From: Macrostomum lignano
Taxonomy: Eukaryota
Direction: 5' to 3'
Assembly (NCBI GenBank): GCA_002269645.1
Contig: NIVC01000068.1
Location: forward strand, 496,001-560,000
DNA: 64,000 nucleotides
Shown here: piece after piece, positions 1 through 64,000 of the stretch
Numbering within the stretch: position 1 is the first letter of the stretch
Layout: each line of letters starts with the position of its first letter
Made by a program: the position numbers and the translations under genes
Notes under the pieces: generated by a model
Databases searched by the model: none
Told to the model about the DNA's origin: nothing
Seen by the model: the letters and a program-made list of their open reading frames with translations, nothing else

Positions 1-1172
1 ACAGATTGTGATGGATAGTGACAGATAGTGACAGATAGTGATGGATAGTGACAGATTGTGATGGATAGTGACAGATTGTGATGGAAAGTGACAGATTGTG
101 ATGGAAAGTGACAGATTGTGATGGATAGTGACAGATTGTGATGGATAGTGTCAGATTGTGATGGATAGTGACAGATTGTGATGGATAGTGACAGATTGTG
201 ATGGATAGTGACAGATTGTGATGGATAGTGACAGATTGTGATGGATAGTGACAGATGTGATGGATAGTGTCAGATTGTGATGGATAGTGTCAGATTGTGA
301 CGGATAGTGACAGATAGTGACAGATAGTGACAGATTATGATGGATAGTGTCAGATTGTGATGGATAGGGACAGATTGTGATGGATAGTGACAGATTGTGA
401 TGGATAGTGACAGATTGTGATGGAAAGTGACAGATTGTGATGGATAGGGACAGATTGTGATAGATAGTGACAGATTGTGATAGTGACAGATAGTGATTGT
501 GACAGATTGTGACAGATTGTGATGGATAGTGACAGATTGTGATGGAAAGTGACAGATTGTGATGGATAGTGACAGATTGTGATGGATAGTGTCAGATTGT
601 GATGGATAGTGACAGATTGTGATGGATAGTGACAGATTGTGATGGATAGTGACAGATTGTGATGGATAGTGACAGATGTGATGGATAGTGTCAGATTGTG
701 ATGGATAGTGTCAGATTGTGATAGTGACAGATAGTGACAGATAGTGACAGATTATGATGGATAGTGTCAGATTGTGATGGACAGTGACAGATAGTGATAG
801 TGACAGATTGTGACAGATTGTGATGGATAGTGTCAGATTGTGATGGATAGTGACAGATTGTGATGGATAGTGTCAGATTGTGATGGATAGTGTCAGATTG
901 TGATGGACAGTGACAGATAGTGATAGTGACAGATTGTGACGGATAGTGACAGATTGTGATGGAAAGTGACAGATTGTGATGGATAGTGACAGATTGTGAT
1001 GGATAGTGACAGATTGTGATGGAAAGTGACAGATTGTGATGGATAGTGACAGATTGTGATGGATAGTGACAGATTGTGATGGAAAGTGACAGATTGTGAT
1101 GGACAGTGACAGATTGTGATGGAAAGTGCCAGATTGTGATGGAAAGTGACAGGTTGTGATGGATAGTGACAG
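1..1172. repeat. Minisatellite, 20-nt unit GTGACAGATTGTGATGGATA
   Basis: Direct inspection; a variant block recurs at about 421-bp offset. Confidence 0.95.
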
Positions 1173-1778
1173 ATGCTTATCACAGTAAACAGTTGCTGAG
1201 TAAAGTGAAGTACACATAGCACTATATTCTAATAGCAGTAATACTTCTTGCCAAACTGCATAGCAGATCTAGCAATGCATAACAGTTACACAGGCTCCAC
1301 AGCTTGAGCATGCAGGTAATCGGGCCTAAGTCTACATCCGCAAAGTCGATGTTCAGCCATTGTTCAGGGTGTCGGATTCCCTACGCGGGCAGGTGTACCT
1401 CTGGGTGAAAGTCGATCCAAGTCACCTGACTGCGTGCATCGTTGGTCGCTTATTTATTCATGTCGTCACTGCCACTCCGCCTCTCTTGTCAGTGAAACTT
1501 CCTCTAACCCAGGTGCCTTATATTTTGTCGCGCAGTAACTGAAAAAGGGTTTTGTAAGGATCAAAGGCAATATTGTGAAGCACTAGTTAAGGCGAAATTC
1601 GTTTGCGCCTTTGTCACTGGGAGCATCTTGTGCTCTCAAATGGTTCACTAAACTCTGTGATCTTCTGTGCACTGCTTGTCCGTCTTTAGTTCTAAAACCT
1701 AAATTTAGTCTAAGTTTTATTTTTTACTCAGTTCACACGGAGCCAATTTTAACTTAATGATAAGGAATAAAAACACAG

Positions 1779-2208
1779 GTTGACCCACTTTTAGACAGGG
1801 TAGGTTGACCCACTTTTAGACAGGGTAGGTTGACCCACTTTTAGACAGGGTAGGTTGACCCACTTTTAGACAGGGTAGGTTGACCCACTTTTAGACAGGG
1901 TAGGTTAGGTTGACCCACTTCAAGACAGGGTCGGTTGACCCACTTTTAGACAGGGTAGGTTAGGTTGACCCACTTCAAGATTGGATAGGTCCACTTCAAG
2001 ACAGGCTAGCTTGACCCACTTCACGATTGGCTGGGTCCACTTCAAGACAGGCTAGCTTGACCCACTTCACGATTGGCTGGGTCCACTTCAAGACAGGCTA
2101 GCTTGACCCACTTCACGATTGGCTGGGTCCACTTCAAGACAGGCTAGCTTGACCCACTTCACGATTGGCTGGGTCCACTTCAAGACAGGCTAGCTTGACC
2201 CACTTCAA
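1779..2208. repeat. Tandem array, 25-nt GGTTGACCCACTTTTAGACAGGGTA grading into a ~47-nt derivative
   Basis: Direct inspection. Confidence 0.9.
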
Positions 2209-2740
2209 GGGCTCTAAGCTATATTTAAAGGGCATGAAAACATTGAAGATCTCAACTCAATTTCTCCTAATTAACGCTTTTACACCATTTCTGATGGCAG
2301 AACAAGTTGCTGAATTTCAATTATTCCCTGTGATTAAGACTTATTAGTTTCTAGTCATATTACTAAAGCTTTTAATCGCCAAGCCGATACTATTGTCTAG
2401 AAATTTAGTTACAGTATTAATCACGGGATCACATGAGCTGTTCGCTATGACTGAATATTACTCGTAAGTGAATTTAAATACAAGTGCGATTTTAAATGTA
2501 CTTTAACAAGCTAACGTAATCATATATAGCGAGCATTCTTCTATATTCTATTTTTAAAACATAGTCATGACTACCCATTATGCTGAATGCAGTGGTGTCT
2601 AAGTGATCTGGGCGAAATGCAATGGGAGACTGGATAGGGGTGATGAGGGACATTGTATGATTGATGGAGACAGAGACGCGCATAGGGAGTACAGTTTGAA
2701 ACGAGTACTGCGGATTAGCGGACTGGATTTGAAGAAAATG

Positions 2741-3346
2741 CTGAGAGAGGGAGACTGAGAGAGGGAGACTGAAAGAGGGAGACCGAGAGAGGGAGACTGA
2801 GAGAGGGAGACTGAGAGAGGGAGACTGAGAGAGGGATACTAAGAGAGGGAGACTGAGAGAGGGAGACTGAGAGAGGGAAACTGAGAGAGGGAGACTGAGA
2901 GGGGGAGACTGAGAGAGGGAGACTGAGAGAGGGATACTAAGAGAGGGATACTAGGAGAGGGAGACTGAGAGGGGGAGACTGAGAGAGGGAGACTGAGAGA
3001 GGGATACTAAGAGAGGGATACTAGGAGAGGGAGACTGAGAGAGGGAGACTGAGAGAGGGAGACTGAGAGAGGGAGACTGAGAGAGGGAAACTGAGAGAGG
3101 GAGACTGAGAGAGGGAAACTGAGAGAGGGAGACTGAGAGGGGGAGACTGAGAGAGGGAGACTGAGAGAGGGAGACTGAGAGAGGGATACTAGGAGAGGGA
3201 GACTGAGAGAGGGAGACTGAGAGAGGGAGACTGAGAGAGGGAGACAAAGAGAGGGAGACTGAGAGAGGGAGACTGAGGGAGGGAGACTGAGAGAGGGAGA
3301 CTGAGAGAGGGAGACTGAGAGGGGGAGACTGAGAGGGGAGACTGAG
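2741..3346. repeat. Minisatellite, 14-nt CTGAGAGAGGGAGA
   Basis: Direct inspection. Confidence 0.95.
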
Positions 3347-3884
3347 ACCGTTACCCAGAAGATGGCAGATAGACAGAGTGCTGAACTACATAAACTCTAA
3401 CTCAGCTCTGGCTTCAAGGCTATAAAGGTTTATTATAGATGCTGCAGTTGGGAGGAAATGGATACGGGAGAATAAAGTAGTGGAGTCAGCTGTGTGAGAC
3501 GGAACACAGCTGTGGAGGCATGGCGGAGCGGCTTTACTGCGCTTGGTCAAGCGACAACCGCGCCTCCCATGAACCGTGGTTAATGGCTGTTGCTCACGCA
3601 GGGTGCTCCTATAGGCCTTGCATTGTGCTGGGCCTCGTGTTGAGCAGCTATCTGGTTGCAGATTTGCATTTGCAATGCAAGTTTTTCTTCGATCTATCAC
3701 ATTTCAACTTGATTTATGTGTGTTGCTTTCTGACTATGCCATTGTATCGCTGTTGGAAACAACTTTCCAGGAAATATTGTGCACTTTCCAGGAAATTTGT
3801 GACTAGGAAGGTCGGAGTCTCATTCAGTTAGGGTGGCCCAGTGACTTCCAAGTCCAAAGGGGGAGTTTGTGGCTGGCCTAGCAA

Positions 3885-4276
3885 CTGAGGATCTATGAGG
3901 CTGGCCCAGCAACTGAGGATCTGGGAGGCTGGCCCAGCAACTGAGGATCTGGGAGGCTTGCCCAGCAACTGAGGATTTGGGAGGCTGGCCCAGCAACTGA
4001 GGATTTGGGAGGCTGGCCCAGCAACTGAGGATCTGGGAGGCTGGCCCAGCAACTGAGGATCTGGGAGGCTGGCCCAGCAACTGAGGATCTGGGAGGTTGG
4101 CCCAGCAACTGAGGATCTGGGAGGCTGGCCCAGCAACTGAGGATCTGGGAGGCTGGCCCAGCAACTGAGGATCTGGGAGGTTGGCCCAGCAACTGAGGAT
4201 CTGGGAGGCTAGCCCAGCAACTGAGGATCTGGGAGGCTGGCCCAGCAACTGAGGATCTGGGAGGCTGGCCCAGCAA
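3885..4276. repeat. Minisatellite, 28-nt CTGGCCCAGCAACTGAGGATCTGGGAGG
   Basis: Ends 25 nt before the mGluR acceptor at 4300; same unit inverted at 21771-22500. Confidence 0.95.
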
Positions 4277-4282
4277 GCCTAA

Positions 4283-13545
<9,263 letters not shown>

Positions 13546-13678
13546 AAGTTTTAACCTTTTCTGTATCTGTATAGAATCTTAGAGAATGCTTCTGAAGATT
13601 AATATTAATTTTTAGCTGAGGCTAAAAAGCAGTTTTTTATGGTTTATTTTTCTCGTTGCATTAATTTGTGTTTTATTT

Positions 13679-14290
13679 AGCTGTGTACTACATGTACAAT
13701 AATCTCTGTACATCTAGCTGTGTACTACATGTACAATAATCTCTGTACATCTAGCTGTGCACTACATGTACAATAATCTCTGTACATCTAGTTGTGCACT
13801 ACATGTACAATAATATCTGTACATCTAGCTGTGCACTACATGTACAATAATCTCTGTACATCTAATTGTGCACTACATGTACAATAATCTCTGTACATCT
13901 AGCTGTGCACTACATGTACAATAATATCTGTACATCTAATTGTGCACTACATGTACAATAATCTCTGTACATCTAGCTGTGCACTACATGTACAATAATC
14001 TCTGTACATCTAGCTGTGCACTACATGTACAATAATCTCTGTACATCTAGCTGTGCACTACATGTACAATAATCTCTGTACATCTAGCTGTGCACTACAT
14101 GTACAATAATCTCTGTACATCTAGCTGTGCACTACATGTACAATAATCTCTGTACATCTAGCTGTGCACTACATGTACAATAATCTCTGTACATTTAGCT
14201 GTTTACTTCATGTACAGTTATATCTGTACATCTAGCTATGTACATGTACAATAATCTCTGTGCATCTAGCTGTGTACATATACAATATCT
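13679..14290. repeat. Minisatellite, 37-nt AGCTGTGCACTACATGTACAATAATCTCTGTACATCT
   Basis: Direct inspection. Confidence 0.95.
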
Positions 14291-14664
14291 CTACATCCCT
14301 GTGTATGCTAAACATGTACACTAATCTATGTTACAACTCGAGTTCACTTGAAAGTGCATTCAATTTAGTTTGTGTATAACCGAAATTTCATTTTTTCATA
14401 AAAAGAAATAAATTTTTACTTTGCTTTTTTCATTAACCTTCACGCTTTGCGCGACAATTTTATGCATGGTTTTTTTTACACTAAACTGTACTAATGCTTG
14501 CTTGATTACTATTCACTAGTATCGGAATTGCAATAAATCTATTTTTATGCTTATGAATGAAAATTTGTGCGGATAGCACTAAAGAAACTGTCTATAAAGC
14601 GCACCGCATTTATTTCACACTCCTCTCAATAAACCATCTTCTCCATTCCACTCTCATTGTACAC

Positions 14665-15045
14665 TCCTCCGTTGCCCCTCGGCCCCATTGTTCACTCCGC
14701 CACTGCCTCTCTGCCCCATTGTACACTCCGCCACTGCCTCTCTGCCCCATTGTACACTCCGCCACTGCCTCTCTGCCCCATTGTACACTCCGCCACTGCC
14801 TCTCTGCCCCATTGTACACTCCGCCACTGCCTCTCTGCCCCATTGTAAACTCCGCCACTGCCCCTCTGCCCCATTGTACACTCTGCCACTGCCCCTCTGC
14901 CCCATTGTTCACTCCGCCACTGCCTCTCTGCCCCATTGTTCACTCCGCCACTGCCTCTCTGCCCCATTGTACACTCCGCCACTGCCTCTCTGCCCCATTG
15001 TACACTCCGCCACTGCCTCTCTGCCCCATTGTACACTCCGCCACT
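14665..15045. repeat. Minisatellite, 31-nt GCCACTGCCTCTCTGCCCCATTGTACACTCC
   Basis: Direct inspection. Confidence 0.95.
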
Positions 15046-15789
15046 GTCGGGTCGCCATCATAAGCGCGCACCAGCACAAGCGCGCCTGTGTATTTTATGT
15101 CAAAGTCTGGCACAGGCGCGCAGAGGCATAAGCGCGCACGTTTTGACTTGTACAAGAGCGCGGTAGAAAGTGCTCAGCATTGGCATAAGCGCGCACCATC
15201 ACAAGACCGCACTGGCATAAGTGCGCTGTCAGAGTTTGGCACAAGCGCGCACTTCTGGCTCTGTGTTGCAAAAGCGCGCAGTCAAAGTTTGGCACAAGGG
15301 CGCAATGCAATAAATAAAAGCAGTCAAGTTGCTCCATCGTCTGTCACAAAGTAGTCGATTGTATTTGTACGAAGGAAATCGAATTAAAATCCTTTCGACC
15401 AGTGCTTTACATGCATGTTAGAACAAAGATGTAACACCATCTGTCAAAGAAAAAGAGCAGTCAAAAGAAAAAGAGCAGCTGCGGGAATTTTGTGTTATAT
15501 CCAGCGATAGCTGACTGTCCCATTTCTAACTCTATCTTTCCATTGCGTTTCAAACACTGAGACTGAGATTGTCTTATTTATTTAAGTTGCTGTATCTATC
15601 GACAGTGTACATGCTTACAATTGTGTCAACTGTGCCTAAAGCACCTCTGTTTACACCCTAACCCGCCACCCCTTGTGCACTACAGCTTTGATTAGAATTT
15701 TTCTACACTATCAAGTCAGTCGCCAAATGAAGTGCGCGCTTGTGCCTTAGCGAGTAAATAATGGCGCTCTCGCGCCAAAGTCTGACAGC

Positions 15790-16400
15790 GCGCTTATGCC
15801 ACAGCTTATGTCAAAACTTCTATCGTGGTGCATCCTTTTACAAGCGTAAGCGTTGCTAAGGTAAATAATTTTTAAACAGAGGTTTCTAGGCAATAAAATT
15901 TGATCGACGATCTGCAATCTAAAGTGCATACGCTAGATTGTGCAAAGCAACTGTGCAAAAAGATACCTCTTAGTAACAAATAGTTCAACTTCGTCAGTCT
16001 GTATGCTTTTTCATAGATACGAGCAAGTCTATGCTTGTCATTCTATATCATTAAACAATTCTAAAACTAAAAGCTGTAGTGCAACAGTGCTGTGCATTTA
16101 AAGCGTGATCTCAAGAAGCTCATTGTAAAAAAGTCTCTCACAATTCTCTTATATAACTGGTCGATGTTTTTAACGTCACGTTTTTTTCGCACTAAGTTGA
16201 AATCCAAGAAGGCAATACAGATAGGTTCGGCCATAGACAACACGAACTTGAACAAATTATACTTATTTTAGTAAATCGATAGAAAATCGACAAGGCTGTC
16301 GTGTCTAGTCTGTCGTCGCATTTCGTCACCATGTCGTCGCTACAGTTTTTCCCAGCGGGTGTCTCCCTTGCACTCAATCGAGTTTCTCAGGCAGAAATTA
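15790..16400 (-). mobile_element. Degenerate, internally deleted hAT-type transposase relic
   Basis: Broken-frame motifs ECKGDTRW...RHDSLVDFLSIY, FVLSMAEPICIAFL and LSNAYACKRMHHD resemble the hAT TRW/RHD and C-terminal dimerisation motifs. Multiple stops. Confidence 0.4.
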
Positions 16401-16586
16401 GCGTACATGTATTGTCTATGGCTCAACCTGTCTTTATTCTATAAGCTTTCTGGCTTAGAAACTTTAGTTTGTAGAAAATAGTGATCGTCATATTGTCACC
16501 GATGGTCTTAAACCCTTTAGAATAATAGAAATTTTATATTCGTAATATCATTACTTCAACAACTTTCACTTGAAGTTTACCGATCT

Positions 16587-19500
16587 TCACACCCTGTCGG
16601 TTTCGTAGCCCTTGTTCTCGTTGCCCTCCGTGATGGCTGGCGGTGCAGCAGCGCCATCTTCAGGGGCGCGCTGGCTGGGGAAGCCGCTGTCTTTCTCGGT
16701 ATCTCGGCGGGAAAATTTGCTGCCAGCGCTGCTTGTGGCCTCACGTTCCTGAAAGTGGGAGAGAGAGTCGGGATCAGAGAGGGGAAGAATAGAGATCAGA
16801 GAAGGGAAGAATTGGGATCAGAGAGGGGAAGAATAGGGATCAGAGGGGGGAAGAATTGCGATCAGAAAGGAGGAAAATTGCGATCGAGAGGGGGAGAATG
16901 GAATCAGAGAGGGGAAGAATAGGGATCAGAGAGGGGAAGAATAGGGATCAGAGAGGGGAAGAATAGGGATCAGAGAGGGGAAGAATTGCGATCAGAAAGG
17001 AGGAAAATTGCGATCGAGAGGGGGAGAATTGAATCAGAGAGGGGAAGAATAGGGATCAGAGAGGGGAAGAATAGGGATCAGAGAGGGGAAGAATAGGGAT
17101 CAGAGAGGGGAAGAATTGCGATCAGAAAGGAGAAAGATTGGGATCAGAGAGGGGAAGAATTGGGATCAGAGAGGGGAAGAATTGCGATCAGAGAGGGGAA
17201 GAATTGGGATCATAGAGGGGAAGAATTGGGATCAGAGAGGGGAAGAATTGCGATCAGAGAGGGGAAGAATTGGGATCAGAGAGGGGAAGAATTGGGATCA
17301 TAGAGGGGAAGAATTGGGATCAGAGAGGGGAAGAATTGCGATCAGAGAGGGGAAGAATTGGGATCAGAGAGGGGAAGAATTGCGATCAGAAAGGAGGAAA
17401 ATTGCGATCGAGAGGGGGAGAATGGAATCAGAGAGGGGAAGGATGAAGATTAGCGAGGGGAAGAATGGAGATCAGTGTTGGAAAGATCAGAGTTCGAAGC
17501 ATAAGAATCAAATGGGAAAATTTTTAAAGCGCACTCATTATTTTACCTTAGCTTTCGGCGGACAGCAGCACAGCAGCCAAGGGAATTTCTTTTCCAGCAC
17601 GGCTCGAAATTTCGGATGGCTGAGCGAGTAGATGATCGGATTGTAGATCGCCGAGGTCTTGGCCGCCAGAACCGGGAGCTCCGAGGTGTACTGGTTCAGG
17701 TGGTCGCGTTTGCCAATAAGAGACAGGAAGGCAACGGTGGCGTAGGGAGTCCAGCTCAGCAGGTACAGCGAGATCGTGATCAGGGCGATCTTGGCTGTCT
17801 TCAAGTCACTTTTCTGATCGGCTGTGGAATTGAGTGATGCGGATGCTGATGCGGATACTGATGCGGAAAGAACCACCCAGGGCGCAGTGAATGACAGCAG
17901 CTCAACTTTTACACCTCTTAGACGTGACATCCACTGGCCCAAGAGACAGGGGCGCCAACCAAAAGACAGGGGCGCCAACCAAGAGACAAGGGCGCCAACC
18001 AAGAGACAGGGGCGCCAACCATGAGACAAGGGCGCCAACCAAGAGACACGGATGTCAACCAAGAGACAAGGGCGCCAACCATGAGACAAGGGCGCCAACC
18101 AAGAGACACGGATGTCAACCAAGAGACAAGGGCGCCAACCATGAGACAAGGGCGCCAACCAAGAGACACGAATGTCAACCAAGAGACAGGGGCGCCAACC
18201 AAGAGACAGGGGCGCCAACCAAGAGACAGGGGCGCCAACCATGAGACAGGGGCGCCAACCAAGAGACAAGGGCGCCAACCAAGAGACAGGGGCGCCAACC
18301 ATGAGACAGGGGCGCCAACCAAGAGACAAGGGCGCCAACCAAGAGACAAGGGCGCCAACCATGAGACAGGGGCGCCAACCATGAGACAGGGGCGCCAACC
18401 AAGAGACAAGGGCGCCAACCAAGAGATAAGGGCGCCAACCAAGAGACACGGATGCCAACCAAGAGACAAACGCCAATTTACCCTGTATTGGCGCCCCAGC
18501 CGCCCCTATAATAGGGAAAATGGCATATACGGTACATTCAGTCATACAGTCCAGAACCATAAGGGTCAACACCCATGGTACAGAGCGTGTGTACATGTAA
18601 ATTCCTTGCCTGGCGATGTGCACCCCTGAGTGACCGCGTGCCTGTGTACTACTTATCCGGGTGCTGGCAACTTCAAAGTTGGTGTAACACGAAAGGAACG
18701 GAAAGCACATGTAACTACTGACTGACATACCCGACTTCATGCTGTGACCGCCCATCTTCGTGGCCATCTTGATCAGCTCCAGCTCGTGAGATCGAACAGC
18801 GCGTACGATTTTGTAGTAGCAAAAGAAGATAATCGACAAAGGCAGTACAAAGCCGCAGGAGTACATCAGGCCGTTGAAAATAAGATTGCCCTTGTCCTGA
18901 CTGAGGTAGTCAAAGGTGCAGGACGTCTGGAAGCCTTCCGGTACGAAGTAGCCTGGAAAATACAAGTAATCGATGTAATTATAGATTGACAGGAAGTGTA
19001 CTTTTCATACCCTATTCAAGCGTAAAAAACTTTGCAAGAGAATAGAAGTCGATGAGTGATGTAGAACGCGGCGTGAGGTGGGGGTTTTGTACGAGAGTAA
19101 TCTGCTGTCTACATGTGCGCATCAGTCCTCAATGTACATATTTGGCAGTTAATCAGAGAGGCGGGGTGGAAGAGAAGAATTGGAGGGGGGTTGGGGCGCG
19201 GCGTGAGGCGGGGTGCGGAGATTTTTCAAACCAAGCGGGCACTCACAACGAATGTACATAGTTGGCAGTAATCAGAGAGAGGACTGTGCAGGGATAGAGA
19301 AGTGTTGGGTTGGGGGGGTTGGGGCGAGGCGTGAGGCGGGGTTTGGAGAGTCACGAAATCAAGCGAACGAACATTATTTTGCGGAAATCAAATCAGCAAA
19401 GGAAAGACAAAAGATAGGGAACATGTGTTTGGAATTGCTAAAATCAAATGTACGCAAGCCTTACAATGTACACAAACCGAAGGTTTGGCATCCTGAAAGT

Positions 19501-20376
19501 CATATTTCCATTATTAAACTTTTTTCATTCATTTAAAATCGATTCTTACCGTAGCCAAAGAAAGGTGGAATAGCCCAGAGCAGAGCGAGCAACCAAGCAA
19601 AGAACACCATCACAATGGCCCGGGTATATGTAAGGCGCTTAAGCGCTTCAAACGGCTGGGCGATGACGAAATAACGGTCCATGGAGATGAGGGCCAGTGT
19701 GTGAATAGACACGAAGCCCAGTACACCGCCAAAGAAGCCATAGAGTTCGCAGGCTGTAAAAACGATAATTATCATTGGCTTGCGACTTATGTCCAATTTA
19801 TGTAAAAGCAGAAAGTTGGAAATTTAATAATAATAGATTTCAAAAGAAAAAGAAATATTACTATAGCATTATATTACTACGAGTATTAGTAGGAGAAAAG
19901 TTTATTTACCCAATCGTCCCCAAGCCCAGCGACCGTTAAAACTCGATATTGTCAGCAATGGGAAGCCCATGATGACGGAGAAAGACAGATCCGAGATGGC
20001 CAGATTCACCAGAAAAATATTTGGCGGCGTTCGCAGAGCCTTCGTGCTGCAATTGGGAATATTTGCATGTCTCGTCTATGTGGATTGCTAATCTAGTCTT
20101 CATAGTTAAAGGGGCAGAATGGACTGCTAATCTAGCCAATATGACTCACGTAACAAAGATGAACAGGACCAGCATGTTGCCCACGTCGCCAATAATCCCA
20201 ACTACGCTGATGTAAAACCCAACCAGATAATGATGCAGCTCTGGAACTGGCGGGAACTGACGCCAGAACGGATGGATGAGGGCCTCGAACTCCGGGTCCC
20301 AGGCCCAGTACCGCGTTTCCGTTGTCGTGGCGTTGCTCCACGACATAGTCGACGGTGTCATCTCTACTAAGGCCAT
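16587..20376 (-). CDS. Rhabdomeric (Gq-coupled) opsin, about 408 aa. Exons 20376-20150, 20046-19910, 19753-19550, 18952-18731, 17821-17547, 16748-16587
   Basis: The six exons sum to 1227 nt in frame. LRTPPNIFLVNLAISD, CELYG (Tyr at the 113-equivalent), DRY, PEGFQTSCTFDY (E181 counterion), retinal-binding Lys in AKTSAIYNPIIY, HPKFR Gq-opsin motif, Cys palmitoylation cluster. Start Met is uncertain; an upstream exon near 20560-20600 is possible. Confidence 0.95.
16770..17440. repeat. Intronic minisatellite, 22-nt GGGATCAGAGAGGGGAAGAATA
   Basis: Fills opsin intron 16749-17546. Confidence 0.93.
17938..18468. repeat. Intronic minisatellite, 20-nt AAGAGACAGGGGCGCCAACC
   Basis: In opsin intron 17822-18730; related unit inverted at 28263-28810. 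Confidence 0.95.
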
Positions 20377-20695
20377 GCTGATGAAGCAATCAGAGCTAAA
20401 CGATATGATTATTGAGCTCACATTGGCTGCTCAGCTTCCTGGAGGCTGTGCGCTGAGCTGCCAGCTTGCTGACGAAAGCTTCTCTCGACGCTTTTATACC
20501 GAATTAGCAGTAGTTTTATCGCCTGCCAGCCGGGATTTGTGGCTGACTGAAGAGGTGGAGCGAATCACCTGTCTGACGCCCAAAAGAAACTCGGAGCCAT
20601 GCTGGGGTGCGTGACGGGCTGCCTGACAGAGGGTTCAAGTTTCAAATTTACTGAGGTGTGAACTGGGCGTGGGCGAATTTGCGATGCTGAGATAT

Positions 20696-21239
<544 letters not shown>

Positions 21240-21770
21240 ATTGATTCTGAAAGCGCGTTCACCAGTAAAGCTGGCTAACCCCACTTCTAGAATTTCACAC
21301 CCCTTCCTGGGAGTGTGCTTCGTACCAAGCCAGCGACACGCCCAAACTGTCGTGGTCGGCACGGATGAAAGGTGATACGAAGGTGTGGCTCCCAGGCGAT
21401 TGATCTATTTTCGGAGATCTCAACCTTGACACAGAAAAGTTCACAATTATCAGTTATCACACCCCTGGAAATTCGCGGCGACTTCAATAGCGACCGACAT
21501 TGGTGCCCGAGAACCTGGATCATCGACCATATCTACCTTGGAGCAAATTATCGAATTTGTCTCGTCTGCTTTATCTCTCACTTGTATCAGGTTGCTTTTG
21601 CTCTTGCTCACCTGATGAATCACCTCTAATGTAACACCGCGGCTGCAAGTGCTCAAGTACTTCTCCCCCAACCTGCTAACGCCCACGTGTTCCTCGATTT
21701 TCCGTGATGATTACTTCTGATAGCCTTCTCCTCATATCCTTATACAAACATGTACCAAGTGACCCGCAAG

Positions 21771-22500
21771 ATCCTCAGTTGCTGGGCCAGCATCCCAGGG
21801 TGTCAGTTACTGGGCCAGCCTCCCAGATCCTCAGTTGCTGGGCCAGCCTCCCAGATCCTCATGCAGTTGCTGGGCCAGCCTCCCAGATCCTCAGTTGCTG
21901 GGCCAGCCTCCCAGATCCTCATGAGTTGCTGGGCCAGCCTCCCAGATCCTCATGAGTTGCTGGGCCAGCCTCCCAGATCCTCATGCAGTTGCTGGGCCAG
22001 CCTCCCAGATCCTCAGTTGCTGAGCCAGCCTCCCAGATCCTCAGTTGCTGGGCCAGCCTCCCAGATCTTCAGTTGCTGGGCCAGCCACCCAGATCTTCAG
22101 TTGCTGGGCCAGCCTCCCAGATCCTCAGTTGCTGGGCCAGCCACCCAGATCTTCAGTTGCTGGGCCAGCCTCCCAGATCCTCAGTTGCTGGGCCAGCCTC
22201 CCAGATCTTCAGTTGCTGGGCCAGCCTCCCAGATCTTCAGTTGCTGGGCCAGCCTCCCAGATCCTCAGTTGCTGGGCCAGCCACCCAGATCCTCAGTTGC
22301 TGGGCCAGCCACCCAGATCTTCAGTTGCTGGGCCAGCCTCCCAGATCCTCAGTTGCTGGGCCAACCTCCCAGAGTGTCAGTTACTGGGCCAGCCTCCCAG
22401 ATCCTCAGTTGCTGGGCCAGCCTCCCAGATCCTCAGTTGCTGGGCCAGCCTCCCGGATCCTCAGTTGCTGGGCCAGCCACCCAGATCCTCAGTTGCTGGG
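21771..22500. repeat. Minisatellite, 28-nt, reverse complement of the 3885-4276 unit
   Basis: TTGCTGGGCCAGCCTCCCAGATCCTCAG repeats. Confidence 0.95.
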
Positions 22501-23949
22501 TCAGCCTCGCAGCCTTATCGCTTTGCAATTTTTTCATCCTATCTCATTTTGGCCTTTTCAATACATGTACGAGCGTAGATAAGAATTTTCAGAAACGTCT
22601 CTGGTCGATGGTACATATTTTTGCTGCTTTTAATTCAAGGAAGTATAAAAAGAGTGTTACGGAGATAAATTTTTATGCTGTCTTAATAGAATGATGACTG
22701 TCCAACTTGAATTAACGTTTTACAACTTTTAGCCGGAGACAATCGAGAGTGAAACAAGGAGCTGTCTAAATACTACTGGGCCGGTGGTTAAATTCGATGT
22801 TGGCTTCTCTTGGGGGGGGGGGGGTTTGTTCTTACTTCTGTCTTTAAAAGCCATCAGACAGTAAGAACAGTAAGGAACACTTTCAGACAGTACTTAGGCG
22901 CCTTCAGGAATCAGGGAAACGAGCGCTTCTGGCGCCAGCTTGGTCGCGGAGGTTGCGCAACAACAACAGGCTCCGGATCACGTGAATCACCGGCCCGGAA
23001 AGTTTCATCATCATCCGGACCGTCAACGGGTTCGTTTACTGTTTGCAGCCCGGTCCAGCTCAGGGTTCACGACGGTTTCCAGTGCTATGGGCACAGGAAG
23101 TGCACGACAAACTTGGAAGTAGGGCCTTCGGCAAGAGCCATTGTAACTGTCACATCCTTGATAGTAGGTAGTGACTGTGAGGATGTCCAGCAGTTGAGGC
23201 TTGCCCACTGTCGAGGCTTGATCAGCGAGAAAGGAGAAATTCGACGCAACAGCGTGTGTCCATAGTCACCTGGTGTCACCTGTTGAAGACTCAGAAGCTC
23301 TGCCTGGGTAAAGACCGGTGACAAACGAAGTCAGAGCTGATGCAGACACATGTGATCTACGTTCTGATGAATTTTGGAGACTTGGCAAGGCTGCACCGAG
23401 GCGCAGTGCTGATTGGCGCACAGGGGTGAACTGAATACACTGGCGCTTATGGGAAAAATCCGACCTTCTGACAGAATCGTCGAATATCTCGACGGTCCGG
23501 AGGGCTGACAACTTGATTCTTGCTTGAGACTTGATGCGCAAACTCCAACCTCCCCCCTTTGGTAGTTCGATGGGCGGAAAAATGGCTTGCGATGCGCGCA
23601 CTCGGGGCTTAGACATTCAAGCGCTTAAAAACGACTGTTGAATGGCTGAGTGGCTGGCTCGAAGGGGCGTCTCATTTCTCCTGCTAGCGTCCGCTTGCAC
23701 TTTTCTTCGCGCGCTATTTTCTCCTCCGGTGGGCTCTTGCATGGAGCTGTCAAATTCTCTTTCAAATTTCTAACTCTTATAAGACAGGCGAGGAGTCGCC
23801 CGCTCAGCAACTGCGCACATGCGAGGTACAAATTGGCGCACTCGCAACAGCTGTTGTTGCTGACCGCAGTCTGACTTGGCTATAGCTGGATTATAAAAAT
23901 AATTTTGCTTTGCCTGAAACTTTCTCTGAATTGAAACACAACTACGGAA

Positions 23950-24402
23950 ATGCTGACCAAGGAGCACACCGATCGCATTAGAGTGGACCTTAGTCGCACC
24001 GTGCCATCAAGGCTGGTGACGCTTGGTCCCGACGCATTTCCTGTGCTGACCGCGACGGGTGACGGGTCGGACTCCGATGCCTCCGTTATCGTTGCCGCCA
24101 GCAAGTACGGCAAAGGTCGGGCGGTTCACTTCGGACATGAAAAGTTCTTGGCTGAGGAGGCCGGCTGGGAGGCCGCACTGATGGCCTGCCTGGACTGGGG
24201 CCTGCGGAATGGACCGAGCGCTGGCACCGTCATCACCATCGGCACCGATGTCTCACTTAGGGATGGCCACCCGTTCTCTCTGGAGAGCGGCGGTGCGAAT
24301 TACAGGTGACAGACAGACAGGCAGGCAGGCAGACAGGCAGACAGACAGGCAGGCAGGCAGACAGACAGACAGACAGACAGACAGGCAGACAGACAGACAG
24401 GC

Positions 24403-24434
<32 letters not shown>

Positions 24435-24486
24435 GGACAGACAGACAGGCAGACAGACAGGCAGACAGACAGGCAGACAGACAGGC

Positions 24487-24530
<44 letters not shown>

Positions 24531-27500
24531 TGACAGACAGACAATCCGAAATTGCAGTCTAGAACTCGTGAAGATGTCCCGTGCTGAGCTGTCAATCAAT
24601 CGCTGTCAGCTGTTCGTCACTTCGAGTTACAGCGCCTCAAACTCAGACCAAATTCTGAGCTTCGTTGCCAGCGGAGGCTGCCTGCTGAGCGGCGGTCACG
24701 CCTGGTACTGGGGCTACTCGAATCCGGGAAAGTCGGCTCTGAGCGACTTTCCAGGAAACCGCTGGCTGTGCCCGCTGGGTCTGGCCGTCACCTCCGTGTC
24801 CGCCAACCACTGCGACACCCTGCGGCCCGCTCAGAACGACGCTGGTGGACTCGTTGCCATGCTGACTGCGGCGACATTAGAGCCGGGTCTTGATGATGCC
24901 GCAGCAGCCGCTTTGAAGTTTGCTGGTGATCAGGTCAGATTATGGGAATGTGAAGCCTATGGGAATGTGAAGCCTATGGGAATGTGAAGCCTATGGGAAT
25001 GTGAACCTTATGGGAATGTGAAGCCTATGGGAATGTGAAGCCTATGGGAATGTGAAGCCTATGGGAATGTGAAGCCTATTGGAATGTGAAGCCTATGGGA
25101 ATGTGAAGCCTATGGGAATGTGAACCTTATGGGAATGTGAAGCCTATGGGAATGTGAAGCCTATGGGAATGTGAAGCCTATGGGAATGTGAACCTTATGG
25201 GAATGTGAAGCCTATGGGCATGTGAAGCCTATGGGAATGTGAAGCCTATTGGAATGTGAAGCCTATGGGAATGTGAAGCCTATGGGAATGTGAACCTTAT
25301 GGGAATGTGAAGCCTATGGGAATGTGAAGCCTATGGGAATGTGAACCTTATGGGAATGTGAAGCCTATGGGAATGTGAAGCCTATGGGAATGTGAAGCCT
25401 ATGGGAATGTGAAGCCTATGGGAATGTGAACCTTATGGGAATGTGAAGCCTATGGGAATGTGAAGCCTATAGGAATGTGAAGCCTATGGGAATGTGAAGC
25501 CTATGGGAATGTGAAGCCTATGGGAATGTGAAGCCTATGGGAATGTGAAGCCTATGGGAATGTGAACCTTATGGGAATGTGAAGCCTATGGGAATGTGAA
25601 GCCTATGGGAATGTGAAGCCTATGGGAATGTGAAGCCTATGGGAATGTGAAGCCTATGGGAATGTGAAGCCTATGGGAATGTGAAGCTTATGAGATCTTT
25701 GTTCTCTGTCACCAATGAAACAGGTCTTTGTCAGAGAGACCATTGGTCTACCAAGCTTTGACGCGGCCTGGAAGGCACTGAGAGACAGCGCATTCTCAGC
25801 TGGTGTCAGCACAATCTCCAAGCTTTTAGCAGTTGGAGTAGACTTGAGTCTGTGGCTTGTTCCACTGCTACTTCGCGAGAATCTGAATGTAAGTTATGAG
25901 TATTGATTTGGTTGTGTTCTGCATTTCAAATAGTTCTCAATAGAAGCAGAATGTCATTAAACTGGATTTTCCTAGAAACCAGCTGCTAGAAGCCACTGAG
26001 GAAAGTTTATTTGTTGTATCGCTAGTGCGTTTAGAACAGAAGACAAGGGCACAAGACAAGGACAGAAGACAAGGGCAGAAGACAAGGACAGAAGACAAGG
26101 GCAGAAGACAAGGGCAGAAGACAAGGACAGAAGACAAGGAGAGAAGACAAGGACAAAAGACAAGGACAGAAGACAAAGACACAAGACAAGGACTGAACAC
26201 AAGGGCAGAAAACAAAGACAGAAGACAAGGAGAGAAGACAAGGACAGAAGACAAGGACAGAAGACAAAGACACAAGACAAGGACTGAACACAAGGGCAGA
26301 AAACAAAGACAGAAGACAGGGACATCCTTCGTTGGCTGGTCGAAAAATGATTTTGAGGATAACAGATACCACCTATCACTTAAATTTTGGTATACTGCTT
26401 TCAATCCATAAAATCACAAAAAAATTCATTTTCAGTCTCCACCCGGTGCACAGCTCATCCGCTGTCCTGCGCCGGATTCCTTTCCCGGCGAGTTGCTGGA
26501 GGCCAGCGGCGCAGAGAGCTCGCTAACCATTGAAACTGTGGTCGATGCGACCTACTCTGGTCTGCACAAGTATTATCAATATGCAGCGGCTGGAGCGCCT
26601 GTTTGGCGCCAAACTGGCGCCTATGCGCCACCTGGAAGCCTCGTGGAGCTTACCGTGGCGCCATCAATGGCAAACAAAGGCCTTCAGATGCTGATTGGCT
26701 GTCACACGGATATTGTGCCGCTGGGAAAGCAGCGACCGCCTCGAATTCATTGTTTGTTTCCGATTAGTGCTGCGCAGACGCGAGGGTACAATCCGTACGG
26801 AGGCATTGTCTACGTGTTGGTGAGCACTCGTAGAATGAGGTGGTTGTAGTCTTGAAAATGAATAGGCTGAAAATGTGTACGCAGAGGCTATTTTTAGATT
26901 TTAGGAACAAAGACGTACAATCGCAGTTTGTACACTTGGTCTATTTTTAGCCCTGAACAAGCTTCCTCCAAACTTCCTCCTGTACCCCATATTTTAAGCT
27001 ATTTTTAGCTACACTGTAGTGTACACCGTGAATCCCTCAATGTACACTCACACAGCTCGTCGAATGCTATTTTTAGATTCCGCCAGGCAGCAGTCTGGGG
27101 AAGCACGAAATTCAAGTACGCGGCTGCGTGCCCTATCCCGTGTACAACCTGCTTTCTACCCTGGAAGAAAGTGACAAGCAGGCAGCTGCCGCTGCCGATG
27201 TCGAGTCGTCTCCTGAGTCTCTCTGGCTAGACGAGCTGCGGACAACCCGGGCTCCGATGTTCGAACTGCGCGTTCCAGGCCAGTTAGTGATCGCGGCGCC
27301 AACCGAAATTGGTCGGCGTAGGTTGATGCTTCAGGGCCCGGCTGGACTGGTGAGATTAGCCCGCCTATGGCTAAAGATTATGATCGCCATCAACGAGTTC
27401 CACGGTGTCTGCAGCGGCGGAGAGGAACGACCGAGGGAGGAGCGAATAGTGCTGGATAAAGCCATTTCAACTGGTAAAAGGCGCTGGTTAACAGTTACGT

Positions 27501-29479
27501 GTACAAGTACATGTAGGACGCAACACGTACGCTTAGATCATGCGAATTTCACTGAAGCTCGACTTACTACTCCAGAATTCGTAATGAACTTTTTATTTGT
27601 CGAATCAATGGTGCATTTAGTATTTTCTCGAGAAATCGACTTTTTCCATAGACCGAATTTGTCTATGGCCAAACCCCATTCAGCGCTACGCGTTCTCGAG
27701 GGTGTACTGAATACAGTGGCGACGCGACAAATATGCGGTTCCTTACTGGCATTCAACTCATTTCTAAGAAAAGCGATGGGTGGCATCCTATTACATGTAC
27801 TTCAGTTGTGCCAGTGGGGCTTTGTTGGATTTTTTGTGTACATTTACGAGCGTCGTAGGTACGTAAATGTTTTTTTTGCTAAAAATGATACACGTAGGAA
27901 AAGACTCGATCAAAATTACAGGGAAATTGATGGTTTGAACTGATATCTTTGAATATCTTTCCGGGAATTTGCTGGATGGAACCTTCAGAGGAACATTTGT
28001 GGTATTGAAAAGACTTTGTTGAAACAATATTTTAGGCTCAATGCACTCTGGATATCCCATCATGGGCTATTTGGACTATGACGAGTGCTTGCTATCGGTG
28101 GACAAGGTTCTCAACAAAGGATCCTGGGGCCCGATCCATGAGCTGTGCCACAACCATCAGTGGCGCCTGAGCGAATTTAGCGGCACAGTGGAGGCGTCCA
28201 ACAATTTGCCAAATGTATTCGTGCACGATACGGTACGTTCGTCAGCCTTGAGCAATAAATTCCGTCTTTTGGTTGGGCGCCCCTTGTCTCTTGGTTGGCG
28301 TCCCTGTCTTTTGGTTGGGTGCCCCTGTCTTTTGGTTGGCGCCCCTGTCTTTTGTTTGGTGCCCCTGTCTTTTGGTTGGCGCCCCTGTCTCTTGGTTGGC
28401 GCCCCTGTCTCTTGGTTGGCGCCCCTGTCTTTTGGTTGGGCGCCCCTGTCTTTTGGTTGGCGCCCCTGTCTTTTGGTTGGGCGCCCCTGTCTTTTGGTTG
28501 GGCGCCCCTGTCTTTTGGTTGGCGCCCCTGTCTTTTGGTTGGGTGCCCCTGTCTTTTGGTTGGCGCCCCTGTCTTTTGTTTGGTGCCCCTGTCTTTTGGT
28601 TGGCGCCCCTGTCTTTTGGTTGGCGCCCCTGTCTTTTGGTTGGCGCCCCTGTCTTTTGGTTGGGCGCCCCTGTCTTTTGGTTGGCGCCCCTGTCTTTTGG
28701 TTGGGCGCCCCTGTCTTTTGGTTGGGCGTCCCTGTCTCTTGGTTGGGCGCCCCTGTGCCTTGGTGGGCGTCCTTGTCTCTTGTTGGACTCCCCTGTCTCT
28801 TGGTGGGCGCCCATGGCCTTAGCGGATCCGTATAGAAGTTCTGCTCAGCCAGCTAAACGTAAAGTCTAGTATAGCATTATAACACGAAGATTAACTAGCT
28901 GACAATGGCTTGCTCCGTTGATCCCTGAGCACGCATACTCACACAGGGTGGTACAGCGGCCCTGAGTCTCTCATCGTTAGGTATATACACGTACTCTGTG
29001 CATTTCTGGGGCTGATCGCTACCCTGCCATGCCCCCAAAGCAGAGGACCGCTTGGAAGTGTCCCTTTATAGAGTTCTTTCAATGGCTTTCAGATTCTACG
29101 CGTGTCCCGCTCTTGCCATCCAAGCCTGGCGCCTGAATCACGCCAGTCCCAGCGCCAGGCTTATATCGCGGCCGGAAAGCGATTCGACGCCGACTGGAAC
29201 GTCTGGGTAGCGCTGGACACTTTTCTGCAACTGCAGGAGACCTTCGGCTGGGAGCCGTTTAAAGCATTGAATCGAACGTATCGAACCGAGGAGGCGCTGA
29301 CGCATTTGGCTGACGGCAGCGACCAGTCCAGGATCGATGCATATTTGAAGCTGCTGTCGGTCCAAGTGTCGCTCAACTTAACGCCATTCTTTCTTGCCTG
29401 GGGCTTCCCGATCTCGGAGGCTGTGCAGGCGGAGCTGAGCAGCCTGCCTGAATGGAGGGACCATCCGATGTCTGGATAA
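23950..29479 (+). CDS. TCAF: TCAF/FAM115-like M60-type zinc metallopeptidase, about 753 aa. Exons 23950-24305, 24558-24933, 25724-25888, 26436-26819, 27077-27473, 28036-28232, 29093-29479
   Basis: Seven exons, 2262 nt in frame. Motifs YGKGRAVHFGHE, GGCLLSGGHAWYW, DSFPG, WRQTGAYAPPG, NPYGGIVY, PMFEL, ERIVLDKAISTGSMHSGYPIM, WGPIHELCHNHQ, VEASNNL, WNVWVALDTFLQLQETFGWEPF, NLTPFFLAWGFPI. Confidence 0.9.
24307..24542. repeat. (GACA/GGCA)n microsatellite, intronic
   Basis: Starts at the TCAF donor 24306. Confidence 0.95.
24941..25692. repeat. Intronic minisatellite, 17-nt GGGAATGTGAAGCCTAT
   Basis: Fills TCAF intron 24934-25723. Confidence 0.95.
26037..26318. repeat. Intronic array, ~13-nt AGAAGACAAGGAC
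   Basis: TCAF intron 25889-26435. Confidence 0.9.
28263..28810. repeat. Intronic minisatellite, ~20-nt GGTTGGCGCCCCTGTCTTTT
   Basis: TCAF intron 28233-29092; reverse complement of the opsin-intron unit. Confidence 0.93.
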
Positions 29480-31061
29480 GTGTGCGTGGAGAAGATGAAT
29501 TGAGTCATTGGGGCGAAGTAAATAAACAAACATAAATTACCGTTATATTATTTGGTGTTAGAAGACGTAATATATTTATTAACAATTTAAACGGCTTCGT
29601 AATATCCCGAATAATTCCAAATATTTAATCCCCCAATAAATTTTACGCGCCTACATGTATGTCTCAAATATTGATTTATGTCAATTATGTCATGACACAA
29701 AATAATCATAGCAGTAGCAATACTTTCAAAAAAAGTTACCGTAGAGAGCTCTAGTTGGGACCTGCAGTTCGCCATCCCCTGCAGCATCTCGAACCCATCT
29801 GAGAGGAAAGACATTAAAATGGTGTTAACTATTGTTGTACTCTGCACACCACTTCTTGGCACGTTGATTTTAACTCCCGTGTACATTGTATCATAGATGT
29901 ACACTTATTCTAAAGCAATCGATTACAGAGCTTTGAGCTCAAATATATAATTGCACCCCACGCCCAAGTCGGGGCCGTAAGCTTATGGTTCATCTAAACT
30001 TCTGTCTCTCGCGTCAGTCACTACACCTATCCACCCTTGGGATCCTGCAGGACTTAGGACGGAATCGAATTAGTAGTGTATAATGTCGCTCACCATCTAA
30101 AAGATGCCCCATGCAAAAGTCTTCGTTTCCAGCACTGACTCTGGACTGTCCTTGTATGCCTCGCATAGAGTCCCTTAATCAGCCGTTTCTAGTACAGTTG
30201 GGGTCAAGACCTTCGTCTATTACAGACTCCTTAATGGGAGTTTTTACCGGTTGTACTCCTGCAGGTGACTTGTGGCGGCCACGCCTCTAGTGTACCTTCA
30301 AACAGCCCGGACCTGCTGTCTAGATAATGGGATAAAAAATTGTTTTAAAAATGAATAAATCTTGCCAGTTACAAAGCTTTTTCAAAGCTAGATTTAAGCA
30401 ACAAAGACTTGACATGTGTCCATTGAGTGGTAGTGATAGTAAAGACAAATGTTAAGATGAATGTTTTCATTTTCAATAGAGAGAAGAGGCAAGAGAATAG
30501 TAAAAAGAGAAGAGAAGGGAAGAAAGTGAGAAAGCAGTCAAAAGGCAATCAAGTTGATAGGCATTGAATACCTCAGATGCATTTTGCATTGCCTATAGGA
30601 CAGAAAACTTCATAGTTTGCATTCCTACAGTTATAGTAGCTATCATTTACAGATCCGAATGCTATCTTGTGGTGCTATCTGGTGGTATATTGCAACCACT
30701 AAAAGAAAGTAAACACCACACCCCAAGGGAAGGGAAGGCGGACGCGAGTGTTTGCGAGTATCGAGTACAGTGCGAGTGGATACGACGGTCCAAAATCCGA
30801 AAAATGATGGGAAAATAGTGAAAGTGAAACGGGGGGGCACGCAGAATGCTGGGACACGCTTGCAAGCAAAATAAAATAAACAGTCATTAAAACAGAACTT
30901 AATCGATAAAACAACAGTCATCATTGCAAGAAGAAGATAAAATACTAAATAAAAAAAGTGCACGAGTTGAGAAGAAAAAAATCCAAACATTTGAGTCCAA
31001 GCCAGAGGAAAAAGAAAGCAGACAGCACACCAGCTTGAACCCAGTGCAGGCAAATGAAAAA

Positions 31062-32070
31062 TTATAGACATTGAGACAGTTTGCGAACAGCCGCCAGCTG
31101 GAGGTCGAAGCCCTTCTCCAGCCCCAGGTACACCTCAACCGCCGAGCTCCGCCAGTCGACCAGGGCCTTGACGAGCGGCAGCGGCACACCGGCGCGCAAG
31201 GCCAGCGAGGCGCCGCCGCGTCGAAGGCTGTGAGGAGACAGAGACCGGTCTGCCAGGCCGGCACGGTGGACGACGTGCTGAAACAGGCGACAGACCCGGG
31301 TGCCGGTCAGAGGCGTCAGGCCGCCGCTGCTTCGGTAGGCGAAGAGGTGGGCAGCAGCGGCGCGGTCGGGCTGGTTGATGCGCAGGTGGTGAAGCAGCGC
31401 TGCCACCGGGCAGAGCGGGTGCTGCGCCGCGTGCCGGAGGCGCGGCAGGACAACGCGGTGCACTCGCTGGCGGTACTGGTTCGTCTTGGAGCGCCGAATG
31501 TGCAGGATGGCCAGATCCGGTGATACTTGCAGGTCGCCGCAGGTGACCGCCTCGCCGGCTGGTGGGAACGGTTTCGAGCAGCACAGATTGGCGCGGCGCA
31601 GGAGGCCCCAGAATCCGATCAGGACCGCCGCCCAGAAGGCTGCATCTTGAGGCTGCTGCAGACGCAGGGTTCCTCGCAGTTTGAGGAGGTCACCCGGAGT
31701 GATGGGCTCCTTGCGCGCCGGCGGCTTGGCGAGTTTGCGCTGCACACCGCGGAGGAGCAGGTCGATGCGGGGGTCGCGAGGAAGGCCGCGGCCGGTCTTG
31801 AGCTTGCAGTGCAGGCCCGCGGCGTTAATGTACGCACCGACGCTGGCATGCGAGGAGAGGCGGTCGGACAGCGCGATGATGTAGTGCGCGACCTGCTGCA
31901 GAGACGGTCTGGTGCTGTCGATGCGCATCTGCTTGCAGAACCGCTTCCAGGAGTCAATCTGGCAGCGGTAAGAGCGCGCGGTTGTCTCAGCAAAGGCCAG
32001 GTGGCAGAGCTCGCGGTAGCGCTTGCTGAAGTTCGCGCTCGGGACTTGAGGCGGGCGATCTGCAGGGCGA
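31062..32070 (-). CDS. Tyrosine recombinase (YR) of the retrotransposon
   Basis: Open from about 32070 (first ATG at 31928): LAFAETTARSYRCQIDSWKRFC, GFWGLLRRANL (catalytic R), IRRSKTNQY (K), CPVAAL, HSLRRGGA (HxxR), DWRSSAVEVYL (W, Y). Confidence 0.93.
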
Positions 32071-33816
32071 GAAATTCACAGGTGGCTGACGAGAGGGTGT
32101 GCTCTCTAAGGTTGCTAAGGTCAGGGTGAACAGAGCCAAAGAGCCGGAGCAGGAAGTTTGTCAGCTCGCTGATGTCATCGGCTCGGCTGCCACTATCAGC
32201 AAAGATCTGGAATGTCCCAGGGACGTGGAAGTCCTGGACGGAGAGGTCGCGGTGCGCAGCGAGGAGCATCAACTGTGGCAGAGCCGAGTTGACGACCCGA
32301 TTTGGTGAGGAGCCCTTGTTGATGGCGCCGACTGCGGCGGTGCTGTCAGAGTAGATCACAAGTTGGCTGCCCGGTTGCAGCTGCTGCTGGAAATGCAGGG
32401 CCGTAAGCACTGGCGCGAGACTTTCCTTGAAGTTGATGTGCAGCGGCTCGATCTCGGTTGAGTCGCGGTGCCAGTCCATGATGAGCCAGCTGGTGGTGTC
32501 TGGGCCGCGGATGATGCCGCAGCCGCCCCAGTTGGACGCGTCGGACTCGATGGCCCAGCTGGGCCCACGGGAACGCCAGATTTTGCAGCTGGGGGAGGCG
32601 GCCAGGCAGGCGTCCCACCAGCTAAGGATCTCGCGGAGATCATTGTGCACGCGCAGTTTGTGCCGCTGCTGCTTCAGGTAGCTGAGCTCGAGCAGGAGTG
32701 GTCTCAGGAAGCACCTCCCGATGCGGACCACCTGGCAGACCCAGTTGATGCGGCCACAGAGCGATTGGAGTTGGCGCTTGGTGATGCGCTTGCGAGAGAG
32801 CGCGGACTGCAGCTGAGACTTGGTGGCGTCGAGCTTGTCCTTCGGAAGCTCCAGCAGGCCGCTGACGGTGTCGATGAGGACGCCCAGGTAGACCAGTCTG
32901 GTGCACGGCGCCACCACCTTGCTCCAGTTGATGGAGAAGCCAAGCTTCCGCAGCAGGTTGAGCAGGGTGTCGAGAGCGAGCTGGCAGTCGTCCTTGCTGG
33001 GGGCTGCTATGGCGAAGTCGTCGACATAGCTGCCGATATCGTTGAAGCCCCGTCTCTGCATCATGCGCTTGACGGCTTGGCTCAGGCGGTGGAAAACTTC
33101 CACGGAGGCAGCAGCGCCAAAGGGGAGCCGCGTGTCGCAGATGTACGAATCGCTGCGCTGGTCGCTGAATTTCCACTTCAAGCCGGTGAGCCGAAAATCG
33201 TGCAGGCTGATGCCGACACTCCGGTAGGCATTGGCGAGGTCGACTTTGGCCATGAACCAACCGGGTTGCAGCTTGGCGGTGAAGTGACTGACGGTCTCGA
33301 ACTTGATTCGGTAGTCGGAAGAAATCGGCTGTTTAGGGAGAGACCCGGAGGGTTAGAGCAGTCGTGGATGAGTCGAATCTTGTTGTTGCCCTTCGGAATG
33401 GCGCCAAGGGCGCTGATGACCTCCGGTTTGTCACTGACTTGAACGTAGCGGCCATTAAGGATTTCCTCTCGTACCTGCTGCTCGACCAGCTGCCGGTAAC
33501 TGTTGACTGATAGGTAGTTCTGGATTTCTGACATGGTTGAGGCTCTTTCTGACGGGTCAGGGCAGGTGAGTTGGAAGCCGTTGCGGGTGCCATTCAGCAG
33601 GAATTCGCGATCAGGATCGTCAGTCAGCTCAGTTTCCCAGGCGGCTGTGGCGAGGTCGGATGAGAAAGCGACGGACTCGAGGGGCTTGGGACAGGGCCAG
33701 CCGGGGGGCAGCGGGGGTTCGACTTTGGCTTCCGCCGGGGCAGCTGCGCTGCCAGTTGAGCCCCCCAGCCGGCCGCGATCTAGTTTTTTGAAGTGCAGAA
33801 CTGGCGCGGGTGCGCC
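31619..33816 (-). CDS. Reverse transcriptase/RNase H (pol) of the YR retrotransposon, with a 1-nt frameshift near 33326
   Basis: Frame opens after a TGA near 33817: AWETELTDDPDREFLLNGTRNGF, ISALGAIPKGNNKIRLIHDCS, then (shifted) AKVDLANAYR, DTRLPFGAAASVEVF, YVDDF, NWSKVVAP, YLGVLIDT. RH motifs IESDASNWG, HINFKES, YSDSTAAV. The 3' tail of this ORF overlaps YR. Confidence 0.9.
33695..33789 (-). promoter_or_regulatory. Putative -1 programmed ribosomal frameshift signal (gag to pol)
   Basis: A_AAA_AAC at 33789-33783 immediately before the gag UAG; pol is in the -1 frame; 8-nt spacer; 15-bp stem 33774-33760 / 33709-33695. Confidence 0.7.
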
Positions 33817-34547
33817 TCATAGCAGGCGGAGCAGACGTGCCTGAACTTGCAGTCGCGCCGTAGGCAGCCGTTGCGGTTGAACTTCACGCAAAGCTCCCGC
33901 CCCTCAGGATCGATCGGGCCGCCGAAGCCGGACGGCTGCTGCTTTGGCTTACTGGACTCTAAATTGGAGCGCTAGGGGATCGCGTTGCCGCCCTGATTTG
34001 ACTTTGGTGCCAGAATGTGATTGGATAGCAGCTGCAGCGACTCCCGCTCCCGACGGCCTGGCAGAAGTGCTGTAGAGGCCTTGAAGGCCCAGGTCTGGAA
34101 GTCCCAGCTCCGGCTCATAGGCAGCAGGGGCCGGTCAATCGGCAAGGGGCTCTGCAACTTACGGCTCTGTTGGCCAGGCTTGTTCTCCAGCTCAGCCTCG
34201 ATCTCAGCAGTCTGGCGTTGAAGAGTCCTCAGCCGAAGCAGCTTCTCCTGACGGGCGATCCTCTGGTCCAAATCCTCGGTGCCCTGCGGGGCGCCAGCCT
34301 CGTCCAGGGTCGCTTCCTCATCGTCGTCGCTGCTGCTGGTGCTGACTCGGTCGATTTCGCTCGAGTGAGTGGCTGTTGGCCGTCTACGTTGGTTGGCTTG
34401 ATTTGAGAAACTGGCTTGTTCCAGTGTGACTTGCAACTCTCGCTTGCGACCGCCACTGGGCCAGTTGGCGTAGACGGTCTCTAAGCTGCCTTGCAGTGAT
34501 TTGGTCAATTGAAATCTCGGCCATTGCAGTTGCAGCCTAGGCAGCAC
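33780..34547 (-). CDS. gag-like ORF1 of the YR retrotransposon, interrupted by an in-frame TAG at 33972-33974
   Basis: Coiled-coil-like segment (DLDQRIARQEKLLRLRTLQRQTAEIEAEL). After the TAG, in the same frame: ELCVKFNRNGCLRRDCKFRHVCSACYEAHPRQFCTSKN*, the C-terminal CCCH/CCHC finger typical of DIRS/Ngaro gag. Confidence 0.75.
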
Positions 34548-34919
34548 TCACGCCACTGCGTACGATAAAAAAATTTCATGCAGCGCGTGAAAGGTGAGGC
34601 AGGCTGAGTAAAAGCTGGGTGATATAAACCTCACGGCGGAGGGGTGCAGCGCAGAGGGGGGGTTGACTTGGGGTGGGTGTTTACAACCAATCAGCAAACG
34701 CCGATTGGACACTTAAAGAAAATTACAGAAAATGTTCCAGCTATAAATACTGCTCTGGATATGGATAGGCTATGAGGAAAATTTTTAGATATGGCTACAG
34801 ATACAAGTATAGTTATGGGTAAATTTTGGTTTTGGCAGATCAGTTGTAAATTATCATGCCAGTTTTGATAAAACTTTGTTTAAATTTTTCAAGCCAACAC
34901 TCAGCTCTACTAGCCAGCC

Positions 34920-35958
34920 ATGGGTAACACACTGCCAGTGGAAATGTGCACTAACTTCGACATTGAAGAATTAAAACGTCTTGGCAAACGATTCAAGAAG
35001 CTCGACCTCGATGGCTCGGGCAGTCTGTCAGTTGACGAGTTCATGTCACTGCCTGAACTTCAACAGAACCCGCTGGTGCAGAGAGTCATTGACATCTTCG
35101 ATACAGATCAGAACGGTGAAGTCGATTTCAAAGAGTTTATCGATGGCGGACTCAGTTCTCTGTACGCGGAAATGAAGAGGCAAAGCTTCGGTTTGCCTTC
35201 CAGATCTACGATATTGACATGGGCGGCTATATCTGCAATGGGGACCTGGTCCTGTGGCCTCCATAGGGATCCAGTGTATCAGGACAGGCGATGGGTGCAC
35301 AGACAGAGATCGGGAAGGTAGAGTGACAAGTGACAACTAAGAGACTGACAGATGTTGCGAGAGTGACAGATACTTGTAGAGTGACAGATACTTTTAGAGT
35401 GACAGATACTTGTAGAGTGACAGATACTTGTAGAGTGACAAATACTTTTAGAGTGACAGATACTTGTAGAGTGACAAATACTTTTAGAGTGACAGATACT
35501 TGTAGAGTGACGGATACTTGTAGAGTGACAGATACTTTTAGAGTGACAGATACTTGTAGAGTGACGGATACTTGTAGAGTGACAGATACTGGTAGAGTGA
35601 CAAATACTGGTAGAGTGACAGATAAACGAAATAGAGTGACAGATACTTGATAGTGAAGACGGATAATCGAGATAATGACAGATGCTGGTGGAGTGACTGA
35701 TATTGATTGAGTGACATGAATCGAGATTGGGTGACTGATACTTCTAGAGTGACAGATAACTTTCACGCCACCCATACCCCCTACCAGGTGCTGAAGATGA
35801 TGGTCGGCAACAACCTGAAAGACAGCCAGCTGCAGCAAATAGTGGACAAGACAATTATCTTTGCCGACAAGGATGGAGACGGCAGAATTTCCTTTGAAGA
35901 ATTCCGCGACGTGGTCAGTGGACTCGACGTTCATAAGAAAATGGTTGTAGACATTTAA
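34920..35958 (+). pseudogene. CanB: Calcineurin B (protein phosphatase 2B regulatory subunit), frameshifted in this sequence. Exons about 34920-35248 and 35788-35958
   Basis: MGN...[56 protein letters not shown]; after a 1-nt deficit at 35148-35152, [21 protein letters not shown]; exon 2 [39 protein letters not shown]...KMVVDI*. Family identity is certain; pseudogene versus assembly error is not. Confidence 0.85.
35330..35650. repeat. Intronic array, 18-nt AGAGTGACAGATACTTGT
   Basis: Calcineurin B intron. Confidence 0.9.
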
Positions 35959-36189
35959 ACTGGCGTGTTGAAGAGTGTTCATTCTTTCCTTGAGCGTAGT
36001 ACTATGATAATTAATTATTCAACTTCGTTTTACTATTCTTACCTATTATGTTTCCTTGCTTTCAATGTATTCCAGGAATCCTAAATTGTCTGTCATGGTT
36101 TTGTTATATTTATTTATAACACAATACTTTCGTGTTTTTGTTATAACAAATCAGATTAATAGCCTGTTAGATATGGGTTAACTATCTTT

Positions 36190-36625
36190 TAGACATGCGT
36201 TAACTACCTGTTAGATATGGGGTTAATTACCTGTTAGATATGAGGTTAATTACCTGTTAGATATGGGGCTAATTACCTGTTAGATATGAGGTTAATTACC
36301 TGTTAGATATGGGGTTAATTACCTGTTAGATATGAGGTTAATTACCTGTTAGATATGGGGTTAATTACCTGTTAGATATGAGGTTAATTACCTGTTAGAT
36401 ATGGGGTTAATTACCTGTTAGATATGAGGTTAATTACCTGTTAGATATGGGGTTAATTACCTGTTAGATATGAGGTTAATTACCTGCTAGATATGGGCTA
36501 ATAACCTGTTTGGTATGAAGTTAATTATCCGTTAAAAATGAAATTAACTACCTGTTAGATATAGGGTTAATTACCTGTTAGATATGATGTTAATTACCTG
36601 ATAGATATGGGGTTAATTGCCTGTT
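36190..36625. repeat. Minisatellite, 23-nt TTAATTACCTGTTAGATATG(A/G)GG
   Basis: Downstream of calcineurin B; alternating A/G variants. Confidence 0.92.
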
Positions 36626-37284
36626 AGAATTACCTTTTTTACTTCAAAACTATTTTCCGACATGAAAAATTAATTTTGTCTCTTGCATGTGTATTTATAA
36701 CGAATAACGAGGGTTGCAATTTCGACCGGGTTTTTCGAGACTCATTTTTATTGTGTTATTTTATCGAGAATTTCTTGTCAGTAATTGTAAAATCTTGGCT
36801 GCTAGGATGAACAAAAATTTATAGACTTAATGCGGATCATTCGATAATTTTAATTAATACTTTTTAATATTTGTTTTACTCTCTTGCCTAAATGAAATGA
36901 TGTTGTTTATTTCCCAGCTGCCTCTGACCGTTTTGCTTTATAAGTACAAAAGCTACTTGTATAGTGTATGAGACACAGAAGTTATAAATTTTTTTTTTTT
37001 TAGTGTCATTTATATTTTATTTGTCGTTTGTTTTTTTCTGTGTTGTCTATTTTTTGTTATACTCGAGTGGCAGAGCCGGACTAAAAATATATTGGATTTT
37101 GGCAAAGCTATCTGTGACCGCTCTCCTTCTCTCTCGCACTTCTATCTCGTGTGTCCAAGTTCTTTCTGTCTTTTATTTACCGCGATTATGACTTCTGGCA
37201 AATATGTTCTCTCATTTTTTTATTGTTTTTCACTTATTTTAACTCAAATTTGATTTGGATACTCGGGTTTCTCGTATTTTCACT

Positions 37285-37323
<39 letters not shown>

Positions 37324-38428
37324 TCCCTTTCTCCCTCTCTCCCTCTCCCCCTCCCTCTCTCCCTCTCTCCCTCACTCTCTCCCTTCTCCCCTCTCCCTCT
37401 CTCTCTCCCTCTCTCTCTCTTCTTCTCTCTTCATCTCTCCCTCTCTACCTTTCTCTCTCCCCGTCTTCCTCTGCATATATAAACAGTAAAAACTAGTATA
37501 CTCGTAGTTTAAAAAAGTAAAATAATTAACTGCTAATACAGCAACGAATTGATTGCCGGGTTTTCATTTTTACGCTCGTAAGTAATATTTATTCGCTTTG
37601 GATGCTATTTATTGCCTTAGTAACACATTTGAAACAAATTAAAATACCAGGGCTAGAAAAGAAACGCAAAAAGGTAATTTTTTTGCTGAAAAAATGAAAA
37701 TCAACTTCCAAATTACAAGTTTTTTACGTTAATCCAAGCAATTTGAAACGGCGCCTCAAAACGTATTGTTTAATTGTAACGAATTTGGCGCTAATTTGAA
37801 TTCGATTGGGAGTAATTTAAAATTAATGATAAAGCGAAATGAGCGCGTCGCAGATTTGATGAAGAATAGATAATATTATGAGGCATTGTTGAAATGCAGT
37901 TTGGCATAACGCAGCAATTAGCAAATTAACAAAATTGAAAAAAATGTTTTTTGAAGAAGTTTCCAATACAACACCGATTTTGTGTTGGTAATATCCGATG
38001 TGCACTACTGCTCAGTAGCAAAATAAGGAGTGAATCGTTTTATGCTTAGCGTTCCTACATGTAGTAAGAGAGTCATACAAGTGCATGTATCTCCTTATAG
38101 AATTAAAAATATGTATAATAAACCATCGCGTGCAATTAAGTATCTATTTTGATAATAAAATGAAGCAGTTATAGAAGGAAATTATTGCTCAAATACATAT
38201 GTCGACTCAATAAAAAGTTAATTAATAACTATATTTAATTTCAAAAATCGGGTTGGGTGCCTAATAGAAAATGCGAGATTTGTTGATAACAAGCCGGTAG
38301 AAAGTAAAACTTTAGGTGCAACAAATGACTTTATCTAAATTATTAAACACTGGTTTTAATTGTACGTCGGGCATTTTATTGCTGCTATAATCATTAATTT
38401 TATTACTGTAGTTTCAATTTTTCAAAAA

Positions 38429-41400
38429 CTACAAATGGTTGATTCTTTCACTGCAGATAACGATAGCGGCTGTTAAAACTGTTGAAATCAGATTAACTGG
38501 TCTCAGAATCAGAGGTGCAAGTTTCCCCGCAGAATTATAACTTCCATCCTCGCCAGCCAGGTGAGACAGGTGCGCACCTGAGGTTTGCGAATTGGCATTT
38601 TTATGACGTCTGATATGTCTGCGTGCATTGCCCACACCCACTGTATCTCCTGACACCTCACTGTATCTCCTGACACCCCACTGTATCTCCTGACACTCCA
38701 CTGTATCTCCTGACACTCCACTGTATCTCCTGACACCCACTGTATCTACTGACACCCCCACTGTATCTACTGACACCCCACTGTATCTCCTGACACCCAC
38801 TGTATCTCCTGACACCCCACTGTATCTCCTGACACTCCACTGTATCTCCTGACACTCCACAGTATCTACTGACACCCACTGTATCTACTGACACCCCCAC
38901 TGTATCTCCTGACACCTCACTGTATCTCCTGACACCCCACTGTATCTCCTGACACTCCACTGTATCTCCTGACACCCACTGTATCTACTGACACCCCCAC
39001 TGTATCTACTGACACCCCACTGTATCTCCTGACACCCACTGTATCTCCTGACACCCCACTGTGCATGTATCTACTGACACCCACTGTATCTACTGACACC
39101 CCCACTGTATCTACTGACACCTCACTGTATCTCCTGACACCTCACTGTATCTCCTGACACCCCACTGTATCTCCTGACACTCCACTGTATCTCCTGACAC
39201 TCCACAGTATCTACTGACACCCACTGTATCTACTGACACCCCCACTGTATCTACTGACACCTCACTGTATCTCCTGACACCTCACTGTATCTCCTGACAC
39301 CCCACTGTATCTCCTGACACTCCACTGTATCTCCTGACACTCCACAGTATCTACTGACACCCACTGTATCTACTGACACCCCCACTGTATCTACTGACAC
39401 CCCACTGTATCTCCTGACACCCACTGTATCTCCTGACACCCCACTGTATCTCCTGACACCCTACTGTATCTACTGACACCCACTGTATCTACTGACACCC
39501 CACTGTATCTACTGACACCCCATTGTACCTCCTGACACCCCACTGTATCTACTGACACCCACTGTATCTACTGACACCCCACTGTACCTCCTGGCACCCT
39601 ACTATATCTCCTGACACCCACTGTATCTCCTGACACCCACTGTATCTCCTGACACCCCACTGTATCTACTGACACCCACTGTATCTCCTGACACCCACTG
39701 TATCTACTGACACCCCACTGTATCTCCTGACACCCTACTGTATCTACTGACACCCACTGTATCTACTGACACCCCACTGTATCTACTGACACCCCACTGT
39801 GCATGTATCTACTGACACCCACTGTATCTACTGACACCCCACTGTATCTACTGACACCCACTGTATCTCCTGACACCCCACTGTATCTCCTAACACCCCA
39901 CTGTATCTCCTGACACCCACTGTATCTACTGACACCCCCACTGTATCTACTGACACTCCACTGTATCTCCTGACACCCACTGTATCTCCTGACACCCCAC
40001 TGTATCTCCTGACACCCCACTGTATCTCCTGACACTCCACTGTATCTCCTGACACCCACTGTATCTACTGACACCCCCACTGTATCTACTGACACCCCCA
40101 CTGTATCTACTGACACCCCACTGTATCTCCTGACACCCACTGTATCTCCTGACACCCCACTGTATCTCCTGACACTCCACTGTATCTCCTGACACTCCAC
40201 AGTATCTACTGACACCCACTGTATCTACTGACACCCCCACTGTATCTACTGACACCTCACTGTATCTCCTGACACCTCACTGTATCTCCTGACACCCCAC
40301 TGTATCTCCTGACACTCCACTGTATCTCCTGACACTCCACAGTATCTACTGACACCCACTGTATCTACTGACACCCCCACTGTATCTACTGACACCTCAC
40401 TGTATCTCCTGACACCTCACTGTATCTCCTGACACCCCACTGTATCTACTGACACCTCACTGTATCTCCTGACACCTCACTGTATCTCCTGACACCCCAC
40501 TGTATCTCCTGACACTCCACTGTATCTCCTGACACTCCACAGTATCTACTGACACCCACTGTATCTCCTGACACCCCACTGTATCTCCTGACACCCTACT
40601 GTATCTACTGACACCCACTGTATCTACTGACACCCCACTGTATCTACTGACACCCCATTGTACCTCCTGACACCCCACTGTATCTACTGACACCCACTGT
40701 ATCTACTGACACCCCACTGTACCTCCTGGCACCCTACTATATCTCCTGACACCCACTGTATCTCCTGACACCCACTGTATCTCCTGACACCCCACTGTAT
40801 CTACTGACACCCACTGTATCTCCTGACACCCACTGTATCTACTGACACCCCACTGTATCTCCTGACACCCTACTGTATCTACTGACACCCACTGTATCTA
40901 CTGACACCCCACTGTATCTACTGACACCCCACTGTGCATGTATCTACTGACACCCACTGTATCTACTGACACCCCACTGTATCTACTGACACCCACTGTA
41001 TCTCCTGACACCCCACTGTATCTCCTAACACCCCACTGTATCTACTGACACCCCACTGTATCTCCTGACACCCACTGTATCTACTGACACCCCACTGTAT
41101 CTCCTGACACCCACTGTATCTCCTGACACCTCACTGTACCTCCTGACACCCACTGTATCTCCTGACACCCACTGTATCTACTGACACCCCACTGTGCATG
41201 TATCTACTGACACCCACTGTATCTACTGACACCCCACTGTATCTACTGACACCCACTGTATCTCCTGACACCTCACTGTATCTCCTAACACCCCACTGTA
41301 TCTCCTGACACCCACTGTATCTCCTGACACCCACTGTATCTCCTGACATCCCACTGTATCTCCTGACACCCACTGTATCTACTGACACCCTACTGTATCT

Positions 41401-44400
41401 ACTGACACCCACTGTATCTCCTGACACCCGCTGTATCTCCTGACATCCCACTGTATCTCCTGACATCCCGCTGTATCTCCTGACATCCCACTGTATCTCC
41501 CGACTCCTGATTGGCAAGAGTCACCTTCCTTCGTCAATACTAACGCCCCCGAGTCTTCTTACTCACTTGAATACTTCTCAAAGAAATAATTAGCAAAGAA
41601 TCCCATGGCCGAATAGCGACTGTTGCTAACGAACACCAGTCTGAGGCAGGTGGTCTGCCGCTCCAGCCGGAACCGCCGTCCTCGGATCGAAGGGTCGCCG
41701 CAGAGCCTCGCCAGCGCGGGCAGCCCCGGCCTGTCGCACTCCTCCGCGTGTACAAAGTCGCTCTCACCGTCTGGGCAGCTGTGGCAATAGGGGCAATGAT
41801 GCTTGTTGCTGAACACCCCATTGTAGCTAAATACTCCTTTTAATACCCCATTGTAGCTAAATACTCCTTTTAATACCCCATTGTAGCTAAATACTCCTTT
41901 TAATACCCCATTGTAGCTAAATACTCCTTTTAATACCCCATTGTAGCTAAATACTCCTTTTAATACCCCATTGTAGCTAAATACTCCTTTAAATACCCCA
42001 TTGTAGCTAAATACTCCTTTTAATACCCCATTGTAGCTAAATACTCCTTTAAATACCCCATTGTAGCTAAATACTCCTTTTAATACCCCATGCAGCTAAA
42101 TACTCCTTTTAATACCCCATTGTAGCTAAATACTCCTTTAAATACCCCATTGTAGCAAAATACCTCTCTAAATGCCCCATTGTAACTAAATACCCCTCTA
42201 AATACCCCGTTGTAGCTAAATACTCTATTGTAGCTAAATACCCCGTTGTAGCTAAATACTCTATTGTAGCTAAATACCCCTCTAAATACCCCATTGTAGC
42301 TAAATACCCCATTGTAGCTAAATACCCCATTGTGGCCAAATACCCTGTGAATTCCCCATTGTAGCTAAATACCCCATGTCGCTAAATACCCCTCTAAATA
42401 CCTCATCGTAGCTAAATACCCCATGTCGCTAAATACCCCTGTAAATACCCCATTGTAGCTAAATACCCCATGTCACCTCTCGGACAGAGTCTCAGTGCTG
42501 AAGTCGCTGAACTCGATCCTGACCCTCTCCCTGGGTCTGGCGTAGAACACGTACTGGCAGTGCAGCTTCTCCGGATACTCAAACGGGAAGTTGGGGCTGG
42601 AGAAGCTGCCCGAAGAGTGCTGCCTGCTGTAGAAGCTGAAGTGGCAGCCCAGATCCGGCCGCTGATTCTTGTAGGTGCCAAGTACTGCGAAGTCTGCGGT
42701 GATGGCGGTTAATGACATTGAGATCTAGAGACACTGAGATCTTAATGAGACACTGAGATCTTAATGAGACACTGAGATCTTAATGAGACACTGAGATCTT
42801 AATGAGACACTGAGATCTTAATGAGACACTGAGATCTTAATGAGACACTGAGATCTTAATGAGACACTGAGATCTTAATGAGACACTGAGATCTTAATGA
42901 GACACTGAGATCTTAATGAGACACTGAGATCTTAATGAGACACTGAGATCTTAATGAGACACTGAGATCTTAATGAGACACTGAGATCTTAATGAGACAC
43001 TGAGATCTTAATGAGACCCTGAGATCTTTATGAGACCCTGAGATCTCAATGAGAAACTGAGATCTTTATGAGACCCTGAGATCCTTATCATACCCTGAGA
43101 TCTCAATGAGACCCTCAGATCTTTATGAGACCCTGAGATCTTTATAAGACATTGAGATCTTTGAGACCCTGAGATCTTTATGACACCCTGAGACCTCTAC
43201 GAGACCCTGGGATCTTTATGTAACACTGATTACTCCTATGAGACCCTGAGATCTCCATGAGACCCTGAGATCTCCATGAGACACTGCGATCTCTATGAGA
43301 CCCTGAGATCTCTATAAGACACTGAGATCTTTATGTAACACTGATTACTCCTATGAGACCCTGAGATCTCCATGAGACCCTGAGATCTCCATGAGACACT
43401 GCGATCTCTATGAGACCCTGAGATCTCTATAAGACACTGAGATCCTTATGTAACACTGATTACTCCTATGAGACTCTGAGATCTCTATGAGACCCTGAGA
43501 TCTCCATGAGACACTGCGATCTCTATGAGACCCTGAGATCTCTATGAGACCCTGAGATCTTTATGAGACCCTGAGATCCTTATCATACCCTGAGATCTCT
43601 ATGAGACCCTCAGATCTTTATGAGACCCTGAGATCTTTATAAGACATTGAGATCTTTGAGACCCTGAGACCTCTACGAGACCCTGGGATCTTTATGTAAC
43701 ACTGATTACTCCTATGAGACCCTGAGATCTCCATGAAACACTGTGATCTCTATGAGACGCTGAGACACTGATGACTCCTATGAGACCCTGAGATCTCTAT
43801 GAGACCCTGAGATCTCTATGAGACATTGAGATATCCATGAAACACTGGAATCTCTAGGAGATCTCTAGGGGATCTCTATAAGACTTCATCGGATCTGTAA
43901 GACTCCATAGATCTCTATGAGAATGAACAATATCCCAGCTCAGCCCTGGGCACGCACCCTGCACAAACTTGTAGGCGAACTCCAAGCCCATCTGCGGCTG
44001 GGTCACCGCCTCCTTGGCCTGGAACACCAGCTCCAGCCGGGGTCGCTGTCTGCCGTCTCCGCTGCCGCCGCCGCTCATGATCCTCACCGGCTGCTCTGGC
44101 AGGACGCTGCAGTGGGTCTCCTCGACAGAGTCGCCTCGAATCCCCATGGAGCCGCCGCTGCGGTCGTCCACAACGTAGCGAGTCACCACCAGCTTGTCAC
44201 GGTTGGCGCACCTCACGGAGATCGGCTGTCGCAGCCGCCGCTGCTGCTCCGACTCGCCCGGCTTGGCCACCACCGACAGTCGCCGGATCTCCAGCACGAC
44301 TCGCTCGGTTCGGTTCGGCCGGCCCAGCAGAATCCACCGGCAGGTGCCGCCCGGGTAGCCGAACGGATAGCCGGGCGCGCGCACGATGCCGAATGCCGAC

Positions 44401-47400
44401 TGTTGACTGTCGATGATCGTGGGCAGCTCCGGGCACTTTGACGGCATCGGAGTCGGCAGCGGCGAGATGTCGGTCGGCGAAGTGACCGACGGTGCTTCTG
44501 GCTGCTGGTTCTGCTGCTGCTGTCCTCGGCGCCGGAAGAACTGGTAGCTGCCGCTGAATCCACGCTCCCCCTGAGTGACGGCGCCGTTCGAATGGAAGAG
44601 CATGGCAACTCGGCCGCTCACCGACCAGATGTCGTCAGGGGCGCGGTCGACTCCGCAGCGGATCAGCACAGTTGGCGAGACGCCTTCGACGGCAGAGCCG
44701 GCAGCGGCGACGATCTGCGTCGAGGAGAGCAGCGAGTTCATGTCGACAGAGTCGATCTCAGCTGCGCCGTCGTGGATGTCGAGTCGGTCGCCGCGGTAGT
44801 CAGAGTTGCAGCTGGACCGGTTGAAGATAGGGGTTTCACGTGTAGGTGGGAGGATCTGGGATTATGAATCTGGGGAGTAGGGATCTGGGGAGTAGGGATC
44901 TGGGGAGTAGGGATCTGGGGAGTAGGGATCTGGGGAGTAGGGATCTGGGAGTAGGGATCTGGGGAGTAGGGATCTGGGGAGTAGGGATCTGGGAGTAGGG
45001 ATCTGGGGAGTAGGGATCTGGGGAGTAGGGATCTGGGGAGTAGGGATCTGGGGAGTAGGGATCTGGGGAGTAGGGATCTGGGGAGTAGGGATCTGGGAGT
45101 AGGGATCTGGGGAGTAGGGATCTGGGGAGTAGGGATCTGGGAGTAGGGATCTGGGGAGTAGGGATCTGGGAGTAGGGATCTGGGGAGTAGGGATCTGGGA
45201 GTAGGGATCTGGGGAGTAGGGATCTGGGAGTAGGGATCTGGGGAGTAGGGATCTGGGGAGTAGGGATCTGGGGAGTAGGGATCTGGGGAGTAGGGATCTG
45301 GGGAGTAGGGATCTGGGGAGTAGGGATCTGGGAGTAGGGATCTGGGGAGTAGGGATCTGGGGAGTAGGGATCTGGGGAGTAGGGATCTGGGGAGTAGGGA
45401 TCTGGGGAGTAGGAATCTGGGGAGTAGGGATCTGGGGAGTAGGGATCTGGGGAGTAGGGATCTGGGGAGTAGGGATCTGGGGAGTAGGGATCTGGGGAGT
45501 AGGGATCTGGGAGTAGGGATCTGGGGAGTAAGGAATGTGGGGAGTAGGGATCTGGGAGTAGGGATCTGGGGAGTAGGGATCTGTGGAGTAGGGATCTGTG
45601 AAGTAGGGATCTGGGGAGTAGGGATCTGGGGAGTAGGGATCTGGGGAGTAGGGATCTGGGAGTAGGGATCTGGGGAGTAAGGAATGTGGGGAGTAGGGAT
45701 CTGGGGAGTAGGGATCTGTGAAGTAGGGATCTGGGGAGTAGGGATCTGGGGAGTAGGGATTTGGGAGTAGGAATCTGGGGAATAGGGATCTGGGAGTAGG
45801 GATCTGGGGAGTAGGGATCTGGGGAGTAGGGATTTGGGAGTAGGAATGTGGGGAATAGGGATCTGGGAGTAGGGATCTGGGGAGTAGGGATCTGGGGAGT
45901 AGGGATCTGGGGAGTAGGGATCTGGGGAATAGGGATCTGGGGAGTAGGGATCTGGGAGTAGGAATCTGGGGAATAGGGATCTGGGGAGTAGGGATCTGGG
46001 GAGTAGGGATTTGGGAGTAGGAATCTGGGGAATAGGGATCTGGGAGTAGGGATCTGGGGAGTAGGGATCTGGGGAGTAGGGATTTGGGAGTAGGAATGTG
46101 GGGAATAGGGATCTGGGAGTAGGGATCTGGGGAGTAGGGATCTGGGGAGTAGGGATCTGGGGAATAGGGATCTGGGGAGTAGGGATCTGGGAGTAGGAAT
46201 CTGGGGAATAGGGATCTGGGGAGTAGGGATCTGGGAGTAGGGATCTGGGAGTAGGGATCTGGGGTGTAGGGGTCTGGGAGTAGGGATCTGGGGAGTAGGG
46301 ATCTGGGGAGTAGGGATCTGGGAGAAGGGATCTAGGATTGGGGATCTGGGATTGGGGAACTGGGAGTATGAAAAATAGGGTTCAAAGACTACAGATAACA
46401 TAATGGGGATCATACAGTACAGATTAAGCACTGAGTGTTATTGAAGATGATGATGTTGAAGATTTCGAGTCGGAACAAAGGTTAAGAACTCAATAGAATC
46501 CAACCTGTCCCCTGGGGCCAGAGCCTCCAGCTGGAAGGTGTCGAAACTGATCCTCAGAGATTCGCCCGGCTGGCCGAGAAACCGGTACTCGGCCCGAAGC
46601 CTTGGTGGATAAACGGCCGGGAAATTCTCGCTGCTGAAGGAGCCCTGCTTCGCGCTGCTGCTGTCGAAATCATGACGGAGCTGCAGAGTGGGCAGAGCTG
46701 GCGACACCAGGGACTGGTTTTTGGTGTGGCCGCCTGCGGCAAGGAGGTCGGGTGTGAATGCCTAGTTGAGTCGCTAGGGCAAGTTAGAGTATTTTAGCAA
46801 TGTGTTTCTAGGAAACTCCGATCTCCGCTTTTTTCAAATGTTTTCAATAACCAAGCGAACGCTATTTTCGGCGCCCCCCTCTGTAGCTGGCGCTCCCTCT
46901 GTAGCTGGCGCGCCCCTCTGTAGCTGGCGCCCCCCCGTAGCTGGCGCCCTTTTCTGCAGCCCCTTTCTCCTCCAAACTCACCGCCTTCGCTACCGACTTC
47001 TCTGCCGATCTCATCGACCAGCTGGGCGCCCCGCTCTAGCGCGGCAGTTGGCGTCACCTTGTGCCTCGCCACGAACGCGAACCGGCCAGCAAAACCCGAT
47101 CCAGTCACCGAGTCGCTGTTGGCAACAAATTTTACTAACAAGAAATCGTCCTGGCTGATCACTGAGACGAAATCACTGCCCGGACTGCCGCCGCCGCTGC
47201 CTGCGCCACCGACGCCGCCACAGAAGCTGGAATAGTGCGCAAGGACGGCGCTGTTCTTGCCGAACTCGCTGTCAGTCTGGTACACCAGCAGGTGGTCCCT
47301 CCTGGCTGGCGACAGCCGTTCGCAAGCCGTGGCATTCCGACCGTCGCCGCCTTCAAGGCTGATGCCGCGCAGGTCCACCCGGACTCGTTCGCCTTTGCCA

Positions 47401-49467
47401 CCGCGGAAGTAATAGCGGCACTGGTCGCCCGGGCGGTAGTTCTGGGGTGCCGGGGGAGAAGAACTGGCCGGACATGCCCGCTGAGCTGCGGAACTCGCGG
47501 TCGCATGCGGAGCCGGGCATCTGGTGCCCGCTGGACTGGTACTGGGCTGCGGGGTGATTGCAGAGGGTGTACAAGATTAAACTGGTACTGGTACTGGGCT
47601 GCGGGGTGGTTGCAGAGGATGTACAAGATTAAACTGGTACTGGTACTGGGCTGCGGGGTGGTTGCAGAGGGGGTACAAGATTAAACTGGTACTGGTACTG
47701 GGCTGCGGGGTGGTTGCAGAGGGGGTACAAGATTAGACTGGTACTGGTACTGGGCTGCGGGGTGGTTGCAGAGGGGGTACAAGATTAGACTGGTACTGGT
47801 ACTGGGCTGCGGGGTGGTTGCAGAGGGGGTACAAGATTAGACTGGTACTGTTACTGGGCTGCGGGGTGGTTGCAGAGGGGGTACAAGATTAAACTGGTAC
47901 TGGTACTGGGCTGCGGGGTGGTTGCAGAGGGGGTACAAGATTAAACTGGTACTGGTACTGGGCTGCGGGGTGGTTGCAGAGGGGGTACAAGATTAAACTG
48001 GTACTGGTACTGGGCTGCGGGGTGGTTGCAGAGGGGTACAAGATTAAACTGGTACTGGTACTGGGCTGCGGGGTGGTTGCAGAGGGGGTACAAGATTAAA
48101 CTGGTACTGGTACTGGGCTGCGGGGTGGTTGCAGAGGAACAGAGAAAAGCAAAGAAAAATTCACTGCATTCAGGCCAGATCTGAATGGCGTCCCTCCGCC
48201 AGGGCGGATCGTTAACCGTTGCAGCGGAAATGCCAATCATTTCAAATCAGATAAAAAAATGAGTTTCTTTTTCTATCTGTCCAGCACGCGATGATTTGCA
48301 TTGGCGGCCAAATTCTCAATCACAAAAGCTCAAAATAATTTATTCACGGACTGGCAGCTGTTAATCCGATGACACACAAAAAATCTCATTCGAATTTATT
48401 TTGCTGCGCTTCTGTGCTGTCGAATTTTATTATTTTGTTTTGACGGAGAGAAAAAATGTTCATTTCTAGGAAAGAAGAAATATTGTAACTGCTAGCAGAG
48501 CCTCTTCTCGTAATTTCTATGAAATATAATTTTAGAATCCGTGTTGCCATCAATATTCATTTTTAAGCCACTTCTTAGAAAGGACGATTCTTAGAAAATC
48601 AAAGACGATTTTTGAAACTATGCACAATTTCTTTGATTTTTACTGAGATTTAAAGAACGCCGTTTCTTGGATAATTCATTGTTTCGATCGATTCTATTTC
48701 CTGGAAAGCTGAACTGATAAAGAACGAGGATTTTCGAGTCGTACGATTTCCTAGAAAGGCTTAGAAGTCGTGGGTTTTTATCTGTCTGCTTCAGTCAGTT
48801 CACTCTGCTTTTTCGTCCATTTCTCCATCGTAACTGCAAATCCTAATGGAAAATGCCATACTTTATGCATAATCCTTCTAATCCATGCAGTTTTAGTAAT
48901 CCACCCACCCTAGTTTACAATAAATAGGAAGATATTATAGTGTAGCAGGAAACATGTTTAGGCTCCGGATGGGAGCGCATCTGCACAGATGATGACACAA
49001 ATAATTCCCCGATCCCCTGTTGGGATTTCAAAAAAAGGGGATTTCAAGAGCCTCTCTTGAGTTTTTTTCAAGCTCACGGGGGAGTAAAGCTGTCTGGCTG
49101 TTTGGCAGTTCATCAAACATTTTTTCTGCAGATGATGAATGACAAAATATTGCTGACAACTCAGCAGGGCAGAATGATGAATTGCTGAGGCAGGCAGCAA
49201 GCAGTCATGCATTATATGTCCATGAGTTTCCACCTGCTGCCGCTTGACGAGTTACTAATACTAACAAACAAACAAACTAACTGACTAACTAACTGACTGA
49301 CTAACTAACTAACTAACTAACTGACTGACTGACTAACTAACTGACTGACTAACTAACTAACTAACTAACTAACTGACTGACTAACTAACTAACTAACTGA
49401 CTAACTAACTAACTAACTAACTAACTGACTGACTAACTAACTAACTGACTAACTAACTGACTAACTG

Positions 49468-49498
<31 letters not shown>

Positions 49499-49539
49499 GA
49501 CTGACTAACTAACTAACTGACTAACTAACTGACTAACTG

Positions 49540-49619
<80 letters not shown>

Positions 49620-52600
49620 GCTAACTAACTAACTAACTCACCAACTAACTAACTAACTAGCTAGCTAACTAAGAGTCTGACTCACCAGCCTTCTCAAATC
49701 CAAACGTGCCTCTGAAGCCTCTGAACAAGTTAACGGAGGCCCGAGTCTGATAGGGCCAGCTCATCTTCGCGTGCATCTCCAGCATCAGAATTTTTGTGGA
49801 CGAATAAAATTTTGTCTGCGGCAGCTGCCGGCCGCACATTTGGTAGCTGGGCGGATCCTCGGAACTCAATTCGGCCACCGCAGAGTCCAGGTAAAGTCTC
49901 ACGTAGTCGTGGCAGCTGAGAAATGGAATTTTGATTATCTTTAATTAATCCTTTTGGGACTTGTGATTAGGCCTTTGACTCAGACTAATTAGACGAATGA
50001 ATTAATCAAGACGCTATAATTACAAGAAACAAAAATTCGATGCTATTGTCGTAATAACCTACCTTTATAAACTTATTTACTCAACATATCGGCTAATAAA
50101 CTTATCAAGATAGCGGAGGTACAAAAGATTGTAACTATGAAAGTCCTTGATGAAATAACTTGACCCTGTCTCATAAAGCAAAATTATGAAAATTTTCATT
50201 ACGGCAAAAATAGCAGTGCAACATCCGAACAAAATGACTGGGGTTCGAGTCCGGGACCTACTCGTCAAAAGAACTCAAATTAGTCTCAAATTTTCGAAGC
50301 TGAGGCACGTTTTTTCTCTTCAACTGATTGAAGGAGCAGTTTGAACTCAGCTTGTCATGCACCTGGCTGCCTCAGATCTCCCCCCCCCCCAGACAGACAG
50401 CTGGGTTAATCAGGATAATTTCCCCGTTATTAAATCCGATTTGTCTCAGCTTGTTGAGTTGCTTAATCCAGCATCGAGCTGAGTCCTTATCGATGCATGC
50501 ACTGATCAGTGCTATGAAATAAACCGTCTGTAATTTGATGATACCAACTGATCGTGTTAGCATTGCAGTACTTTTGCGGTTAGTAGACTGATACTAAAGC
50601 AGAGAAAAGGGTTTAGGGGATAAGAGAGTTACAGTGAGAGTGACACAGAGAAAGGCACACAGAGAGTGACACAGAGAGTGATACACAGAGTGACACAGAA
50701 TGATATAGAGATTGGCACAGAGAGTGAGACAAAGCGAGATACAGAGAGTGAGACAGAGTGAGACAGAGAGTGATACACAGAGTGACACAGAATGATATAG
50801 AGATTGGCACAGAGAGTGAGACAAAGCGAGATACAGAGAGTGAGACAGAGTGAGACAGAGAGTGATACACAGAGTGACACAGAATGATATAGAGATTGGC
50901 ACAGAGAGTGAGACAAAGCGAGATACAGAGAGTGAGACAGAGTGAGACAGAGAGTGATACACAGAGAGTGACACAGAGAGTGACACAGAGAGTGACACAG
51001 AGAGTGAGACAGAGTGAGACAGAGAGTGATACACAGAGAGTGACACAGAGAGTGACACAGAGAGTGACACAGAGAGTGACACAGAGAGTTAGACAAAGAG
51101 AGATACAGAGAGTGACACAGAGAGTGACACAGAGAGTGACACAGAGTAAGACAGAGAGTGACACAGAGAGTGACACAGAGAGTTAGACAAAGAGAGATAC
51201 AGAGAGTGACACAGAGAGTGACACAGAGAGTGACACAGAGAGTGACACAGAGAGTTAGACAAAGAGAGATATAGAGAGTGACACAAAGAGTGATACAAAG
51301 GGTGATACAGAGAGTGAGACAGAGAGTGACGCAGAAAGTGACACAGAGAGTGATGCAGAGTGACGCAGAAACACTCTCCGATATGAGGTACAAAGAAGGC
51401 ATTTTATAATGAGAGGATTAGTAGCACTTACCGATTGTTAATAGTTGGCTTCAAGTCGAACTCTTCAAATTTTAGTCGGACAATTTCGTCCGGTTGAGCG
51501 GTGAACACAAAGATGAGGCAGTTCAGCTCCATGGGGTAGGGGGTTGGGAACTGAGGCGACTGGAAGGTTCCCGACTTCCTCAGGTCCGAGCTTCGGAAGG
51601 CGAAGCAGTGGCAGCCTGGGAATGCAGCGGAATGAGCTTTGACCAGTTGAAATGTTTGAAGTCAACCTCCCTGATCCTTCAGGGTCTCTCGGCTACCCCC
51701 TCCCTGATCCTTCAGGGTCTCTCTACTAACCCTCCCTGATCCTTCAGGGTCTCTCTGCTACCCCCTCCCTGATCCTTCAGGGTCTCTCTGCTACCCCCTC
51801 CCTGATCCTTCAGGGCCTCTCTGCTACCCCCTCCCTGATCCTTCAGGGTCTCTCGGCTACCCCCTCCCTGATCCTTCAGGGTCTCTCTACGAACCCTCCC
51901 TGATCCTTCAGGATCTCTCTACGAACCCTCCCTGATCCTTCAGGGTCTCTCTACTAACTCTCCCTGATCCTTCAGGGCCTCTCTGCTAACCCTCCCTGAT
52001 ACTTCGGGGTCTCTCTACTAACCCTCCCTGATCCTTCAGGGTCTCTACTAGCCCTCCCTGATCCTTCAGGGTCTCTCTGCTACCCCCTCCCTGATCCTTC
52101 AGGGTCTCTCTGCTACCCCCTCCCTGATCCTTCAGGGCCTCTCTGCTACCCCCTCCCTGATCCTTCAGGGTCTCTCGGCTACCCCCTCCCTGATCCTTCA
52201 GGGTCTCTCTACGAACCCTCCCTGATCATTCAGGGTCTCTCTACGAACCCTCCCTGATCCTTCAGGGTCTCTCTACTAACCCTCCCTGATCCTTCAGGGT
52301 CTCTCTGCTAACCCTCCCTGATACTTCGGGGTCTCTCTACTAACCTTCCATGATCCCTCCAGGTCTCTCTGCTAACCCTCCCTGATCCTTCAGGGCCTCT
52401 CTGCTAACCCTCCCTGATACTTCGGGGTCTCTCTACTAACCCTCCCTGATCCTTCAGGGTCTCTACTAGCCCTTCCTGATCCTTCAGGGTCTCTCTGCTA
52501 CCCCCTTCCTGATCCTTCCGGGTCTCATATCTCATCTCCCACGTCGTAAAAATTCAAATTGCTATCAATATTTGCGAAATCCTAATCAGCCAACCTAATG

Positions 52601-53149
52601 AAGGACTTAATCAACTTTGTAAAACTACGAGTACAACGAAAGTGAACTGGGTGTCCCAATGCTTGTTGACCTGACCCCTACAGCACAGATAATCAATATT
52701 TGACATGCTAAATTACTCGTATTGTAGTTTAGCGTTGAACTGGTCGCTAGCAAATTGTTTTTCTTGCAATTATAGCATTAGGGCTGCTGAGCACAGTAGC
52801 ACGGCAGGGTCGAACGAATTAGTGGTGGAGGACAGGAAGTGCTGAAACACACATTGCTCTTCCCCTGTGGCTCACACTCCATCTCTACATCGCGTGCAGC
52901 TCAAACACTGAGCAGGCCAATTGCGGAATTGGAAAGCAGCAATTGCTAAAGCTGGCATCTCCATGGATTGGGGCAGAGGACTCTGTTTAACAGGGCGGTG
53001 GAAGCAAGATAATTGAGTTGAAGGAAGGCTGGCTGACCCGGCTAATTAGAGGAGCTTAGTGAGCGGCGCTGAGTACCTTTCAGCGGCGAGGCCCATTTGC
53101 GCACCAATTTTCCTGGCTGGATGAGTTGCACAGATGTCAGGGAAAGTTC

Positions 53150-53235
<86 letters not shown>

Positions 53236-53236
53236 A

Positions 53237-53326
<90 letters not shown>

Positions 53327-53544
53327 GTTGCTCGCACTCTTTTGCACTACTTGAGTAGTCTGATTTTCGTTCGGCATGGCTGGTTCCAGCAGGTAGTTCC
53401 TCTGGATAAAAGCGCTTACCGCGCCCATTGGCTTTCCAGCTGCCTTAATCGTTTCCGGTGATCTTGTGTGCGTGCTTTCAGCTTGATTGGCTGCGGCAAG
53501 CAAGCTCGAAAGAGCTCGCTTCGCTCGCTCTTTCTCGCTATCTA

Positions 53545-53580
<36 letters not shown>

Positions 53581-55384
53581 TTGGTAACTGGATTTGCGGT
53601 GGCACAGAAAAGACAATTTGGGGGTTTTCTGACAGCTGTTTTTGTAACAAAATTAGCTACATAGAAATCGATTCAGCTCTCGAACGGAAAAGCGCCAATA
53701 TAGCCTCCATAGTGGCTTCATCTCATATCGGCTTAAAAACATTGGAGCTGCCATGGCTCGTAAAACCCGCCACCCCCAGTCCGACTCTGCGCCCCACCCA
53801 GCCAACCCTCACAGCCGGTGACGGGAGTGGCAATGAAGAAAATTATCTCCCAATCTAACAGACTATGAATTATTAATTTGTTTCAGTCATCCCCGGGCCC
53901 CTCCTCGTACAGGCGGCAAAGCAGCCACAATGCTACTTAAATATAGCAAACATTTTCTGTTGCCTAAGTGTGCACAGCTAGAAGTAGATGAAACTAGATT
54001 AAGTAAACAACCAGGCGTAGATATAGATAAAGCAGACAACAAGATAGAGGTAGACAGGGTGATATAAGTAGACAAGTAGATAGTAGGTAGGGAGATAGAA
54101 GTAGACAAACTAGATAGTAGGTAGGGAGATAGCAGTAGACAAAGTAGATAGTAGGTAGGTAGGGAGACAGAAGTAGACAAAGTAGATAGTAGGTAGATAG
54201 GGAGATAGAAGTAGACAAAGTAGATAGTAGGTAGGGAGATAGAAGTAGACAAAGTAGATAGTAGATAGGGAGATAGAAGTAGACAAAGTAGATAGTAGGT
54301 AGGGAAGTAGATTGTGAGACAGAAGCTTAAAACTCCCATCTTCGCTTCCCCTCTCCCCAACTCTCTTCTTCCCAGCCATCCAGCTATCAATCACTTGGAG
54401 GTTCCCTGCAGCACACGCGGAGACATCGGGGAGTTGCGTGACGCAAAACTCAAGTTTTGGCAAACTTCTGCCAGACCCCCCATCATGACCATGCGGCTTA
54501 GCCTAGTAGATACTGGAGGCGAAATGCAAATGGAGATTATTTCTGGTAATCTAATTTCTGCTTGACAAAAATTTATATGCTTGCGCTATAAGTGCTGCTG
54601 GTGACTGGCGTCTGTTTTTTAATGGGGACAGCTCTCAGTGGCGCCATTCTTCAGAGTGGCGCCTTTTAGCGGCTCCAGAAAAGATCTACAGTATGTATGC
54701 CTTGTGGGGATCTGGGTGTCTCCAGGTGGGGATCTGGGTGTCTCCAGGTGGGGATCTGGGTGTCTCCAGGTGGGGATCTGGGTGTCTCCAGGTGGGGATC
54801 TGGGTGTCTCCAGGTGGGGATCTGGGTGTCTCCAGGTGGGGATCTGGGTGTCTCCAGGTGGGGATCTGGGTGTCTCCAGGTGGGGATCTGAGTGTCTCCA
54901 GGTGGGGATCTGGGTGTCTCCAGGTGGGGATCTGGGTGTCTCCAGGTGGGGATCTGGGTGTCTCCAGGTGGGGATCTGGGTGTCTCCAGGTGGGGATCTG
55001 GGTGTCTCCAGGTGGGGATCTGGGTGTCTCCAGGTGAGGATTGGAGTGTTTCCAGGTGGGTATTTGGGTGCCTCCAGTTGGATGTCTTTTTCTCTTCATT
55101 TGGGGATCCGGCTGTCTCCAGGTGGGGATCTGGATGTCTTCAGTTGGCGATCAGAGTATCTCAAGTTAGGGATCTGTGTCTTCAGATGGGGGATCTGAGT
55201 GTCTCTAAATAGTGATGTGGGGTGTCTACAGGTACATGTACGTGCTGAGATGAATATTAAAACGGCAATGAAGAGCTTACAATGAAAAACTCATCCCCGA
55301 GTTAAAATCCTCACCTGGCTGCACGCAGTTGACAATTTGCAGGTGCAAGCAGAGCAGAAGAAGCAGCAAGCAGCAATTAGTCAT
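38429..55384 (-). CDS. sol-1: Multi-CUB-domain secreted or membrane protein, SOL-1 (suppressor of lurcher)-like. Exons 55384-55315, 51615-51432, 49915-49686, 47546-46982, 46733-46505, 44811-43958, 42693-42477, 41778-41567, about 38618-38429
   Basis: Signal peptide [23 protein letters not shown]|GCHCF; five CUB repeats ([14 protein letters not shown]; SGQFFSPG; [14 protein letters not shown]; [13 protein letters not shown]; [14 protein letters not shown]) with [24 protein letters not shown] ends. Phases are consistent except a frameshift at 47443-47450 and the last junction. The sol-1 orthology is inferred from architecture. Confidence 0.82.
38635..41500. repeat. Intronic minisatellite, 19-21-nt CACTGTATCT(C/A)CTGACACC(C/T), about 2.9 kb
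   Basis: Last SOL-1-like intron; 1135-bp higher-order duplication. Confidence 0.96.
41815..42475. repeat. Intronic array, 30-nt CCCCATTGTAGCTAAATACTCCTTTTAATA grading to an 18-nt form
   Basis: SOL-1-like intron 41779-42476. Confidence 0.93.
42725..43915. repeat. Intronic array, 19-nt GAGACACTGAGATCTTAAT with a diverged half
   Basis: SOL-1-like intron 42694-43957; 115-bp higher-order period near 43219-43449. Confidence 0.94.
44851..46345. repeat. Intronic array, 15-nt GGGATCTGGGGAGTA
   Basis: SOL-1-like intron 44812-46504. Confidence 0.96.
47537..48135. repeat. 52-nt tandem array containing the SOL-1-like 3' splice site
   Basis: 12 copies of (minus) CCCCGCAG|CCCAGTAC. Confidence 0.94.
49260..49670. 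repeat. (CTAA/CTGA)n microsatellite
   Basis: Adjacent to the SOL-1-like donor at 49685. Confidence 0.95.
50630..51360. repeat. Intronic array, 12-nt AGAGTGACACAG
   Basis: SOL-1-like intron 49916-51431. Confidence 0.92.
51666..52520. repeat. Intronic array, 32-nt CCCTCCCTGATCCTTCAGGGTCTCTCTACTAA
   Basis: SOL-1-like intron 1. Confidence 0.94.
53150..55036. repeat. Arrays in SOL-1-like intron 1: (TATC)n 53150-53325 and 53545-53580, 34-nt AGTAGACAAAGTAGATAGTAGGTAGGGAGATAGA 54065-54305, 22-nt GGGGATCTGGGTGTCTCCAGGT 54706-55036
   Basis: Direct inspection. Confidence 0.9.
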
Positions 55385-55847
55385 GCTTCAACTCTCGGCA
55401 CAAAAGGAGAATTAGCGTCGGTTTCTAACTACTGGCTGGAAAATTCCGGAGAATGAAATCGGCAGAAAAAATGCCATCCGGGTATTTTAAACAATGAAAC
55501 TCTGTCTCGGGGCCGTTTTTTATCTGCATAAGCTCTGGGGATCAGAGCGACACCCACCTCAACTGGAGAATCGATTTGGGAGCTGATTGGACAGTTTGAT
55601 TGGACTGATTGGATCAGGCGTTATTGCTCTGCCCTGTGCCGGATGAGGAAGAGATGAGAAGCAGTCACTGGGGGGCAATCGGGTAACAGACCGACATGAC
55701 GAGGAGAGAGACAGAAAGAGAAGGGAACAATCCGACAACAGAGTTTTCTGGTTGGTGCAAATGAATAAAATAATGAAATACACTGCCAAAAAGGAGTTTT
55801 TGAATGATAGATACATTGAAGCGGATAGTGAGTATATTCAATTAGAA

Positions 55848-58800
55848 AATGGATAATGGATAGATTCAATTGGATATTGGATAATGGATAGATTCAATTA
55901 GATAATGGATAGATTCAATTGGATATTGGATAATGGATAGATTCAATTGGATATTCCAGATAATGGATAGATTCCATTGGATAATGGATAGCTTTCATTG
56001 GATAATGGATAGATTCAATTGGATAATGGATAGATTCAATTAGATAATAGATAGATTCCATTGGACAACGGATAGATTCAATTGGATAATGGATAGATTC
56101 CATTGGATAATGGATCGATTCAATTAGATAATGGATAGATTCAATTGGATAATGGATAGATTCAATTAGACAATGGATAGATTCAATTAGACAATGGATA
56201 GTTTCAATTAGATAATGGATAGATTCAATTGGATAATGGATAGATTCAATTGGATAATGGATAGTTTCAATTAGATAATGGATAGTTTCAATTAGATAAT
56301 GGATAGATTCAATTAGATAATGGATAGATTCAATTGGATAATGGATAGATTCCATTGGACAATGGATAGATTCAATTAGATAATGGATAGATTCAATTGG
56401 ATATTGGATAGATTCCATTGGATAATGGATAGATTTAATTAGATAATGGATAGATTCAATTGGATATTGGATAGATTCCATTGGACAATGGATAGATTCA
56501 ATTAGATAATGGATAGATTCAATTGGATAATGGATAGATTCCATTGGACAATGGATAGATTCAATTAGATAATGGATAGATTCAATTGGATATTGGATAG
56601 TTTCAATTGGATATTGGATAGTTTCAATTAGATAATGGATAGTTTCAATTGGATATTGGATAGTTTCAATTGGATATTGGATAGATTCAATTAGACAATG
56701 GATAGTTTCAATTAGATAATGGATAGATTCAATTAGATAATGGATAGATTCAATTGGATATTGGATAATGGATAGATTCAATTAGACAATGGATAGTTTC
56801 AATTAGATAATGGATAGATTCAATTGGATATTGGATAATGGATAGATTCAATTGGATATTCCAGATAATGGATAGATTCCATTGGATAATGGATAGCTTT
56901 CATTGGATAATGGATAGATTCAATTGGATAATGGATAGATTCAATTAGATAATAGATAGATTCCATTGGACAACGGATAGATTCAATTGGATAATGGATA
57001 GATTCCATTGGACAATGGATAGTTTCAATTGGATAATGGATAGATTCCATTGGATAATGGATAGTTTTAATTAGATAATGGATAGATTCAATTAGATAAT
57101 GGATAGATTCAATTGGATAATGGATAGATTCCATTGGATAATGGATAGATTTAATTAGATAATGGATAGATTCAATTGGATATTGGATAGATTCCATTGG
57201 ACAATGGATAGATTCAATTAGATAATGGATAGATTCAATTGGATAATGGATAGATTCCATTGGACAATGGATAGATTCAATTAGATAATGGATAGATTCA
57301 ATTGGATATTGGATAGTTTTAATTGGATATTGGATAGTTTTAATTAGATAATGGATAGTTTCAATTGGATATTGGATAGTTTCAATTGGATATTGGATAG
57401 ATTCAATTAGATAATGGATAGTTTCAATTAGATAATGGATAGTTTCAATTAGATAATGGATAGATTCAATTAGATAATGGATAGATTCAATTGGATATTG
57501 GATAGTTTCAATTGGATATTGGATAGTTTCAATTAGATAATGGATAGTTTCAATTGGATATTGGATAGTTTCAATTGGACATTGGATAGATTCAATTGGA
57601 TAATGGATAGTTTCAATTAGATAATGGATAGTTTCAATTAGATAATGGATAGATTCAATTAGATAATGGATAGATTCAATTGGATATTGGATAGATTCCA
57701 TTGGACAATGGATAGATTCAATTAGATAATGGATAGATTCAATTGGATAATGGATAGATTCCATTGGATAATGGATAGATTCAATTGGATAATGGATCGA
57801 TTCAATTAGATAATGGATAGATTCAATTAGATAATGGATAGATTCAATTAGACAATGGATAGATTCAATTAGACAATGGATAGATTCAATTAGATAATGG
57901 ATAGATTCAATTGGATAATGGATAGATTCCATTGGATAATGGATAGATTCAATTGGATAATGGATCGATTCAATTAGATAATGGATAGATTCAATTAGAT
58001 AATGGATAGATTCAATTAGACAATGGATAGATTCAATTAGACAATGGATAGTTTCAATTGGATAATGGATAGATTCAATTGGATAATGGATAGATTCAAT
58101 TGGATAATGGATAGTTTCAATTAGATAATGGATAGTTTCAATTAGATAATGGATAGATTCAATTAGATAATGGATAGATTCAATTGGATAATGGATAGAT
58201 TCCATTGGACAATGGATAGATTCAATTAGATAATGGATAGATTCAATTGGATATTGGATAGTTTCAATTGGATATTGGATAGTTTCAATTAGATAATGGA
58301 TAGTTTCAATTGGATATTGGATAGTTTCAATTGGATATTGGATAGATTCAATTAGATAATGGATAGTTTCAATTAGATAATGGATAGTTTCAATTAGATA
58401 ATGGATAGATTCAATTAGATAATGGATAGATTCAATTGGATAATGGATAGATTCCATTGGACAATGGATAGATTCAATTAGATAATGGATAGATTCAATT
58501 GGATATTGGATAGTTTCAATTGGATATTGGATAGTTTCAATTAGATAATGGATAGTTTCAATTGGATATTGGATAGTTTCAATTGGATATTGGATAGATT
58601 CAATTAGATAATGGATAGATTCAATTGGATAATGGATAGATTCAATTGGACAATGGATAGATTCCATTGGATAATGGATATATTCCATTGGATAATGGAT
58701 AGATTCCATTGGATATTGGATAGATTCCATTGGATAATGGATAGATTCAATTGGATAATGGATAGATTCCATTGGATAATGGATAGATTCAATTGGATAT

Positions 58801-59480
58801 TGGATAGATTCCATTGGACAATGGATAGATTCAATTAGATAATGGATAGATTCAATTGGATAATGGATAGATTCCATTGGATAATGGATAGATTCAATTA
58901 GATAATGGATAGATTCAATTAGATAATGGATAGATTCAATTAGATAATGGATAGATTCAATTAGACAATGGATAGATTCAATTGGATAATGGATAGATTC
59001 AATTAGACAATGGATAGTTTCAATTAGATAATGGATAGATTCAATTAGACAATGGATAGATTCAATTGGATAATGGATAGATTCAATTAGACAATGGATA
59101 GTTTCAATTAGATAATGGATAGATTCCATTGGATAATGGATAGATTCAATTGGATAATGGATATATTCAATGAGATAATGGATAGATTCCATTGGATAAT
59201 GGATAGATTCAATTGGATAATGGATATATTCAATGAGATACTGGATAGATTCCATTGGATAATGGATAGATTCAATTGGATAATGGATATATTCAATGAG
59301 ATAATGGATAGATTCCATTGGATAATGGATAGATTCAATTGGATAATGGATAGATTCCATTGGATATTGGATAGATTCCATTGGATATTGGATAGATTCA
59401 ATTCGATGATGGATAGATTCCATTGGATATTGGATAGATTCCATTGTATATTGGATAGATTCAATTCGATGATGGATGGA
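55848..59480. repeat. Satellite, 21-nt GATAGATTCAATTGGATAATG, about 3.6 kb
   Basis: Direct inspection; 905-bp higher-order duplication. Confidence 0.96.
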
Positions 59481-60445
59481 TTCGTGTCTATTATGGATAT
59501 ATTGCATTGGAAGTCAGGGAACCCAGTGGGAGTCAGATGAAGGCAAATCAGAGATCCACCAGTCGCGCAGTCACGCAACATTCCCTCGGAGATCAACGGC
59601 ACTAGAGAACAAAGGTAAGCCAGCTGAAAGATTCCAGCCCTGTGGAGGCGGTAATTGCACTTTAGCTTTAGTCTGGCCTCTGGGGTGGAATTTCATAAGC
59701 CTTGGGCTGGGGGACTCAGAACTGATGCCAACAGTAGGATGGAGCTGGTATTGCCTTCTCAATGGAGCATTTGTACAGCAGCAGCTATACATGTTATGGA
59801 CTGAGGCCTGACCCGTTCCTATTCAGCAGGAGCTGATGAGGCTCCCGCGCTGCGACCCAACCCTCTCGCAGACTCCCTCATACCACCAGCAGGCAGCACG
59901 GCTCTGCCCAATTATGGGCCGATAGGTCATCAGAACGCATGCATGGTAACAATAATTTATGATGAAGCTGTGTAATACAGCTACTGTGAGCCAAGGGGTC
60001 ATATAGTCTGAGTAGGCTGCACTAGCATATATATTACGCACTGTGTAACAATGCAATTATACTTTTATAACCGGTTATAAAAGTTTAGCTGTTGATTATA
60101 TTTTACGGTGAAGAGTTCGGTGATGATCGTAAAAAATGCATTTTATCGGCGTACATGTATTTATTCAGAGAAAAAATTAGTATTTTTTCTAATAATACCC
60201 CGTATTTTCAAGGTTAACTACCGCGGGGCATGTTAAAGTCACATTATTCCGGTGTTTGTTTATTTAAACAACAGCAATTGTGTAAAGAACATTTGATAGT
60301 ACAGTAATAATCAAACAAAAACCAAAAAAATAAAAATTAGCTACACGTACAGATTTTTTACGCTCGTAATTAACTAAAAAAGCTTCATGGCTGCTCCCGA
60401 CTACACATATACCTAATTAATTTCCCAATTAGGCAGAAAATAGTC

Positions 60446-61252
60446 TTTTTTTGCTGCCTAGTTGGTACTGCAAGCTTTCAATCCAATCATAGATACGGAA
60501 ATCAGATATCCAGTGCTATAACACAAGTCGTTTACTTATCGTTGAGAAAAACTGAAAACAGAATTTGACACAATTAAACAAATAAACACTTTAGCGCTGG
60601 ATATCATCGAGTCAAAAAATGGTTAGATTGACTGGCTGTCCGGCGATGCAGGCTGGAATAAACCTCAGCATAAACTTCCCTGGAATAAACCTCAGCATAA
60701 ACCTCCCTGGAATAAACCTCAGCATAAACTTCCCTGGAATAAACCTCAGCATAAACTTCCCTGGAATAAACCTCAGCATAAACCTCCCTGGAATAAACCT
60801 CAGCATAAACCTCCCTGGAATAAACTTCAGCATAAACCTCCCTGGAATAAACTTCAGCATAAACTTCCCTGGAATAAACTTCAGCGGACTATCGCTGCGC
60901 CCTAAAGCGGTGACAATCAGAGCGTACTTCTTATCGCTAATCTTTTTGTACTGACCTGCGGTGTACTTGGGCTGCCTGGTCGATGTCGTTATTTGCAGTT
61001 CTAAAACTCCACTCACTGTCATCCTCTTCGAGTAGCTCGTCCGGATTACTCATTAAAACAAGCCAGTTAAAAACAAGTTAAGATGACAGTGAAAATGTGC
61101 CTTGAAAACATGGAATGATCAAATTGATGCCCCCAGAATTAAACTGAACTCCGCTATGCCAACGAGTGTCGATCATAGACAGTCTCGCAAGTCTGATTTC
61201 CGTATCTATGATCAAACTGAAAGCCTGCAGTACCAACTAGGCCGCAAAAAGG
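60446..61252. mobile_element. MITE-like non-autonomous DNA transposon, about 60-bp imperfect TIRs, with an internal 27-nt array
   Basis: 60446-60506 is an imperfect reverse complement of 61192-61252 (shared GCCTAGTTGGTACTGCA..GCTTTCA..TCATAGATACGGAAATCAGA). AATAGTC lies at 60439-60445 and 61253-61259 (candidate TSD). Confidence 0.65.
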
Positions 61253-61506
61253 AATAGTCACCACGTACTGCTCTCTGTTGAGTAATAAAAAATCCAACTA
61301 TTAATTTGATTTATATCGATTCATTGAGTCTATGGGTGGATGTGCGTGTGTGTGTATCCATCAGACTTGGCGCTGACACAATTTTTAAGCGCGCAATGTT
61401 GTCAACTTGATATTATTTGATCAGAGAGGGTTTGGGCCATAGATTATAGCATAGTAAATGGCTAATATACTAGGCTAATGGGAGCTAGTGTATTTGAATA
61501 GACATA

Positions 61507-61699
61507 GGGCCGTATGCAGAAAGCTCTGTCTAGGGTAGTCCGGTCTTGAAAAGCTAGTATAGACTTGGATTTGGTATGCAGAAGCACAAAGTTAGACCAG
61601 TCTACTATAGCAGAACTAGGCTAGCTAGACCATAGACTATAGACTGAACTACCCAAGTCCGGACTAGCTAGTCTGGACTAGGCTTTCTGCATACGGCCC
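61507..61699. mobile_element. 193-bp MITE with perfect 18-bp TIRs
   Basis: GGGCCGTATGCAGAAAGC (61507-61524) and GCTTTCTGCATACGGCCC (61682-61699); ATA directly flanks both ends. Confidence 0.7.
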
Positions 61700-62397
61700 A
61701 TAGTCTTTTAGTATATCTCTAGAGAACCTGCTATGGTCTATGGTCCAAACCGATTCAAGGTTGTGTTAACTGCCAAGCTCTAGAATTTAGTCGATGGGAG
61801 GCATAGCCATCCATAATGACATTTTTTGCGCGACCCGAAGTCAAATACACGCATTTGACTGGTATTAGTAGTATGATGATAACTATCAGGCAGTATTATA
61901 TAGGTATACCCATTATATAGGAGCCCGTAAATGGGCCGTACGTCTAACAAACCTTTTCTTACTTTTTCTTACTACTCTAATTTAAGTAGCGCAGTTAATA
62001 AATTATTCGTATATTGTATTGTGAAACGTATTTTTAATCACGTGACATTTTGGCGGTTGAATTTATCGATCGTGTAACAATTTACTGTTAAATATCAAAT
62101 ATAAGCGCGGGTTGCCCTAAGTGGAGCTCGCACTTTTTTTCCGGCAAAAAGTCTTACCTGCCACGTGCTCGTGTTTCCTGTGTTAGTCTGTTGAGACACC
62201 ACACTGCCAACACTTTGGCAGCAATGTCTCTGGCAGCAATTTTTCATAGACATTCATACCTCAATCTAGTCGGTAATTCCGATTCTAAACGTTTAGTCAA
62301 TTATTTAGGCTCTGGATGGGGCTTAATATACTATATATTGGGTGGCACGCTGTAATTCTCCGGGAATCTTCATCCAAGTCTTGAGCAGGTGGGCGGA

Positions 62398-63300
62398 TAG
62401 GACAGGCACTATAGGACAGGCACTATAGGACAGGAAATGCAGGACAGGCACTATAGGACAGGAAATGTAGGACAGGCACTATAGGACAGGCACTATAGGA
62501 CAGGAAATGTAGAACAGGCACTATAGGACAGGAAATGTAGGACAGGCATTATAGGACAGGAAATGTAGGACAGGCATTATAGGACAGGAAATGTAGGACA
62601 GGCATTATAGGACAGGAAATGTAGGACAGGCACTATAGGACAGAAAATGTAGGACAGGCACTATAGGACAGGAAATGTAGGACAGGCACTATAGGACAGG
62701 AAATGTAGGACAGGCACTATAGGACAGGAAATGTAGGACAGGCACTATAGGACAGGCACTATAGGACAGGCACTATAGGACAGGCACTATAGGACAGGAA
62801 ATGTAGAACAGGCACTATAGGACAGGCACTATAGGACAGGCACTATAGGACAGGAAATGTAGAACAGGCACTATAGGACAGGCACTATAGGACAGGCACT
62901 ATAGGACAGGCACTATAGGACAGGCACTATAGGACAGGCACTATAGGACAGGAAATGTAGAACAGGCACTATAGGACAGGCACTATAGGACAGGCACTAT
63001 AGGACAGGAAATGTAGAACAGGCACTAAAGGACAGGCACTATGGGACAGGAAATGCAGGACAGGCACTATAGGACAGGAAATGTAGGACAGGCACTATAG
63101 GACAGGAAATGTAGGACAGGCACTATAGGACAGGCACTATGGGACAGGAAATACAGGACAGGCACTATGGGACAGGCACCATGGGACAGGAAATGTAGAA
63201 CAGGCACTATAGGACAGGCACTATGGGACAGGAAATGTAGGACAGGCACTATAGGACAGGCACTATAGGACAGGCACTATGGGACAGGCACTATGGGACA
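62398..63300. repeat. Two-variant 14-nt array GGACAGGCACTATA / GGACAGGAAATGTA
   Basis: Direct inspection. Confidence 0.95.
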
Positions 63301-63461
63301 AAATTCTTCAAAAGCTTTTCTAAATCTGCAACAAGTTTCATTTCGGCACCAACCAAGAGCGCCATGTTTATTCCTCTGAACCCTCAGCACGTCCTCACTT
63401 TGCACTTCCTAGGAACAGCGCTCATGCAGGATGTACAGTGACCATGACTTTTCCTATGTGA

Positions 63462-63540
63462 AGGGGGTCAACCATGGAATTGAACTCAGGTACCCCCAGG
63501 GAGCGGGTATCAGACGCCTTACCTACGTACTTACCTATGC
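63462..63540 (-). mobile_element. Possible tRNA-derived SINE head (degenerate)
   Basis: Minus strand GGTAAGGCGTCTGA (D-arm/A-box-like) followed by CCTGAGTTCAATTCC (B-box-like). It does not form a full cloverleaf. Confidence 0.3.
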
Positions 63541-64000
63541 ACTAGATTTCATCATTCTCAGCCGTCACTTATGCTGACATGCATTTTCGAAATGTGTTTC
63601 ACTGATCAAACGCGTAACTACCAAAATATTCGAATCCAAAAGAGCTTTCACAAATCAATATTTCCAGCATTTTAAACATAGTACCTTTGAAAATAGCACT
63701 AGCTAGATAGATCTTATTTAGAAACTATATTGATATATGTATGCACCAATGCGGTAAAAAGATATAAATTAACTAGTTCCTCAACAACAGAGATGTAAAA
63801 TCAAAATAATCAGACAAAATCAGTGTAGTTCTACTCATTAAACAGTAGTCAGTATTGCTTTTGTCATGTGAAGTTAGAAAACTGTCATCCAAAGTTGAAA
63901 GCCTACAGAACAAAGGTACTTTGGGCCATAAATCATCATCAGTCGATGAAGTTTCGGTCTTATGTGAATATTGAGTTTGCGGCGTTGTGAAATCACCATC

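What the first reader, a model, noticed from the sequence alone, without database searches (positions are those of the whole stretch)
33695..33789. Complete -1 ribosomal frameshift cassette at the gag/pol junction of an Ngaro/DIRS-type retrotransposon
Seen: on the minus strand gag ends ACT TCA AAA AAC TAG, while pol reads TTC AAA AAA CTA GAT, exactly the -1 frame. Pol is open only from a TGA near 33817 and has no ATG before about 33534, although conserved pol motifs (WETELTDDPDREFLLNG) lie upstream of that ATG. The heptamer A_AAA_AAC (33789-33783) is followed by an 8-nt spacer and a 15-bp stem GGCCGGCUGGGGGGC / GCCCCCCGGCUGGCC. The stem has 13 Watson-Crick pairs plus 2 pairs that are G.U only on the sense strand, and its loop contains a 6-bp hairpin GGCAGC-GCA-GCUGCC (33739-33753). 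Established: A_AAA_AAC is the MMTV and HTLV gag-pro slippery site, and 5-9-nt spacers plus a downstream structure define -1 PRF. Inference: this YR retroelement makes a Gag-Pol fusion by retrovirus-style frameshifting. I do not know this to be well characterised in DIRS/Ngaro elements.
Basis: partly seen in the sequence, partly recalled or inferred. Interest (0 to 1): 0.8.

Follow-up and report, generated by a model that had tools for sequence, protein, structure and literature searches.

The report
Frameshift signal in a dead Ngaro retrotransposon
A decayed copy of a tyrosine-recombinase (Ngaro-type) retrotransposon still carries a textbook -1 ribosomal frameshift signal between its gag-like and polymerase genes, and the same slippery heptamer sits at the same junction in about two dozen distant relatives, so the signal is real, but its mechanism is ordinary for retroelements.

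Summary
On the minus strand A_AAA_AAC (33789-33783) lies in the gag-like frame, directly before UAG. An 8-nt spacer follows, then a 15-bp stem (33774-33760 with 33709-33695; 13 Watson-Crick and 2 G.U pairs) that closes a 50-nt loop. Pol is in the -1 frame, opens 37 nt before the gag stop, and has no ATG ahead of its conserved domain.

Among 42 related loci with a long ORF1, pol is in -1 in 35. Of those, 23 carry in-frame A_AAA_AAC in the short overlap, against 0.28 expected. Others carry G_GGA_AAC or U_UUA_AAC.

Against the one close relative (L001), synonymous changes switch from the gag frame to the pol frame at the heptamer.

The stem is the most stable fold in the element (z about -3) and L001 keeps it. 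It is specific to this lineage, and two sequences cannot show covariation. The inner hairpin is not conserved.

The window copy is dead: one stop and no start in gag, one frameshift in pol, no terminal repeats.

I found no paper describing frameshifting in Ngaro/DIRS elements. Seven sister lineages have pol in +1 and share a conserved UUU_CGU motif.

The parts
33783..33789 (-). Slippery heptamer A_AAA_AAC in the gag-like (0) frame, read as UC[A AAA AAC]
   Evidence: Read directly. Identical in L001. The same heptamer is in frame in 23 related gag/pol overlaps against 0.28 expected. The review PMC5009743 lists it among the most shift-prone heptamers for mammalian ribosomes.
33780..33782 (-). 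UAG stop of the gag-like ORF, directly 3' of the heptamer
   Evidence: The stop directly abuts the heptamer in 11 of the 29 heptamer-bearing sequences, counting the window and L001.
33775..33782 (-). 8-nt spacer (UAGAUCGC) between heptamer and stem
33760..33774 (-). 5' arm of the 15-bp stem (GGCCGGCUGGGGGGC)
   Evidence: L001 keeps 13 of 15 pairs.
33695..33709 (-). 3' arm of the 15-bp stem (GCCCCCCGGCUGGCC)
33739..33753 (-). 6-bp hairpin inside the 50-nt loop. It is present here but only 4 of 6 pairs survive in L001 (one A-U to G-C double change), and the MFE fold of L001 uses a different inner fold.
33780..33816 (-). 37-nt overlap of the gag-like frame and the -1 (pol) frame. The pol frame opens after the TGA at 33819-33817.
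33780..34547 (-). ORF1 (gag-like) remnant, broken: one in-frame stop, no ATG at the homologous start, and probably an internal deletion compared with relatives. The C-terminus has a CCCH and then a CCHC zinc finger and ends ...SKN.
   Evidence: No Pfam Gag domain was found; relatives show weak SAP/SAM and zf-CCCH hits.
31622..33816 (-). Pol (reverse transcriptase and RNase H region), broken by one frameshift. There are no stops inside the aligned pieces downstream of the shift site.
   Evidence: Pfam RVT_1 at 5e-15 and RVT_thumb. 76% identity to P0001 over 98% of the query. Two tblastn pieces lie in two frames.
31065..32075 (-). Tyrosine recombinase ORF, open, in the -1 frame relative to the RT/RH reading frame. 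It directly follows RNase H, with no room for a methyltransferase domain.
   Evidence: Pfam Phage_integrase at 6e-05, below the family cut-off. An H-x-x-R motif and a C-terminal Tyr are visible in the translation.

Best explanation
The site is an inherited -1 programmed ribosomal frameshift cassette at the ORF1(gag-like)/pol junction of an Ngaro-type tyrosine-recombinase retrotransposon. It is preserved here in a copy that is itself dead.

The proposed mechanism in intact relatives is as follows. Ribosomes translating ORF1 reach UCA AAA AAC, with the 15-bp G+C-rich stem lying 8 nt downstream at the mRNA entry channel. A fraction of them slip back one base by tandem tRNA slippage. They then bypass the adjacent UAG and continue into RT/RNase H, producing an ORF1-Pol fusion at a fixed ratio to ORF1.

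Shown here:
- the anatomy of the cassette;
- family-wide conservation of the heptamer in the correct frame and place;
- the absence of a pol start codon;
- the switch of the selected reading frame at the heptamer.

Inferred:
- that slippage actually occurs, and at what rate;
- that the stem is the stimulator in this lineage.
For: Anatomy is confirmed.

Close relative L001:
- The heptamer, stop and spacer context are identical, and 13 of 15 stem pairs are kept. Both G.U pairs become G-C and one G-C becomes G.U.
- Its fold has z -3.08.

Family level:
- 80 metagenomic relatives were retrieved. Of 42 with an ORF1 of at least 190 codons, pol is in -1 in 35 and in +1 in 7. The median -1 overlap is 43 nt.
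- A_AAA_AAC occurs 23 times in the overlaps, each in the gag frame and 0-36 nt before the gag stop, against 0.28 expected from its frequency elsewhere in the same loci.
- Variants found are G_GGA_AAC (L003, L043), U_UUA_AAC (L015), G_GGA_AAA (L051) and A_AAA_AAG (Argopecten irradians locus L084).
- The first three heptamers are exactly those the review PMC5009743 names as among the most shift-prone on mammalian ribosomes.
- The 29 heptamer-bearing sequences form 28 clusters at 75% nucleotide identity, so these are many separate lineages.
- 25 of 27 loci have no ATG in the pol frame between the heptamer and the conserved pol domain.
- ORF1 C-termini are homologous: CCCH and CCHC fingers, then ...(P/S)KN next to the stop.

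Internal negative control: the RT-RH/YR junction of the same loci has mixed frames and no conserved heptamer.

Codon-level comparison of the window with L001, as synonymous:non-synonymous differences:
- Upstream of the heptamer: 17:15 in the gag frame, against 4:26 and 3:29 in the other frames.
- Downstream: 15:27 in the pol frame, against 6:37 and 5:36.
- In the linker that holds the stem: 11:19, against 5:24 and 4:24.

The stem region has the lowest free energy of 171 windows across the element.
Against: - There are no expression, ribosome-profiling or peptide data.
- Only one close relative exists, so stem covariation is not significant: 253 of 500 shuffles reach the observed score. The two top pairs of the stem are lost in L001.
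- Distant relatives show no significant nested structure downstream. Median z is -0.39 against 0.02 in controls (p = 0.086). Local stability is only slightly greater (p = 0.007), and that is confounded by higher G+C.
- No Rfam frameshift element matches.
- The stem lies in G+C-rich (76%) coding sequence, where stable folds are common.
- The window copy is broken and cannot itself make the product.
Confidence: 0.8

Rival explanations
1. The heptamer is the real frameshift signal, but the 15-bp stem is incidental. On this reading it is a by-product of a G+C-rich, Pro/Gly-rich linker and not a selected stimulator. This is a variant of the best explanation, not an alternative to frameshifting.
For: - Distant relatives with the same heptamer have no comparable stem.
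- Two sequences give no significant covariation.
- The arms are not clearly better conserved than the surrounding sequence.
- Several other windows of the element reach z below -2.3.
Against: - The stem starts at the canonical 8-nt distance.
- It is the most stable fold in the whole element.
- It is kept in L001 through three substitutions that each preserve pairing.
- Its G.U pairs exist only on the sense strand.
- z is about -3 in both sequences.
Confidence: 0.2
2. Pol is made independently of ORF1, from a spliced or subgenomic RNA or by internal initiation. On this reading the conserved ...KN end of ORF1 is a protein-level motif.
For: - The tyrosine recombinase ORF of the same elements clearly needs some other, unknown expression route, since no heptamer is conserved at its junction.
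- A few relatives do have an ATG in the pol frame near the junction.
Against: - 25 of 27 loci have no ATG in the pol frame before the conserved domain.
- Conservation is at the nucleotide level: the preceding codon always ends in A, and the next two codons are AAA and AAC, not their synonyms.
- The Lys-Asn end is replaced by Gly-Asn or Leu-Asn exactly where the heptamer becomes G_GGA_AAC or U_UUA_AAC.
- The pol frame shows an excess of synonymous changes from the heptamer onward, including the linker.
Confidence: 0.07
3. The frame change is made on the RNA by polymerase slippage (transcriptional slippage) on the run of six A, not by the ribosome.
For: The heptamer contains A6, and runs of A are known slippage sites. 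The topic is covered in PMC5009743.
Against: - Relatives use G_GGA_AAC and U_UUA_AAC, which have only three A but fit tandem tRNA slippage.
- The strict X_XXY_YYZ phasing with the gag frame in every case is not required for transcriptional slippage.
Confidence: 0.05
4. The arrangement is an accident of decay. On this reading gag and pol were once in one frame, and a mutation in this dead copy created the frame difference and a chance heptamer.
For: The copy is demonstrably decayed: one stop in gag, one frameshift in pol and no terminal repeats.
Against: The same frame arrangement, heptamer and stop are present in L001 and in 27 other lineages.
Confidence: 0.02

Closest known systems
Retroviral and LTR-retrotransposon gag/pol (gag/pro) -1 frameshift cassettes
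   Same: - An X_XXY_YYZ heptamer (here A_AAA_AAC) lies at the end of gag.
- The spacer is 8 nt and a stable downstream RNA structure follows.
- Pol is in the -1 frame, has no start codon of its own and overlaps gag only briefly.
[quoted passage not shown] It also reports that 28 of 51 animal LTR retroelements surveyed in 2003 have pol in -1, many with classical heptamers.
   Different: - The host element has a tyrosine recombinase in place of protease plus DDE integrase.
- ORF1 has no recognisable Gag/capsid domain.
- The predicted stimulator is a long-range 15-bp stem closing a 50-nt branched loop. It is not a compact hairpin, and no pseudoknot partner was found.
- No measurement of frameshifting exists.
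Ngaro retrotransposons (DIRS order; Goodwin and Poulter 2004, from memory; described in PMC8547959, PMC3783388 and PMC3266345)
   Same: - The gene order is ORF1 (gag-like), RT/RNase H, tyrosine recombinase, with no methyltransferase, protease or DDE integrase.
- The relative L003 has the defining split direct repeats A1-[ORFs]-B1A2B2 (definition).
   Different: - The window copy has no detectable split direct repeats.
- It was not placed in a tree with reference Ngaro sequences, because the tools hold none.
- The papers I could search do not describe ribosomal frameshifting in Ngaro. PMC3266345 states that Ngaro elements do not usually harbour ORF overlaps.
Influenza A PA-X type +1 shift site UCC_UUU_CGU and amalgavirus UUU_CGN (relevant to the sister lineages, not to the window)
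   Same: Seven related lineages with pol in the +1 frame all carry an in-frame CCN_CGU_UUU_CGU inside the gag/pol overlap. UUU_CGU is the core of the published +1 motifs (PMC3498833 and PMC5052127).
   Different: The motif sits in a retrotransposon and not in an RNA virus. The codon before UUU is CGU, not UCC. It has not been tested.

Membership tests
Canonical eukaryotic -1 programmed ribosomal frameshift cassette | X_XXY_YYZ heptamer phased with the upstream (0) frame | tested here: met
   A_AAA_AAC at 33789-33783, phased as UC[A AAA AAC] UAG.
Canonical eukaryotic -1 programmed ribosomal frameshift cassette | Spacer of about 5-9 nt followed by a stable RNA structure | tested here: met
   The spacer is 8 nt. 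The 15-bp stem folds at -52.3 kcal/mol for 87 nt, z -3.18, and is the lowest-energy window of the element.
Canonical eukaryotic -1 programmed ribosomal frameshift cassette | Downstream ORF in the -1 frame, overlapping the upstream ORF and lacking its own start | tested here: met
   The overlap is 37 nt. The first ATG in the pol frame is at 33534, inside the conserved domain. 25 of 27 relatives have no ATG there.
Canonical eukaryotic -1 programmed ribosomal frameshift cassette | Heptamer conserved in relatives at the nucleotide level | tested here: met
   23 A_AAA_AAC occurrences in overlaps against 0.28 expected. 28 lineages carry a canonical heptamer.
Canonical eukaryotic -1 programmed ribosomal frameshift cassette | Stimulatory structure supported by covariation | tested here: inconclusive
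   Only two sequences share the stem. There are three one-sided changes and no double change in the outer stem, and 253 of 500 shuffles score as high. No structure is common to distant relatives.
Canonical eukaryotic -1 programmed ribosomal frameshift cassette | A trans-frame product, or a measured shift of ribosomes | not testable with these tools
   No expression, ribosome-profiling or proteomic data are available here.
Ngaro superfamily (DIRS order) | Reverse transcriptase/RNase H and a tyrosine recombinase, in the order ORF1, RT/RH, YR | tested here: met
   RVT_1 at 5e-15. Phage_integrase at 6e-05, which is below the Pfam cut-off, but with H-x-x-R and Tyr visible in the translation. All are co-linear on the minus strand.
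Ngaro superfamily (DIRS order) | No methyltransferase domain (this distinguishes Ngaro from DIRS1 and PAT), no protease and no DDE integrase | tested here: met
   Pfam gives no such hits. The YR ORF opens where RNase H ends, leaving no room for another domain.
Ngaro superfamily (DIRS order) | Split direct repeats A1-[ORFs]-B1A2B2 | tested here: not met
   None were found around the window copy, which is decayed and flanked by minisatellites. They are present in the relative L003: A at 3701-3924 and 8706-8929, B at 8541-8709 and 9261-9429.
Ngaro superfamily (DIRS order) | RT or YR groups with reference Ngaro elements in a phylogeny | not tested
   No reference Ngaro sequences could be obtained from the tools.

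The most novel reading that the evidence does not exclude
Ngaro-type tyrosine-recombinase retrotransposons as a group may depend on ribosomal frameshifting to make an ORF1-Pol fusion. They would use two interchangeable solutions at the same junction: a retrovirus-like -1 site (A_AAA_AAC and its classical variants) in most lineages, and a PA-X-like +1 site (CCN_CGU_UUU_CGU) in others. That would make recoding, and by implication a fixed ORF1:Pol ratio and particle-like assembly, an ancestral trait shared with LTR retroelements. I found no paper that describes this.
Probability: 0.6. Interest if true: 0.55.

Novelty: new member of a known kind. Interest (0 to 1): 0.45.

Why it matters
- It extends the classical retroviral gag-pol expression strategy to the tyrosine-recombinase retroelements. 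Their expression is essentially uncharacterised, and ORF1 is called 'gag' only by position.
- It gives annotators a simple rule for joining ORF1 and pol in these elements. Current pipelines mis-model them: the Argopecten model is flagged 'LOW QUALITY PROTEIN' and bridges the junction with a gap in the model. Several relatives are filed under bacterial genome bins.
- The coexistence of -1 and +1 solutions at one homologous junction is a natural comparative system for studying how recoding signals evolve.
- For this window itself nothing functional follows, because the copy is a fossil.

Tried and rejected
- **Rfam scan of the element.** No frameshift element was found, only a chance-level nhaA-I hit.
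- **Pseudoknot search.** Pairing of the 50-nt loop with the 55 nt downstream is no better than shuffled sequence in the window or in L001.
- **A common downstream structure across the family.** MFE z-scores and pairing probabilities at the junction are not clearly different from control windows. The stem is specific to this lineage.
- **A second slippery site at the RT-RH/YR junction.** None is conserved, and the frames are mixed.
- **More close copies of the window's lineage.** None turned up:
  - a protein search with the pol N-terminus;
  - an exact-product look-up;
  - DNA pattern scans of genome and viral collections;
  - protein-guided scans.
- **Terminal or split direct repeats around the window copy.** None were found.
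- **Genes on the opposite strand under the site.** The long plus-strand ORFs have no Pfam match.
- **ORF1 homologue search.** ORF1 is too divergent and gave only 4 hits.
- **Literature.** Seven full-text searches and the 2016 recoding review found no description of frameshifting in Ngaro/DIRS elements. In the review, only the first 300,000 characters are held. The original Ngaro paper (Goodwin and Poulter 2004) is not held, so prior mention there cannot be excluded.
Full report
**1. What is there**

On the minus strand, about 34547-31065, lies the coding part of a retroelement.
- It starts with a gag-like ORF1 ending at the UAG at 33782-33780.
- A reverse transcriptase/RNase H reading frame follows. 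Pfam gives RVT_1 at 5e-15 and RVT_thumb.
- A tyrosine recombinase ORF comes last. Its Phage_integrase hit at 6e-05 is below the Pfam cut-off, but H-x-x-R and a C-terminal Tyr are visible in the translation.
- The recombinase ORF opens where RNase H ends, so there is no room for a methyltransferase domain. Pfam finds no protease or DDE integrase.

This is the Ngaro architecture as defined in PMC8547959.

ORF1 has no Pfam Gag domain. Its C-terminus carries a CCCH finger and then a CCHC finger. Relatives show weak SAP/SAM and zf-CCCH hits. 'gag' is therefore a label by position.

Other ORFs in the window include a family-C GPCR exon, so the host is an animal.

**2. The observation**

It is correct to the base.
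- A_AAA_AAC at 33789-33783 is phased with ORF1 and directly followed by UAG.
- The -1 frame opens after the TGA at 33819-33817, giving a 37-nt overlap. Its first ATG, at 33534, lies downstream of the conserved start of pol.
- After an 8-nt spacer, 33774-33760 pairs with 33709-33695. There are 13 Watson-Crick pairs and 2 G.U pairs, and the closed loop is 50 nt.
- The loop contains the 6-bp hairpin at 33753-33739.

ViennaRNA returns exactly this fold.
- The 111-nt stretch folds at -54.3 kcal/mol, z -2.84.
- The 87-nt stem-loop alone folds at -52.3 kcal/mol, z -3.18, with 1 of 200 shuffles as good.
- Of 171 overlapping 100-nt windows across the element, the one beginning just 3' of the heptamer has the lowest free energy, and its z-score is the seventh lowest.

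**3. State of this copy**

The copy is a fossil.
- ORF1 has one in-frame stop and no ATG at the homologous start. It is about 100 residues shorter than relatives.
- Pol has one frameshift and no stops downstream of the shift site.
- The recombinase ORF is open.
- No split direct repeats are detectable, and minisatellites flank the element.

**4. The close relative**

The best protein hit, P0001, has 76% identity over 98% of the RT/RH query. It lies on a 2,996-bp Logan contig, L001.

L001 has the identical UCAAAAAACUAGAU. Its pol frame also lacks an ATG, because the gene call starts at a GVG-type alternative start codon (GTG).

How the stem fares in L001:
- 13 of the 15 stem pairs are kept.
- Both G.U pairs are G-C in L001, and one G-C is G.U.
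- The two pairs at the top of the stem are lost.
- The inner hairpin keeps 4 of 6 pairs, with one A-U to G-C double change.
- The MFE fold of L001 uses a different inner structure (z -3.08).

With two sequences the covariation controls are uninformative: 253 of 500 shuffles score as high.

Codon-level comparison shows the selected frame switching at the heptamer. Counts are synonymous:non-synonymous differences.

| Region | gag frame | pol (-1) frame | third frame |
|---|---|---|---|
| Upstream of the heptamer | 17:15 | 4:26 | 3:29 |
| Downstream of the gag stop | 6:37 | 15:27 | 5:36 |
| Linker that holds the stem | 5:24 | 11:19 | 4:24 |

**5. The family**

A scan of metagenome contigs with a pol alignment gave 80 loci at 34-46% identity. 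Most have a recombinase match downstream of pol.

- For 42 loci with an ORF1 of at least 190 codons, pol is in -1 in 35 and in +1 in 7.
- In the -1 group the median overlap is 43 nt.
- A_AAA_AAC occurs 23 times inside the overlaps, each in the ORF1 frame and 0-36 nt before the stop. From its frequency elsewhere in the same loci, 0.28 occurrences are expected.
- L003 and L043 have G_GGA_AAC, L015 has U_UUA_AAC and L051 has G_GGA_AAA.
- A scallop genomic copy (Argopecten irradians, L084) has A_AAA_AAG followed by UAG.
- The heptamer-bearing sequences fall into 28 clusters at 75% nucleotide identity.
- 25 of 27 loci have no ATG in the pol frame between the heptamer and the conserved domain.
- ORF1 tails align as zinc fingers followed by ...(P/S)KN and the stop.
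- The RT-RH/YR junction of the same loci serves as an internal control. It has mixed frames and no conserved heptamer.
- The relative L003 shows the Ngaro split direct repeats A1...B1A2B2. L002 is a circularly permuted 4,210-bp unit.

**6. The stimulator**

Across the family there is no common nested structure.
- The median z at the junction is -0.39 against 0.02 in control windows (p = 0.086).
- Pairing probability just downstream of the heptamer does not differ from controls (p = 0.10).
- Local stability is slightly greater (p = 0.007), but G+C content is also higher there.

Only the window and L001 stand out, with z of about -2.5 in that test. No pseudoknot partner was found, and no Rfam family matches.

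I therefore treat the heptamer as established by comparison. I treat the 15-bp stem as the probable stimulator specific to this lineage. The grounds are its correct spacing, its being the strongest fold in the element, and its retention in L001. It is not proven.

**7. Mechanism and rivals**

The best explanation is tandem tRNA slippage at A_AAA_AAC, stimulated by the stem, which would give an ORF1-Pol fusion in intact relatives. I put this at 0.8.

- **Independent pol expression.** This is disfavoured by the missing ATGs, by nucleotide-level rather than amino-acid-level conservation, and by the synonymous-site signal in the linker.
- **Transcriptional slippage.** This is disfavoured by the G_GGA_AAC and U_UUA_AAC variants.
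- **An accident of decay.** This is excluded by the relatives.

**8. Comparison with what is known, and novelty**

The cassette works like retroviral and LTR-retrotransposon gag-pol -1 sites. It belongs to an element that meets the Ngaro gene-content criteria. This copy fails the repeat criterion, and the element was not placed by phylogeny.

Full-text searches found no description of frameshifting in Ngaro, DIRS or tyrosine-recombinase elements. PMC3266345 says Ngaro elements do not usually harbour ORF overlaps. The held part of the recoding review mentions neither DIRS nor tyrosine recombinases, and it cites only a survey of LTR elements. The founding Ngaro paper is not held, so a prior remark there cannot be excluded.

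I rate this as a new member of a known kind. The mechanism is textbook, and the host family is the new part.

**9. Seen in passing**

The seven lineages with pol in +1 share at most about 70% nucleotide identity over long alignments. All carry in-frame CCN_CGU_UUU_CGU in the overlap, 6-45 nt before the ORF1 stop. The same UUU_CGU core is published for the influenza A PA-X +1 site and, as UUU_CGN, for amalgaviruses (PMC3498833 and PMC5052127).

Noticed in passing
L018, L020, L025, L032, L034, L052 and L055 (gag/pol overlaps; motif positions are): Seven related lineages have pol in the +1 frame, and all share an in-frame CCN_CGU_UUU_CGU motif 6-45 nt before the ORF1 stop. UUU_CGU is the core of the published +1 shift sites of influenza A PA-X and amalgaviruses. 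This suggests a second, +1, recoding solution at the same junction.
   Followed up: partly
window 31935-32050 (-), at the start of the tyrosine recombinase ORF: This stretch has the lowest z-score of 171 windows across the element (-3.4; -2.4 on refolding 116 nt, -43.6 kcal/mol). It lies where the recombinase frame opens. In relatives the recombinase is in -1 or +1 relative to RT/RH and has no conserved slippery site, so how it is expressed is unexplained.
   Followed up: partly
L084 (Argopecten irradians, GCA_041381155.1, JAYEEO010000130.1), junction near 4125-4140: A scallop copy ends ORF1 with UCA AAA AAG UAG and has pol in -1. The NCBI models P0050 and P0055 are flagged 'LOW QUALITY PROTEIN'. 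The P0055 model bridges ORF1 and pol with a gap in the model, so annotation pipelines do not recognise the frameshift.
   Followed up: yes
Protein hits P0017, P0046 and P0096: Relatives of this eukaryotic retrotransposon polymerase are filed under bacterial genome bins (Candidatus Thiodiazotropha endolucinida, Methylococcales, Sedimenticola). These are probably contigs from the animal host, not from the bacteria.
   Followed up: no
L062, L070, L080; L067, L075: Some -1 lineages lack a canonical heptamer but repeatedly show G_GAA_AAC or G_GAU_UUU just before the ORF1 stop. These may be non-canonical shift sites with imperfect P-site re-pairing.
   Followed up: no
window 35288-35763, 36153-36680, 28227-28840 and 37244-37485: Minisatellites with 18-, 23- and 20/21-nt units and a CT-rich microsatellite flank the element on both sides. 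They may have replaced or interrupted its terminal repeats.
   Followed up: no
window 7109-8413 (+) and 17538-18965 (-): One ORF has ANF_receptor, NCD3G and 7tm_3 domains (a family-C GPCR; 7tm_3 at 8e-63). Another carries a rhodopsin-family 7tm_1 fragment. The host genome is therefore an animal.
   Followed up: no
L002 1-117 and 4211-4327: The contig ends are identical, so the 4,210-bp element was assembled as a circular permutation. It is either a tandem array or a circular form.
   Followed up: no
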